From an uncultured delta proteobacterium (lineage in GTDB: Bacteria > Desulfobacterota > Zymogenia > Zymogenales > Zymogenaceae), in NCBI GenBank assembly GCA_963735595.1, contig CAVTLK010000002.1, positions 640,001-704,000 of the forward strand: DNA of 64,000 nt. Reading direction: 5' to 3'. The position numbers and the translations under genes are program-made. A model generated the notes under the pieces. It did no database searches, was not told the DNA's origin, and saw only the letters and a program-made list of their open reading frames with translations. Position 1 is the stretch's first letter; every line of letters begins with the position of its first letter. Positions 1 through 64,000 of this stretch are shown here, piece after piece.

Positions 1-1
1 C

Positions 2-109
2 CTGATCGGGGCGCCGGCTTCACACGGCTGCATCCGGCTCAACAGCGAAAACCTCCTCGTCCTCAAGAAGGCGGTGAAGGCGGGAACAAGGGTGACCATC
101 GTCCATTGA
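2..109 (+). CDS. L,D-transpeptidase (YkuD family), 3' end only
   Basis: Frame 2 reads LIGAPASHGCIRLNSENLLVLKKAVKAGTRVTIVH*, containing the catalytic SHGCIRL motif. Truncated by the window start. Confidence 0.85.
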   Translation: MIGAPASHGCIRLNSENLLVLKKAVKAGTRVTIVH

Positions 110-162
110 CTCGACCGGCGTTTTGTGCGTTTACGAAATTCCGCGGATAATAGGAACCGTTC

Positions 163-1187
163 ATGAAAATCGCGCGATGGGCAATTGCAGCCCCTTTATT
201 GTTGGCTTTTTTCTTAGGCCTTTCGGCGGCCTTCGCGGCGGGAGACGGGCCGATCAGGGACGTGACGTTCGCTATCGAGCCCGCGTTTGACTGGGCGGGG
301 CCGTTTTCGGACGGACGGGCGCCGGTCAAGACCGCCGGCGGCTGGGGCTACATCAACACCTCGGGCAGGCTCGTCATCGGGCCGGCGTTCGAGGAGGCCG
401 ACCCGTTCCGCGACGGCGTAGCGCGGGTCGTCTCCGGCGGCATGGTCGGGTTCATCGACCGGTCGGGAGATTATGCCGTCGAGCCGTCGCTTGAGGAGGC
501 CTTCTCCTTCTCGGAAGGTATGGCCCCGGCCCGTGGGGACGGCAGGTGGGGGTATATCGACTCGTCGGGCGACTTTGTAGTAGAGCCCGCCTTCGAGTGG
601 GCGACCTCGTTTGACTCCGGCCGGGCGATGGTGCGGCTGTGGGGCCGCTGGGGTTATATCGACAAGACCGGAAAGCTGGTCATCGACGTCGCCTACGGCA
701 TGGCGCGGCCCTTTTCGGATAACCTTGCCGCGGTGATGACCGGCGGCGGCTGGTCGTACATCGACACGGACGGCTGCCGTCGTGATCCCCGGTCCCTTCG
801 AGAGCGCCGGGAAAGTTCTCCGAGGGACTGGCGCAGGTGACCGACGGGACGGGACGGTATATCATAGACCGGAAGGGGGCCGTCGTCGCGACGCTCCCGT
901 TTGCGGGCGCCGAGGGAATGGCGAGTTCCGAGTGGTTCTCCGAGGGGCTGATGGTTGTGGACAGGGTTATGGAGACGGTTGCGTCCCCGGATACGGGAGG
1001 AGCCCCCGGTATCGAGGACGCCGAGGGGCCGGGACTGGTAGCGGGCGAGCCCTTAATCAAGATGGGCTACGTCGACAAGAGCGGCGCGGTCGTGATTGAT
1101 TTTATCTTCGAGGACGCGGGACCGTTCGTGGAAGGGCTTGCCCCGGTGAAGGTGGACGGGAAGTGGGGGTATATTAAGAACTCGTAA
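163..1187 (+). CDS. WG-repeat (KWG-type) secreted protein, frameshifted near 780-840
   Basis: Signal peptide plus repeated FSEG.A.V...GKWGYIDxxG units across ORFs 163..840 and 837..1187. Confidence 0.85.
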
Positions 1188-1213
1188 TAATCGTCAGAGA
1201 ATCCGTATATAAT

Positions 1214-1247
1214 AAAGCAAAGCCCGGAGAAAGCCGGGCTTTGCTTT
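1214..1247. terminator. Bidirectional terminator between convergent genes
   Basis: Inverted repeat AAAGCAAAGCCCGG-loop-CCGGGCTTTGCTTT. Confidence 0.7.
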
Positions 1248-1271
1248 GGCTGTGTCCTGGCGGCTTCGCGC

Positions 1272-1750
1272 TCACACGTCCCGAAACATCCTGATCTGCC
1301 GGTAGTGCTCGTAGACCCGGATCCTGAACTCGGCCAGGTACTTCGGGATGTCGTACTTCTCCTCGATCGACAACCCTTCGGCAGAGGTCGCGTTCGAGCG
1401 CGGCGGTGGGGATGACGGCCACGGAGGCCATCGTGGAGGCCTCGCGCTCGATCCGGTCTTTCAGCCCGACGGCGGTATAGTGGTGGTGGCCGCCGGGGTG
1501 AAAGCGGTGGTGAAAGTATTCGTGAAACCCCACGAAGGCCCGGTGGCCCGCCGAGAGCCTGCTGTTGATGACGATAAAGGGCACGTCATCCTTGACGAAG
1601 TACCACCCGCGGGCGGGCATCCGGTGCTCGAACGACAATGATCCCGTCCCGGGCGCACAGCGCCTCGAAATCGGCCAGCGTCAGCGCCCGGACGTTATAG
1701 CCGGGGATGACCTCCCGGAGTTTCTCGATGATCTCATAGGTAAGCGGCAT
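1272..1750 (-). CDS. ImmA/IrrE family metallo-endopeptidase, frameshifted
   Basis: Joined frames read MPLTYEIIEKL...IVINSRLSAGHRAFVGFHEYFH...EREASTMASVAVIP...EKYDIPKYLAEFRI. HExxH plus the downstream ExEA motif are typical of the family. Confidence 0.75.
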
Positions 1751-1844
1751 GAGATTATCCTGTTTCCGGTGTTGGACGACCCGGTGACTTGTCCCGAGTA
1801 TACACCACACGGCGAGATTGATGAAGTATTTTTCGTATTTTTTA

Positions 1845-1872
1845 TTGACATTGACCGCCGGAGGAATATAAT
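1845..1872 (+). promoter_or_regulatory. Sigma70-type promoter of the B12 uptake operon
   Basis: TTGACA-N16-TATAAT just upstream of the riboswitch. Confidence 0.65.
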
Positions 1873-1901
1873 CTGATCCTGTTCAATCGTTCTTTTTACC
1901 C

Positions 1902-2083
1902 GTGACGCCCGAATCCTTCGGGAGACTAAGGGAAGACGGTTTAAGTCCGTCGCTGCCCCGCAACTGTACGGGGGGATGAAATCCTCAACCCAGCGCCACT
2001 GGAAAGGCGGTACACACAGCCGCCGCCGGGAAGGCCGAGGAGAGTAAGACGATCCCCGAGCCAGGAAACCTTATCGGCGTCAC
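1902..2083 (+). ncRNA. Cobalamin riboswitch 1
   Basis: B12-element motifs GGGAAGACGGT..AAGTCCG..CTGCCCCGCAACTGT, GCCACTG, GGGAAGG and AGCCAGGAAACC, with closing stem GTGACGCC/GGCGTCAC, upstream of a btuF-like gene. Confidence 0.92.
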
Positions 2084-2170
2084 CTACGGCCATGATGACC
2101 TTCCGAGGGGGAGGGCGGCCCGTGTAGCAGTGATCGCCAGATGGCCGGGATCACTATCATCGCACGAACG

Positions 2171-2199
2171 CCCCGACCTGCCGAAGGCCGGGGTTTTTT
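2171..2199 (+). terminator. Riboswitch-controlled intrinsic terminator
   Basis: CCCCG..CC-loop-GGCCGGGG followed by TTTTTT immediately before ATG 2200. Confidence 0.65.
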
Positions 2200-3116
2200 A
2201 TGCGGATAGTCCGCTCATTGTTTGCCGTCTTTATCGTGCTTTTAGCGTCCGTCTATTCGTCCGCCGGCGGCTATACCGTCGTCGACCAGGCTGGGCGGAC
2301 CGTGACCGTCCCCGTAAATCCCACCAGGATCATATCCCTTGCCCCCAACATCACCGAGATACTCTTTGCCGTCGGCGCGGGTGATGACGATCGTCGGGGT
2401 TTCCGAATTCTCCGACTACCCGCCCGAGGCCGCCGGGCTGCCCCAGGTGGGCAGCTACATCAAGCCGAATCTCGAAGCGATCATCGCGCTAAAGCCCGAC
2501 CTCGTGATCGCCACGGCCGACGGGGAAAAACGGGTCGAGATAGACCGGCTGGCCTCCCTCGGCGTTGCGGTCTATATCATCAACCCCGGGACGATCGCCG
2601 GGGTCGTCTCGACGGTCCGCGAGATCGGGCGGCTTTCGGGGCATGAAGAAGCAGGCCGAAGAGAAGGCGCGGGAGATGGAGGAGGTCGTGGACCGGATAA
2701 GGGCCCGCGTCGCCGGCCTTCCGCAGGTGACGGCGCTGTTGGTGCTCAACACGAATCCCCTCATTACCGTAAACGGCAATACCTTCCAGGACGAGATGAT
2801 CAGGGCGGCGGGTGGCAATAAACATCGCCACGGCCGAACTCATCAGGTACCCGACCCTCACGTACGAAGAGGTGGTCGTCCGGGCGCCCGAGTGTCATCA
2901 TCATGACGACGATGTCGCCCGATGAGGATTACCGCTCCGTGGTTGCCGGGTGGCCGCGATTCACAACGGTGCCGGCGGTCAGGAGCGGGAGAATATTCGT
3001 GGTCGATTCGGATATCGTGGACCGTCCCTCGCCGCGGATGGTCGAGGGCCTGGAGGCGCTGGCGCGGCTGTTTCACCCGGAGGCCTTCAGGAAGACACGC
3101 GGGAGGGGGGCGGTGA
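2200..3116 (+). CDS. btuF: Cobalamin ABC transporter substrate-binding protein, frameshifted
   Basis: RIISLAPNITEILFAVG, PNLEAIIALKPDLVI and DIVDRPSPRMVEGLE spread over several frames, downstream of a B12 riboswitch. Confidence 0.85.
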
Positions 3117-4117
3117 TGCGGCTGCGGCGCACGAGATCGGGCTCTCGGTGCTGGTGCTTTCGGTCCCGGCGGCGGCCGCCGTCGTTATTTCCCTTGCCGT
3201 CGGCTCGGCGCCGATCGGGATTGCCGAGGTCGTGAAGGCCTTCTTCTCGCCGGACCGGGTATCCCCCGAGGCCACGATGATCGTCCGGGACCTGCGGCTG
3301 CCCCGGGTGCTGATGGCGCTGGTGGCCGGCGGGGCGCTGTCGGTGTCCGGCGTCGTCTTTCAGGCGATCCTGAAAAACCCGCTGGCCGACCCCTTCATTC
3401 TCGGGGTCTCCAGCGGGGCCGCCCTGGGGACCGTCATCGGGGCGCTGGTGATACGCGTTCCCTCGTACGCGGCAGGCGCCTTGCCGGCATTCGTCGGGGC
3501 GCTTGCGACGATTCTCATCGTCTTTTACGTTGCCCGTATCAAGGAGCGGCTCTATCCCAACACGATGCTCCTGGTCGGCGTCATCATCAACGCCTTCTTC
3601 TCGGCGGCCATCATGGCCATCGTATCGCTGTTCGGCAGCAACGGGCTTCAGGGCATTTTCTTCTGGCTGATGGGCGACCTCTCGCTGGTCTCGATGACGG
3701 AGGTCGCCGTCGTCTCCTCCGTCTTCCGTGGCGGCGTCCGTCGTCGTCTATCTACTACGCCCGGCCGATGAACCTGCTGCTGTTCGGGGAGGAGTCGGCC
3801 GCATCGGGCGGGGTGGACGTGGAGCGGACCAAGCGGGTCCTGTTCGTTGCGGCCTCATTGATGACGGCTGCCGTCGTATCGGCCGACCGGCGTCATCGGG
3901 TTCGTCGGGCTCATCATCCCCCACATGATCAGGATGGTCCTCGGGCCCGACCACCGGGTGCTGATCCCGGCCTCGATCCTGCTTGGGGGGGACGTTTCTG
4001 CTGGCGTCGGATACCGTCGCCCGCACGGTAGTCTCCCCGCTCGAGCTGCCGGTGGGGGTGCTCACGGCGCTCCTGGGCGCGCCCTTTTTCGTCTATCTGC
4101 TCCGGAGGCAGATGTGA
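3116..4117 (+). CDS. btuC: Cobalamin ABC transporter permease (FecCD family), frameshifted
   Basis: [43 protein letters not shown], with C-terminal [16 protein letters not shown] in another frame. Confidence 0.87.
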
Positions 4118-4909
4118 CCGCGAATGCCATCCAGGCCACGGGCCTCATGTTCCGCTACCGGGACGACTCGGTGATCTCCGGGGTCGACCTGGCGGTGAAA
4201 CGCAACGAATCGATCGCCGTTATCGGGCCGAACGGATCGGGCAAGAGCACGCTGCTGAAGCTCCTGTCGGGGATACTGACGCCCGAGCGGGGCAGCGTGA
4301 CCGTCGAGGGGTTACCGCTGAAGAGCCTCGGCAGGAGGGCGGTCTCGCGCCGCATGGCGCTGGTTTCCCAGGAGGGGTCGGGGCAGTTCCCGTTTACGGT
4401 GGCAGACGTCGTCCTCATGGGCAGGGCGCCGTACCTCTCCGGCTTTCAGATGGAGCGCGCGGGCGACCACGAGAAGGCGCGCCTGGCCATGGAGACGACC
4501 GACATCGCAGGGCTCGCCGACCGGCCGATCGGCATGCTCTCGGGAGGCGAGCGCCAGCGGGCCTTTATCGCCCGGGCGCTGTGCCAGGATACGCCGATCC
4601 TGCTGTTGGACGAGCCGACGGCCTTCCTGGATATCGCCCACCAGGTTTCGCTGTTAGCGCTCATCGGGCGGCTCCATACCAGGCATCACAAGACCATCGT
4701 CTCGGTGACCCATGACATCAACCTGGCCGCCTCTTTCTTTTCGCCGGATCGTCATCCTCGACCGGGGCCGGGTTTTTGCCGACGGGCGGCCGGACGAGGT
4801 GATCACCGAGCGCACGATCAAACAGGTATACGGGACCACGGTCCACATCGATACAAACCCGGTTACTTCCCGGCCGCGGGTTACGCTGCTGGGAGAGGAC
4901 GATAGATAG
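4114..4909 (+). CDS. btuD: Cobalamin ABC transporter ATPase, frameshifted near the 3' end
   Basis: Walker A GPNGSGKS, signature LSGGERQR, Walker B LLLDEPT, H-loop VTHD. Confidence 0.88.
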
Positions 4910-4917
4910 CAGGAAGA

Positions 4918-5090
4918 CCCCAAAGATGCATGGGAAGACGGTGAGAATCCGTCGCTGCCCCGCACCTGTGATGGGAACGAAAGCCGCATCGAAACGCCAC
5001 TGCGAAGCCCCATGCCTGCCGAGGGCCTGTGGATTCGTGGGAAGGCGCGGCCGGTAGGACGCCCAGAGCCAGTAGACCGATCTTTCGGGG
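4918..5090 (+). ncRNA. Cobalamin riboswitch 2
   Basis: GGGAAGACGGTGAGAATCCGTCGCTGCCCCGCACCTGTGA...GCCACTG...GGGAAGG...AGAGCCAG.AGACC, with closing stem CCCCAAAGAT/ATCTTTCGGGG. Confidence 0.9.
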
Positions 5091-5215
5091 ATTGTTCAGA
5101 CCCTTTTCGCGGGAAAGGAGGCAGGACATGAAACGATACGGTTCGTGTGCAAAGGCGCCCTGATCGAGTCGCTTCCGGTAACATCAATTTAATTACTATT
5201 CTATTGGAGGAAGCG

Positions 5216-7230
5216 ATGAAACGGTGCGCCTTTTTTCTTTTCGTGACCTTCTGACGGTCTGCGGGATACCGCCGGTGTTCGGGCAGGACGAAGAGATCGT
5301 CGAGGTGCCGCCCATTACGGTCACCTACACGCGGACGGAGCGGGACCCCGACCGGATCCCGGCCGACGTAACGGTCATCAACAAAGAGCGAGATCGAGCG
5401 ATCGGGGGCCGAGTCGGTCCCCGATCTCCTGAGGCGGGAGGCCGGCGTCAACGTCACGATCTTTTCGGGGGTGGACAAGTTCAGCTCGGTGGGGATGCGG
5501 GGATTTGCCCGCGGGCTGGATACGGTGGTCATGGTCAACGGGGTGCCCCTCAACACGCCCACCCTCGGGGAGATCGACTGGTCGATCATCCCGCTTTCGG
5601 CCGTCGAGAGGATCGAGATCACCCGGGGGCCGGGCGGCGTCCTGTACGGCGACAAGGCCGTGGCCGGCGTCATCAACGTGATCACGAAAAAGACCTTCGA
5701 TAAAGCCGTTCCTGGAGCTCACCGCCGGGGGCGGGACCGAGAACACGTTTGACAGCTCGCTGTCGATGGGCTACGGCAACGATTGGTCGCGGATCTCTCT
5801 TTCGGGCGGCTATCACTATACCGACGGCTACCGGGACAACAACTATTACGACCACAACGTCTGGTCGCTGTCGGCGGGCCTCTTCCCCACCGACGTCTTC
5901 GAGCTGACGCTCGATACGGGCTATTCCGTGGACGCCTGGGGCAACCCGGGGGCGCTCTTCGACGCCACAGCGCCGAACCCACGGCAGGAGGTACACCAAT
6001 ACGCCCAACGACAAGGGCGAGGGGGAGAACTTCTACGGCCTGCTTAGGGGTAAACCTCGATTTTCAGACGCTACGGGCGTATCGAGCTCGACTACGCGTA
6101 CAAGACCAACGACACCCGGTACCGGTACGTCTACACGGACTTCGGCGGCTATCGTTACCTCTACGATACCAACCTCGACGAGCACGACGTGTCGGCCAAG
6201 TATATCCTCGATCACGACTACGACGACATCGACAACCGCCTCACCCTCGGGATCGATTACAGGAATATCGGCTACTACAGCGATTCGGCCGATGCCGGAG
6301 TGGGGCATCGTGGTCGAACGTGGATGCTCAGCGCAACGTAATCGCCGGCTATATCTATGACGAGCTGACGCTGTTTGACCGGCTCATCGCGAGCGTCGGG
6401 TACCGATACGAATACATCGATACCTCGTTTGATTCCGCCTCGAGGCCGCCGGCTGCCGCGGTCTCTCTCTCTGAAGACTTCTCGGAGTGGGCCGTCAGCG
6501 CCGGGCTTGCCTACCGGTACGGCGACGGCAGGAAGGTCTTTTTCCGGTTCGAGCGCGGCTTCCGCGTCCCGGCCCTGGACGAGATCTTCCAGTATGCCCC
6601 TCCGTCCTGGACCCTGACCAACACGCAGCTGCCGACCGAGCAGGTGACGAGCTTTGAGGTCGGCGTCGAACACGCGTTTTCCGAAGGTCGTCTCGGCCCG
6701 TGCCACGTTCTGGTGGTCGGGGCTCGAAAACGAGCTCTACTACAACAACCTGACCTTCGTCAACGATACGTACGAGCCGGACGATCCACCGGGGGTTTGA
6801 CCTCGGGATCGAGGCCCAGCCCTTCGATTTCCTGAGCTGCTCGCTGACCTACGGCTACCAGGACGCCATATTCGACGCGTCGCCCTACCGGGGAAAGACC
6901 ATCCCGCTCATCCCCACGCATACCGTGGGCTTTACGGTCGGCCTGGACTACAAGGGGATCTCGCTTGACCTGGACGGAAAATACGGCAGCGACCGCGTCA
7001 GCGACGGCGATCTCGAAAACACGTATCGGAGGTTGGCGGGCTATTTCGTCATGAACGCGCGGCTCTCCTATACCTAGCGGCAGTTCGAGTTCTTCGCCGG
7101 GGTCAGGAATCTCACGGACGTCTACGGGGCCGACTTCGGCGGCTACCGGATCGGGGACGCCCGGGGGTTCTATTATGACTATCCCAACCCCGGCCGCTCG
7201 TTTTACGGCGGCATCACCGTGCGCTTCTGA
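5216..7230 (+). CDS. btuB: TonB-dependent cobalamin receptor, multiple frameshifts and an in-frame TAG at 7075
   Basis: RBS GGAGG, TonB-box-like ITVTYTR, plug motif SAVERIEITRGPGGVLYGDKAVAGVINVITK, and C-terminal PGRSFYGGITVRF*. Confidence 0.85.
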
Positions 7231-7257
7231 AATCCTCGTACGGATGCTGTGTTTCTC

Positions 7258-7285
7258 AACGCCCCCGGCTATCCGGGGGCGTTTC
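7258..7285 (+). terminator. Intrinsic terminator after btuB
   Basis: AACGCCCCCGG-CTAT-CCGGGGGCGTTT. Confidence 0.7.
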
Positions 7286-7414
7286 TATTTTGGAAACGAT
7301 TGGAGATTGACACGAGGGCCGCACGGTGATAGATAGACGAGAGGGGCGTGGAACGGACGGGCCGGCCGGGTGTCCAACACAAAACGGCTTATTACGATAT
7401 TATCAAGGATACGT

Positions 7415-8537
7415 ATGTCAGACAGGTGCACAATCGGGGTCATTTTCGGCGGACGCTCCGGGGAGCATGAGGTCTCCCTGGTCTCGGCGACTTCCATCAT
7501 GGGGGCGCTGCCCCGCGACCGGTTCACGGTCGTCCCCATCGGGATTTCAAAGGACGGTAAATGGTACGCCGGAAACGGCGTCATGGAATTTCTCAAACGC
7601 GGGGAGTCTCGCGACGTCGTCTACCCCGCCGCGCTTTCCGCCGACAACGAGGGCGGCCTGTCGTTACGATGGACGGGGGCGCGAGCGTCAGGCTGGACGT
7701 CGTATTCCCGGTGCTCCACGGGCCGTACGGCGAGGACGGCACCGTCCAGGGGCTGCTGGACCTGGCGGGGGTGCCGTACGTGGGGTGCGGGGTGCTGGCG
7801 TCGTCCGTCGCCATGGACAAGGTCGTCAGCAAGGAGCTCTTCATCGCGCGCGACATACCGACGGCGCCCTACGTCTGGTTCTTCACGTCCGAGTGGGCGG
7901 GCGATCGGGACACGGTCATCGGCCGGATCGAGCGGCGCTGAGGTATCCCGTGTTCATCAAGCCGGCCAACATGGGTTCCTCGGTGGGGATCTTCAAGGTC
8001 AAAGAACAGGGACGAGTTGATCGCTCATGGTCCCGGAGTCGGCCCGCTACGACCGCAAGATCGTCGTCGAGCAGGCCGTGGCGGACGCCCGGGAGATCGA
8101 GGTGGCGGTCCTCGGCAACGACCGGGCCGAGGCGTCGGTCCCCGGCGAGATATTTCCCGTCAAACGAGTTCTACGATTACGACGCCAAATACGTGGACGG
8201 AAAATCGAAGGACGCCATCCCGGCCGACCTCCGGCCGAGGAGCCGATACGCACGATCCGGCGCCTGGCGGTGGAGGCCTTTTCGGCGGTGGACGGCGTCG
8301 GGGCTGGCCCGTGTCGATTTCCTGGTCTCGCGCGCCGACGACAAGGTCTTCCTCAACGAGATCAACACGCTGCCCGGCTTTACCTCGATCTCGATGTATC
8401 CGAAGCTCTGGCAGGCCTCGGGCGTGTCGTATCCCGAGCTGCTGTCGCGGCTGGTGGACCTCGCGATGGAACGGCACCGCGAAAAGCAGGGGCTGTTGAC
8501 CTCGTATGTGCCCAAGATCGACTGGCACAAGGGGTAG
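7415..8537 (+). CDS. ddl: D-alanine--D-alanine ligase, frameshifted
   Basis: [42 protein letters not shown] and [19 protein letters not shown]. Confidence 0.95.
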
Positions 8538-8614
8538 GCCCGAAGGCGACGCTTCGCCGGCCGCGGGCAGTAGAGTCCCGTGCGCCTTTTTCGGCCGGGA
8601 AGCCGAAAAAGGCG

Positions 8615-8807
8615 CCAGTGTATTGAAAGAGTATAGATTTCAAAGGATTGTCATCGCGAGCCCCGAAGGGGGCGTGGCGATCTCGGACACTGTATTATAT
8701 CGTAACGTAATTATCGGTAGTTACATCGTCCGAGATTGCCACGGTCGCTAACGCTCCCTTGCAATGACAGACTCGTGTAAAAGCGTACGGGTTTGTCAGC
8801 AGTCTGG
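8615..8807. mobile_element. MITE-like element carrying a GTCATnGCGAG/CTnGCnATGAC hairpin doublet (copy A)
   Basis: Imperfect terminal inverted repeats CCAGTGTATTGAAA...TTTGTCAGCAGTCTGG. The interior is similar to 48753-48905 (inverted) and 55615-55821. Confidence 0.65.
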
Positions 8808-8953
8808 CTAAAAAAAGCGCACTTATCTGGTGACAAGCGGCCGTGCCGGTGATACGATGGGCTCACATCCGGCTACCGCCTCTTTTTTTGCCCGCGCGTC
8901 CGGTCCGAACGCGTTTCCTTCCGCTGCCTTCCACTTTCTTACGGGGTTACCCG

Positions 8954-10362
8954 ATGGATCAGAAGCTCTCCGAGACGCTCCATGCCCTCTTTTACCCGAC
9001 CAACGCGGCCGTCGTGGGCGCGTCGACCAATCCAATCAAGCTCGGCTTCCAGGCGCTGCTCGCCCTCAAGACGGGGGGGATGGCCGGTAAGATCTTCCCC
9101 ATCTCGCCGTCGCTCAAGGGCCAAACGGTGCTGGACCTGCCCGGCTACGGGGCCATCGAGGATATCCCGGAGCCGGCCCAGCTCTTCGTGCTGGCGGTCC
9201 CGCACGACCGCATCGAGGGGGCGCTCGTCGCCGCGGCAGACCAAGGGCGCGCGCGGCGCGGTGATCTTTGCCGGGGGGTTCCGCGAGGTCGGGGGGGAGG
9301 GCGCGGCGCTACAGGCCCGGATAAAGGAGACGGCCGACCGGCTGGGCATAAAAATCATCGGGCCCAACTGCGTGGGGGCGCTCAACCTCCCCTACGGGCT
9401 CAACGCGACGTTCGGCTCGCCCCTCTCGCAAATGAAGCGGGGGCGGGTATCGGTAGTCTCCCAGAGCGGGGGGACGGGCTCGGCCATCCTCACGACGATG
9501 ATGGATAACAACGTGGGCGTGTCCAAGTTCGTCTCCATCGGCAACCGCGTGAACCTCGATTTCCCCGACCTGATCGAATACCTGGCCGAGGATGCCGATA
9601 CCGACGTGATCTGCCTCTTTATCGAAGGGATGGACGACGGACGGCGCTTCCTCGAAGCGGCGCGCCGGGCGTCGGCCAAGAAGCCGATCATCGCCTACCA
9701 GGCGGGCTTCACCGAGACGACCCGGCGGCTGGCGCTCTCCCACACCGGCTCGATGAGCGCGTCGCGCGACATATACGCGGCGGCCTTCCGGCAGGCCGGC
9801 GTGCTGTTCGTTGCCGACTACGAGGAGCTGGTGGATACGGCCAAGGCCGTCTCGATGCTGCCGCCTATTGCGGGTGAGGGCGTGGCGATCTTCACCCACA
9901 CGGCCGGGCCCGGCCCTGATCGTTACCCAGACCGTGGAGGAGGCCGGCGGCAGGCTCCCGGACTATACGCCGGAGAACAAAAAGAAGATCGTCGAATTTG
10001 CGCCGCAGTTCACGGTGCCCGCCAACCCGCTGGACATGTTCGCCCACGCCTGGTTTGACACGTCGATGTACCTCAAGGGGGCCGAGCTCGCTCTTTCCCA
10101 GCCCGACATTCACCTGGCCTGCGCCTGCTACAGCTCGGGGATAGACGTGGGGATCGAGTTTCCCTCAGGCGCGTTTGCCGAGATCGCCAAACGGCACGGC
10201 AAGCCCGCCGTCGTCTGCCTGATGGCGACGCACTCCGGCAGCGGGGCGACCGAGCTTGCCAACGCGGACGCCGCCGGCGTCCCCACGTTCAACAGCCCCC
10301 ACAAGGCGGGCAAGGCCATCGCCAACCTGATACGGCTGCGGCGCCTGCGGCAGGGGAGGTGA
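8954..10362 (+). CDS. Acyl-CoA synthetase/acetate--CoA ligase (ADP-forming) alpha-type subunit, frameshifted
   Basis: CoA-binding AVVGAS, IIGPNCVG, VSQSGG and phospho-His motif SHTGSM. Confidence 0.88.
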
Positions 10363-10424
10363 TACGCACTGCCCGTTCTTCGTCGAAGGGGCGTGCTCCG
10401 GGAGATTATAAGGGGGTCAACGAC

Positions 10425-10796
10425 ATGAAGAATAGAACCCGCGTCCTTGGTCTTGTGATCGCGGTCCTGGGCGGTATCGGAGCGGTCGGCGCCGCCTACA
10501 ACGTCGCCGCCGCTTTCGGCTCCCGGCCCCAGGAGCCGATGCTCGCGGCCGTCACGATTGCCGTGCTGGCGCTGTGCGTCATACTGCTTGTCTGGGGGAT
10601 CGTGCTCCGGAAAGGCAGCAAGCGGGCGTGGTGGGTCCTCGCGGCCGCGCTTGTTGCCCTTCCCGCTGTGGTCATCGTCAGCGATTTTCTCCGTACGGAC
10701 GACGTGCTGTTGTCCGACGTCTTGCTCGTGGTGCTGTGCCTTGTACTGTTCTTCCTGCTCGTCTCGGACCCGCCAAAGAAGTGGCGGGTGACGTGA
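10425..10796 (+). CDS. Hypothetical integral membrane protein (about 4 TM)
   Basis: Four hydrophobic segments and an upstream GGGGG RBS. Confidence 0.6.
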   Translation: MKNRTRVLGLVIAVLGGIGAVGAAYNVAAAFGSRPQEPMLAAVTIAVLALCVILLVWGIVLRKGSKRAWWVLAAALVALPAVVIVSDFLRTDDVLLSDVLLVVLCLVLFFLLVSDPPKKWRVT

Positions 10797-10870
10797 GATA
10801 AGACTCCGTAGAACCGCGGCGTGGACGGCCCGGGGGGACTCTGCTTCATCGTGTCCGTATCCAACCCCGG

Positions 10871-10906
10871 CACGGGCGACCTGCGGTCGTCCGTGGCACC
10901 CGACGC
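10871..10906. repeat. REP-like palindrome CACGG...CCGTGGCACCCG (copy 1)
   Basis: Near-identical to 14568-14603 and 16840-16873. Confidence 0.7.
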
Positions 10907-11078
10907 CGGAATCAACGATCCCGTCCTTTTTACCCGTCCCGTACACCTCCAACCGCCTCCCGTGTGCGAATTTTAATTGCTTTTTTCGCGGTTATCCGAT
11001 ACGCTATGGCTCATCCGCTCAAAAAATTTCCGCATAACTTCCCGCACTGATTCTACTGTCTATAGAAGAGGTGACGCC

Positions 11079-11696
11079 ATGGAAGACCGGTTAATCAGCA
11101 ACATGACCTTTCGCGTGGTGCTGTTGGGCATCCAGGACATCATCGGGCAAAACGGCCTCAACACGATCCTCAACCACGCGAACCTCAAGAACTATCTCGA
11201 CAACCTCCCCCCCAACGACCACGAGAAGGGCAAATGCCGCGTCTCCGAGGTAGCGGCGGTAGACCGGGACGTGGCCTATATCTTCGGCGACAACGGCAGC
11301 GCGGCGATCCTCTTCCAGGTGGGCAGGATGCAGGCCAAGTGGGGCTTAGAGGAAAACCCGGATACGGTGACGGCCGCCCGGAGCCTGCTGGCGGGAAAGA
11401 GCGAGTTCGAGACGGCAAAGACGGCGCTGGAACTGGCGGCGGGCGTCGTGGCCGCCGAGACGCAGAGCAAGGCGTGGGTCGAGGTCGACGGCGGGGATAT
11501 CCTCTACCACATCGACGAAAACACGCACTCCTTCGGAATCACGAGCGACAACCCCGTCTGCCACGTCACCTCCGGGTTCGTGACGGGCATCGTGCAGTGG
11601 GCCACGGGAAAGACGGACTGGATCGGGAAGGAGGAGCGGTGCATGGCGCAGGGCGCGCCCCACTGCACGCACAGGGTGAAGAAGGGAAAGGAGTAG
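11079..11696 (+). CDS. V4R (4-vinyl reductase) domain protein
   Basis: PVCHVTSGFVTG...EERCMAQGAPHC is the V4R signature. RBS GAGGTG. Confidence 0.85.
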   Translation: MEDRLISNMTFRVVLLGIQDIIGQNGLNTILNHANLKNYLDNLPPNDHEKGKCRVSEVAAVDRDVAYIFGDNGSAAILFQVGRMQAKWGLEENPDTVTAARSLLAGKSEFETAKTALELAAGVVAAETQSKAWVEVDGGDILYHIDENTHSFGITSDNPVCHVTSGFVTGIVQWATGKTDWIGKEERCMAQGAPHCTHRVKKGKE

Positions 11697-11703
11697 GGGA
11701 GAG

Positions 11704-12261
11704 GTGACACGATTACGGGAGAGGGACATGATAGTACAGGCAGACGCGAGAGAAGGCTACATCGAGCTTCCCAACAGCGGGAGGCAGAACTGCTTCGGGT
11801 GCAGCCCGAAGAACGCCTCGGGGCTCAAGATGACGTTCTACACCAACCGGAGCGTGGATGCGGTGGTCTCCTGGTTTTCGGTGCCCCCGCAGTTCTGCGG
11901 CTGGGGCACCCTGGTCCACGGGGGGATTATCTCGACCATGCTGGACGAGGCGATGGGCTGGGGGGCGCTGGTGATTTTAGGCAGGCTCGTGCTCTCCAAA
12001 ACGATCTCGGTGGAGTTCATCAGCCCGGTGCTCGCGGGGGCCGAGATACGGGTGGAGGGCAGCGTGCGCGACGTCGTCAGCGACAGGAAGGGCGTGATGC
12101 AGGGGTTCATCTACAGCAACAAGGATGTGCTCTGTGCGCGGGCGACCAGCGACGTGTCACTCTTTACGATGGACTATATCAGGAAGATGGGGGCGCTGGA
12201 CGAGGCGGTGCTCGGGGATTTGGAGACGCTGGTGAATTTCAGGGAGACGGTGGGGGAGTAG
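11704..12261 (+). CDS. PaaI family thioesterase
   Basis: CFGC.PKN..GL and VHGGIISTMLDEAMG hot-dog motif. Confidence 0.9.
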   Translation: MTRLRERDMIVQADAREGYIELPNSGRQNCFGCSPKNASGLKMTFYTNRSVDAVVSWFSVPPQFCGWGTLVHGGIISTMLDEAMGWGALVILGRLVLSKTISVEFISPVLAGAEIRVEGSVRDVVSDRKGVMQGFIYSNKDVLCARATSDVSLFTMDYIRKMGALDEAVLGDLETLVNFRETVGE

Positions 12262-12311
12262 GGGATAAACAGGAAACTGTCCTTTTTGTTGTACCGGAGT
12301 TAGTTAAGATT

Positions 12312-13367
12312 ATGACGTTCAAATGGATAGGAGCACCTGAAAAGGCTTATTACGTTCCGACCGAGGACCCAGTTTACGAAATTTGGCACGAATTAAGCTT
12401 TATTCTGAAGTATAACAAGTTTCTTAAGAAGCATAATTCGTCGTTTACAGACGATAGGCTCAACTTTATCATCGGTTCTTTTACTCAAGCCTTGGAATAT
12501 AAAGAAGCAGCTAATAGGTCAACTGATCATACACGACCACTTCTTTTGTACTACTGCTTCATGAATCTAGTTAAGGCTGTACTTTATACTATAGAAGACG
12601 AAGCCGTGAATCCGTACCACGGACTTAAGAAACCCATAATAGATAGAGATAATCTCCTTAATTCGGAAGTTTCTGTTGACGAAGGTGTATTTTACAGCCT
12701 TGCAAAAAGCACTAATACCATATTGGAGAGAGATTCTAAGATTCGTATTTCGGAAGTGCTAAGTCGAATTGTAGAAATGAAAAAGACATACGAAATGTAT
12801 TATGAGCTACAGTCGAATGTCATATGGTTAGATCCGAAAATATCATCAGAAGGCGCTTTTAGTTTCACCATAAATAAGCAGCAGGTAAAAACTATTGATG
12901 ATTTTGCTGCTAAATGGGAAAATTATCTTCCTATTCTTAAGGATAAGTTTAGTCTAATAGATGATACTGATTTAGGATTTCGGTTCTCATTTAAGGATAA
13001 GTATTTTGAAGAGGTTAAAAAGAAGTCCGTCTCTAGGCCTGATATTGATGAGTTTATAAAAAGTACAGGGAGTGAGCTTTTTATGAGAGATAAATCATCA
13101 GGCCTTTTCAGAGCTCATATGATCATATATTCTAGGGAATACGCCTGGCCACAAGTCATGTTTTATTATGCGATGTTATATTTCCTAAGCATGATCGTTA
13201 GATATGATCCGGATATTTGGTATGAAAATGTAATCGATAAGGAAAAAGGTGAAATTTGGGTTATTTCGAAGTTTTGTAAACTCGCTGAAAGAGTTATGCC
13301 TAATCTGCTTCTGGATTTGTTATACGGAATGAACTTTGTTTATACGTCATATGCAGGAATACTCTAG
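12312..13367 (+). CDS. YaaC-like protein (AT-rich islet)
   Basis: PLLLYYCFMNLVKAVL...HGL and YFLSMIVRYDPDIW match YaaC-family motifs. The true start is likely ATG 12312. Confidence 0.7.
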   Translation: MTFKWIGAPEKAYYVPTEDPVYEIWHELSFILKYNKFLKKHNSSFTDDRLNFIIGSFTQALEYKEAANRSTDHTRPLLLYYCFMNLVKAVLYTIEDEAVNPYHGLKKPIIDRDNLLNSEVSVDEGVFYSLAKSTNTILERDSKIRISEVLSRIVEMKKTYEMYYELQSNVIWLDPKISSEGAFSFTINKQQVKTIDDFAAKWENYLPILKDKFSLIDDTDLGFRFSFKDKYFEEVKKKSVSRPDIDEFIKSTGSELFMRDKSSGLFRAHMIIYSREYAWPQVMFYYAMLYFLSMIVRYDPDIWYENVIDKEKGEIWVISKFCKLAERVMPNLLLDLLYGMNFVYTSYAGIL

Positions 13368-13497
13368 TAGTGCCCTATTAAACAAATACAAAGGGGTCAA
13401 GTCTCCGTTTATCGCTTATTCCCAATAACCCGGAGCTAAAAAACTAATATATAATTAGAGTGTTCGCCCTGATTTACTCTATTAAAGAAGGTAGACT

Positions 13498-13983
13498 ATG
13501 ACTGAGAAGATAATTACTATTGACGACCTAAAAAAAGACCAGAAAGAGCAGCTTTTTAAGGCGTTGAGAAGGATGGGGAAGAGGTACCTTAAGTCAGCAT
13601 ATCGTGATGATTGGAGTTATGAAAACCCCGCGGACGGTTACTGCTACGTTATATCAGAAGTATTGTATAACTATAATTTATTCGGGATAGCCCCTGATGG
13701 TTGTAAACCATACTGCATCGTAGATAAGCCCATTCTCGGAATTTTTGGGGAGGACACGAGCCATTGGTTTATAAGAGATCCCCAAGGCTCTATTGTTGAC
13801 TTGACCGTATCAAAGAAGGACGATGTGCTTGATTACAATAAAGGCAAGCTGAAATCCTTTATGAAAGGAACACAGAAGGTATCGAAGAGGGGACGAATGC
13901 TGGCATATCTCTTGGGGTTGACCGATACGGTTGACCGGGATATTAGGAAGGATATTGACAGGATAGAGAAAAAGGTTTCATAA
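13498..13983 (+). CDS. Hypothetical protein, YunG-like (putative Cys-His-Asp fold)
   Basis: WSYENPADGYCYVISE...SHWF...IVDLT. AT-rich with an RBS. Confidence 0.55.
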   Translation: MTEKIITIDDLKKDQKEQLFKALRRMGKRYLKSAYRDDWSYENPADGYCYVISEVLYNYNLFGIAPDGCKPYCIVDKPILGIFGEDTSHWFIRDPQGSIVDLTVSKKDDVLDYNKGKLKSFMKGTQKVSKRGRMLAYLLGLTDTVDRDIRKDIDRIEKKVS

Positions 13984-14062
13984 GAGGGTTATTCCTTTGG
14001 TGAAAAAAACCCACTCCCCTTTCGAGGAGTGGGAAATCGGTTCACGTGTCAAACGCCCCGGA

Positions 14063-14230
14063 CTAAATGTTCAAAATTCCGAGGACCCTCAGCAGCCAGA
14101 GAATCAGCAAGATAATAACGACGATGTTGATGATCTGCTTGACTTTCTTTGGGATAGGGACGTAGGCGTTGACCAGCCAGAGAATAAGCACGACCACGAG
14201 CACGCTGATGATAATCGATAACCACGGCAT
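14063..14230 (-). CDS. Small two-TM protein, Thivi_2564-family-like (55 aa, absent from the ORF track)
   Basis: MPWLSIIISVLVVVLILWLVNAYVPIPKKVKQIINIVVIILLILWLLRVLGILNI*, with strong RBS GGAGGTGA. Confidence 0.8.
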   Translation of the reverse strand: MPWLSIIISVLVVVLILWLVNAYVPIPKKVKQIINIVVIILLILWLLRVLGILNI

Positions 14231-14393
14231 ATCGTATCACCTCCTTTTTCGTGACGTTATGCGCACCGGTTTGCACCCGGAAGGCGGCGCTGTTTATTCA
14301 CGGTTCGGTATATATCCATAAATACTATACCCGTTTTCCGCCCGCGTCAAGGGGCGCGAAAATCCCCGTGATGCGATGCGTGATTCCCCATTC

Positions 14394-14445
14394 GTCATTG
14401 CGAGGAGGCTTTAGCCGACGCGGCAATCTCCTCGTTGCCAAAGGC
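14394..14445. repeat. Single GTCATTGCGAG...GCAATCTC hairpin unit
   Basis: Same family as 8650, 15901, 48753 and 55660. Confidence 0.7.
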
Positions 14446-14536
14446 GATAGAATCGTTAGTGCCTCCGGCGGTGAAGTAAGACGGACACCACATGTGGTGT
14501 CCCTACGGGTACTGAAACGAATCGTCCTTACACCTC

Positions 14537-14603
14537 GTAGGGGCACGACTTGTCGTGCCCGCGCACGCACGGGCAACCGGCGGTTGCCCGTGGCACCCGG
14601 CGC
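14537..14603. repeat. GTAG-type REP palindrome plus CACGG...CCGTGGCACCCG palindrome (copy 2)
   Basis: GTAGGGGCACGACTTGTCGTGCCC followed by CACGGGCAACCGGCGGTTGCCCGTGGCACCCGG. Confidence 0.65.
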
Positions 14604-14958
14604 CGAGGACGGGTGAGATTACGATACGGAATTAAGTATGGTGTCCCCTTAATTCCTTAATCCAGTCAACTCTCGTATATCCACCCTTGCCATGCGTAAA
14701 TATCTCCATTTTCGACAATACCCCGTTTAGTCATAAAATTTAATGAACAAAGCCGCGGTTTGGTGTTGAATAGCTGTCCGAACATGTACTATAATACACT
14801 ATACAAAATCCACCCATCGAGAGGAGAAGGACACCGAAACCGGCCGGTTTTCGAAGCGCCGACGGGCGCTTCCGGGTGAGTTCTTAATCGATCTACCACT
14901 ACTAAATCTTTCTTGTTCTATCTGAATATGAAAACCTGTATAATTTGAGGAGGGAGAC

Positions 14959-15837
14959 GTGGCCGAACAAGAAAACACTCTCACGTGGGACCCGGAGAAG
15001 GGCTCGATACGCCTGACCCGCGGGGGGGAGATCCACCGGGCTTTTTTGATGCGGAAGGGGTTCATGGACTCTTTCTTCGACGAGATCCTCAAGGTCGAGG
15101 GGAAAGACGCCCTCTCGATGACGATCCGCAAGGTCCTCGAAAAAACGGGGGCGCTCACCGCCGACACCGAAAAGCCGACTGTCGAGACGCTGGCGAAACT
15201 GAGGGACGGTTTCGTGCTTCCCCTCTCCGTCGCCGGGAGCACTATCCCCGAACTCTTCACCCATCCCGACAATACGAGGGAATTCGTCCTGTTCGGGTCG
15301 TCGGTCTATTTCGTCGAGATGGTGCAGTTTGCCAACGTCTTCAAGGAGGTCACCGCCGATATCCTGACCCCCCGCGGGGCGCGGGCGATCATCAGGGCCG
15401 TCGGCAGGCGGGCGGGCATGACCGTGGGGGACGCCGCGCGGGCCAACTACAGCTGGACCGACATAGACAGCACGACGGCCGCCCTCGACCAGCAGGTGCG
15501 GTTCATCTTTCCCCTCATGGGGTGGGGAAATACCTCGGTGACCGCCACGAAGGGGGCCGACGGGAACTACCTGATGTTTTACCGGTGCATGAACACCTTT
15601 GAATCCGAAGGCGTCACGTCTCAACAGCCGACCTGCATCATATTCGCCTCGTTTTTGGAAGGGATCAGCGAAAGCATCGCCCTGGCGCTCACCGGGCAGG
15701 TCGCCGAGTGCCACGAGGTCAGGTGCGTCGCCATGGGACACCCGCACTGCGCCTTTGCCGTGAAGCTCAAGGAAAAGGGGAGCCCGCCCATAGACCGGGC
15801 GGAGCTGGAAGGGGAGTGGGCGGCCCTCGATACGTAG
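14959..15837 (+). CDS. V4R domain protein
   Basis: LMGWG, PTCIIFASFLEG...ECHEVRCVAMGHPHCAF. Confidence 0.85.
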   Translation: MAEQENTLTWDPEKGSIRLTRGGEIHRAFLMRKGFMDSFFDEILKVEGKDALSMTIRKVLEKTGALTADTEKPTVETLAKLRDGFVLPLSVAGSTIPELFTHPDNTREFVLFGSSVYFVEMVQFANVFKEVTADILTPRGARAIIRAVGRRAGMTVGDAARANYSWTDIDSTTAALDQQVRFIFPLMGWGNTSVTATKGADGNYLMFYRCMNTFESEGVTSQQPTCIIFASFLEGISESIALALTGQVAECHEVRCVAMGHPHCAFAVKLKEKGSPPIDRAELEGEWAALDT

Positions 15838-15900
15838 CTGGTCTCCCGAGCGACGTAAAAGGGCGCCCGACAGGCGGTACCGCAGGCAGGGACCATATCA

Positions 15901-16086
15901 GTCGTTGCGAGGGAGCCCCGGCGACCGAAGCAATCTCCTCGTTGCCAAAGGCCAAAGAGTCGTTCATGCCTCCGGCGGCGTGGTTGCCACGGCTCCTGCG
16001 GGGCCTCGCAATGACAATAGTAATCGTCGCCAAGGGCGACATGGTTAAGCATTGCCGCGTCGGCCTATCGGCCTCCTCGCAATGAC
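15901..16086. repeat. Cluster of three GTCnTTGCGAG/CTCGCAATGAC hairpin units
   Basis: One forward unit at 15901 and two reverse units ending at 16015 and 16086. Confidence 0.7.
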
Positions 16087-16195
16087 GGGGGGGCGTTCAG
16101 CTGTGTTCTATGTCCTGCACAGTAGTCGCGCTACCGGCTGTAATTAGAAACCCGCGTTCACGGGTATAATTATCATCACGTAAGGGTTTTGTGAG

Positions 16196-16708
16196 ATGAA
16201 CGAGACAAAAACCTTCTCCTCCTTTCCCCTCCGGTACGTCGTCGCCTATAACGCCTTCTCCCTCTCGGTCTACGCCCTCGGCGTGGCGATCGTCGCGCCG
16301 GCGGGGTGGTGGGCCGTGGGGCTGTACGTCATCTTTTGCCTGGGGGTCGAGTTCAACGTCGTGCGGAGGAGCTGCGTCGACTGTTTCTACTACGGCACGA
16401 CCTGCGCCTCCGGCAAGGGGCGGCTCTGCGCCCGGCTCTTCACAAAGGGAGACCCCGCGCGTTTTGCCGCGCGCGAGATTTCGTGGACCGCCCTCATCCC
16501 CGACTTCCTGGTCTTCATCATCCCCGCCGTCGTGGGGGCCGTGCTGCTGGTGATCGATTTTACGTGGTGGCGGGCGGCGCTGGTCGGGGCGATCGTCGTC
16601 GTTTCCTTTGCCGGCAACGCCATCGTCCACACGGCGTTTGCCTGTAAGTATTGTAAACAGCGCGAGATCGGCTGCCCGGCGGAGAGGCTGTTTTCGAAGG
16701 AGAAATGA
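16196..16708 (+). CDS. Hypothetical membrane protein with Cys motifs
   Basis: About 4 TM segments, CVDCFYYGTTC and CKYCKQREIGCP. Confidence 0.75.
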   Translation: MNETKTFSSFPLRYVVAYNAFSLSVYALGVAIVAPAGWWAVGLYVIFCLGVEFNVVRRSCVDCFYYGTTCASGKGRLCARLFTKGDPARFAAREISWTALIPDFLVFIIPAVVGAVLLVIDFTWWRAALVGAIVVVSFAGNAIVHTAFACKYCKQREIGCPAERLFSKEK

Positions 16709-16742
16709 AAACTACAGCGCGGCTTCCCGGTGACAGTCAGGG

Positions 16743-16958
16743 GATTGCCGCGTCGGCCTGCGGCCTCCTCGCAATGACAATATTAACTGCCGCCGGGGGC
16801 GGCGTTTTTAAGCGTTGTCGTGTCCGGCAGCCTGCTCCTCACGGACAACGAGGTTGTCCGTGGCACCCGACGCACCGTACCGACGGATTCACCACGAAGG
16901 CACGAAGGGGAAAGGACTCCGTCTTTGTGCCTTTGTGCCTTCGTGTAATTGTGGTGGA
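16743..16958. repeat. Mixed repeat cluster (CTCGCAATGAC unit, CACGG..CCGTGGCACCCG copy 3, CACCACGAAGGCACGAAG inverted repeat)
   Basis: Direct inspection of 16743-16778, 16840-16873 and 16888-16958. Confidence 0.65.
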
Positions 16959-17299
16959 AAAGAAGCGCTCGTCGGTAGAGAAGGGCGGCTGGTTGCCGCG
17001 GCTCCCTGCACGTCGTACACCGGATCTTTGTTTCCGTTACGCCTTCCTTCCCTCCTCATATATCTCGTAGACGCACTCCTTGTCTCCACTGGCCTTGCAG
17101 CCGGCTTCCCCGCACCGGGCATTTTCGAACCCGGCCGCGCGCCGCTATTTGATTGAAAATCCGTCCCCGTAATGCTTTAATACTATCAGGGGGGAAACAG
17201 CGGGCGGGCAGAGAGGCGGCCCCCGCTCTCCCTCGGGACGCACGGAACGGAGCTATCGGGCCGACGGGGCCTTCACATCATCGCATCGGGTGGCCGATT

Positions 17300-18502
17300 A
17301 TGGCAAAAGAGACAAAGACCGATATACGATTTGCCGGGAGGGCCGCGGGCGGGTCAGAAACGACGCTGCACCGGGTCTTCGTGGCGGCCGCGGCCAAGGG
17401 CGTCATCTCCTTTGCCGGCGGGTTTCCGAACAAGCGGTTTTTCCCCGCGCGCGAAATCGGGGAGGCGGCCGCCAGGGTGTTGGCCGAAAACGCGCACGAG
17501 GCCCTGCAGTATTCGATAGCCGAGGGATACTTGCCGCTGCGCGAGTATATCTGCGGGCGCTATCACGAAAAGCAGGGGCTTTCGGTAGACCCGGACGAGA
17601 TACTGATCACCAACGGCTCGCAGCAGGCCATCGACCTGATCGCGCGGGTGATGCTGAACGAGGGGGATTTCGCGGCGATAGAGTGCCCCGGCTACCTCGG
17701 GGCGATCGACGCGCTCTCGTTTTACCGGCCCCGGTTCCTCCCCGTCCCGATGACGGACGAAGGGCCCGACCCGGACGCGCTCAAGGCGGCGCTCACCGGC
17801 CGCAGCGTAAAGATCTTCTACGGCGTGCCCAGCTTCCAGAACCCCACCGGCATCAGCTATTCGGCTAAACGGCGGCAGCGGGTTGCGGAAATCATCCAAT
17901 CGACCCGCACGCTCCTGGTGGAAGACAACCCCTACGAGGAGCTCAGGTTCATCGGAGAGCCGCTCCCGCCGATAAAGGGCGCCCTCGGGGGACAGGGGGT
18001 GCTGCTCGGGTCGTTTTCTAAAATCATTGCGCCGGGGCTGAGGATCGGCTGGATTTGCGCCGACCGGCAGATCATGAAGCGTCTCACGGCCGCTAAACAC
18101 GCGGCCGACCTCCATACCGACATCTTCATCCAGCACGTGCTGCACCGCTACGTGACCGACAATGACATCGACGAGCATATCACGGAGATCCGGGAAGTAT
18201 ACGGCAACCAGCGCAACGCCATGATACGGCTGATAGAGGATCATTTCCCGTCCGAGGTGGGCTTCACGCGGCCCGAGGGCGGGCTCTTTCTCTGGATGAC
18301 GCTGCCGCACGGCGTTTCGTCGACGGCACTGTTTGAGCGGGGGCTGGAGAACGGCGTGGTGGTCGTACCGGGGACCGCATTTTACCCGGGGGGCGACGGC
18401 GGCGATAACGCGATCCGGCTCAATTTTTCGGGCGTTGACGAGGACGAGATCAACGTGGGGATGCGCGTGCTGGCCGGCGTGGTCAGGCAGATGATCACAT
18501 AG
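17300..18502 (+). CDS. PLP-dependent class I/II aminotransferase (LysN/2-aminoadipate transaminase-like)
   Basis: ISFAGGFP, ITNGSQQA, FQNPTG, EDNPY and SFSKIIAPGLRIGW. Confidence 0.92.
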   Translation: MAKETKTDIRFAGRAAGGSETTLHRVFVAAAAKGVISFAGGFPNKRFFPAREIGEAAARVLAENAHEALQYSIAEGYLPLREYICGRYHEKQGLSVDPDEILITNGSQQAIDLIARVMLNEGDFAAIECPGYLGAIDALSFYRPRFLPVPMTDEGPDPDALKAALTGRSVKIFYGVPSFQNPTGISYSAKRRQRVAEIIQSTRTLLVEDNPYEELRFIGEPLPPIKGALGGQGVLLGSFSKIIAPGLRIGWICADRQIMKRLTAAKHAADLHTDIFIQHVLHRYVTDNDIDEHITEIREVYGNQRNAMIRLIEDHFPSEVGFTRPEGGLFLWMTLPHGVSSTALFERGLENGVVVVPGTAFYPGGDGGDNAIRLNFSGVDEDEINVGMRVLAGVVRQMIT

Positions 18503-18634
18503 GCTGCCCCCGGCGGGGCATCAAATTAAAGAGACGGGGAGGGGGCATAGCCGCCCCCTCCCCGTGCGTTGACCGGCGACCTGGTGATCCGTTCCACTGG
18601 CCGGTGAAACGAGGGACGCGCGCGAAGGCCGGCG

Positions 18635-19621
18635 TTACTTGATGACCACGTCGGCCCGCTTGATGACTTTCGTTGGGATGGTCACCCCGTATTTCTTGGC
18701 CGCGGGAAGGCTCACGTAGAGCAGGAATTCATTGAGGATCTCAACGGGCATATCCCCCGGGTTTGCCCCCTTCAATATCCGTATGGCCATCGCGCCGGTC
18801 TGCCTGCCGAGGCGATAGGGGTCGATGGCGACGGCGGCCATAGCCCCCCGCTCGACCGACAGGACGCTCGAGGCAAAGAGCGGGATACGGTTTTCTTCGC
18901 ACACCTTCGTCACCGATTCGAAGGCGGAGGTAACGGTGTTGTCGGTTGGGATGTGGATGACATCTACCCTGCCGACGAGGCTTTCGGCGGCAGTCATAAC
19001 GTCTCCCGAATTGCTGACGGTCGCCTCAATAAGGGTCATCCCGAGCCGGGCGGCCTCTTTCCTGGCCCAGGTCATGTAGGTGACCGAGTTAGGCTCGCCG
19101 GCATTGTAGATGACCCCGATCTTTTTCGCGTCGGGGGCGATCTCGCGGATCAGGTCAAAGTGCCGGTCCACCGGGGTAACGTAGGAGGAGCCGGTAACGT
19201 TCTTTTTCCCCCCGTCAAGCGACGATACCAGGCCCGCGTCGACCGGGTCGGTCACCGCGGCAAAGAGGATCGGGACCGTTTCGGTGGCCCGCACCAGCGG
19301 CTGTGACGACGGGGTGCTGATGGCAAGGATCAGGTCGGGATTCATCCCGACGAGCTTGTTGGCGATGAGGACCGAGGCGCCCATATCGCCCTGGGCGATG
19401 TTGATATCATACGTGACGGTCGAGCCTTCCTTGTACCCGTTTTCGGCAAGGTAGTCGATAAAGCCCCTGCGGATATCATCCAGTGACGGGTGCTCGACGA
19501 TCTGGGTTATGCCGATGAGGACTTTTGCCTTCTCTTTTTCCGCCGCCCAGACGGGGACGGATACGAGAGAGACTATCGTGAGGGCCGCGAAAAATAGCGC
19601 AATTCTTTTCATTTTCCACAC
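18635..19621 (-). CDS. ABC transporter substrate-binding protein (TrpX/DUF534-like)
   Basis: Signal peptide, QIVEHPSLD, FAAVTDPV.AGLV and IPTDNTV. Confidence 0.88.
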   Translation of the reverse strand: MWKMKRIALFFAALTIVSLVSVPVWAAEKEKAKVLIGITQIVEHPSLDDIRRGFIDYLAENGYKEGSTVTYDINIAQGDMGASVLIANKLVGMNPDLILAISTPSSQPLVRATETVPILFAAVTDPVDAGLVSSLDGGKKNVTGSSYVTPVDRHFDLIREIAPDAKKIGVIYNAGEPNSVTYMTWARKEAARLGMTLIEATVSNSGDVMTAAESLVGRVDVIHIPTDNTVTSAFESVTKVCEENRIPLFASSVLSVERGAMAAVAIDPYRLGRQTGAMAIRILKGANPGDMPVEILNEFLLYVSLPAAKKYGVTIPTKVIKRADVVIK

Positions 19622-19814
19622 CTCCTCCTGGGTGATGAGAGATTACGACGCGAAACGTGTCACAATTCTACCACGTTATTCCTAAATGTAAATACGGTCG
19701 AGCCGTTTTGGGACGCGCGGTTGCCCCCCCCCGGGCCCCTATTTTCGGTTTGTATCGGCGGGGCGGTGATAGTATACTTGTTAAACTGATACGCTACCGA
19801 TGCGGAGGTACGCC

Positions 19815-20375
19815 ATGAAGGCGAAGAAGCGGGTTACCCTTATAGCCGGCATTATCGTCGTCTCGACGCTGTTTCTCTTCGGGGGTTTTTGCCTCGAATC
19901 GCCGTCGGCGATGCTGGTCGGCATCGCCAAGGGACAGGCCGGACGCGGGGAGTATGACAAGGCGATCGTGACCTTCAACACGGCGCTGGAAAAATCGCCG
20001 AACTCCTGGTACGTCTACCTGAACCGGGGCGAGTTTTACCTCGAGATCGAGCGCTACGAAGAGGCGGCCGCCGACCTTACCCGCGTCATCGAGCTTTACC
20101 CCAGGTACCACTCCATCTACAAGATCTACGCCGAGCGGGGCGACGCCTGCCGGAAGCTCGGCCGCCATTACAGCGCGATCGCCGACTACAAGACGGCCCT
20201 TTCCCTCAGGCCGAACCACGCTCCGGCGCTCTACGGGCGGGGGCTGTCGCTGGCCGAGATCGGCATGCGCACGGAGGCGTTGGCCGACCTGGGAGGCGCC
20301 TGCGGGCTGAAACTCGAAGCGGCGTGCGATGCGTACAGGGAACTGGCGGCGCGCGCCCCGGGGGGAGCGCCGTGA
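19815..20375 (+). CDS. Tetratricopeptide repeat protein
   Basis: N-terminal TM segment and repeated YLNRG/YAERG/LYGRG TPR helices. Confidence 0.85.
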   Translation: MKAKKRVTLIAGIIVVSTLFLFGGFCLESPSAMLVGIAKGQAGRGEYDKAIVTFNTALEKSPNSWYVYLNRGEFYLEIERYEEAAADLTRVIELYPRYHSIYKIYAERGDACRKLGRHYSAIADYKTALSLRPNHAPALYGRGLSLAEIGMRTEALADLGGACGLKLEAACDAYRELAARAPGGAP

Positions 20376-20860
20376 CATCCCCTATCACCCCTATTACTTA
20401 CAAGACGCTCACCAGGGACGACATCGGGTCAATCCGGCCGCTGTGGGAGGCGCTCAACCGGCTCCACCGGGAACGGTCGGCCGATTTCAAGGAGCATTTC
20501 AGGACCACTACCTTTGAGCGGCGGATCGAAAAGTTCCTCGCTCTGCCCGACGACCGCCTGTACGTGCGCGCGGCGGAAGACTCCGGTGCGATCGTCGGTT
20601 ATGTCGTGGCAACCGTCTCGGCCGGGGGGGCCGGTGAGATCGACTCGATATTCATCGAAGACGAGTACCGCGCCCGCGGTGTCGGCAGCGCGCTGATGGA
20701 TCAGGCGCTCGCATGGCTCTCGGCGGCGGGGTGCCGCGAGATCAGCGTGGGGGTCGCCGTGGGCAACGAGGAGGCATTCGGGTTTTACCGGCGCTTCGGC
20801 TTTTACCCGCGGATGACGATCCTTGTGCGAAAAGAGAAGGGGGAGCGGGGCGGCCGTTAG
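20372..20860 (+). CDS. GNAT family N-acetyltransferase
   Basis: IDSIFIEDEYRARGVGSALM and GNEEAFGFYRRFGF. Confidence 0.9.
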   Translation: MTSPITPITYKTLTRDDIGSIRPLWEALNRLHRERSADFKEHFRTTTFERRIEKFLALPDDRLYVRAAEDSGAIVGYVVATVSAGGAGEIDSIFIEDEYRARGVGSALMDQALAWLSAAGCREISVGVAVGNEEAFGFYRRFGFYPRMTILVRKEKGERGGR

Positions 20861-21157
20861 CGAGAAGGGTCGGTTACGGGAAGACGTCTTGCTCCGGCAT
20901 TTTCGTCTATCGGCAGGGACCATGAGGCGCGGGCCCACCCCGGCCGTGTCCGCGGACTTTGACACGGGCCGCTGCGCGAAAGGAATAACGAACCTACGGC
21001 ATATATCTCCCGCTGGTGCCCGTGCCGGGTTTATCTGCCCGAACACCTCTTGCCGCCTATAACTTATATATAAATAATAATGCTTTACATCATACATTAT
21101 ATGTGATAATATTTAACTCTTTTGTACACCAATTAGTAATTAGTGAGGAGGCACTGT

Positions 21158-21565
21158 ATGAAATCTCTTAAAGTGATAGTCATCCTGGCGCTTACTGTCC
21201 TTCTGGTAGTTGCCGTGTTGCCCGGGTGTAAGAAGGCGCCGGAGACGATGACCCCCACGGCCGTCGTCGACGATATTTCGACCCAGAGGGATCAGTATAT
21301 CCAGGAATTCCAGACCAAGGTAGACGAATACCAGGTAAAGATAGATGAGCTCAAGGCAAAGGCCGAGTCAGCGTCCGGAACGGTAAAGGACGAACTGAAC
21401 CAGAAGATCGAGATGCTGACGGCCAAGCAGGAGGAGGCCAAGAGTAAGATCGAAGAGATCAAAACCGCCGGCGCCGACACGTGGGACAACGTAAAGGCCG
21501 GCAGTGATCTCATCCTATCCGACCTCGAAAAGCTCTATAACGATGCGATATCGCTGATCAGGTAA
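21158..21565 (+). CDS. Coiled-coil lipoprotein
   Basis: Lipobox LPGC, a charged heptad region and RBS GAGGAGG. Confidence 0.75.
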   Translation: MKSLKVIVILALTVLLVVAVLPGCKKAPETMTPTAVVDDISTQRDQYIQEFQTKVDEYQVKIDELKAKAESASGTVKDELNQKIEMLTAKQEEAKSKIEEIKTAGADTWDNVKAGSDLILSDLEKLYNDAISLIR

Positions 21566-21691
21566 GTACGCATAGAAAAGGCCGCGCAACGGTTTGTTGC
21601 CCGGCCGGATGGGACAGCCGCCGGAATACCGGCCATACTATTGACTATCAGGGGAGAGCGCGTGTCGCTCTCCCCTGTTTTCGTGTGGTTG

Positions 21692-23032
21692 TTACGACAG
21701 GGGAGGGAGGTCTTTCATCCCGATGATCTTATACAGGTCGACGGGTGTGTCCTTGCCCTTGAGCCTCGTGGGGGAGACCCTTCTTGCCGACACGACGTCG
21801 GCCACGGCGCGGTAGGTCTCCCCGTCCACAACGATATCCGTCCTGAGCCGGCGTCCCGCCTGCATGATGCGTGAGGCGGTGTTGACGGTGTCGCCGATGG
21901 CGGTGTATTCCATCCGCTCCACCGATCCGATGGTGCCAACCACCGCGGGCCCGGTGGCAATCCCGATCCCCATGCCGAGCGAAACGATCCGGTATTGTTC
22001 GGCCAGGGACTGGTTAAACTGCGCCAGCGCGCTGCGCATCTGGACGGCCGCCATCACGGCGCGACGGGGGTCGTCCCCGTGCGGGAAGGGGGCCCCGAAG
22101 ATCGCCATGAACCCGTCCCCGAGGAATTTATCGAGCGTCCCGTCGTGCGTAAAGACGATCTTCACCATGTGCTCGAGATAGCGGTTCAAGAGCCCCACTA
22201 CCTCATAGGGGGAGAGCCGCTCGGAGATCCCGGTGAAATCCCGGATATCGGAAAAGAGGACGGTGACGGTCCGCTCCTCGCCGGACAGCTCCACGTCGCC
22301 GGAGAGGATCTTTTCGGCCGCCGGCCCCGGGAGGTAACGCCCGAGCACCGCGGTGATGAGGTTTCGCCCCTGCTGCTCCTCGAGGTTTTCTATCACGAGC
22401 TTCCTGGCCCTGATGCCGATAATGCCGGACGCGTAGGCCGTCCCCACCAGGAGAACCCCCTTCATGACCGATGAGACGATCGGCACCGGCCCCCCCGCCG
22501 CCACGTAGGGCAGGTCGATCGCGGAAAACGCGATGAATACTGCCATTGACCCGGCAGCGCAGTAATGCGAGTGCCTGATATCCAGCCGCAGCCCCGAAAG
22601 GGCGTTGATGAGAAACAGGCCGTAGAACGGCGCAGCGTCCGCCGACATTACATAGGTGGGGGCATTGGTGGCGTTCCTGTTGATGACGATGGCAACCGCG
22701 ATAAAGACGAGGTCGAGCGTCGTCAGGACGTAGGTGAGCCAGGGGCGGTACCGCTCCGTGGTGAAGAACCGATCCAGGAAAAGGACCAAAAAGAACAGCG
22801 CGAGGGAAAGGGCGGCAAAGACGGAGATATTGAGCACCGTGGATGTATCCCACCGCTTTATCAGTATCGATATAACGGCAAGCAGCACCAGGTTGACACC
22901 GTAGACGATGAGCCTGCCGCGCGTGATAAGCCGCTCGTTCTTGATCTCCTCCCTGAGGAGGCTCTCGCGTACCTGCTCTGATATGCTCTCGTCTCGGGCG
23001 CCGTCCCGATCGTACGCTGGGAAATGTGCCAT
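21692..23032 (-). CDS. Membrane adenylate/guanylate cyclase (class III)
   Basis: TM region then VLFSDIRDFT, DKFLGDG and YTAIGDTVNTASR. Confidence 0.92.
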   Translation of the reverse strand: MAHFPAYDRDGARDESISEQVRESLLREEIKNERLITRGRLIVYGVNLVLLAVISILIKRWDTSTVLNISVFAALSLALFFLVLFLDRFFTTERYRPWLTYVLTTLDLVFIAVAIVINRNATNAPTYVMSADAAPFYGLFLINALSGLRLDIRHSHYCAAGSMAVFIAFSAIDLPYVAAGGPVPIVSSVMKGVLLVGTAYASGIIGIRARKLVIENLEEQQGRNLITAVLGRYLPGPAAEKILSGDVELSGEERTVTVLFSDIRDFTGISERLSPYEVVGLLNRYLEHMVKIVFTHDGTLDKFLGDGFMAIFGAPFPHGDDPRRAVMAAVQMRSALAQFNQSLAEQYRIVSLGMGIGIATGPAVVGTIGSVERMEYTAIGDTVNTASRIMQAGRRLRTDIVVDGETYRAVADVVSARRVSPTRLKGKDTPVDLYKIIGMKDLPPLS

Positions 23033-23092
23033 TGTGCAACTCCACTGAAGGTTTGTACTGTGCCGGTCCGCGGCATCCGGGCGGTTATGCGG

Positions 23093-23822
23093 CTATCGGG
23101 CGACCATCAGGTCATAGGTAATTTCGAGGATCGTACCGGGGCCGCCCCGGACGGTAACGACGTACGTGCCCGGATCGAGGTCCGCATAATAGAACCCGTC
23201 TTTCACGTACTGGAGGCCGGCGGGGTCGTCGGCGATGGATTCCTCGTAGGAAAAGAACTCCCGGTTACGATCCGCCGCCGAGACAATGGAAAAACCGATG
23301 ATGGAGCCGTAGCCGCCGTCCGGGCAGGGCGTGAAGCTCGAATCGAACCGGGCGATCGTGAAATGCGTGGCGGTCGACCCTTTCGGAACGGTCAGGGTGC
23401 CCTCCGTCTTCACGCACCGTTCGGAGACGGCGGATTTAACGGTGTATCCGCCTGATACGTCCTTCGGCTTCGGGGCAAAACCCGGGAGGATCGAAGACCG
23501 GGACCGTCACGCCCGGATCGACCAGGAGGACCGAGCCGTGGAGGTAGCCGGTGACCGGTGCGCCGCCATGCCCGAGCCGGACATTGTACCAGTAGTCATC
23601 CGGCACCGCCGCCAGGTAGTCGGTAAACGAGGTGCGCGAGAGGACCTCGATGCGCTGCCCCTTGGCCGTCGCAAATCCGGGGACCTCTTCGACGATAAAG
23701 GACGGCCCCTTCATTAGGGGGATGGAGCCCTCGGTGACGGTCCCATTTTCAACGCCGAGAGATGCGAGGGGAAAGAGGATGACGGCGGCCAATACCGCCA
23801 GGGACGGGAATAATCGTTTCAT
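23093..23822 (-). CDS. Secreted hypothetical protein (paralog 1), frameshifted near 23440
   Basis: Signal peptide and strong similarity to the 23892..24656 product. Confidence 0.7.
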
Positions 23823-23891
23823 GTACAAGGCTCCTTTTTTATGTCGGCAGCCGGGAGTTTCCAGCTTTTGGTTTGGCGATACCCCCCGCCG

Positions 23892-24656
23892 TCAAAGGCC
23901 CGGCGCCGGGCCAGGGGCATCCTCTATGTCATAGGTGATCTTCAGTTCAAGACAGGGGGCGCCCGTGACGTCCACTACGTAATCCCCCGGCCCCAGGTCG
24001 AGGGAAAAGAAGGTATCCCGCGCCGTATCAAAATCGCCGGGGCCGGCATCCACCGGAACCTTATAGGCGAAGAGCGGGGCGCCGGGCGGCGATACCGGGG
24101 CAATGGAAAACCAGTCGTTCGGCCGGTCCAGCCATTCTGGGCACTCGAAGGAGTCCGAGCCAAGCCAGTTGAGCCTGAACCGGACGGCTCTTTTCCCGGG
24201 GGGGACGGTAATCGTGCCCGTTGTCTTCTTACGCTCCTTATCGATCGAGGCCGTCAGGGTCAAGCGCACGAAGGCGGGGGCCGTTGTCGATGGGGCGGCG
24301 CCTGCGGGGTCGAAGACCGGGATTGCCCTGCCCGGATCGATCCTGAGGGCCGACCCGTGGATGTAGCCGGTTATCTCCGCGCCGCAGTGCCGGTACATGA
24401 CGAGGTACCAGTAGTCCTCCGGGACGCCCGCCATGCGGTCGGTGAACGAGGTGCGGGAGAGGACGATGACCTCGCTGCCTACCCCCCCCATCTCGAAGAT
24501 GCCGGAATCCCGGCCGACGAAGGACGGCTCCCTCATATAGAAGATTTCGTTACTCGTGATAGTTGCGTTATACTCGGGAGGCTCGTGAGAAAAGGCGATC
24601 AGAGCCGCGGCGAGGAAGAGGGGAATAGTGAAGATCATCAGGAGATAGCGATTCAT
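23892..24656 (-). CDS. Secreted hypothetical protein (paralog 2)
   Basis: Signal peptide and LSRTSFTD..A.VP.DYWY.V...TGY.HGS shared with paralog 1. Confidence 0.75.
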   Translation of the reverse strand: MNRYLLMIFTIPLFLAAALIAFSHEPPEYNATITSNEIFYMREPSFVGRDSGIFEMGGVGSEVIVLSRTSFTDRMAGVPEDYWYLVMYRHCGAEITGYIHGSALRIDPGRAIPVFDPAGAAPSTTAPAFVRLTLTASIDKERKKTTGTITVPPGKRAVRFRLNWLGSDSFECPEWLDRPNDWFSIAPVSPPGAPLFAYKVPVDAGPGDFDTARDTFFSLDLGPGDYVVDVTGAPCLELKITYDIEDAPGPAPGL

Positions 24657-24752
24657 TAGTATTCCTCGCTGGATAGAGGAGACTGAAGAAGCCTTTCGTG
24701 GCACCGTCTATCATTCACAGGCGCGGCCGGAATTGACCTGTCCCCGGCCGCC

Positions 24753-25547
24753 TCACCAGAGTACCGACAGGCACGTCAGGCCGCCGTCGGCCCTGGCGAA
24801 TTCGGATATATCACAGGTGATTACCGGAAACCCCGCCCGCTCGATCCGCCGCCTCGTCTCGGGAAAGCCGTCGGCCACGATGATAGTCCCGTTTACGGTC
24901 AGCACGCACGCGGCGCCGGCCTCTTCTTCGGGGACGGTGATCTTTTTGGTTCCGTCAAACGCCGGATCGGCCAGGAACGCCTTGAGACCGAGCACCGCGT
25001 CGGGCGAGAGCGGCGTGACTGCCGATTTGAGGTGCAGGCCGAAGGGGACCTCGACAAACCGCGCATCGCCGCCGTGTTCCTTCGCGATTCGGCCGAGCTC
25101 TTCGGCACCGCGGATATCTGTGCGTTCCGAGAGCCCAATGAGGTAGGTGCGCCCCAGCCGCAGGATGTCCCCGCCGTCCAGCGTCCCATCGCCGCTCATC
25201 CGGTAGACCTCCTTACGGCGTGCGATCTCCCGCTCGATAGAGACCGTCTCTCCCCTGCGGGAGGGGGCCCCGGGGCGCGTGATGACCGCGAGGTCCGGCA
25301 GCATAACGCAGGTGTCTTCCACGAAACAGCCGTCGGGAAAGGCGGGCTCGGCGGGCAATTGAATAAGGTCAACGCCGAGGTCAGTAAGAATCCTCGCATA
25401 TCGTGTGTGCTGGAGCAGGGCGAGCTCGAAATCAATACCGGCCGCGGCCCCGCTGCTGCTCAGCGCCCCGGTCATCTCGGGGCCGGGACGCCGGACGACG
25501 CCCCCGGTGTAACGATAGGCGAAAAATTCCGATTCGTCTGTGCTCAT
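24753..25547 (-). CDS. Dimethylarginine dimethylaminohydrolase (amidinotransferase superfamily)
   Basis: FPDGCFVED, SRRGE, LDGGD, LHLKS and GGLTCLS. Confidence 0.9.
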   Translation of the reverse strand: MSTDESEFFAYRYTGGVVRRPGPEMTGALSSSGAAAGIDFELALLQHTRYARILTDLGVDLIQLPAEPAFPDGCFVEDTCVMLPDLAVITRPGAPSRRGETVSIEREIARRKEVYRMSGDGTLDGGDILRLGRTYLIGLSERTDIRGAEELGRIAKEHGGDARFVEVPFGLHLKSAVTPLSPDAVLGLKAFLADPAFDGTKKITVPEEEAGAACVLTVNGTIIVADGFPETRRRIERAGFPVITCDISEFARADGGLTCLSVLW

Positions 25548-25604
25548 GCGCGGGCTCCGTTTAGCTCGGCGGGCGACTGTATTCGTCCCGTACGGGTGCC
25601 GTGA

Positions 25605-26243
25605 TCAGGACGCAGTGGGGTTGTTTGCAAAGTATTCGCATTGATGGCGGATTGGACAGACGGGGCAGAGCGGCTTCTTGGCCTTGCAAACCGCCCTCCC
25701 GTGGGAAGTCAACAGCAGAGAGAAATGGGACCAGCGGGACTCCGCAATGGTCTCCCGCAGCTCAAACTCTATCTTCTCGGAATCGTTTTGAACGGTAAGG
25801 CCGATGCGCCGCGACAGGCGAAATACATGCGTATCCACGACGATACCGGCCTTATTGAACCCGCAGGTCAGCACGAGGTTTGCCGTCTTGCGGCCGATCC
25901 CCGGCAGGGCCACGAGCTCTTCCATCGTTTTTGGGACTGTGCCCCCGTGGCGCTCTTTGATCATGCCGGCGCATTCCCGGATGGCCTTTGCCTTGTTGCG
26001 GAAGAACCCCGTGGAATGAACCTCGTCTTCCAGGACGCTGGTTTCGGCGGCGGCGTAGTCGGCGGCGGTCTTGTATTTCTTGAAGAGCCGGGAAGTTACC
26101 TCGTTGACGCGCTCATCGGTGCATTGGGCCGAAAGGATGGACGCGACCAGGAGCTCCAGGGGGTTAGTAAACGTGAGGGCACATCGCGTGTCCGGGTAAG
26201 TGGAATCGAGGATCCGATAGATTGCATCAATTTTGTCTTTCAT
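25605..26243 (-). CDS. nth: Endonuclease III
   Basis: LSAQCTDERVN, HhH motif LPGIGRKTAN, VDTHV and 4Fe-4S motif C-x6-C-xx-C-x5-C. Confidence 0.95.
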   Translation of the reverse strand: MKDKIDAIYRILDSTYPDTRCALTFTNPLELLVASILSAQCTDERVNEVTSRLFKKYKTAADYAAAETSVLEDEVHSTGFFRNKAKAIRECAGMIKERHGGTVPKTMEELVALPGIGRKTANLVLTCGFNKAGIVVDTHVFRLSRRIGLTVQNDSEKIEFELRETIAESRWSHFSLLLTSHGRAVCKAKKPLCPVCPIRHQCEYFANNPTAS

Positions 26244-26429
26244 GGGGATTTCTCGTTGGGGGTGGAAACAAAAACACTACTACTTTATCACTTTGGGAGC
26301 GATTTATCAAACGTTTTAATTATTCTGGCGGGAACGGACATTGACAATCTGACATTACCGGGCATAGAATAGGAGCACGTCTGTTTCATGCCCCCTCATC
26401 CTGCAGCTATTTCTGACGGAGATGTACGC

Positions 26430-26921
26430 ATGTTTCGAACAATGAGAAGGAAAAATCAGCAATTATCCCGGGAAGAAGCCATTGGAATCCTGCAATCGTG
26501 TCCGACCGGGATACTCGGCCTAATCGGCGACGATGACTACCCCTATACGGTGCCTCTCAACTATGTTTATGGCGACGATAAACTGTTCTTTCATTGCGCA
26601 AAGGAAGGCCATAAGATCGACGGTATGAGAAAGAATGACAAGGTAACCTTCTGCGTAGTAGAACAGGACGAGGTCGTTCCAAAGGCCCTCGCGACGAAGT
26701 ACCGCAGCGTCATCGTCTTCGGAACGGCGAGGGTACTGACCGGCGACGCCGAGAGGCGGGACGCCCTGGACCGGTTAATCGAAAAGTACTCCCCTGACTA
26801 CCGGGAAGTGGGAAAGCAGGCGATCGAAAAAGAATGGGACCTCGTATCAGTGGTGGAAATCAAGATCGAGCATATGACGGGAAAGACTGCGATAAAAGGT
26901 GTAATGGATATGGAGCAATAA
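26430..26921 (+). CDS. Nim-like pyridoxamine 5'-phosphate oxidase family protein
   Basis: MFRTMRRKNQQL, YPYTVPLNY, FHCAKEGHK and YRSVIVFG. Confidence 0.85.
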   Translation: MFRTMRRKNQQLSREEAIGILQSCPTGILGLIGDDDYPYTVPLNYVYGDDKLFFHCAKEGHKIDGMRKNDKVTFCVVEQDEVVPKALATKYRSVIVFGTARVLTGDAERRDALDRLIEKYSPDYREVGKQAIEKEWDLVSVVEIKIEHMTGKTAIKGVMDMEQ

Positions 26922-27039
26922 GGCGGTCAAGAAGGAGCCTCCGGCATATGACGTGATAGATGGAAACGAAGCGGCCCATGAACTATCATGGGCCGCTTTG
27001 GTTGTATATCTTACACCATGTCCGTGAACTCCGGGGCGT

Positions 27040-28941
27040 TTACACCGCGTCCTTGAACTCCGCATCGACGACGTCGTCGTCGGGGCCTGCTTGAGCGCCG
27101 GCGGAAGGTCCCCGGCCGTGTGATCCCTGTCCCGGCTGCCCCTGGCTCGATGCATAGAGCCGCTCGGCCATCCTCTGGGTCGCGGCCTTGAGGGCCTCGA
27201 CCGACCGCTCGATTGCCGCCGTATCCTCGGCCTTGATTGCGGCCGCCGCCTCGTCAATGGTGTGCTGGACTTCGTCGATGTCGGCGGGGGTCAGCTTTTC
27301 GCGGTTCTCGGAGAGGGTCTTACCGGCCTGGTAGACGAGCATGTCCGCCTCGTTCCTGATCTCGACGGCCCGCTTCTTGGCCCGGTCTTCCTCTCCGTGG
27401 CTCTGGGCCTCGCGCACCATCCGCTCGACCTCGTCTTTGGCAAGGCCGGAGGAAGACGTAATGGTGATAGACTGCTGCTTTCCGGTTGCCATGTCCTTTG
27501 CCGATACGTTGACGATACCGTTTGCGTCGATATCGAACGTCACCTCGATCTGGGGAATGCCGCGGGGCGCCGGTGCGATGCCGGAAAGTTGGAAGTTGCC
27601 GAGGGTCCGGTTGTCCCGCGCCATCTCGCGCTCGCCCTGCAGCACGTGGACGTCCACGGCGGGCTGGCTATCTTCGGCCGTTGAAAAGATCTGGCTCTTC
27701 CTGGTTGGAATAGTCGCGTTACGCTCGATGAGCCGGGTCATAACCCCGCCAAGGGTCTCGATGCCGAGAGACAACGGCGTCACGTCCAATAACAGCACGT
27801 CCTTCACGTCGCCGGTAAGCACGGCGGCCTGGATGGCCGCGCCCATGCCCACGACCTCGTCGGGGTTGACGCCCCTGTTGGGCTCCTTGCCGAAGATCTT
27901 CTTTACTTCTTCCTGCACCCGCGGTATCCGCGTGGAGCCGCCCACAAGGACCACCTCGTCGATGTCGGAGGGCTTCATCCCCGCGTCGGCCAGCGCCTTT
28001 TTTACCGGTTCGATCGTTCGAAGGATGATGGGCTCCGCCAGGGCTTCGAACTTGGCCCTGGTGAGCTTTATGGTCATGTGCTTGGGCCCGCTGCTGTCGG
28101 CCGTAATGAAGGGAAGGTTGATTTCGGTCTCCATGGCCGACGAGAGCTCGATCTTTGCCTTTTCCGCCCCTTCCTTGAGCCGCTGGAGGGCCATCTTATC
28201 CTTTGAAAGGTCGATGCCCTGGTCGCGCTTGAACTCGCCGATCAGGTATCCGATGAGGACGTGGTCGATGTTGTCGCCGCCCAGGTGCGTGTCTCCGTTA
28301 GTGGACTTAACCTCGACCACGTTATCCCCGACCTCGAGGATGGATATATCAAACGTCCCGCCGCCGAAGTCGAAGACCGCGATCTTCTCGTCCTTCTTCT
28401 TTTCCATACCGTAGGCCAGCGCGGCGGCGGTCGGCTCGTTGATTATCCTCAGGACGTTGAGCCCTGCGATCGTGCCGGCGTCCTTGGTGGCCTGCCGCTG
28501 GCTGTCGTTAAAATAGGCGGGGACGGTGACAACCGCGTCCGTCACCTTCTGGCCCAGGTAGTCCTCGGCCGCCTTTTTGAGCTTCTTGAGCACGAGGGCC
28601 GAGATCTCGGGCGGGGCGTATTCGTGTGAATCTATTTTCACGCGCACGTCCCCGTTGGCCGACTTCGTGACCTTATAGGGGACCATCTTCATTTCTTCTG
28701 TTACCTCGTCGAGCCGCCTGCCCATAAACCGCTTGATCGAAGAGACGGTTCGCTCCGGGTTGGTGACGGCCTGCCGCTTGGCGGCCTGGCCCACGAGGAT
28801 CGTGTTGCCGTCGGCAAACGCGACCACCGACGGGGTTGTCCTGCCGCCTTCTTCATTTATTATAACCTTGGGCTCCGTTCCTTCCATTACCGAGACGACT
28901 GAGTTGGTGGTGCCCAGGTCTATTCCTATTGCCTTTGTCAT
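27040..28941 (-). CDS. dnaK: Molecular chaperone DnaK
   Basis: [35 protein letters not shown] and C-terminal DVVDAEF. Confidence 0.98.
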
Positions 28942-29024
28942 GATAAATCACCTCTCTATTGATCTATGTAACTAATATAGGCATGGTTTTTTTCAAGTCA
29001 AGGAAAGCCAATGCATTTTTATTG

Positions 29025-29076
29025 TTGACAAAATAGATAGAAGTGCTATTCTTCGCTGTGAGTGAATGCTCATTCA
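29025..29076 (+). promoter_or_regulatory. Promoter and palindromic operator upstream of the acyl-CoA dehydrogenase
   Basis: TTGACA-N16-TATTCT followed by TGAATG-ct-CATTCA (29063-29076). Confidence 0.55.
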
Positions 29077-29127
29077 TTTAGAGTCTCCCGCTCTTATACG
29101 TAATCACAGCCAAAGGAGGAAGGGATT

Positions 29128-30999
29128 ATGGCAAATCTGTTGGTGGATATACGGGATCAGCAGTTCAATCTATATGAGATGCTTGACCTCGATGGACTGA
29201 CCAAATATCCGAAGTATGGCGACTATTCGAAGGACATGTTCAACATGGTCCTCTCAGAGGCGGAGAAGATGGCCGTCAACGTCATCTTCCCAACTAATGC
29301 CGAGGGCGACAAGGAAGGCTGCAGCTTCGCAAACGGGAAGGTGACCATCCCTAAATCATTCGCAGGCGCCTACCAGAAGTTCGTCGAGGGCGGCTGGATT
29401 ACCGTCTCCGATGATGTAGAGGTCGGCGGCCAGGGATTCCCGGAGCTGATCAACGCGGCGACAAAGGAGCTCTTCGGCGCCGCTAACTTCGCCTTCATCA
29501 TGTATCCCGGATTGAGCCACGGCGCCGCCAAGCTGATCGAGATCTACGGCTCCGAGCAGCAGAAGCGCATGTACATGGACAAGATGTACGCCGGCCAGTG
29601 GGGAGGCACCATGTGCCTTACCGAGCCGGGCGCGGGTTCGGACGTCGGCGCGCTCAAGACCGCTGCCAAGCCGATCGGCGACGGCAAGTTCAAGATCACC
29701 GGGACCAAGATATTCATCTCCGCCGGCGACCATGACCTGACCGAAAACATCGTGCACCCCGTCCTGGCCAGGATAGAGGGGGCGCCCGCGGGCACGAAGG
29801 GTATCTCTATCTTCGTCGTCCCCAAGTACCGCGTCAATGCAGACGGAAGCCTCGGCGCCTTTAACGACGTCAACACCGGGAACGTCGAGCACAAGATGGG
29901 AATCAAGGGCAACGCCACGTGTACCCTGAATTTCGGCGACAAGGACGACTGCATCGGCGAGCTCCTCGGAGACGAGGGGATGGGGATGCGCGTCATGTTC
30001 AACATGATGAACGAAGCGCGCCTCGGCGTCGGCCTGCAGGGTCTCGCCCACGCGACGGCCGCCTACCTGCACGCGGTGGATTACGCCAAGACCAGGCTCC
30101 AGGGATCTGACCTGGCCAACTTCCGCAATCCCGATGCGCCGCGCGTTTCCATCATCAACCATCCGGACATCCGCCGGATGCTCCTCTGGATGAAATCCCA
30201 GGTAGAGGGGCTGCGTGCCCTGATGTATTTCACCGCGTACGCCGTCGACATGGAGCACAGCGTCCAGGATCAGGTGGAGAAGGATAAGTGGCACGGCTAC
30301 CTTGAGCTCCTCACCCCGATCTGCAAGGCGTGGGGAAGCGACATCGGATTCCGCGTTACCGAATACGCCATTCAGGTCTACGGCGGATACGGGTTCACGT
30401 CGGAATACCCGGTCGAGCAGTTCATGCGTGACTGCAAGATCGCCTCGATCTACGAGGGAACCAACGGCATTCAGGCGATGGACCTGGTCGCCCGTAAACT
30501 GGGCCAGAACAAGGGGATGAATTTTATCAACTTTATCAGCCTCATGACCGAGACCTTCACCAAGCATAAGGTCGACGGCTCCCTCAAGGATGCCCTGGGC
30601 GAGTTCGAAAAAGCCAGAAACACCCTGGGCGAGATCGGCGGGTTCTTCGCACAGTGCGGGGCGTCGGGCAAATTCCTGGTTCCGATCGGCAACGCGTACC
30701 AGTTCTTGGAGTTGATGAGCACCGTTACGCTCGGCTTCTTCCTCCTGTGGCAGGGGGCTATAGCGGAAAAGAAGCTGGAAGCTATCAAGAAAGAGAAAAA
30801 CGTCAAGGACGACGACTGGGTGGCGGTTGCGGCCCTTTATAAAGACAGCAAGGACGCCGCGTTCTATCAGGGCAAGGTGGCCGCAGCCAAGTTCTACTGC
30901 GCCTACGTCCTGCCCCACGTCGAGTCGATGGCCAAGGCGATCAAGAAAGAAGACATGAGCATCATGGAAATCGCCGAAAGCGCCTTTGCGTCGGCCTAA
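29128..30999 (+). CDS. Acyl-CoA dehydrogenase (long, FadE5-like)
   Basis: MCLTEPGAGSDVG, GTKIFISAG, EHKMGIKG, QVYGGYG and IYEGTNGIQA. Confidence 0.95.
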   Translation: MANLLVDIRDQQFNLYEMLDLDGLTKYPKYGDYSKDMFNMVLSEAEKMAVNVIFPTNAEGDKEGCSFANGKVTIPKSFAGAYQKFVEGGWITVSDDVEVGGQGFPELINAATKELFGAANFAFIMYPGLSHGAAKLIEIYGSEQQKRMYMDKMYAGQWGGTMCLTEPGAGSDVGALKTAAKPIGDGKFKITGTKIFISAGDHDLTENIVHPVLARIEGAPAGTKGISIFVVPKYRVNADGSLGAFNDVNTGNVEHKMGIKGNATCTLNFGDKDDCIGELLGDEGMGMRVMFNMMNEARLGVGLQGLAHATAAYLHAVDYAKTRLQGSDLANFRNPDAPRVSIINHPDIRRMLLWMKSQVEGLRALMYFTAYAVDMEHSVQDQVEKDKWHGYLELLTPICKAWGSDIGFRVTEYAIQVYGGYGFTSEYPVEQFMRDCKIASIYEGTNGIQAMDLVARKLGQNKGMNFINFISLMTETFTKHKVDGSLKDALGEFEKARNTLGEIGGFFAQCGASGKFLVPIGNAYQFLELMSTVTLGFFLLWQGAIAEKKLEAIKKEKNVKDDDWVAVAALYKDSKDAAFYQGKVAAAKFYCAYVLPHVESMAKAIKKEDMSIMEIAESAFASA

Positions 31000-31013
31000 G
31001 AGAAAGCCTGCTA

Positions 31014-31040
31014 AGGGGGGGCATCCGCCCCCCTTTTTTT
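31014..31040 (+). terminator. Intrinsic terminator
   Basis: GGGGGGC-ATCC-GCCCCCC followed by a T tract. Confidence 0.75.
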
Positions 31041-31138
31041 ATTTTTCAAACCCTTTACAGCAATAGACTATCCTGATACACTCTCCGGTAAAAAACCGGT
31101 GCCGCTTCTCCTGTATCCGAGGACTGGAAACTACCGTA

Positions 31139-31951
31139 ATGATCGACCTCCACAACCATACCCATTTCGGCGACGGTTCCGACCCGCCGTCCGTAATGGT
31201 CCGACAGGCCCGGGAAAAGGGGATGACGGTTTTCGGCCTTTCCGAGCACTTCCCGCGGCCCGAGGGTTATGATTACCCGATCGAGAGCTTCAACCACCGG
31301 ATGCTAGCGGGCCGCTGGTTCGACTATGCCTCTGAGGTGCAGCGTCTCAAGGCGGGCGGAGACAGAGACCTGACGCTTCTCTTCGGCGCCGAGATCGACT
31401 ATATCTCCGACAGGGAGGAGTGGATACGGGCGGAGGTGGCGGCGTTCAACTTTGACTATATCATCGGCAGTGTCCACATGATCGATACCTGGGGATTTGA
31501 CTACCTTCATGACGACTGGAACGGCAGGGACGTCGACGCCCTCTATACCCGGTACTATGAGATACTCGTGAGACTGGTGCGGTCGGGGATCGCCGATTTC
31601 ATCGGTCACCTCGATCTCATCAAGGTCTTCAAGCACACCCATCCTCCCGGGCGCGATCACCGTGACGAGGCGATCGGGGTGCTCGGGGAGGTGGCCCGGG
31701 CGGGTACCTTTATCGAGATCAACACGGGGGCGCTCAGAAAGCCCTGTAAGGAGCTTTCGCCTGCGCCCGACCTGATCCGTGAGGCGGTACGTCTGAAGAT
31801 CCCGTTTACCCTGGGGTCGGACGCCCACCGCAAAGGGGACATTGGCCATCATTTGCCCGAGGTCGTCGCCATGTTGAAGGATCTTGGTGTCCGTGAGGTC
31901 GCCTATTTTCAAAACAGAAGCCCCCGGTTTATCGCCCTTTCGGACCTGTAG
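31139..31951 (+). CDS. Histidinol-phosphatase, PHP family (HisJ/HisK-type)
   Basis: DLHNHT, SEH, DYIIGSVH, GHLD, EINT and GSDAH. Confidence 0.88.
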   Translation: MIDLHNHTHFGDGSDPPSVMVRQAREKGMTVFGLSEHFPRPEGYDYPIESFNHRMLAGRWFDYASEVQRLKAGGDRDLTLLFGAEIDYISDREEWIRAEVAAFNFDYIIGSVHMIDTWGFDYLHDDWNGRDVDALYTRYYEILVRLVRSGIADFIGHLDLIKVFKHTHPPGRDHRDEAIGVLGEVARAGTFIEINTGALRKPCKELSPAPDLIREAVRLKIPFTLGSDAHRKGDIGHHLPEVVAMLKDLGVREVAYFQNRSPRFIALSDL

Positions 31952-32134
31952 GATACAAACGAGACGGGAGCCTGATCACCTGAGCGTAAAACTTCCGATG
32001 CGGGCGCCTTCAGCCTGCCTGATGTCCGTCGTTTACGCGCTAATGCATTCCAGATGAATATACGCTGACGGTATGGGGGCCGCGCGCCGCGGCGCGCGGC
32101 AATCGTATCGGCCTATTTCGGGTATACGTGAGAG

Positions 32135-33043
32135 GTGAAAATGATGCTGAAATGGATCCGGTCTGCGATCAGCGAGCTATTCCTTTTCGTCCTCGGTTTC
32201 ATCATGACGCGGACTCCTCTCCGGTTCAACCGGTGCTGTTCCGATGCTATTTTTGTCTGCTTCTATCCGTTAATCCGGTTCCTTCTCTCCTACGATAAGA
32301 CCCTCAAGAAGAATCTCACCATGATTTACGGCGATTCCATAACGCGGCGGCAGGTCAGGCGCCTCGCCCATTCATGCATGAGGAATATCTTAAGGATGCC
32401 GGGAGACATCCTCTACTATGGTTCGCCTAACCACCGCGGGCGTCTTCTCCGGGATATCTCCATTACGGGAACGGAGCATATCGAAGAGGCGCTCAAGAAA
32501 GGCAAAGGGGTGATCGGGCTGGGGGCGCACATGACGCACTTCCTCCTGCTCACGGTGAGGCTCGCCCAGTCGGAGCTTCCCTTTGTCGTGCTTACCAAGG
32601 ACCCCGATAACCCGGTGATCAGGAAAAAACTGCGCGATTGGCGGAACGCCAGCGGGGTGATATCCATCGACGTCGGCGCCGAGGACAAGGGCATGTCCGC
32701 CATTGACAGGGCCTTCAAAGACAACCGGCTTGTCTACTTCATCGCCGACGAGCGCAGGAAACGCAACGCCATGGTCGTGCCGTTTTTCGGAAGGCCTGCG
32801 TATACCGCGGTAGGTCCCGCGGTCTTTTCCAAGAAGACCGGCGCGCCGATCGTCCCGATCTTAGTCGCGCAAAGAAACGGGGGCATCTGTGTCGATATCA
32901 TGCCGGCGGTCGAAGACAGCTCCACGGGCGATTACCAGGACGATATCAGGATTATCACGGAGCGCGCGAACGTCGCAATTGAGCAGTACATCAGGAAGTA
33001 TCCCGACCAATGGCTCTGGACGAGGCCGCGCTGGAAACCGTAA
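32135..33043 (+). CDS. Lipid A lauroyl/lysophospholipid acyltransferase family (LpxL-like)
   Basis: ALKKGKGVI, VPFFGRPA, TGAPIVP and YPDQWLW..RWK. Confidence 0.82.
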   Translation: MKMMLKWIRSAISELFLFVLGFIMTRTPLRFNRCCSDAIFVCFYPLIRFLLSYDKTLKKNLTMIYGDSITRRQVRRLAHSCMRNILRMPGDILYYGSPNHRGRLLRDISITGTEHIEEALKKGKGVIGLGAHMTHFLLLTVRLAQSELPFVVLTKDPDNPVIRKKLRDWRNASGVISIDVGAEDKGMSAIDRAFKDNRLVYFIADERRKRNAMVVPFFGRPAYTAVGPAVFSKKTGAPIVPILVAQRNGGICVDIMPAVEDSSTGDYQDDIRIITERANVAIEQYIRKYPDQWLWTRPRWKP

Positions 33044-33085
33044 TAAGCCGTTATTGTTTTGAGTGGACGGTGTAAATCGCTGAAT

Positions 33086-33120
33086 AAAAAACCCCTTCAG
33101 GTTTCCCTGAAGGGGTTTTT
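33086..33120. terminator. Bidirectional terminator
   Basis: AAAAACCCCTTCAGG-TTTC-CCTGAAGGGGTTTTT between convergent genes. Confidence 0.8.
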
Positions 33121-33140
33121 GAGTTCTCTTATTTTACCGC

Positions 33141-34535
33141 TTAGAAGTCGTAGGTAAGGACGTTGTTGATCATCCAGATCGGGCCCCATTCCTGGTGGGT
33201 GCCACCGACGTTATAGTCGAACGAATCGCCGGTGAAAAGCACGCCGCCCGAGAAGGTGTAGGTCAGGCCTTCCATGATAACGTACTTCACGCCGAGGTCG
33301 ATCTCCCAGCCGAGGTCCATGCTCCCGTTATACCACGGGGTGTAGGTGGTGGCGGGATTATAGTAATTCATCGGGTGACCATAGGCCCTGGTGGCGCCTA
33401 CCGGCTCGGTCCACTTGGCCCAGATGACCGCCGCGGAGAGCGTGAGCTTGCCGTCGCAGCAGAGCGGGGTGGTCTCGAAGTAGAGCTTGACCGCCGTCAG
33501 GTTCTCGATGTCGTTGGCAAAGCCGAGGCCACGGACCCAGGGGTCGTTCAGGCCGCCGCTGCCGTATCCGCCCGCGATGATGTTGCCGAAGTAGAACGCG
33601 TCGGCGAGTATGTAGTTGGCGTTCCAGACCTCGTCGTCCCAGTCGTTGTCGTTGCTGCCGCTTCCCAGGATGAAGGCAATGCCGGCACGCAGCACGTCGT
33701 TGTGATAGGAGGCGTCGAGGTAGACGTTGATCCCGCCGTTGAACGCGTTATCGACGCCGGGATAATCCTCGCGGCCGAACAGGCCGCTCACCTCGCCCTT
33801 GAGGGTGACCATTTTGGCGATCTCGCCGGTGTAGGTGATGCCCGCAAACCCGAGGTTCGCGTGCGCCCTGGGGGCAGTCGCCCCCCACCCGTGGGATATG
33901 TTGTAGCCCGTCCCGTATTTGACGTAGCCGCCGAAGAGCTCGATGGCGTGGTTCGCGTTCGGGGTGTACTTGAGGTCCAGCGCCCAGATCTCGGAATCGC
34001 GGTTATAGAATTCGCTCGCGCCGCCCGCTATAACGTTGTCGTTCCACTTGAAGTACATCGCGGATACGCCCACGGGGCCCCACTTGTTGGCCCACTTGAG
34101 GCCGTCGAGCTTGCCGAGGCTGTCGGAAAACGCGAGCCCGTACCCGAGGGTCACCGGCTGCTTGCCGACGGTGAACGTCCCGATTGTGGGCACGTTGAAT
34201 TCGAGATACGCCTTCCGAACGAATTCACCGGTGATGCTGTTGTTGATCCTGAAGTTCCTCTGCTGGCCCCAGGTGTCCTCGACGAGGTCAAACTGGACGA
34301 CGGCCTTGAGGAAGTCGCTGCTCTTGTGCGTGATGGTCAGGCGGAACCTCTGGTCGAAGTAACCGGTGTAGAGGCCCCGCTCGGACGTCGGGTCGGTGGC
34401 CTTCTTGTCGAAGTTCCAGTTCGAGAACGCCCTGATCCGGTACTGCCCGTTGAAGGTCGTTTCGGCCGCGAACAACGGGGCCGTGAAGGCGACCGTCAGG
34501 ATAACTGCTACCGCAAGAATTAATAGTCTCCTCAT
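33141..34535 (-). CDS. Outer-membrane porin (deltaproteobacterial type)
   Basis: Signal peptide, amphipathic beta-strands (DQRFRL, DLGWEIDL) and C-terminal aromatic YDF. Confidence 0.8.
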   Translation of the reverse strand: MRRLLILAVAVILTVAFTAPLFAAETTFNGQYRIRAFSNWNFDKKATDPTSERGLYTGYFDQRFRLTITHKSSDFLKAVVQFDLVEDTWGQQRNFRINNSITGEFVRKAYLEFNVPTIGTFTVGKQPVTLGYGLAFSDSLGKLDGLKWANKWGPVGVSAMYFKWNDNVIAGGASEFYNRDSEIWALDLKYTPNANHAIELFGGYVKYGTGYNISHGWGATAPRAHANLGFAGITYTGEIAKMVTLKGEVSGLFGREDYPGVDNAFNGGINVYLDASYHNDVLRAGIAFILGSGSNDNDWDDEVWNANYILADAFYFGNIIAGGYGSGGLNDPWVRGLGFANDIENLTAVKLYFETTPLCCDGKLTLSAAVIWAKWTEPVGATRAYGHPMNYYNPATTYTPWYNGSMDLGWEIDLGVKYVIMEGLTYTFSGGVLFTGDSFDYNVGGTHQEWGPIWMINNVLTYDF

Positions 34536-34721
34536 CCAATTACCTCCCGATTCTTTTTACTACATACTACATACTAATGTCGGTATCTGAATACAGTAAT
34601 ACATTGTTGTACTTTTTATCATCTCTATAGCAGCCGTGTCAAGAAAAAAATTAAGATATTCTAATAGTAGCGGTAGGAAAGGCCGTTCTTGCCTCCGGGC
34701 CGCGAAGAGACGCGTGGCGGC

Positions 34722-35390
34722 CTATGTGGCGATATCCCTGATACCGACGATCGTCCTGACGATTTCATCGATGTCGTCCATCTGCTTGATGATACCGATA
34801 TCGGCGGGGGAAATGTTCTCGTACTTCAACACGGTTGAGTTAATCCAGTCCAGGAAGCCCTTCCAGTAGTCACTGCCGACCAGTATGACGGGGAACGGCT
34901 TGATCTTGTGGGTCTGGATGAGCGTGACGGCCTCCGACAGCTCGTCGAGCGTGCCGAAGCCCCCGGGCAGAACGATGTAGGCCAGGGCGTACTTGACAAA
35001 CATCACCTTCCGGCAGAAGAAGTAGCGGAACGAGAGCCTGACGTTAGCATAGTCGTTAGGTTTCTGTTCCATGGGCAGCTCTATGTTGAGCCCCACGGAC
35101 TTTCCCCCGGCCTGGGCCGCGCCCTTGTTGGCCGCCTCCATGATTCCGCCCCCGCCCCCGGTGATGACCGAAATCCCATTTTTTGCAAGCTCTCCCGCAA
35201 GCCGCTCGGCGAGCCGATAATAGGGGTCGTCGGGCTTCACCCGTGCCGATCCGAAGATGGACACGGCCGGCGTCACGTCCGGCAGGGTCTCAAAGCCGTC
35301 CACGAACTCTCCCATTATGCGGAACATCCGCCATGAGTCCTTGGACCCGATGGCGTCGATCAGGTATTGCTTTTCAGAGTTCTTATCCAC
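34722..35390 (-). CDS. LOG family protein (TIGR00730 Rossmann fold)
   Basis: SIFGSAR, ITGGGGGIMEAANKGA and PGGFGTLDE. Likely GTG start at 35390. Confidence 0.92.
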   Translation of the reverse strand: MDKNSEKQYLIDAIGSKDSWRMFRIMGEFVDGFETLPDVTPAVSIFGSARVKPDDPYYRLAERLAGELAKNGISVITGGGGGIMEAANKGAAQAGGKSVGLNIELPMEQKPNDYANVRLSFRYFFCRKVMFVKYALAYIVLPGGFGTLDELSEAVTLIQTHKIKPFPVILVGSDYWKGFLDWINSTVLKYENISPADIGIIKQMDDIDEIVRTIVGIRDIAT

Positions 35391-35589
35391 TATCGGTATT
35401 CCTTTAGATAATAATGACTGCGGCGGCCGGTGAGGCGGCGAGTGGGCGAAGGCCACCAATATCCGTATTGTAGTATATCTGCGTACAAAAGGAAATCCTA
35501 ATGTGGATGAGCAGCGGTTTTTTCGGCTTACCGATTGCCGGGCCGGCATTCCTATTGACAATTCGTGCGTTCTGATTTAGGATTTAGCC

Positions 35590-35988
35590 ATGAAGATACT
35601 ACAGAACAAACGGGGGGCTTCCGGCCTCGGCATTCTCGGCTACATCATCGCAGTAATCCTCATCCTCTGGGGATTGATCAATCTCTATTCCCTGGCGGCC
35701 CCCGGCGCGGGCAACCCCACCGGGAGGGTTATCATCGGTCTCGTGTTGATAGCCATCGGCGGCGGGCTCCTCTTCTTCATCCCGAAGTGGGAATCCCGGC
35801 GGCCCCAGCAGATAGAGATGACCCAGAAGATAGACCTGGCGGGAAACGTCAACACCGCGAAACTAAAATGCCAGAACTGCGGGGCCGATCTGGACAAAGA
35901 CAGTGTGGCGGTGAGGGCGGGGGGTATCTTCGTCAACTGCCCCTACTGCAAGAGCGCATACCAGATCACCGAGGAGCCCAAGTGGTAG
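35590..35988 (+). CDS. Two-TM protein with C-terminal zinc ribbon
   Basis: Two hydrophobic helices and CQNC...CPYC. Confidence 0.8.
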   Translation: MKILQNKRGASGLGILGYIIAVILILWGLINLYSLAAPGAGNPTGRVIIGLVLIAIGGGLLFFIPKWESRRPQQIEMTQKIDLAGNVNTAKLKCQNCGADLDKDSVAVRAGGIFVNCPYCKSAYQITEEPKW

Positions 35989-36141
35989 GATGCCGGCCCC
36001 TGACCGGACCGGTCGGTTTATTCCAGCCGTGCGTTCGGTAATCGACCGGGCCTGCGGCGCATGGTACTACCGTTCCTGTTCCCGGGCACTTTCGCCGGGA
36101 TTCGTCGGATAACCGTCTGTATTCATATTGGGGAGTGAGCT

Positions 36142-37744
36142 GTGAATATAAAGAGGGTACTTCGTGTCGTCGCCCTGATATCGGCGGCCGTTGCTTTTTC
36201 CCGTCGCCCCCTCGTTTGCCCAGACCTACTATTTCTCCGTCCCGTCCAACCACTCGGACGTCTTCATCAACCAGGACGGGTCGATCACCATCTCCTACGC
36301 GATCACCTTCGCCAATGATTCCGGGGCTTCGCCCATAGACGTCGTCGACATCGGCCTGCCCAACGACAACTACGACCTGTCCACCGCAAAGGCCTGGATC
36401 GGCGATCAGCCGATCACCGAGATCTACAAATCGACCTACATCGATACGGGTGTGGAGGTGCGCCTGGGGTCCCAGAGCATCATGCCGGGCGCGACCGGCA
36501 CCCTGTACTTCCAGATCGACAACCCCCACATGGTCTACACCGACGACGAGAAGCCGGACTATGCCTCGGTGGAGTTCTCGCCCACCTGGTACGGCTCGGA
36601 TTATACCTACGGCACGACAGACGTCATGGTCAATTTCCACTTTCCCGCCGGCGTAACGGCCGAAGAGACCATCTATCATTACCGACAGTACGACACCTAT
36701 TCGTTCGACAAGGACGGGCGCATCGTCTTTACCTTCCGGGAACCCGCGGGGAGCCCGTCGTCCCAATATATGTACGGCGTCTCGTTTCCCGCGAAATACG
36801 TCACGACCGTCTTCGAGCCGTATCGCCCGCCCTTTATCCTCAAGGTGCTCGAGTTTTTCGTTGAGCATATCTTCCTCTTCTTTTTCCTAGGGATGATCGG
36901 GTTCATCGTTCTCAATCTCTTTCGCAAACGGCAGCGCAAGATGCAGTACATGCCGGCAAACGTGGCCATCGAAGGGGTGGGGATCAAGCGGGGCCTCACG
37001 GCGCCGGAGGCGGCCCTCCTCACGGATACGCCTTTGGCCAAGGTCGTCACGATGATCCTGTTCGGCCTCCTTAAAAAGGGAATCGTCCGCGTGGAGACGG
37101 TGCCGACACCCAAGGTCTTCAAGCTTGACGGCGCCGGGAGCGAGGCGCTGCGGCCGTACGAAAAGGCCTTCCTGGCCTGCGTAAAGGCCGACGGCACGCT
37201 GGACACCGGACCGCTCAAGCCGGTCATGGTGGACATGATTAAGGAAACCAATAAGGCCCTCAAGGGGTTCTCCCGCGCAGAGACCACCGACTACTACCGC
37301 GCGATCGTCGATCTGGCCTGGAAGCACGTGAAGGCCGCCAACACCCCGGAGCTGCTCGGGCAGGAGTGGGACAAACAGCTCGAGTGGACAATGATGGATA
37401 AGGACTACGACAAAAGGATGGAAGATACCTTCGACGGCCGCGACGTGGTGATGCCGAGGTGGTACGGGAACTACTCCGGGCCGGCTACGCCGGCCGAGTG
37501 CGGCGGGCGGCACAGTTTGAGATGCCCGGGGCCAAGCTCGCCAACGATATGGTCATCCTCGGTGGAGGGTTTCTCCGGTAAACTGATAACCAACGTCGAG
37601 AGCTTCGTGACCGGGGTATCGCGGGTGACCAACCCGCCGCCACAGACCAGCAGCGGCAGGAGCTCCGGCGGCGGCGGGGGCGGATGCGCCTGTGCATGCG
37701 CCTGTGCCGGATGTGCGTGCGCCTGTGCAGGGGGAGGGAGATAG
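36142..37744 (+). CDS. Exported/membrane protein (DUF2207-like architecture) with C-terminal Gly linker and Cys-Ala repeat tail
   Basis: Signal peptide (frameshift near 36190), beta-rich extracytoplasmic domain (DVFINQDGSITISYAITF), a TM segment, GLTAPEAA, and ending GGGGGGCACACACAGCACACAGGGR*. Confidence 0.8.
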
Positions 37745-37747
37745 ACC

Positions 37748-39109
37748 ATGAAGATGTTTGACTCGATTGCCGGGCTCTTTACCAGGGAAAAACCGCTCGG
37801 TGCAGGCGTCTACCACCGCCGGGTAACCGGCGAGGACGGAAACAACTATCGGCTCCACCTGCGGGTGGAAGAGGGGGGCGCCGGGATACTCTCGATCAAC
37901 GCCGCCAAGATCCTCCACCTCAACCCGACTGCGGCGGAGCACGCCAAGCTCATCATCGAGGGCATACCGCGGGAGCAGGCCGTCAAAGAGATCACGAGGC
38001 GGTACCGGGTCGGCACGAAACAGGCCGCCGCCGACTATGACAAGCTCATGGACGTCGTCCATGCCCTCTCCTCAACCGACGACGTCTGCCCCATCTCATA
38101 TCTGGACGTCTCCCGCATCGAGCCCTTTTCCACCCCGGTGAGCGCCCCGTACCGGATGGACCTCGCCCTCACGTACCGGTGCGACAACGGCTGCGGCCAC
38201 TGCTACGTGAGCAGGGACCGCAAGGTCGCGGAGATGGATACCGCGTCCTGGAAACGGGTTATCGACCGTCTCTGGGAGATCGGCATCTACCACGTCTCGT
38301 TTACCGGAGGGGAGGCAACGCAGAGAGACGACCTGGCCCGGCTCGTGGCCCATACCCAGGACGTCGGGATGGTCTCGGGGCTGCTGACCAACGGGAGGAG
38401 GCTTTCGGACAAAAAATTCCTCAAGACCCTCGTGGACGAGGGCATCGACTATTTCCAGGTCACGCTCGAATCGGCCGACAGGTCGATCCACAACGCGATG
38501 GTCGGGACCGACGGCTGGGACCAGACCGTCGCGGGCATAAAAAACGCGGCCTCGACGGCGCTCTACACCATCACCAACACCACCATTACCCGGCATAACA
38601 TCAAAACGCTTTCCAAGACCGTCGATTTCATCGCGGGGCTGGGCGTCAACGCCTTTGCCATGAACGGCATCATCTACAGCGGCGAGGCCAAGTCGGGTAA
38701 AGACGCCGTCACCGAGAAAGAGCTCGAAACGGCGCTGCGGGAGGTGTCCGACGCGGCCGCGAGAAACAACCTGCGCTTTATCTGGTACACCCCGACCCAG
38801 TACTGCAAGCTGGACCCGATGGACCTTTCCATCGGGATCAAGCAGTGCACGGCCGGCAAGTTCAACATGCTCATCGAGCCGGACGGGACGGTGCTCCCCT
38901 GCCAGAGCTACTTTGAGCCGGTGGGAAACATCCTGAAGGACGACTGGAAGGCGATCTGGAACCACCCGCTCCTGGTATCGTTGAGGAACCGGGATTTCGT
39001 GATGGAAAAGTGCCACACCTGCGAGAAGCTCGATGTCTGCGGCGGCGGCTGCCCGCTGGAGCTGCAGAAAGACAGCTACTGCTGCCCGGACAGCCTGAGC
39101 AACCCGTAG
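37748..39109 (+). CDS. Radical SAM/SPASM protein with N-terminal PqqD-like (RRE) domain
   Basis: LNPTAAE..KLI..G...EQAVKEITRRY.V...QA..D (PqqD-like), CDNGCGHC, FTGGE, and SPASM CTAG...PDGTVLPC...CHTC..LDVCGGGCP. Confidence 0.92.
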   Translation: MKMFDSIAGLFTREKPLGAGVYHRRVTGEDGNNYRLHLRVEEGGAGILSINAAKILHLNPTAAEHAKLIIEGIPREQAVKEITRRYRVGTKQAAADYDKLMDVVHALSSTDDVCPISYLDVSRIEPFSTPVSAPYRMDLALTYRCDNGCGHCYVSRDRKVAEMDTASWKRVIDRLWEIGIYHVSFTGGEATQRDDLARLVAHTQDVGMVSGLLTNGRRLSDKKFLKTLVDEGIDYFQVTLESADRSIHNAMVGTDGWDQTVAGIKNAASTALYTITNTTITRHNIKTLSKTVDFIAGLGVNAFAMNGIIYSGEAKSGKDAVTEKELETALREVSDAAARNNLRFIWYTPTQYCKLDPMDLSIGIKQCTAGKFNMLIEPDGTVLPCQSYFEPVGNILKDDWKAIWNHPLLVSLRNRDFVMEKCHTCEKLDVCGGGCPLELQKDSYCCPDSLSNP

Positions 39110-39245
39110 GCGATTCGAAAGGGACCGTGCCCGTCCGGGGTTTCCCAGCGAAGACGAATAAAGCCGAAAAATTACTAAAGCCGCCCGGAAGGTGGGCGGC
39201 TTTATCGTCTGTTTTACCTGATAATCCAGGGCCACGGGGACCCGG

Positions 39246-39572
39246 CTAATAGACCCTTTGCCCGTTGGCAACCTGCCGATCCACCGACAACAGCACTATC
39301 CCCGAGTAGCTGTCCACCCCGAGCACCAGAACCTCCGACCTGACGCCCGCGACCTGCTTGGGCGGGAAGTTGACCACGCAGATCACCTGCCGCCCCACCA
39401 GATCTGCCGTGGAGTAGAGCTTCGTAATCTGGGCGCTCGACATCCGCGTGCCGAGGTCGCCGAGGTCGATCTCGAGGATGTATGCGGGCTTGCGAGCCAG
39501 CTCGTTGAGCCGGGCCGACTTTATCGTCCCCACCCGCATGTCCACCGAGATGAACTCTTCGTAATCTATCAT
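39246..39572 (-). CDS. csaA: tRNA-binding OB-fold protein / chaperone CsaA
   Basis: DMRVGTI, KPAY, SSAQIT and VVNFPPKQVAG..SEVLVLG. Confidence 0.85.
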   Translation of the reverse strand: MIDYEEFISVDMRVGTIKSARLNELARKPAYILEIDLGDLGTRMSSAQITKLYSTADLVGRQVICVVNFPPKQVAGVRSEVLVLGVDSYSGIVLLSVDRQVANGQRVY

Positions 39573-39667
39573 GGGTTGGCTCCTGGCAGACAATTATGAA
39601 TTGATTGAAATACCTTGTCAAAGGAAAAGAATTGACAGGGGAACAGAAAAGCGGGAATGATAGTCCC

Positions 39668-40428
39668 ATGGCGAACGTCACGGAAGATCGGGAGCTTTCC
39701 TACCTCGGCCTCCAGGCCGGCTGGACAAGGGCCATGCGCGTCCATCTCTACCGCAGGATCGCGCTTATGGCCCGCCGGCGCATCCTTGACATCGGGTGCG
39801 CCGATGGATTGATAACCGCCGAGATCGCGGCGCGGACCCGGGGAGAGGTCATCGGAATCGATATCCGCCCCGAACGGGTCGGCGAGGCCCGCAGGAACCA
39901 CCCGGACATCGACTTTCGGGCGGCCGACGCCCATGAGCTTCCGTTTGACGACGGGGCGTTTGACGCGGTAATCACCAACTTCACCCTGATGTGGACGGAG
40001 CGCCCCGGCCGGGCGATGGCCGAGGCCGCGAGGGTCCTGAAAAGCGGGGGGGCGTTCCTCGCGTCGGGCGAGCCCGATTACGGCGGCAGGATCGACGAGC
40101 CGGGGTCCCTCTCGGCGCTTACCGGGGCCTGGGCCGAATCAATCGGGGCCGACGGGGGCGACCCCTTCTTCGGGCGGCGGCTGAAGGGCCTCCTTGCCGG
40201 ATCGGGCCTTCGGTCGGTGGAGGTCGGGGTAATACCGTCGGTATGGGAGCCATCGCCGGGCGATGAGCTTGAGGCGTACCTGGATTGTCTGAGGTATTTG
40301 TTTTACGGCCGGGTCCCCGGGGGGGGCTTGACATAGACGAGATTATCAAGCGCGAGCGGCAGGCCGCCCGCTCCGGGGCGCGCCTGGTCTTCCTGCCGAT
40401 CTTCTGGGGGATCGGGGAAAAGCCGTGA
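39668..40428 (+). CDS. Class I SAM-dependent methyltransferase, frameshifted in a G-run near 40325
   Basis: ILDIGCADG, ADAHELPFDDGAFD and RVLKSGG. Confidence 0.85.
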
Positions 40429-40500
40429 AAAGCGATCGCGCCGCCGCGCCCGGCCGGAACTCTCCCGTCATGGTGTCCCGTCCGGCGGGATACAAACCCG

Positions 40501-42826
40501 TCAATCTGCCCTGTCCGTCAGTCTGGCGGGCCTTTCCGGTTGTTTCCTGCGGTTTTTTCTCGGCAGGAACGTCACAAGCCCTGCCGGCAGGAGAAACAGG
40601 TCGCCGAAGATCGCCGTGATCATCGTAATCCCCGAAAGGAGGCCGAAATACGTCGTCGGCCTGAAGCTCGCAAACAACAGGCACCAGAAGCCCAGCACGA
40701 GGGTGAGCGACGTGATGACCGCGGCCCTGCCGGTCGTCCTGAACGTGGTGGCGATCGCCTCCTCGTGGGAGGCGCCCGCCCGTACCTCGTGCCGGAAGCG
40801 GCTGAGGAAATGGATCGTGTCGTCCACCGCGATACCCGTGGCCACCGAGGCGATCATCACCGTTGCGGTATCGAGGTTTATCCCGAACAGGCCCATCGCC
40901 CCCATCGTCATCGCCACGGGGATGATATTGGGGATGATGGAAATCAGCCCCAGACGGACGGAGCGGAGCTGGAGGGCCAGGATGAAAAAGATCACCAGAA
41001 ACGACGTGGTGAACGAGGATATCTGGCTCTGGATTATGTAATCGACCATGTGGACATAGAGCGGTATTATGCCGGTGACGCGCCCCGTCAGCCCCTCGGG
41101 GAGGTTTGCCGAAAAGTAGTCGTCGAACTTCTTGATGAGCCGCTTGGAGGTATTGGAGGTCAGACCTCCCGCCGCGCACGCTGACCCGCAGCTCGGAGGC
41201 GTCGAAGTTGACGAAGTAGTCCAGCTCCCCTTCCTGGGAGGTCTCGTAGAGGAGGAGGAGCTGCGCGACGCCCTCCCGCGAGTCGGGGATGGAGTAACGC
41301 TCCGGGTCGTTGTTGAAGAACGCCATGTTCAGCCGCTTAATAAGATCGGTGGCGGCAACCGAGGTGGAGACGTTGGGATCGGTCAGGACAAAGCGCTGGA
41401 ATTTCTCGACTGCAACGAGCGTCCGGGGGTCGTGGGCGCTGCCCGGCTCCCCCGCGATAACCACCTCAACCGGCGAAATATGCCCGAAGTTCTTCTCGAT
41501 AAAACCGTAGGCGTAGCGCAGCGGCTGGCCCTTTTTGAGATAGTCCAGGTTTTGCGTTTCGACCGTGATCCTGGTGATAAAAAAGACCGAGACGGCAAAG
41601 AGGAGCGCGCCGACGATAAGGATAGGCACCGGGTGCCTCAGGTCGAAACGGCAGATAGCGGCGGTGAGCCGGTCGATGATGCCGCCGGCGCGGTGGGCTT
41701 TCGCCCGCGGCTTAGGCCTCGGCATCAGGCTCAGCGCGATCGGGACAAACGTGACGTTGAGGATATAGGCAATGGAGAGCCCCAGCCCGGAAAAAAGGCC
41801 GATCTCGCGCAGGGGAACGATCTTGGCAAAGAGAAATGAGGAAAACCCGACGATGGTCGTTATGGCGGTCATCAGGCATGGCGTCCCCAACAGGCCGATT
41901 GTCTCAACGACAGCGGCCCTCCGATCCATACCCGCACCGATATCGTCCAGGTAGTGGCTGGTGATGTGGATGCTGTCCGATACGCCGATGACCATGACGA
42001 GGGGGGGCACCATCGTGGTGATCAGGCTCATGGTAAAGCCGAGGGCGTTGTATATCCCCATCGAGATGATGACGCTGGAGGCCATCGAAAGGGTGGATAG
42101 GATCGACGTCGACCAGCGACCCATCAGGAAATACAGGACAAAGATGTTAAGGAAGATGGTCAGGGGAATAAAGACGTTGAGATCCCGGAAGGTGAGGGCG
42201 TTCATGTCCACGTTGAGGACGGGGATGCCGGCGACGTAAAGGGTATCGCCCCACAACGTTTCGTATTTCTCCGCGACCGCCCGGACCTCGCCCACGATAC
42301 GGGGCCGCTCCTGGTCCATGGAGCCGGCCTGTTCAAGCCGCGCGGTGATGAGGGCGGTTGTGGCGTCCTCCGAAATCAGCGTCCCGATAAAAAGCGGGTT
42401 ACTGAAGACGCGCGTTCTGAGCTCGGCTAACTCCTTGTCGGACCGGGGGATTTCACCGGTTAGCTTTTCGATTACGATGCCGTCCGTTGTCCCCCAGACA
42501 TCGACCGAATCGGTAATGCTGGCGACCCGCGAGACCCCGTCGATCTTCGCCAGGTCGGTCCCGATGTCGCGGATGATCTCGAGGTCGCGCGTATTGAAAA
42601 CGCCCCGCTCGTCCTTAAGAGCGATCACGACGAACTCGTCGCCCCCGAATGTCTCCTCGAACCGGTCATAGTCGGCAAGGTTCGGATCGTCGCTGACGAA
42701 ATAGATGCGGACGGCGTTGTTGATCCGCATGTCCCTGGCTTCGTGGATCGAGAAAGCCAGGATGACGATAAAGGCCGCCAGGATCGGCCAGCGCCACGCG
42801 AGCACCAGCTCGGCGAATTTCTTCAT
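40501..42826 (-). CDS. MMPL/RND-superfamily exporter, frameshifted near 41150
   Basis: Two TM bundles with IGVSDSIH and GIAVDDTIH. Confidence 0.88.
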
Positions 42827-43980
42827 ATCTTGTTCCTGATGAACCAGCCGGTTCTGATGGTAACGGCTCCCTCGGGGCAGATCTCCTGACAGCAGAAACA
42901 GCGGATGCAGGCACTATAGTCGATAGCCATGCGCCCCGGCGGCATCGCCGCGCGCCGCCTGGACGGCGGCGGCCCCGTGATGGCCCGGGCGGGGCAGATC
43001 TTCTCACACCGGCCGCACCGGGTGCAGATCTCGGGTATGATGACGGGCCGGGGAGTCAGGATGCGGCGGGCGATGCGTGACAGCGCCGCGGGCATGGCGG
43101 TGATGACGGGGCCGGTGGGCGGAAAGTGAAAACCGGTCACCGAGACGTCCTCGATTTGTTCACCCCGTACGGTTATGCGGGAAAGTTCGGTTATGCCGAG
43201 GCGCGCCTTCTTGGCCTCGACGAGGGTATAGAGGAGCGACGGATCAAGGCCCACGATCCCGCATGAAACGGCATCTATTGCGGAGGCGTCGGCGCCCGCG
43301 ATTATCAACCCCAGGTCCACCGGGTCGCCGCTCCCGGGGCCGTTGCCCTCCATGGCGGTAACGGCGTCCATGATGGAGAGGACGGGGGCCACCCGGTAGT
43401 GTAGGTCGACGAGCATCCGGGCGAAATGGGCGGGCTTATTGCCGACCCTGAGGTGCCACTGCGTCTTACGCACCCCCGGCACCAGCCCGAAGGTGTTTTT
43501 GACGGCCATGGTCATGACCATCTGGCCGTGGGTCTTGAGCTTGGGCAGGTTGATGATGGTGTCCACCTCGAGGGCGTCTTTCGCCACTTCGAAGGTCTTG
43601 AAGGCGGCGTCGGGGCTCCTAACGGTGGCCGGCTTCTCGCAAGCCAGCAGGGGAACGCCATATTTCTTCAGGACGGGACTAAAGCCCCCCTTTTCGGCGC
43701 AAGCCCTGGCCGATCCCAGGGCCGGGCTGTCGCCCACGAGGGGTGTTGCACCGGCCTCCAGCACGAGGCGTATGGCCGCCTCCAGCACGGCCGGATGGGT
43801 CAGCGCCGCGCGGTCGGGGGTCTTTGCCACCAGGAGATTGGGCTTTATCAGGACGCGGTCGTTTCTGGAGACGAACGCCCCGATCCCCCCGACGAGATCA
43901 ACGGCCTGTTTCACCCTTCCGTAGACCGTCTCGTTTTCATATCCGTCGCATCGGACGATCGAAACCGCTGCCGGTCGCAT
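42823..43980 (-). CDS. DUF362 domain protein with 2[4Fe-4S] ferredoxin domain
   Basis: VLIKPNLL, INLPKLKTH, MEGNGP and two CxxCxxCxxxCP motifs. Confidence 0.9.
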   Translation of the reverse strand: MRPAAVSIVRCDGYENETVYGRVKQAVDLVGGIGAFVSRNDRVLIKPNLLVAKTPDRAALTHPAVLEAAIRLVLEAGATPLVGDSPALGSARACAEKGGFSPVLKKYGVPLLACEKPATVRSPDAAFKTFEVAKDALEVDTIINLPKLKTHGQMVMTMAVKNTFGLVPGVRKTQWHLRVGNKPAHFARMLVDLHYRVAPVLSIMDAVTAMEGNGPGSGDPVDLGLIIAGADASAIDAVSCGIVGLDPSLLYTLVEAKKARLGITELSRITVRGEQIEDVSVTGFHFPPTGPVITAMPAALSRIARRILTPRPVIIPEICTRCGRCEKICPARAITGPPPSRRRAAMPPGRMAIDYSACIRCFCCQEICPEGAVTIRTGWFIRNKI

Positions 43981-44037
43981 ATATGATCCTCCTACGGTGA
44001 CACCGCACCGGGCGCGCGGAGGCCGGTGCGGGAAAAA

Positions 44038-44910
44038 CTACATCAGGTAGACAAGCACCACGCCCGCCGTCATCAGGGCCGCCCCAACGAAGCGGGCCCT
44101 GAAATGAGGCTCATCGAATAGGATTCTCCCGAACAATACCCCGAACAGCAGGCTCGTCCGTTTGACGGCTACCATGGAGGCCGCCTCGACCAGGCGTATC
44201 GCAAAGAAGTGCGTGACGACGTTTACCGCGCCGACAAGACCCAGAAGGACAATGATACCCCAACTGCGGCGGATTCTGCCGGCCGACTCCTGCCGTGAAG
44301 GCCCGAGCCAGAAGACTATCGGGGTCATCGCGATCGTGAGAAGCGCCGTGTAGGACACCCCAAAAAAGAGGGGATTGCTCAAAACAACCGCCTTCTTGCC
44401 GAGGGTGCCCGTGACGCCGTAGATCAGGGCAACGATGATCATCAGCAGGGAACCCTTCTCCCTTGAAATCGAGAGTATGGGCTGAAGGACCCCGTCCCTG
44501 ATCGTGTGGATATTGATGAGATAGGCCCCGGCCGCTATCAGGACGACCCCGATGATCTGGGCGGGCCTCAGCGTTTCGTCCAGGAAGAGATAGCCCGTCA
44601 GGATCATGACGATGGGTGTCAGCGAGAGGAACGGGAGCGTTACGTTGAGGGGGGAAATCCTGATCGCCTTCATATAAAGGACCAGGGCAAACACGTCCAG
44701 CGGAACCAGGACGCCCGTGACCAGCCAGAACTCGCCGGAGAGGGGCGGGATCGTGACAAAGGGCAGGCAGAACAGGAGGAACGGAATCGAAGAGGCCCAC
44801 CTCAGCCACGCGATGAGCAGGGTTCCGGTGGAGTCCGCGATCTTCTTGCTGAAGACGTCCTGCAGCGTCATCGCAAGGGCGGAGACCAGGGTAAGGATGA
44901 GCCACAGCAT
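44038..44910 (-). CDS. EamA/DMT family transporter
   Basis: About 10 TM helices in two repeats. Confidence 0.85.
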   Translation of the reverse strand: MLWLILTLVSALAMTLQDVFSKKIADSTGTLLIAWLRWASSIPFLLFCLPFVTIPPLSGEFWLVTGVLVPLDVFALVLYMKAIRISPLNVTLPFLSLTPIVMILTGYLFLDETLRPAQIIGVVLIAAGAYLINIHTIRDGVLQPILSISREKGSLLMIIVALIYGVTGTLGKKAVVLSNPLFFGVSYTALLTIAMTPIVFWLGPSRQESAGRIRRSWGIIVLLGLVGAVNVVTHFFAIRLVEAASMVAVKRTSLLFGVLFGRILFDEPHFRARFVGAALMTAGVVLVYLM

Positions 44911-44925
44911 CGATCGGTCGTGACC

Positions 44926-45237
44926 TCACGCGCGCTGTTTGTATTGGGACAGGCATTCCTGACTGCAGAAATAGAGGGTCCGGCCGCCCATGGTTTCCCT
45001 GATGGCGTCGCCCTTGGGAAGGTAGAGGCCGCAGACCGGGTCCTTTACCATCACGTCGATCACGGGCTCACCGTCAGCGCCCATGACGACCTCCTTTTTT
45101 CCGGCCTTTCTTTTAAAAGGGGAGAAGAGGAGGCTCAGGGCCCTCAGGAGAAACGAGGCCCCGAGAAGGGCAATAATAAAGACAATGGCCACAAACAGGA
45201 TGACGACAATAAAAAAAAACGCGAGAAGCGCCTGCAT
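44926..45237 (-). CDS. YHS/TRASH domain membrane protein
   Basis: N-terminal TM segment and DPVCG...YFCSQEC. Confidence 0.85.
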   Translation of the reverse strand: MQALLAFFFIVVILFVAIVFIIALLGASFLLRALSLLFSPFKRKAGKKEVVMGADGEPVIDVMVKDPVCGLYLPKGDAIRETMGGRTLYFCSQECLSQYKQRA

Positions 45238-45710
45238 ACTTTTTCACCCGTGCTGCCTGTCGGCAGCCCGGGGCCTATCTCATAGCGGAAAGCCTGGAAA
45301 CCGCTTTACGTCGCGGCCGCGACCCGATCCCCGTGAGCGGGTCTGAAGATTGTCCACATACATATCACGAAAACCGTGGTATGTAAAGAAGTTGTATTGC
45401 CCCGTGCCTACATTCGGCAATCAGGTGGGCGGGCCACGTGCAGAGGCGGGAACGCGATATTTTTCTGAAGGGCAGGAATAGTCCGCCGCAGACAGTCGCA
45501 TAGGACGGCCGAAAAATAGTACTTGCAATTTGGCAAGAAATAATATAACATTTATCAAGATAGGGGGCGGGAACGCGGACCGTCGTAATAAAAAGGACGA
45601 ATATGCGACGCGTATCCGGTTATCGTGGGTTATTGTGATATTTAAGTTGTGCGGGTTGCCCCGTATGGGGCGTGAGTTATAATAAACAGTATCCTTTAAG
45701 GAGGTGTCTT

Positions 45711-45893
45711 ATGAAGCTCTCCGCACCGAAAAAGATTACGTGGTGGATCGGCCTGATCCTTTTGATCGTCGGCGCGATCCTGGTGATCCTTCCCCTGCTG
45801 GGCGTGGCACTCCCGTTCGTCGGGGCAGGAGTATGGCTGCTCCTGATCTCCGCGCTCCTGTATGCCATCGCGACATCGATGAAGGGAATATGA
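45711..45893 (+). CDS. Small two-TM hypothetical protein
   Basis: Strong RBS AAGGAGGTG, MKLSAPKKITWWIG..., followed by a terminator hairpin near 45950. Confidence 0.75.
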   Translation: MKLSAPKKITWWIGLILLIVGAILVILPLLGVALPFVGAGVWLLLISALLYAIATSMKGI

Positions 45894-46035
45894 CACTGAT
45901 CTGAGGATTGTATTCGTCTTCTTAGCATTTCAGAATACGATTGTTTGACAGGGGGGCGATCAGCCCCCCGATCTTTTTACAGGAATTGACAGGGGCCGCA
46001 TAAATACTCCGCCGATTATACAAGGAACCGATACC

Positions 46036-46482
46036 GTGACGTACGACCAGATCAAGAAGAACCTCGCCCCCTGCGGGCTCAACTGCGTCAAATGCATGGC
46101 GTACGCCGAAGGCGACATCAGGCGCCACTCCACTGAACTCAGGGGTCTTCTCGGCGACTTCGATAGTTACGCCGAACGCTTCTCGAGATTCGCCCCCGCC
46201 TTTTCCAACTACCCCGCCTTCAAGGAACTGCTGGCCCATTTTAGTGCCGGCTCCTGCCGGGGCTGCCGGTCGGGCGACTGCGCGTATCCCAACTGCGGTG
46301 TCAGCCCCTGTTCCCGCGAAAAGGGCGTCGATTTTTGTTTCCAGTGCGGCGAGTTTCCGTGCGATAGGAGCAACTTCGACCCGAACCTGAAGGTCCGCTG
46401 GATCGAGATGAACACGCGCATGAAGGAGATCGGCGTCGAGGCCTACTGGGAAGAGACGAAAGACCAGCCGCGATACCGGTAG
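46036..46482 (+). CDS. DUF3795 family Cys-rich protein
   Basis: APCGLNC..C, CRGCR and FCFQCGEFPC. Confidence 0.82.
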   Translation: MTYDQIKKNLAPCGLNCVKCMAYAEGDIRRHSTELRGLLGDFDSYAERFSRFAPAFSNYPAFKELLAHFSAGSCRGCRSGDCAYPNCGVSPCSREKGVDFCFQCGEFPCDRSNFDPNLKVRWIEMNTRMKEIGVEAYWEETKDQPRYR

Positions 46483-46681
46483 TAATCCGCGGGCCGGTGC
46501 GGACCGTAATTCTACTCGCGCGCCCCCTTCCACCCGAAATCCCGTTACGACGGACGCTGTTGCCTTTATCGAGTGAAAACGCCGTATACTCCCCCCCATA
46601 AATACTCGCCTGTGTTCAAATAAGACCGAAATAAGGCCGGGAAATTAAGAATTTCCTTGACTTCGGCACGGAATATAGGTA

Positions 46682-46712
46682 AATAAATAATTAGTCCATT
46701 AACTTATTTATT
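46682..46712. promoter_or_regulatory. Palindromic operator upstream of the TetR gene
   Basis: AATAAATAA-N13-TTATTTATT immediately before ATG 46721. Confidence 0.55.
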
Positions 46713-46720
46713 ATCCTGCC

Positions 46721-47339
46721 ATGTCACGTACTACCGAAATAACCACAGAAGCCATCCTGGACGCCGCCATTACCCAGTTTTCCCGTTACGGCTTCAAGAA
46801 GACGAGGCTTTCGGACATCGCGGCGGCCCTCGATATCTCGGCGGCGGCGCTCTTCCGCTATTTTACCGATAAGCGCGCCCTGTACGATGCGGCGGCAAAC
46901 CGGGGTTTGAGTCGCTGGCAGGAGGCGGCCTTTTCCGTCGCTACCCGCCACGGCGACCCTATTGCGGCCCTCACGGCGCTTGCCCGGGCCAGCTTCGATT
47001 ACCTCTCGGACGACCCGGAGTTTGCGGCCATGCTTAAGAACGATCCGGGGATATTCCCGCTTTTTTCGGGTGACCATTTCGAGGCGATCAACGACGCGTC
47101 CAAAGCGATGATCCGCCGCCTCATCGAGGAAGGGCAGCAAACGGGGGTTTTTCGCCCCGTCGATATTGACCGGGTGAGCCACCTCTTTTTTTCGGTCTAC
47201 AAGATGTTCATCGTCGGAAGCTACATCGAGACAGGACACCCAGACTTCGCGGGAGGCGTTCGACCAGTTCATCGATATCGCCGTGCGGGGGCTGTTAACC
47301 GAGAAGGGGGCCGAGGCATACAGCCGATTGGACAGATAA
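46721..47339 (+). CDS. TetR/AcrR family regulator, frameshifted near 47250
   Basis: ILDAAITQFSRYGFKKTRLSDIAAALDISAAALFRYFTDKRALY. Confidence 0.88.
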
Positions 47340-47457
47340 TCCCCGGCCCTTATCGGGCCGTATCCGTGGTGCTGACTGCCGCGGGCAATGGACAATCCGC
47401 CCGTGCAACCTATAGGCAAGAGGATTTATTATAAGTCAAACGGAAGGAGGAATCGCC

Positions 47458-48667
47458 ATGATGGTCTACATCAATTTCCCGCAACGGATCAAGAAGATCC
47501 AGGAAGAGCTGGCGGCAAAGGGCGTGGACGTCCTGGTCGGCACGCGGCTCAAAACCATCACCCACTGGTCGGGCGGGTTCGTCCCGTGGCGCAGCGCGCT
47601 GATCATCCCGGCCAAGGGAGAGCCGACCCTGATCACCCCGCTTCTGGACTCCGGCCGCCTTGCCAGCGAGAGCTGGATAACCGACGTGTCGGGTTACGGG
47701 GCGCTGCCGGGTATCGACTTTTTCGACGTGATCAAGATGAAGATCGCCGACATCGCCACCGACGGCGGCACCATCGGTATCGAGGACGGCACCACCAATT
47801 ACCTGCCCGAGGGATTCATCACCAACCACGAGTACCAGACCCTGAAGGCCATGTTCCCCAAGGCGGAGCTGGTCAACTGCGCGGACATTACCGACCGGCT
47901 CTGCATCATCAAGGAGCCGGCCGAGATCAAGCTGATGCGGCAGGCCACCGCCATCGTTGACAAGGCCCACGAGGCGGTCAGGCAGAATCTGCGCCATCGG
48001 GATGAGCGAAAAGCAGATCGCCGGCATTGCCGAGAAGGTGATGCGGGACGCCGGCAGCGAGTTTGCCTGGACGTTCACCGGCGGCCAGGAGATCGCCACG
48101 GGCGAGCGGACCTGGTGGCCGCTGGGCGGCTGCACGCCGGCAACCGACCGCCTTGTTCAGCTCGGGGAGCCGGTGCTGGTGGACCTGCACGGGATGTACG
48201 GCCTCTTTTTGGGGGACGTCTCCCACAACTATATCATGGGCAGGCCCACCAAGGAGCAGCGGGAGACGATGACCGCCTACACCGAGACGGCCTATAAAGT
48301 CATCGATGAGATGAAGCCGGGTAAATCCCTCAAGGAGGTCACGCTGACCGTCCACGAGTTCGTGGCCAAGAACAACTGGAGCGCCTGGGTGCTGCCGGGC
48401 TACGGCCACGGGATCGGGCACCTGGGCAACGAATGGTACCCCTGCGTAGCGGACACTCCGTCTCCCGGCAACAACGAACCGGACTTCATCCTGGAGCCGG
48501 GGTACATGCAGATGATTGCGGTCGTCTGCAACCGGCCGGGCGCGGCGGGGTTCCGGCTGGAACGGCCGCTGGTGATCACCGAGACCGGAAACGAGGTGCT
48601 CAGTAAACTCCCCATCGAGCCGGGGGTCATCGAGTGCGACACGGGGATGGTGTTTCGGGACAGATAG
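47458..48667 (+). CDS. M24 (Xaa-Pro peptidase/creatinase) family protein, frameshifted near 47990
   Basis: Creatinase-N domain, IKEPAEIKLMRQA, GHGIG and GFRLE..VITETGNEVLS. Confidence 0.88.
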
Positions 48668-48752
48668 CAGGACACGAATCACGATTCATAGGGCGCCCAC
48701 CGGGCGCCCTTTTCATTTGCAGGACCTACTTCTCGGCAGTAGCTTTCGTCTC

Positions 48753-48905
48753 GTCATTGCGAGGAGCGAAGCGACGCGGCAATCTCGGACGCGATAAGTA
48801 CCGATAAACATGTTAGTATTTAGATCAGTGTCCGAGATCGCCACGGGCCTTTCGGGCCCTCGCGATGACACTCCTTCAGAATCTATACTTTGTCAATACA
48901 CTGGG
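48753..48905. mobile_element. MITE-like hairpin-doublet element (copy E, inverted relative to A, only one terminal repeat visible)
   Basis: Reverse complement aligns by eye with 8615-8768, including TCTATACT..TCAATACACTGG. Confidence 0.65.
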
Positions 48906-48939
48906 GCACGACCTGTCGTGACTCGTCCTTCTAAATACA

Positions 48940-48968
48940 TTGACTCTTTTTTTAACTTCACATATAAT
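48940..48968 (+). promoter_or_regulatory. Sigma70 promoter of selC
   Basis: TTGACT-N17-TATAAT. Confidence 0.75.
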
Positions 48969-48974
48969 GTTTTC

Positions 48975-49072
48975 GGAAGTGGATAGGTCACTGGTGGGCC
49001 TCCCGGACTTCAAATCCGGTGATGGGCGCTAATAACGTCCATGGTGGGTTCGATTCCCATGCACTTCCGCCA
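48975..49072 (+). tRNA. selC: tRNA-Sec (anticodon TCA)
   Basis: GGAAGTG/CACTTCC acceptor stem, CCGGA-CTTCAAA-TCCGG anticodon arm, long variable arm, GGTTCGATTCC and encoded GCCA end. Confidence 0.95.
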
Positions 49073-49140
49073 GCTCATTATACTATCGGCGGGTATTCGA
49101 ATACGGGGCAGGCCCGTGTTGCTCCGCCCAAAGGAAGGAA

Positions 49141-49326
49141 ATGTTCGGATTGGGTGCTACAGAAATTATTCTCATCCTCGTCATCGTCCTGCTGATCTTC
49201 GGGGCAAACAGGCTCCCGCAGCTCGGCGCAGGCGTCGGTAAGGGGATCAGGAATTTCAAGAAATCGCTCAAGGGCGAAGACGAGATCGACATCTCCCCCA
49301 CGAATAAAGAAAAGATCGGTAAGTAA
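49141..49326 (+). CDS. tatA: Twin-arginine translocase TatA/E
   Basis: EIILILVIVLLIFGANRLPQLG..VGKGIRNFKK. Confidence 0.95.
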   Translation: MFGLGATEIILILVIVLLIFGANRLPQLGAGVGKGIRNFKKSLKGEDEIDISPTNKEKIGK

Positions 49327-49329
49327 CGA

Positions 49330-50169
49330 TCAGACTGCCTGCCGCCGGGAAAGCAGCCGGCGCGCGGTGGTCATGATAACGTCGTGGAGCGTCGAGTCGG
49401 CGGCGATCTCGGAAAGATCCTGTTGTTTCAGGAACAGCATGAGGCCCAGGGCGATCGGGACCGGCGCGTAGGGATTGCGGACGATGGCGGTCTTGACGTC
49501 GTACGAGGATACCCAGCGGTCGTTCCGGTAGATGGTGATGAGCACCTGTTCATGGTTGGGCCGTCGGGACGCCATCTTGAGGACATCCGGCCCGGTCAGC
49601 GACGGGTTTTCGAGGATATTCCTGACCACCAGGGGGTTCGTGTCATATAAAAGCCGATCCAGTCGGTCCTTCGTATGGGTGCGGGCAAGGCTCCGCTTCT
49701 CGCCGAGCGTCAGATAGTCCAAATCTCTTCCCTCAACAAAATCATATTCACCGTATGGTATCTTCTTGGGTGACGGCGCCATGAAGATATGCGCGGTTGT
49801 CGCGTATCCCTTGCTGATCGACCGGTGGTAGAGGGCCAACAGCCGCATCTGCGGCATTCCCGAAAGACTGAATATATCCACGCACGACAGGATGAATTGC
49901 GCCCGGTCGATATCGCCCGGCTTGGCCCGCGTAAAGACATCGTTGACGATATCGGTCAGGAGATCATCGGGCAGAGGGAGCAGCTTTTCGGAAAGCCTCA
50001 TGGTCCGCATCGTTCGCTCGGGTATCACGGCGTGGCTTGCGACAAGCCGGTCGGCATACCGGCCGGTCTTTGAGGGGATAAGGGCCTTGAGGAGGGAGAC
50101 GAGGCGATCGACGGGACGGCCCGCCGCGCCGGCGGAGCGGCCGTCCGGCGGATGAAGAAGGTCGGCCAT
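49330..50169 (-). CDS. Hypothetical helical protein
   Basis: Long ORF with LTLGEKRSLAR...LLYD.NP.VVRNILENP...AIVRNPY. Confidence 0.7.
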   Translation of the reverse strand: MADLLHPPDGRSAGAAGRPVDRLVSLLKALIPSKTGRYADRLVASHAVIPERTMRTMRLSEKLLPLPDDLLTDIVNDVFTRAKPGDIDRAQFILSCVDIFSLSGMPQMRLLALYHRSISKGYATTAHIFMAPSPKKIPYGEYDFVEGRDLDYLTLGEKRSLARTHTKDRLDRLLYDTNPLVVRNILENPSLTGPDVLKMASRRPNHEQVLITIYRNDRWVSSYDVKTAIVRNPYAPVPIALGLMLFLKQQDLSEIAADSTLHDVIMTTARRLLSRRQAV

Positions 50170-50333
50170 ATATTCTATCCTTGGGACTGGGCTGGGCACA
50201 CAGCCTATTAGTATCATAGCAGAAAACGGCCGCAGTGGCAATCCCGGTCAGGCCGCCGTATCGGCAAAAAGGTATTCCTTGACAACGAACTTATCGACAT
50301 CGTAGTATACGATTAAAGCAATGGGAAAAGACT

Positions 50334-52041
50334 ATGTGGCTATTTCCCGTCATCGTAACGGCAATGATACTGCCGGCGCTCGTCGCTCTCGTATTCTATC
50401 TGCTGACGCTTGCGCGCCAGATCGACGATCCCGAGATCAAGGCGCGACGCCGCTGGCGGATGATAAGCCGGGGAAACGCCGATCTGGATACTGGCGATTG
50501 TCGCCGGGCTCATCGCCGATCGCCGAGGCGCCGATACCGGGATTTGGCCCCGCGGCACGGGCCGCCGCCTCGATCTGTCTTTGTCGTCATTGCCTACTGC
50601 CCTCTCGTCACGGTTCTGGGAATTGTCGACAGGAAGATCAGGGGGATCGAGTACTCCCTGAGGGGATACCTCAAGTTTCAATTCGCGTTCTTCTTCTGCC
50701 GCTGGTCTGCCTTCCTGGTCGTCGTAGTGCTTACGTACGTTCCGCTTGGCTTTGTGGATCGGCAGGGAGAGGTTTCGTATCCGGGGATCGTCCTGACGGT
50801 TGCCGGCGCCGCCCTTTTTATCGCGGTCGTCCTATTCCAAATGCGGCTGATCGGCCGCGCCACCGGTATGCTGACAGCCGTCAACCCCGACCAGGAGCCG
50901 GCGCGAACCTTTGGCGGGCTGGCGGCCCGCGCGGGCGTGAACGGCGTGCGGGTATCGGTAATGGAGACGTCCGGATACCCCTTCTATAATGCCTTTGCCG
51001 CCCCCGGAAAGACTATCTATGTCACGCGGCCCCTCCTTTCCGCCCTGAACCGTGAAGAGCTTTCGGCGGTCGCCGCCCACGAGATCGGCCACCTGGTGAC
51101 GATGAAACAGAGGACCGCCCTTATGCTCACCCTTATGACGGCGGGTGTCGTTGCGCTGTGGTTTGTGATCTCCCGATTGGCCTGGATACTGTCTGATCTC
51201 AGCGCCTTTGTCGTCGAGATTGCGGCCGGAGTGATCTTCCTTGCCGTCGCGATCCTGCTGCTGGCCGCCGTGAGCCGAAAGTACGAAACCCGGGCGGACG
51301 CCACTGCGACGGAGCTCATGGGCGAGACCGAAGCGGTTATCGGTGCCCTTGAAAAGATATATGCCCTCAATATGATACCCCGGCGGTTTGACAAGAAGGG
51401 TTCGGAGAACGCCTCGCATCCGAGCCTCGAGCGGCGGATCGCACAATTGAAAGGGGAAAAGCTCCCCAAACCGAAAAAGAAGATCGGGGTGCTGCTGATC
51501 ATAATCATCTCAGTCCTGATTCTGGTGTGCCTGAGGCTGTTGTCGTATTATGGCGAGCGCTCGTTAGCGCCGGCCTATCCCGGCACTCCATACGGTTACA
51601 CGGTTGCCTCCCTCGAAGAGCGGCTCGCCGAAGACCCCAATGACTTCGAGGCGCTCAAGCGCCTGGCGATCGAATACTACTCCATTGAGGAAGACAAACG
51701 CGCCCTCGAGACCATCGACCGGGCCCTGGCCGTAAAAAGGGACCCGGGCCTTCTGACTGCTCAAGGGATTCATCCTGGAATGGGCGGGAGACGTGGGCGG
51801 CGCCCTTGCGGCTGTCGAAGACGCGTTGGGGGCCGGTGCCGGGCCCCAGGCGTTCCGCTGGGCGGCGGCCCTGGCCGTTGAACTCGGTGATATGAAGAAG
51901 GCGCAAGACTATCTCTCGGCCCTCCGGGCGATCTATCCGGAAGACCCGTATGCCGAAAAGATGCAGCGGTATCTTTCCGGGGACGGGGGAGAATACCCGT
52001 TTCCCGATTACACTATTGTTTTCCAGGGTACCGGCCGTTAG
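50334..52041 (+). CDS. M48 family membrane zinc metalloprotease with C-terminal TPR, frameshifted
   Basis: YNAFA, AHEIGH, SRKYETRAD, SHPSLERRI and TPR helices. Confidence 0.85.
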
Positions 52042-52083
52042 CCGGGGAGGAGCGTTTACGATACACATCCGAGGGAGGAAACT

Positions 52084-52269
52084 ATGACCGAAAGTAAGGA
52101 CGGCCTCTACCTGATGATCGCAAAGGACATCATGGTGGCGTTTGCCGACAGGATGGAGTTCACCACGAAGAGCCCGGAGGGATACGCAGAAACGCTGGGG
52201 GCGATATTCAATATCCTGGCCCGAGAGATCAAAAAAGCCGATATAGACCTGAAACAGGTCAAAGAGTAG
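52084..52269 (+). CDS. Small hypothetical protein
   Basis: RBS GGAGG and a 61-aa ORF. Confidence 0.6.
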   Translation: MTESKDGLYLMIAKDIMVAFADRMEFTTKSPEGYAETLGAIFNILAREIKKADIDLKQVKE

Positions 52270-52279
52270 CGGGGGAGCA

Positions 52280-52564
52280 TCACTCGGCCAGGCGCTTGAC
52301 AGACGCCCGGTCGACCCCCGATACCGAGATCCTCTTTTTCTTTGATTTTTCCCCGGCAACAATCGATACGCGGGAGGGGGCGACGTCAAGCGACCGGGCG
52401 ATGAGCTTGGTGACGGCCGCGTTGGCCTTCCCCTCGACGGGGGGGGCGTTCACCTCTACCCTGAGGATGCCGTTTTCCTCCCCGACGATCCGGGTCTTAC
52501 CCGATGAGGTCTTAACCGAAATGCCGAAAGATACGGCGCCGCCTTTTTCGGAGATCTCGATCAT
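52280..52564 (-). CDS. DUF167/YggU family protein
   Basis: APPVEGKAN and GEKSKKK. Confidence 0.9.
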   Translation of the reverse strand: MIEISEKGGAVSFGISVKTSSGKTRIVGEENGILRVEVNAPPVEGKANAAVTKLIARSLDVAPSRVSIVAGEKSKKKRISVSGVDRASVKRLAE

Positions 52565-52566
52565 GC

Positions 52567-52884
52567 TCAGAGCCCGAAGAAGCTGGTAACGCCCATATCG
52601 ACGGAGACGCGCATGAGGGTCGGGACGAGGAAATAGCGCAGGAAGATGAGAATAAGGATCACGATTACCGGCGAGATGTCAAGCCCGCCCATATAGGGGA
52701 GCCGGCGGCGGATGGGACCCAGGACCGGTTCGGTTGCCGCGGTCAGGAACCTGACGATGGGGTTATAGGGATCGGGACTTACCCAGGACAGGAGCGCCCG
52801 GATAACGATAATCCAGATGTAGGCGGTAATGGCGATATTCAGGACCATGGCCAGGGCGTAGATGAGATTTCCCAGAACGTACAT
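52567..52884 (-). CDS. yggT: YggT family membrane protein
   Basis: LLSWVSPDPYNPIVRFL...TEPVL.PIRR..P..GLDISP. Confidence 0.92.
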   Translation of the reverse strand: MYVLGNLIYALAMVLNIAITAYIWIIVIRALLSWVSPDPYNPIVRFLTAATEPVLGPIRRRLPYMGGLDISPVIVILILIFLRYFLVPTLMRVSVDMGVTSFFGL

Positions 52885-53140
52885 ATCTCGGCGTACCTCC
52901 CCTTTTTGACGGTATCGTACCTATTTTAGCATCAATAATCAAGTCAAAAACTGTGTGACGAAGCGGCGGCACCGTGCGAGGCGCGCCGCCGGGAGCGGAC
53001 TTTTTTTCGCGGCCGCCCGAGTCCATTTATGATACAATAAAACGAGTACCCGGATTATGAGAGGGGCGCCCCCCGGCGGCCGTTCTATTACGAGCGGGAT
53101 TTCCGGCCTCTTGGGCGGTCCCCCTCTTCGGAGCGTTTAG

Positions 53141-54884
53141 ATGCGCGTTATCATCGCAAAGAGCGCCGGTTTCTGCATGGGGGTTAGGCGGGCAATGAGC
53201 AAGGCCTTCCTTACCCTTAAAAAAGAAAGCGGGCAGATCTACACCTATGGGCCGCTCATCCACAACCCGCAGGTCGTCAGGCTCCTGTCCGAGAAGGGAG
53301 TGTCGTCCGTTGCCGGACGTATCGGGTACCGACCGGGGGACGATCGTCATTCGCGCGCACGGGATATCTCCGCAGGAACGCCAGCAGATACGGACGACAC
53401 ACCTGAAGATCGTGGATGCGACCTGTCCCAAGGTCATGAAGATACACGCCGCCGCAAAGAAACACCACAAGCAGGGCTATCTCGTTGTCGTGGTGGGCGA
53501 CAGGGATCATCCCGAGGTCTCGGGGATACTTGGATATACCGAGGGCAAGGGGGTCGTGGTGGCAAACCCCGAGGAGGTCGCCAGCCTGCCGGACGCCGAA
53601 CGCGTCCTTGTGGTGGCGCAAACCACGTTCAGCCAGGAGGTATTCTCGGGCATCCTCGAGTCGATCGCTCGGAGGTATTCGCGGGCCGAGGTCGAGGCGG
53701 TGGACACCCTCTGCGATTCAACGAAGCGGCGCCAGGACGAGGTCAGGGAGCTTTCGGAGCGGGTAGACGCGATGGTGGTGGTCGGCGGCAGGGACAGCGG
53801 CAACACGCGGCGGCTCTACGAGACGGCGTTAAAGAGCGGGGTGCCATCGTTCCAGATAGAAGACGAAACGGAGCTCGACCCCTCCGACTTTGCCCGATTC
53901 AAGACGGTGGGGTTGACCGCCGGCGCCTCCACGCCCAACTGGGTGATCATGCGGGTGTGCGACCGCCTGGCGGATATCGACCGGGAGCGGCGCTCCGGGC
54001 CGGTCGAGGCGATTTCCGACATACTGCGTTTTGTGGTTAACGGTTATCTTTGGGCGGGACTTGCGGCGGGGGGGCTCGCCACCGCCGCGTCGCTCCTGAT
54101 GGGGGTGGCCTCCTTTTTGTGGGTCCCGGTCGTCTCCGGCCTCTACGTCTTCTCGATGCACCTCATAAACCGCGTTATTGATACGGAGGCAACGCGGTTC
54201 AACGACCCCGGCCGAGAGCATCTCTTCACGAGGAGGCGGGGGCTCTTTATAGTAATCGCGGTTGTATCGGCCCTCTGTGCGGTCTTTCTCGGCTGGCGTC
54301 TTTCCGGGCTCGTCGGGATACTGGTGGGGCTCGCCGTCCTCTTAGGACCCGTCTTCACGGCCCAGATCATCCCGCCGGGCTTGCAGCGGCGGCTCGGCTA
54401 CCGGCGGATCAAAGACATACCGGCGTCAAAGACGTTCCTGGTGGCCGCGGCGTGGGCGGCGGTCTCGGCGGGGGTGCCGTATCTCTCCGATATGTCCCGA
54501 ATAGGCCCGGTTACGTTTCTCACCGTTTTCGCTTTTTGTTTCCTGGCCGTCTTTATCCGGGCGTCACTCTATGACATCCGGGATATCCAGGGAGATGCCG
54601 TCGTCGGGAAAGAGACCATTCCCGTTATCATCGGCAAACCCTGGACACAAAGGCTCGTCCTTATCCTGACGGGCGTCATCGCGCTGCTCCTGGTATGGGC
54701 GACGCCGGCCCGGATCGTAACACCTCTCGGGTGGTGGCTCATGGTGGTCCCCGCCTATTGCCTGCTGACCCTCTGGCTCTATCACCGCCGGGTGATCTTC
54801 CAAGGGGTCGCGTTCGAGGCGGTGGTGGACCTTGAGTTTATCCTGGCGGGGGTAATTTCGACGGCCTGGTTTCTGACGACATGA
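53141..54884 (+). CDS. ispH: HMBPP reductase IspH fused to a C-terminal UbiA-type prenyltransferase domain (frameshift near 53300)
   Basis: AGFCMGV, LIHN, DATCPKV, DTLCDST and TAGASTP, then a TM domain with INRVID and YDIRDIQGD..VGKETIP. Confidence 0.9.
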
Positions 54885-55009
54885 ACCTCCTGCTACGGAC
54901 AGACCGGGCGGCTACTTACGTTTATCTAAATTGCGAACGACTCCAACGGAACCGAGACTACGTGGAGCGATGATCCTAATACAATCTGATCGGAAAGCGA
55001 GGTGCAGAA

Positions 55010-55561
55010 ATGGATGTGATGGAAGCAATCAAGACTAGGCGCAGCGTCCGCCGGTTCAAGCCTGACGCAATCCCCGATGAGGTGATGAGCGAGATCCTCG
55101 AGGCGGCCCGATGGTCGCCGTCGTGGGCCAATACGCAATGCTGGGAGTTTATCGTCGTCACGGACCAGGCGACCAGGACCCGGCTTTCCGAGGAGGCGCT
55201 GCCCCAGGGCAATCCCGCCAAGCGCGGCGTGGCCGAAGCGCCGGCCGTGGTCGTGGCGCTGGGCAAGGAAGGAGTCGCCGGATTCTACAAAGACAGACCC
55301 TCCACCGACAAGGGCGACTGGTTCATGTACGACGTAGGTGTCGCGATGCAGAACCTGTGCCTGGCGGGGTGGGGACTGGGGCTCGGCACCGTCCACGTGG
55401 GGCTCATGGACGCGGTCAAGGCCCAGGAGATACTCGGGGTCCCCGCCGGGGTGCGGGTCGTGGCGCTGACCCCGCTCGGGTACCCCAGCGTAGTGGGGGG
55501 CAGCCCGCCCCGGAAGGAAATCAAGGATTTCGTCTGGCACGAGAAGTACGGGGGGAAATAG
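55010..55561 (+). CDS. Nitroreductase family protein
   Basis: RRSVRRF, SPSWANTQCW, NLCLA..GLGLGT and LGYP. Confidence 0.92.
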   Translation: MDVMEAIKTRRSVRRFKPDAIPDEVMSEILEAARWSPSWANTQCWEFIVVTDQATRTRLSEEALPQGNPAKRGVAEAPAVVVALGKEGVAGFYKDRPSTDKGDWFMYDVGVAMQNLCLAGWGLGLGTVHVGLMDAVKAQEILGVPAGVRVVALTPLGYPSVVGGSPPRKEIKDFVWHEKYGGK

Positions 55562-55614
55562 CGGCCGTATCGTTCCAGATGCTGTAATACCAAGGGGCGG
55601 CTCACGGGCCGCCT

Positions 55615-55821
55615 CAGAGGTATTGACAAACCTTCTTTTTCAGTATTAACGCTATTCCTGTCATTGCGAGGAGGCCCCATCGGGGCCGACGTGGCAATCT
55701 CGAACGTCGTAACTACCCGTAATCATGTTAGTAGGTGAATCAGTATCCGAGATCGCTACGGGGCCTGAAGGCCCCTCGCGATGACAGCTCTTTAAAAAAC
55801 GAGACTTTGTCAGCAGTCTGG
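55615..55821. mobile_element. MITE-like hairpin-doublet element (copy F) flanked by a duplicated hairpin
   Basis: Ends CAGAGGTATTGACAAA...TTTGTCAGCAGTCTG, with flanks GGGGCGGCTCACGGGCCGCC and GGGGCGGCCTACGGGCCGCC. Confidence 0.7.
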
Positions 55822-55868
55822 GGCGGCCTACGGGCCGCCCTTTTCATCCCGCCTCACCGCCGTTCCCG

Positions 55869-56900
55869 TCACTTTCCGTCGGTGCCCGTCGATCGCCCGA
55901 TCGGCGGGCTGTCCTGGATAGTGTCCTCAAGCGGTCCGCGGATCTGTATGTCCCAGAGTGCGGGCGAGAAGTCCTGTTTGCCTCTCTTGAAGTACTGGGT
56001 TGCCCGTACCGATCCGTCCGGTAACAGCGTTATGACGTTAAAGTTATGGCCCACTGACCGGGTCCATTCGTCCGGCGGACCGGCCGACGCCCCGCATCCG
56101 AGGACGGCGATCTGGTTCTCCCGCCCCCGATAGTCGAAGTACGCAGCTCGACAGAACTGGGGGTAGTGGCGGTGACCATGCAGCACGAGATCGAATCTCT
56201 CTCTGGTTAGCCGGTCGAGAAACATACCGGCGTTTTCCAGCATCATGAAGGATTCGTCCGCCAGCCGGGGCAGGAAACTGTAGGTTATCGGCATCGGGTG
56301 ATGATGAAGAGCGGCGATCTTAAGTGATACTCGACGGTCTTCACGTTCCGGGTATGGCAGTGTCTTCTCGATCCATTCCGAGAAATCTTGCAGGTCGCGC
56401 TCAATAATGAGGCCGTGCGACATGAAGCGGATAAGCTGAACGAACTTCCTCCAGAATCCCCCCGTGGGCTCGTACAGTTGATTCGAGTCAAAGGCCGCGA
56501 TCATCACGGGGCTGTCGGGTGACGCGTAATTGCCGCGTTCCTCGGGCGTGAACGCCCTGTAGAACTTACCGGTTCGTCTCAGTCCGTACGTCCCCTTATA
56601 GAAGAGGTCATGGTTTCCCGGCACGACGCGCAGCATCGGCGTAAAACCGTAGTACTTTTCGACAACCTTCAGCGCGCTCCTGATCATCGTGGCCGGGATA
56701 GTAGGATCGTCCATCGGACCTTCGGCGATATCGCCGGTTACAATGACAAACCGGGGGCCTATATCAACAATATGCCCCATGACCTCGGCAAGAAGACCCA
56801 GGTTATCCCCGTTATAGTGCAGATCTGAAAGGTGGACGATCCGTATTACTTCCGGATTCGTCTCGTGTTGTTTTTCCGCCGGGAAATCGATAAACTGCAT
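55869..56900 (-). CDS. Metallophosphoesterase (calcineurin-like)
   Basis: HLSDLH, TGD, PGNHD, HHHP and LHGHRH. Confidence 0.9.
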   Translation of the reverse strand: MQFIDFPAEKQHETNPEVIRIVHLSDLHYNGDNLGLLAEVMGHIVDIGPRFVIVTGDIAEGPMDDPTIPATMIRSALKVVEKYYGFTPMLRVVPGNHDLFYKGTYGLRRTGKFYRAFTPEERGNYASPDSPVMIAAFDSNQLYEPTGGFWRKFVQLIRFMSHGLIIERDLQDFSEWIEKTLPYPEREDRRVSLKIAALHHHPMPITYSFLPRLADESFMMLENAGMFLDRLTRERFDLVLHGHRHYPQFCRAAYFDYRGRENQIAVLGCGASAGPPDEWTRSVGHNFNVITLLPDGSVRATQYFKRGKQDFSPALWDIQIRGPLEDTIQDSPPIGRSTGTDGK

Positions 56901-56941
56901 ACGTGTTCTTACTCCAATATACGGTGCCGCTTCGCCCCGGA

Positions 56942-58120
56942 CTACCGCTGCGACACGATCGGGTGGAGCGGCTTGCCGTCGTTTCCGTCGTGTCCCGAAT
57001 ACGGGGAGCTAAAATCATAGTAGTGTTTCGGATGGGGGAGGTACCCCTCGATCACACGCTCGTACAGCATGCGTACGTTGTCTGATGAGCCGCTCATCGC
57101 GGGGAATCCCTTCATGGCCTGAGCATCGGCGGTGTCCGCGACGAGGTCAAGCCTTCGCTGTGCGACTGAATGGACCCACCCCATCTCTTCGTAGTAGTCC
57201 GAGAGGTACTCCTGTTCCGTTTGGCCGGGAGTCGGGATAAAGAGGATACCCTTTTTCCCCAGCTCGGCAAGCTCCATGACGGTCGTGTAGCCGCTGCGCG
57301 TGATGATGAACTTCGCTCGGTTCATGAGCGTTGCCATCTCGTCCCTTTGCGCGTGGGACTTCACGATTGTCTCGCCGTCGAGCCGTTCCTCGGGTTCGGC
57401 CCCCGGGTCGCCCAGCAGAATGAACTTCCTTCCCGAAAGCCCGCCGATCTGACCCATTATCACCTCTCTCAGCGCGTCCTTTGTCACCTTCGGTCCGGCA
57501 ATACTCACGAGGTAATCTATATCCTGGGGGACGTCCTGCCTCCGTATATCCGTGATTATTCCCGCCCAGTATGCCTTTCTTCTGGTAACCGGCCTTTGCG
57601 CATGCCCGAGTTTTCCGGAGAGTGACCGGGGGCCGGGCGGATTGTCGGGGATGATCACCCGCTCGAAATTTCGATGGTAGCGGCCGTTGAAGACCTCCAT
57701 CATCCGCTCGATTGACTCGATGTTGCCCGGTGTCGAAAAGCGAATCTGGTGTGAGATGAACAGGCCGGGTACGTCTTTGGCGTAGGCTCCGAAACGGTTA
57801 TCGCTGATGACCAGGTTGTATCCCTCGCGCCTGATAATGCGGGAGATCGTGCGGTGCTCGCGCGCTATCTCCCTGACTATGAGGGGAAAGAGCCCCAGGA
57901 CTCTTGGTATCGAAAATCCGCCGCTCGTGTAGGGCGAGGGGTAATCCGGGACGTCATAAAATTTGAGATCGGCAAATTCACGCGAGAGAAGCTCCAGCGC
58001 GGCGCCGGTCGCAGCCACTCCCACCGTATGGCCGCGATCAAGGAGGTCTGCAATGATCGCAACGTCCCTCGTGGCGTGGCCGAGCCCCCATGAAAGCGGG
58101 CTGATAAGTATCTTTGCCAT
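56942..58120 (-). CDS. Glycosyltransferase (GT-B, family 28-like)
   Basis: WGLGHATR, ISDNR, RSGYTTVME and IPTPGQTEQEY. Confidence 0.88.
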   Translation of the reverse strand: MAKILISPLSWGLGHATRDVAIIADLLDRGHTVGVAATGAALELLSREFADLKFYDVPDYPSPYTSGGFSIPRVLGLFPLIVREIAREHRTISRIIRREGYNLVISDNRFGAYAKDVPGLFISHQIRFSTPGNIESIERMMEVFNGRYHRNFERVIIPDNPPGPRSLSGKLGHAQRPVTRRKAYWAGIITDIRRQDVPQDIDYLVSIAGPKVTKDALREVIMGQIGGLSGRKFILLGDPGAEPEERLDGETIVKSHAQRDEMATLMNRAKFIITRSGYTTVMELAELGKKGILFIPTPGQTEQEYLSDYYEEMGWVHSVAQRRLDLVADTADAQAMKGFPAMSGSSDNVRMLYERVIEGYLPHPKHYYDFSSPYSGHDGNDGKPLHPIVSQR

Positions 58121-58467
58121 TATTGTTTTCCCTTTTAATCTTATTCGAGGGTTCGCGTACCGTCCTTACGGTACTGCTTACCTATAGTAATAGTATACCG
58201 CGTCTGTATACAACGGATGTACGAACGGTGATTTTTTAGTAAATTACTTACTGTGCAGGGATTTAAAAAGGAAATGGCAGAAGGAGGAGAAAAGAATACC
58301 GAATCAACTAAGTACGATTGAAGGACCGATAGGCAGCAATGTCGGCCGTAAAAGTCAAGCGGACAAGAGGGATGGATTTGCGGTGCCCGTTAATACCAAC
58401 CGGTATCCGTCTGTGTCGCTCCATACGTTTCATCCGGCTCCCGCATACCCGAATATCGGGCGAACAA

Positions 58468-59723
58468 CTACTTCGACCCTTTCCTTTCCAGCAGCATCTC
58501 CATGAAGGCGTCCACCCTGGTCTCGAACTGGGCGGTCGAGAAGTTGCGGGCGTCCATGTGGTCGGCGTCGATGACCACCGACGGCACGCCCAGCTCGCGC
58601 TCGAGCGCCCGCTTGATGTCCATCTGCCCCAGCGTGATGGGAGCGCAGGACTTGTTGGAATGAAGGATGGCGCCGTCGATCTTGTAGTCGCGGCACGCCT
58701 TGACGACCATTTCTTTTCTCCGCTGCATCGAGACGCAGGAGACCAGGGGGTAGGACATGAGGGACTTTACGGCCAGGGCCTCGACCGGTTTATCGACGTC
58801 CAGCCGTATCGACCAGGCCGCCGAGTAGGTCTCGGCCACCACGACGCCCCCCATCTTCTCGAAGTAGTTGAATATCCCCATATTGTACCAGAGGGGGATG
58901 TTGTCCCAGAAGAGGCGCAGCTTTTCTTCCTCGATCATCCCGATTCCCTGCTCGGCGCGCTCCCTGACCTCGTCTCGCACCTTGGTGAGGAAATCGACGG
59001 CGATCTGGGTTCCCTGCCGGGTGACCATGACGAACATGACCCCGATCTCGGCCGCCGAGATCGGGGTGGGGACATGCCGGCGGAAGGTCATGATCTCGTC
59101 CCAGAGGGCGCAGGCCTCGGTCGGAGAGACGGACCGTCTCCGCGAGCCGATCCATAGTCCAGCTTCCTGCCGGTCGTTTCCGTCACGAACTCGATGACCC
59201 GCTCGATCTCGCTGGTGGCATAATCTATGTGGTAGCGGCGGATCTTCTCCACCGGGACCTGGGGGAGATCGGCGTGAAAGACCTTCGCGTTAGGGAACCG
59301 GCGCGCAATGAGCTGGAGTATCTTCTGCGCCGGCACGCACCCCCCGCCGGCGGTAAACACCATATCGGGCTCCGGCAGACCCCCCAGGGGGATGCCGTCG
59401 GCACCCATGAAGCCGTGTATATAGCCGACGATGTTGCGCAGGTAGCCGCAGAGGTCCTGGGAGTATCCCATCGATTCGGACAGACCGCAAAGTCGCCCTC
59501 GGTCAGCCCGAAGGCGGCGCACACCGGCGACCAGTTTTCCGGAAAGACCGGCATGAGGTCCATGGCGTAGAAGATCTCGATGAGGCCGTTCATCGGCGGC
59601 ATCCAGCCGACGGGGATACCGCTTCGTTTCGCCTCGTGCCCCTCGAGATAAAAATCGGCGACGACCTGCCTCAGCTCCTTCGCCGTGGCAAGACGCTTAT
59701 GTGATTTCTGAGTCTTATCCCAT
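58468..59723 (-). CDS. 2-hydroxyacyl-CoA dehydratase subunit (HgdA-like), frameshifted
   Basis: FPENW, GYSQDLCGY, HSNKSC and DADHMD.RNFS..QFETRVDAF.E. Confidence 0.85.
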
Positions 59724-59724
59724 G

Positions 59725-60882
59725 CTATGCCCCGATCATTTCGAAGAATCCCTCAAGACGGGTCGTGAGCTGGCCCTCGTTTATACCGGTTTCCTCCATC
59801 TCCACCAGGAGCATGGGGATCTCGGAGGCCTTGAGGTCCTCACGGAGGGCCGGATAGTCGGCCAGGTGAGGCGTACAGAACTTCTGAAAGAAGAAGACGA
59901 TCCCCCGCGCCCCCGACCGCTCGATGAGCCCCTTGATGGGATCGGTGCGCTCCCCCACGACCGACCGGGCGGGACAGGGGAACCGGCGCTGATAGCGGTC
60001 GATGAGTCGGTCCATCGGGGTGGGGCCCGAACCGTCGGCGGGTTCAATAAAGCGGTATCCGGTGCACAGGTCGTCGGCGGCGGTCCTGCCGCCCGCCTTC
60101 TCGACGACGTCGAAGATCCGCATATCCTCGATGAGGCTTCCCGAGATGAGTATCGGGATGCCCGGACGGCTCGAGGTATTGCCCTCCCGGGCCGACTTAA
60201 CGAGCGCCGTCACGAGCGGGAGGGATTCTTCGGGCGGCAGGCAGAGGCAGGCCTCAAGGACGGTATAAAACTCCCGGCCGGACAGCGCCAGCCGATTATC
60301 GTACCGAAGCTCGTAGAGCTCGCGCAGCGACGCGCGGATCTCCCCGAACAGATCTAATGAGCGCGCGAGGGATAAATCGTCGACGGTCCCGCCGGCCGCT
60401 GTAAGCCCCTCGGCGAGCTCACGCATCGTCTCGCGGAAGAACTCGGTCGCAGGTGCGTTGGTATGATAGGGCAGGGGAATGGTCTGAAAGAACTCGGCGG
60501 GGACGTTTTCCTCCCAGATGTTGATCATCCCGCAGGCGGCATCGCACGTATAAGCGGTGATGACGCCCGCGAGGTAGTCGTACCGGCCGTTCAACGCGTG
60601 TTCCAGGCTGGCGCGGAGGTAGGGACAGACGAAGCTCGGGACAAGCGTATTGGCCTTCTCTATCCTGGTGGAGCCGCCGGATACCCGCACGGGAACGAAA
60701 CCCGCGGCGTGGATCATCTCGACCGGGGTATAGGTGCAAAACCACCCGAAGATCTTCGTGGTCTGTCTCAGCCGCCTGAGACGCTCTGTTCGGTTGGTGA
60801 CCGCTTCCTGAAAGGGAGATATATCAATCGGTAACGTGGCAATCGGTGACGTGGCAATCGGTGACGTGGCGATCGGCGACAT
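59725..60882 (-). CDS. 2-hydroxyacyl-CoA dehydratase subunit (HgdB-like)
   Basis: GWFCTYTPVEMIHAAG, VCPY, TCD, DDLCTG, KFCTPH and GQLTTRLEGF.E. Confidence 0.88.
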   Translation of the reverse strand: MSPIATSPIATSPIATLPIDISPFQEAVTNRTERLRRLRQTTKIFGWFCTYTPVEMIHAAGFVPVRVSGGSTRIEKANTLVPSFVCPYLRASLEHALNGRYDYLAGVITAYTCDAACGMINIWEENVPAEFFQTIPLPYHTNAPATEFFRETMRELAEGLTAAGGTVDDLSLARSLDLFGEIRASLRELYELRYDNRLALSGREFYTVLEACLCLPPEESLPLVTALVKSAREGNTSSRPGIPILISGSLIEDMRIFDVVEKAGGRTAADDLCTGYRFIEPADGSGPTPMDRLIDRYQRRFPCPARSVVGERTDPIKGLIERSGARGIVFFFQKFCTPHLADYPALREDLKASEIPMLLVEMEETGINEGQLTTRLEGFFEMIGA

Positions 60883-61056
60883 GGCAACTCCCTCAAGTGT
60901 GGTGGAGGGTTTGGGCCGGCGACTCAGCCGCATCAGAATACCGGCAATACGTGGGCGGTGTCAAGACAAATAGATCACGTCACTTAGGACTTGATTTTAT
61001 CGCGTTTTTTTCTTATTATCAAATGGAAGGGTCTTAGTAAAAAAGGAAAGGAAACA

Positions 61057-62051
61057 ATGCCCGCAAACCTCACGCCCGAATACCGCGAAAACGAACGGAA
61101 GTTCCGCGAAGCCAAAGACCCCGAGGAAAAGCTGCGCTACCTTGAGCTGATGCTTGCAACCATCCCAAAGCATAAGGGTACCGACCACATGCAGGGGGAT
61201 ATCAAACGCCGTATCTCTCAAACCAAGGCGGCCCTCGAAAAGAAATCCGGCCTCAAGCGCTTTAATCCTTTCAAGGTCGAGCGCGAGGGGATCGGCCAGT
61301 TTGCCGTCGTCGGCGCCGTTAATGTCGGCAAGTCCGCGCTCGTCGGCAAACTGACCAACGCCAGGACCACGGTGGCCGATTACGCGTTTGCCACCACCAA
61401 GCCCGTTCCCGGCATGATGTCCTTTGAGAACGTCCAGATCCAGATCGTCGACCTTCCGCCGGTTCCGGAGGAGTTTACCGAGCCGGCCATGGTGGGGATG
61501 ATCAGAAATACCGACGGGGTGATCCTCGTCTGTGATCTTACGTCGCCCGATCCGGCGGCCCAGATCGAGGGCGTCAGAGAGACTACTCCTCAAATACAAG
61601 GCCGAGTTGTGCCCCCGTCCCGAGGAGAAGTACACGCTCGACGGCTTCGCCCACCTGCAGGCCTTTGTTGTCGGCAATAAGCTGGAGACCGCGGCGGCCG
61701 AACAAAACCTGAAGGCCGTCACCGACCTCTACGGGGCCGATTTCCCGGTCATCGGGGTCTCGGTAGAGCGGGGGGTCGGCCTGGAGGAGGTCAGGCGCAC
61801 GGCCTTCGAGATGCTTGACATGATCCGGGCATATACCAAGTCGCCGGGCAAGAAACCCGACTTCGACGAGCCGGTGGTCCTGAAACGGGGGGCAACGGTG
61901 ATTGACTTTCGCGGCGACTATCCACAAGGACTTCGCGAAGTCGCTGAAGTTCGCCCGTATCTGGTCAACGGATCCCGATAAATTCGAGGGGCAGAAGGTA
62001 AACCGGGAAGATGTCCTCTACGACGGCGATGTCATCGAGCTGCATCTATAG
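61057..62051 (+). CDS. OBG/DRG-like GTPase with TGS domain, frameshifted
   Basis: PKHKGT, G1 GAVNVGKS, YAFAT, DLP, NKLE and TGS IHKDF...GQKV...DGDVIELH. Confidence 0.88.
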
Positions 62052-62215
62052 CCACGTCGGGGGCCACGTCGGGGGCCGTTCGGCAGAGAGGCGAAGGCAT
62101 GAATATATCGCCGGTGGGCAGTCCGTTCTTCCGCGCCGTCGGGAAACGGTAGGAATTGTATTCGATCGAAAATGGATAGAATAAACGTACTGAATTAACT
62201 ATAGTCGAGGTTACC

Positions 62216-62668
62216 ATGACACAGCAATGCGAGATCCCGGCTGGAAATCCCGACAGCGCCGAGATCGACGAGATACTCAAAACGGTCACAACGATCGCGG
62301 TGGTGGGCCTCTCTCCAAAGGAGGATCGGCCGAGCTACCGGGTCGGCGCGTACCTGCAGGCCCAGGGCTACCGGATCGTTCCGGTCACGCCGGCAGCGGA
62401 AGAGATCCTCGGTGAGCGCGCGTACGGCGACATCGCCGGGATTCCCGCCGAGATCAGGATCGACATGGTCGATATATTCCGGCGGGCCGAAGACGTCGTG
62501 CCGGTCGTCGAGGCGGCCATCGCCCGGGGCGACGCACGGGTCATCTGGATGCAGGAGGGCATCGTAAACAACGAGGCGCGGGAACTGGCGCTCTCGAAGG
62601 GTCTTCGGGTTGTTATGGACAGGTGCGCCATGAAGGAGCACCGGAGGATGCGGGAGGAAGCCACATGA
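62216..62668 (+). CDS. CoA-binding protein (YccU-like)
   Basis: IAVVGLS.K.DRPS, VDIFR, WMQEG and MDRC. Confidence 0.92.
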   Translation: MTQQCEIPAGNPDSAEIDEILKTVTTIAVVGLSPKEDRPSYRVGAYLQAQGYRIVPVTPAAEEILGERAYGDIAGIPAEIRIDMVDIFRRAEDVVPVVEAAIARGDARVIWMQEGIVNNEARELALSKGLRVVMDRCAMKEHRRMREEAT

Positions 62669-63108
62669 AGGGAACTTCGCTCAGGGCCGTCGTTGCGATG
62701 GCGGTGCTTGCCATTGGCATCTACTTTTTCGTGATCAAACCCCAGGAAGAGCCAAAAGATACCCCGGCCGTCACAGAGACCAGGATCTGGCCCGACAAGG
62801 TGGACGCCATCGCGAAGATGAAGACGACGATGTACGCCATCATCGGGGCCGAGAGGAACCGAAAGGCCCTCGGGGGGTCGTATCTCCCCTGCGCTCCGAA
62901 CCCGGCCGAGGTGCCGGATACACGGATCACCTGGAAAATGAGTGACGCAGAAGGCTGGAAAGAGCTTGACGTGGCAATGCCCAGGGAGTCCTGGTTCCAG
63001 TATGAGGTCGTGGTAACGGGGGACGATACGTTTGACGTCTACGCCCGAACGCTGGCCGAAGGGACGCCGCTGGAGTTTGTCATCGATCAGGATATGAATT
63101 TCCGCTGA
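62665..63108 (+). CDS. Hypothetical exported/membrane-anchored protein
   Basis: N-terminal hydrophobic segment, overlapping the upstream stop (ATGA). Confidence 0.7.
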   Translation: MKGTSLRAVVAMAVLAIGIYFFVIKPQEEPKDTPAVTETRIWPDKVDAIAKMKTTMYAIIGAERNRKALGGSYLPCAPNPAEVPDTRITWKMSDAEGWKELDVAMPRESWFQYEVVVTGDDTFDVYARTLAEGTPLEFVIDQDMNFR

Positions 63109-63189
63109 TCCGATTGCCGATTTTCGGACTATGGTGATGAACTGAGAAGGTAACACGCCCTTTTTGCACGAACGGGCGCACGGCGGCGA

Positions 63190-63939
63190 TCATATATACG
63201 ATATCTTGTGGTTTCTTTCTCCCAGCGTCCGCTTTCTGATGCTCGTGGATTTATCCACGTATTCCTCGATATACTTCCGATCCTCCAGGTCAAGGTTGAG
63301 AAACTCGAGGGCCATCCCGGAAAACAGACCGAGCTTTTCCCGCTCCTTTACCGTGACAACTTTCGTAATCCGCGCCTCAGCATGTATATCCCGCCTCGGG
63401 ATCGGGACGGTGAAGTGGATGGTGTAGGTCTGGTTGGCCGGCAGGGGGTCGTCGGTTTCGACAAATATGCCGGTCACGGAAATATCAACGCTGTCGTATC
63501 TTTTTACGTCGCCCACGTACCGCAGGTACACCTCGGTTCTCAGGAGCGCCCTGGGGTAATAGAGGGAGCCGCGGACCTTGAGGAGCTTGCCTACGGCCCG
63601 GATGAACTCCGCATGGTCGATGGGTTTGGTCAGGTAGTGGTCGGCGCCCGCCGCCAGGCAGTTTACGCGGGTGTCTCCCTGGTGATCGCTGGAGACGATC
63701 ATGATGGGGATGTCTTTAAAGCGGGGATCTCCCTTGATGATCTCGCAGGCCTTGTCCCCGGTGAGGTCGGGCAAGTTATAGTCCATGAGCACCAGCTGCG
63801 GCTTTTCTTTTTTTATGACCTTGAGGGCCTCGAGGCCCGAGCGGGCCGTGAGGATGTCGCAGTCTATACGGTCCAGCATCTCCTGCTGCACGTCACGAAA
63901 AAACTTGACGTCATCTACGATAAGGATCTTGTTTTTCAT
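63190..63939 (-). CDS. Response regulator receiver-PilZ domain protein
   Basis: ILIVDD, LMDYNLP, YLTKP and PilZ-like DISVTG. Confidence 0.88.
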   Translation of the reverse strand: MKNKILIVDDVKFFRDVQQEMLDRIDCDILTARSGLEALKVIKKEKPQLVLMDYNLPDLTGDKACEIIKGDPRFKDIPIMIVSSDHQGDTRVNCLAAGADHYLTKPIDHAEFIRAVGKLLKVRGSLYYPRALLRTEVYLRYVGDVKRYDSVDISVTGIFVETDDPLPANQTYTIHFTVPIPRRDIHAEARITKVVTVKEREKLGLFSGMALEFLNLDLEDRKYIEEYVDKSTSIRKRTLGERNHKISYI

Positions 63940-64000
63940 GGACCGCACCTTCTCCTGCCGAGTTGTGCGTAACCATACCACACGAATCCCGGGAAAGTAA

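What the first reader, a model, noticed from the sequence alone, without database searches (positions are those of the whole stretch)
36142..39109. Large membrane protein with a (Cys-Ala)n C-terminal tail coupled to an RRE-radical SAM/SPASM enzyme: candidate new RiPP-like protein modification system
Seen in sequence: the ~530-aa signal-peptide/TM protein ends in a Pro/Ser/Gly linker then CACACACAGCACACAGGGR* (7 Cys, 37685-37744). The Cys and Ala codons vary (TGC/TGT, GCC/GCA/GCG), so the repeat looks selected at the protein level rather than being a DNA microsatellite. The next gene starts 3 nt after the stop and encodes a PqqD-like domain, CxxxCxxC and a SPASM domain. No short precursor ORF is apparent nearby. 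Established knowledge: RRE plus SPASM radical SAM enzymes (sactipeptide/ranthipeptide maturases, PqqE) bind a leader and crosslink Cys thiols to carbons of peptide substrates. Inference: the tail, predicted to be cytoplasmic because it follows the TM segment, is the substrate. It could receive thioether crosslinks or bind a metal cluster while attached to an envelope protein, or be released as a peptide.
Basis: partly seen in the sequence, partly recalled or inferred. Interest (0 to 1): 0.9.

Follow-up and report, generated by a model that had tools for sequence, protein, structure and literature searches.

The report
Radical-SAM system for membrane-protein cysteine tail
A membrane protein ends in an almost invariant run of alternating cysteines and alanines and is inherited with a peptide-modifying radical SAM enzyme and a methyltransferase in many anaerobic bacteria and archaea, which points to an untested chemical modification of a whole membrane protein.

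Summary
The tail CACACACAGCACACAGGGR (37685-37744) ends a single-pass membrane protein, and an RRE-radical SAM-SPASM gene starts 3 nt later.

Co-inheritance is tight. Enzyme, carrier and methyltransferase occur in the same 10 of 41 relatives. Enzyme and tail occur in the same 13 of 151 Chloroflexota genomes (98, 99). Of 75 tail-anchored loci, 67 hold an active enzyme, and the other 8 genomes encode it elsewhere. I found no conserved short precursor.

Best reading: the enzyme modifies the cytoplasmic tail (about 0.75), most likely by thioether crosslinks (about 0.5 overall). Eight conserved non-catalytic cysteines may fully ligate both auxiliary clusters, as in non-thioether enzymes, so the chemistry is open.

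No paper I searched describes the system. Three tail fragments do sit in a supplement of PMC10288494 as 'Other Uncharacterized' precursors, and protein-substrate precedents exist (CrpA/CrpC, QhpC/QhpD). This scan found the same system before in other genomes (at least 9 notes). Verdict: new variant of a known kind.

The parts
35555..35583 (+). sigma70-like promoter match (TTGACA-17-TAGGAT) just before the zinc-ribbon gene
   Evidence: consensus match only
35590..35988 (+). 132-aa protein: two TM helices, a CxxC...CxxC zinc ribbon and an invariant C-terminus (E)EPKW.
   Evidence: All 65 homologous ORFs end P[KQ]W. Present in 59 of 65 tail loci with >=2.6 kb upstream. Not found in 3 of 5 genomes checked.
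36142..37744 (+). carrier membrane protein (~533 aa in intact homologs): signal peptide, extracytoplasmic beta-sandwich, one TM helix, cytoplasmic alpha/beta domain, LPG...TNPP segment, Gly/Ser linker, tail. Three frameshifts as assembled.
37685..37744 (+). Cys-Ala tail CACACACAGCACACAGGGR*, the proposed modified core
   Evidence: predicted disordered (pLDDT <50)
37748..39109 (+). RRE-radical SAM-SPASM enzyme, 453 aa. CxxxCxxC at 145/149/152; conserved C114, C353, C367, C385, C422, C425, C431, C435.
39176..39204 (.). 12-bp terminator-like hairpin closing the three-gene unit, facing the convergent csaA
39668..40428 (+). class I SAM methyltransferase of a dedicated family, with one frameshift near 40320 as assembled; separated from the enzyme by csaA on the opposite strand.

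Best explanation
A dedicated post-translational modification system for a whole membrane protein. The carrier is exported by its signal peptide and anchored by one TM helix, which leaves a cytoplasmic domain and a disordered tail inside the cell (predicted). The RRE of the radical SAM enzyme docks on the carrier, probably on the conserved LPG...TNPP segment before the Gly/Ser linker (inferred). The 5'-deoxyadenosyl radical abstracts H from a tail Ala or Gly, and tail Cys thiols are joined to those carbons as a ladder of thioethers, most likely S-to-Calpha hairpins as in StsA (inferred). The co-inherited methyltransferase then methylates the product, possibly the free C-terminal carboxylate of the invariant ...GGGR (weakly inferred). 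The modified tail probably stays on the protein as a rigid or metal-binding element of a membrane complex with the zinc-ribbon protein. Odds: tail is the enzyme's substrate, about 0.75; this holds and the product is a thioether, about 0.5. Shown: sequence, domains, gene order, co-inheritance, selection on the peptide. Not shown: binding, chemistry, fate of the tail, physiological role.
For: Tail selection: the top 120 of 2188 homologs, the window's own protein included, all end CACACAGGGR (ranking included the tail). Synonymous variation is free. All 75 tail loci with >=1.2 kb upstream put the tail on this carrier family. Tail-anchored: 67 of 75 loci with >=1.5 kb downstream hold an active enzyme; all 8 others have one elsewhere in the genome. 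Enzyme-anchored: 67 of 80 loci show a tail. Whole genomes with misses: the same 10 of 41 relatives have enzyme, carrier and methyltransferase; the same 13 of 151 Chloroflexota genomes have enzyme and tail, and the methyltransferase is in those 13 plus one. The nearest solved folds are RiPP maturases. The six catalytic-site residues of PMC10288494, placed by motif, are Y-T-(L/N)-T-Q-S, invariant at five positions in 54 of 54 enzymes. That is closer to the sactisynthases SkfB (Y-T-F-S-Q-L) and StsB (Y-T-I-S-K-L) than to CteB, PqqE or SuiB. The StsA core CxCxCx4GxGxG forms a Cys-Gly sactionine hairpin. CrpC crosslinks a 29-kDa protein (PMC13692751). The methyltransferase profile's best PDB hit is LahSB, a RiPP C-terminal carboxyl methyltransferase. 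No conserved short precursor or internal start.
Against: No biochemical or binding evidence. The enzyme has 8 conserved Cys outside CxxxCxxC: C353 in 54 of 54 and a linker Cys (C114) in 50 of 54; the dead paralogs lose them. Both auxiliary clusters could therefore be fully ligated, as in SuiB and anSME, which make no thioethers, whereas CteB and SkfB show an open site (PMC6231123 passages). SuiB ties for best structural match. The residue profile was read by motif, not with the paper's matrix, and I did not test how common Y and T are among non-thioether SPASM enzymes. The LahSB match covers only the SAM-binding part (profile 28-132) and barely leads unrelated methyltransferases (E 5.5e-22 vs 2.5e-19). 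Four enzyme-anchored loci with >=2.8 kb upstream show no carrier (L134, L135, L138, L182), and their genomes could not be checked. Related genomes are not independent observations. Co-inheritance cannot tell which partner is the substrate.
Confidence: 0.5

Rival explanations
1. The tail is the substrate, but the chemistry is not a thioether. The enzyme, with fully ligated auxiliary clusters acting as electron sinks, could oxidise Cys (anSME-like), desulfurise or dehydrogenate it, epimerise alternate residues, or form C-C links, and the methyltransferase would act on the product.
For: Eight conserved non-catalytic Cys, with one just after the barrel as in SuiB. SuiB and anSME rank 1st and 5th by structure. 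The strict alternation suits a processive reaction on every second residue (inference).
Against: The catalytic-site profile shares no identity with SuiB or PqqE and is nearer SkfB and StsB. The CxCxC unit is a proven sactionine donor in StsA.
Confidence: 0.25
2. The tail is an unmodified ligand for a metal, metalloid or Fe-S cluster. The enzyme and methyltransferase load, build or methylate what it binds.
For: 6-10 Cys in modular CxCxC units, with His between units in the variant tails. In four Anaerolineales genomes the only active enzyme carries its own conserved GGGCSGCSGSCG extension. The methyltransferases hit ArsM models weakly.
Against: An RRE binds peptides (established knowledge) and is kept even in the dead paralog. 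The ArsM hits are far below cut-off (54 vs 510 bits). No metal transport or resistance gene is conserved nearby. Invariant Ala and Gly suit acceptor residues better than mere spacers (inference).
Confidence: 0.12
3. The real substrate is another partner, such as the invariant C-terminal (E)EPKW of the zinc-ribbon protein (Lys-Trp link or C-terminal decarboxylation). The Cys tail would then be structural.
For: All 65 zinc-ribbon ORFs end P[KQ]W, and SuiB, a Lys-Trp crosslinker, is the top fold match.
Against: The zinc-ribbon gene was not found in 3 of 5 genomes that keep tail and enzyme, and the hit in a fourth lacks the PKW end (incomplete genomes). Adjacent Lys-Trp is too short a ring for SuiB-type chemistry (established knowledge).
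Confidence: 0.06
4. An ordinary RiPP in disguise: the tail is crosslinked and then cut off as a free peptide, the membrane protein serving as an oversized leader. This is how the PMC10288494 table implicitly treats it.
For: Tail fragments scored as sacti/ranthipeptide precursors in that supplement. A flexible linker precedes the core.
Against: No protease or exporter is conserved in 79 loci. The ectodomain resembles only the non-catalytic N-terminal domain of M1 peptidases. The whole carrier is conserved, there is no conserved internal start (15 of 114 carriers, scattered), and the core has no variable positions.
Confidence: 0.06
5. Artefact: a DNA repeat, or conservation due to the ribosome-binding site of the next gene overlapping the GGGR codons.
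For: In this genome the GGGR codons do form a purine-rich stretch just before the enzyme's ATG.
Against: 55 DNA sequences encode 58 identical decapeptides, with all Gly and Arg codons used. The same tail persists where the enzyme gene lies elsewhere.
Confidence: 0.01

Closest known systems
StsA/StsB/StsC and BlaA/BlaB hairpin sactipeptides, and 'Other Uncharacterized' precursor group 40 (PMC10288494; Results and one Methods section read, supplement xlsx searched, SI PDF not readable)
   Same: RRE-dependent rSAM/SPASM enzyme and a CxCxC donor unit. The catalytic-site profile is similar (Y-T at positions 1-2). Rows 3034-3036 of the supplement list three fragments (about 80-175 aa) ending in this very tail, beside RRE-rSAMs.
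   Different: StsA is a short peptide with Cys donors and a separate GxGxG acceptor block. Here the core ends a ~535-aa membrane protein and repeats CxCxC units two or three times. The enzyme scores 81.8 against the StsB cut-off of 625. The main text read does not discuss group 40 or a membrane protein; my alignments show those rows are C-terminal fragments of the carrier (consensus).
CrpA/CrpC of Methanococcus voltae, TIGR04463 (PMC13692751; abstract, introduction, results, discussion and part of methods read; 3 supplements searched)
   Same: RRE-rSAM-SPASM enzyme shown to put thioethers on a full-size Cys-rich protein encoded beside it.
   Different: CrpA has an N-terminal leader domain, a 17-residue repeat x10 and CxxQ/D motifs; no membrane anchor or methyltransferase is described. 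Our enzyme scores 32.6 against the cut-off of 525. The supplements have no CACACA, DUF2207 or Chloroflex hit.
QhpC/QhpD (as summarised in PMC13692751)
   Same: rSAM with an RRE crosslinks Cys in a protein subunit that stays part of a larger protein complex.
   Different: Cys-Asp/Glu links in a small subunit with an N-terminal leader; this tail has no acidic acceptor.
TIGR04222 membrane proteins with MNIO enzymes (PMC12452194; passages read)
   Same: Membrane proteins with Ser/Gly-rich, Cys-containing C-terminal tails, proposed from bioinformatics as substrates of RiPP enzymes. The carrier has faint TIGR04222 similarity (4 of 22 members, best E 4.2e-6).
   Different: Non-haem iron enzymes; variable tails predicted periplasmic; loose linkage (a third of genomes lack the enzyme). 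Here: radical SAM, an invariant tail predicted cytoplasmic, and near-perfect co-inheritance.
SkfB, CteB, SuiB, PqqE (solved RRE-rSAM maturases)
   Same: Domain order and fold.
   Different: All act on short peptides; about 20-25% identity; the seventh SPASM Cys is missing in 45 of 54 homologs, and extra Cys at 114 and 353 are conserved.
Bacillus subtilis PspA-SamGHI (YdjGHI) (PMC13713150 and PMC11237479; passages read)
   Same: Architecture only: a membrane zinc-finger protein plus a membrane protein with an extracellular domain and low-complexity segment, plus an SPFH-zinc-ribbon protein. An SPFH-zinc-ribbon gene precedes the operon in L149 and L173.
   Different: No homology shown; SamH has a TPM domain and no modifying enzymes. 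SPFH is adjacent in only 2 of 87 loci in the enzyme-centred set and in none of the tail-anchored loci.

Membership tests
RRE-dependent radical SAM/SPASM peptide maturases | CxxxCxxC radical SAM barrel | tested here: met
   PF04055 80.2 bits; C145/149/152 invariant
RRE-dependent radical SAM/SPASM peptide maturases | N-terminal RRE (PqqD fold) | tested here: met
   PF05402 23.6 vs 23.4; three strands plus three helices; aligned to the SuiB and SkfB N-domains
RRE-dependent radical SAM/SPASM peptide maturases | SPASM seven-Cys motif | tested here: met
   PF13186 43.3 bits. All seven positions have a Cys here, but the seventh is absent in 45 of 54 homologs.
RRE-dependent radical SAM/SPASM peptide maturases | RRE binds a leader in the substrate | not testable with these tools
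Sactipeptides (sactisynthase + precursor) | S-to-Calpha thioether in the product | not testable with these tools
   Needs MS and desulfurisation.
Sactipeptides (sactisynthase + precursor) | short leader-core precursor peptide | tested here: not met
   The core ends a ~535-aa membrane protein; no conserved short ORF or internal start
Sactipeptides (sactisynthase + precursor) | catalytic-site proximity profile of hairpin sactisynthases | tested here: inconclusive
   Y-T-(L/N)-T-Q-S: 3 identities with SkfB, 2 with StsB, 0 with CteB, PqqE or SuiB; placed by motif, the paper's matrix not available
Sactipeptides (sactisynthase + precursor) | open coordination site on auxiliary cluster I | tested here: inconclusive
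StsB family (NF045574) | score above curated cut-off | tested here: not met
   81.8 vs 625
TIGR04463 rSAM_vs_C_rich (CrpC) | score above curated cut-off | tested here: not met
   32.6 vs 525
PqqE, AlbA, SkfB, MftC, NirJ/AhbD equivalogs | score above curated cut-off | tested here: not met
   None of the 25 best of 69 NCBIfam matches shown reaches cut-off; best is PqqE 137 vs 381
DUF2207 membrane proteins | PF09972/PF20990 above gathering score | tested here: not met
   0 of 22 members; one variant scores 16.6 vs 24.4
DUF2207 membrane proteins | same fold and topology | tested here: inconclusive
   Atlas TM 0.52-0.55 of the cytoplasmic part to DUF2207_C clusters, under the tool's naming bar; UniRef names one homolog DUF2207
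TIGR04222 proteins | score above curated cut-off | tested here: not met
   14.2 vs 43 for the window protein; 4 of 22 members hit weakly
RiPP C-terminal carboxyl methyltransferases (LahSB) | methylates a peptide C-terminal carboxylate | not testable with these tools
   Top PDB hit but only over the SAM-binding region

The most novel reading that the evidence does not exclude
A widespread prokaryotic pathway, from Chloroflexota and Desulfobacterota to Asgard archaea, that matures the cytoplasmic C-terminus of an integral membrane protein in two steps: a radical SAM enzyme (in Chloroflexota with a catalytically dead paralog as partner) builds a crosslinked Cys-Ala ladder, possibly by chemistry unlike known sactisynthases, and a dedicated methyltransferase caps it. 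The result would be a permanently modified signalling or metal-binding tail on an envelope complex, not a secreted peptide.
Probability: 0.35. Interest if true: 0.88.

Novelty: new variant of a known kind. Interest (0 to 1): 0.72.

Why it matters
RiPP-type radical enzymes are known almost only from short peptides; proven protein substrates are few (QhpC, CrpA), and I found no proven integral membrane protein substrate in the papers searched. This system gives an orphan RRE-rSAM family, an orphan methyltransferase family and a remote DUF2207-like membrane family one sharply testable substrate: a 19-residue tail conserved across bacteria and archaea. The unusual cysteine set and the dead paralog could mean new chemistry. 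A cultured organism carries the locus (Ornatilinea apprima, L044), and the soluble parts can be expressed in E. coli.

Full report

SELECTION ON THE TAIL. The search with the carrier gave 2188 hits among 7999 scored candidates. All of the best 120, the window's own protein included, end CACACAGGGR; the ranking included the tail, so this is biased. An unbiased view comes from loci found through the enzyme: 58 tails with that decapeptide use 55 DNA sequences, and every Gly and Arg codon occurs. Mean column conservation is 1.0 in the tail and 0.63 in the folded domains (109 sequences). The tail is modular: 6, 7 or 8 Cys in two blocks, and a 10-Cys three-block variant in 9 of 80 enzyme-anchored loci.

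THE SYSTEM IS LARGER THAN REPORTED. Record titles include many Chloroflexota, Hodarchaeota, Heimdallarchaeota, Promethearchaeota, Planctomycetota, Zixiibacteriota, Coatesbacteria, Acidobacteriota, Aminicenantes, Sabulitectum and Clostridia. Clustering of ORFs gave four recurrent families. All 75 loci with enough upstream DNA have the carrier. A 2-TM zinc-ribbon gene precedes it in 59 of 65; all 65 such ORFs end P[KQ]W; here it is 35590-35988. A methyltransferase lies in 33 of 62 loci with >=4.5 kb downstream; here it is 39668-40428, beyond csaA. A second rSAM paralog occurs in 49 of 75 loci. It keeps the RRE and barrel but lacks CxxxCxxC and the SPASM cysteines, and this genome has none. Promoter-like and terminator-like sites bracket the three-gene unit.

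CO-INHERITANCE. Tail-anchored: 67 of 75 loci hold an active enzyme. For the other eight (L002, L005, L021, L024, L038, L051, L068, L079) the genome has one elsewhere (CxxxCxxC seen, and for L021's genome in L058). In four of these the methyltransferase sits beside the displaced enzyme. Enzyme-anchored, from 80 of 642 metagenome hits: 67 show a tail. Of the 13 without, nine have under 700 nt upstream and four have 2.8-4 kb with no carrier; 8 of the 13 have the methyltransferase adjacent. Whole genomes: the same 10 of 41 relatives (one family) have enzyme, carrier and methyltransferase, and 31 have none. Among 151 genomes of the phylum of G046 (a Chloroflexi record), the same 13 have enzyme and tail pattern, and the methyltransferase is in those 13 plus one. 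These genomes are related and incomplete, so I give no p-value. The zinc-ribbon gene was not found in 3 of 5 genomes tested that keep tail and enzyme. No short precursor or internal start is conserved.

MECHANISM. Shown: anatomy, order and co-inheritance. Inferred: the RRE docks on the carrier and the tail is the core. For thioethers: the six catalytic-site residues defined in PMC10288494 read Y153-T186-L213(N)-T239-Q386-S387, invariant at five positions in 54 of 54 tail-anchored enzymes. SkfB reads Y-T-F-S-Q-L and StsB Y-T-I-S-K-L; CteB, PqqE and SuiB share no identity. StsA's CxCxC unit donates three sactionines in a hairpin. Against: C353 is in 54 of 54 and a linker Cys in 50 of 54, while the usual seventh SPASM Cys is missing in 45 of 54. 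That makes eight candidate ligands for two clusters. SuiB and anSME have fully ligated clusters and make no thioethers; CteB and SkfB show an open site (PMC6231123 passages). I could not inspect coordinates. The methyltransferase's best PDB hit is LahSB, which methylates peptide C-terminal carboxylates. That would explain the fixed GGGR end, but the match covers only the SAM-binding region. No protease or exporter is conserved, so the tail probably stays attached. Odds: tail is the substrate about 0.75-0.8; thioether on the attached tail 0.5; other radical chemistry 0.25; metal scaffold 0.12; other substrate 0.06; released peptide 0.06.

A NATURAL VARIANT. In four Anaerolineales genomes (G046-G049) the tailed carrier sits beside the dead paralog only. 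The one active enzyme is a divergent form (40-41% identity) with its own conserved extension GGGCSGCSGSCG, next to a carrier paralog that has the cytoplasmic domain but no ectodomain or tail. This fits a split between docking domain and Cys core, but it also fits the metal-ligand rival.

WHAT IS KNOWN. Nine literature searches found no main-text account of this operon. The supplement of PMC10288494 lists three fragments ending in this tail as 'Other Uncharacterized' precursors, SSN group 40, beside RRE-rSAMs. The enzyme-tail pairing is thus on record as a table entry, treated as a short peptide; that paper's curation removed precursors over 600 bp. Its SI PDF could not be read and may say more. 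PMC13692751 proves rSAM thioethers on a whole protein, CrpA, by a different family (32.6 vs 525 bits). PMC12452194 proposes Cys-tailed TIGR04222 membrane proteins as MNIO substrates. What I saw: PMC13692751, parts 1-4 of 9 and a term search of three supplements; PMC10288494, outline, all Results, one Methods section and term searches of the xlsx; PMC12452194, PMC11285071, PMC11237479, PMC13713150 and PMC6231123, passages only. Statements on RRE function and ring strain marked as established knowledge are recalled.

EARLIER NOTES. This scan reported the same system in other genomes. Those notes are not independent evidence. One gave the lead to PMC10288494, which I checked and which lowered my novelty reading.

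VERDICT. A real, tightly co-inherited, uncharacterised system. It works like an RRE-rSAM peptide maturase with a protein substrate and fails membership of every named family tested. New variant of a known kind; interest 0.72.

Noticed in passing
L001:4168-5313 and 48 other tail loci: Catalytically dead rSAM paralog (RRE and barrel kept; CxxxCxxC and SPASM Cys lost) in 49 of 75 loci, mostly Chloroflexota; a possible scaffold or heterodimer partner.
   Followed up: partly
L078:1104-3733, L053, L220, L221: Divergent active rSAM with a conserved C-terminal GGGCSGCSGSCG extension, beside a tailless carrier paralog; the only active copy in four Anaerolineales genomes.
   Followed up: partly
L147, L149, L150, L162, L166, L169, L173, L175, L181: Ten-cysteine, three-block tail variant with His or Ser between blocks. 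The host lineage was not established; an Atlas cluster of similar carriers is mostly Bathyarchaeota.
   Followed up: partly
L149:689-1654, L173:639-1604; own genome L219:4420-5571: SPFH/Band-7 plus double zinc-ribbon gene before the operon in two loci. This genome has a homolog on another contig, followed by further zinc-ribbon genes, resembling Bacillus samGHI.
   Followed up: partly
L075, L190, L194: Two tails in one locus (two full carriers in L190 and L194; first copy cut by the contig end in L075). One Planctomycetota genome has carriers at two loci (L021, L058).
   Followed up: no
window 36191-37560, 40320, and 40346-42826: Several frameshifts as assembled (carrier, methyltransferase, and apparently the neighbouring RND/MMPL-like gene); probably assembly indels.
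   Followed up: partly
window 39246-39593 (-): csaA (above NCBIfam cut-off) lies between enzyme and methyltransferase here and in 5 of 9 relatives' loci; it was not a recurrent neighbour elsewhere.
   Followed up: partly
window 37730-37750: The codons of the terminal GGGR double as the purine-rich ribosome-binding region of the enzyme gene.
   Followed up: yes
G052:C206:6046-6777: One genome of 151 has the methyltransferase but neither enzyme nor tail pattern; it may be incomplete.
   Followed up: no
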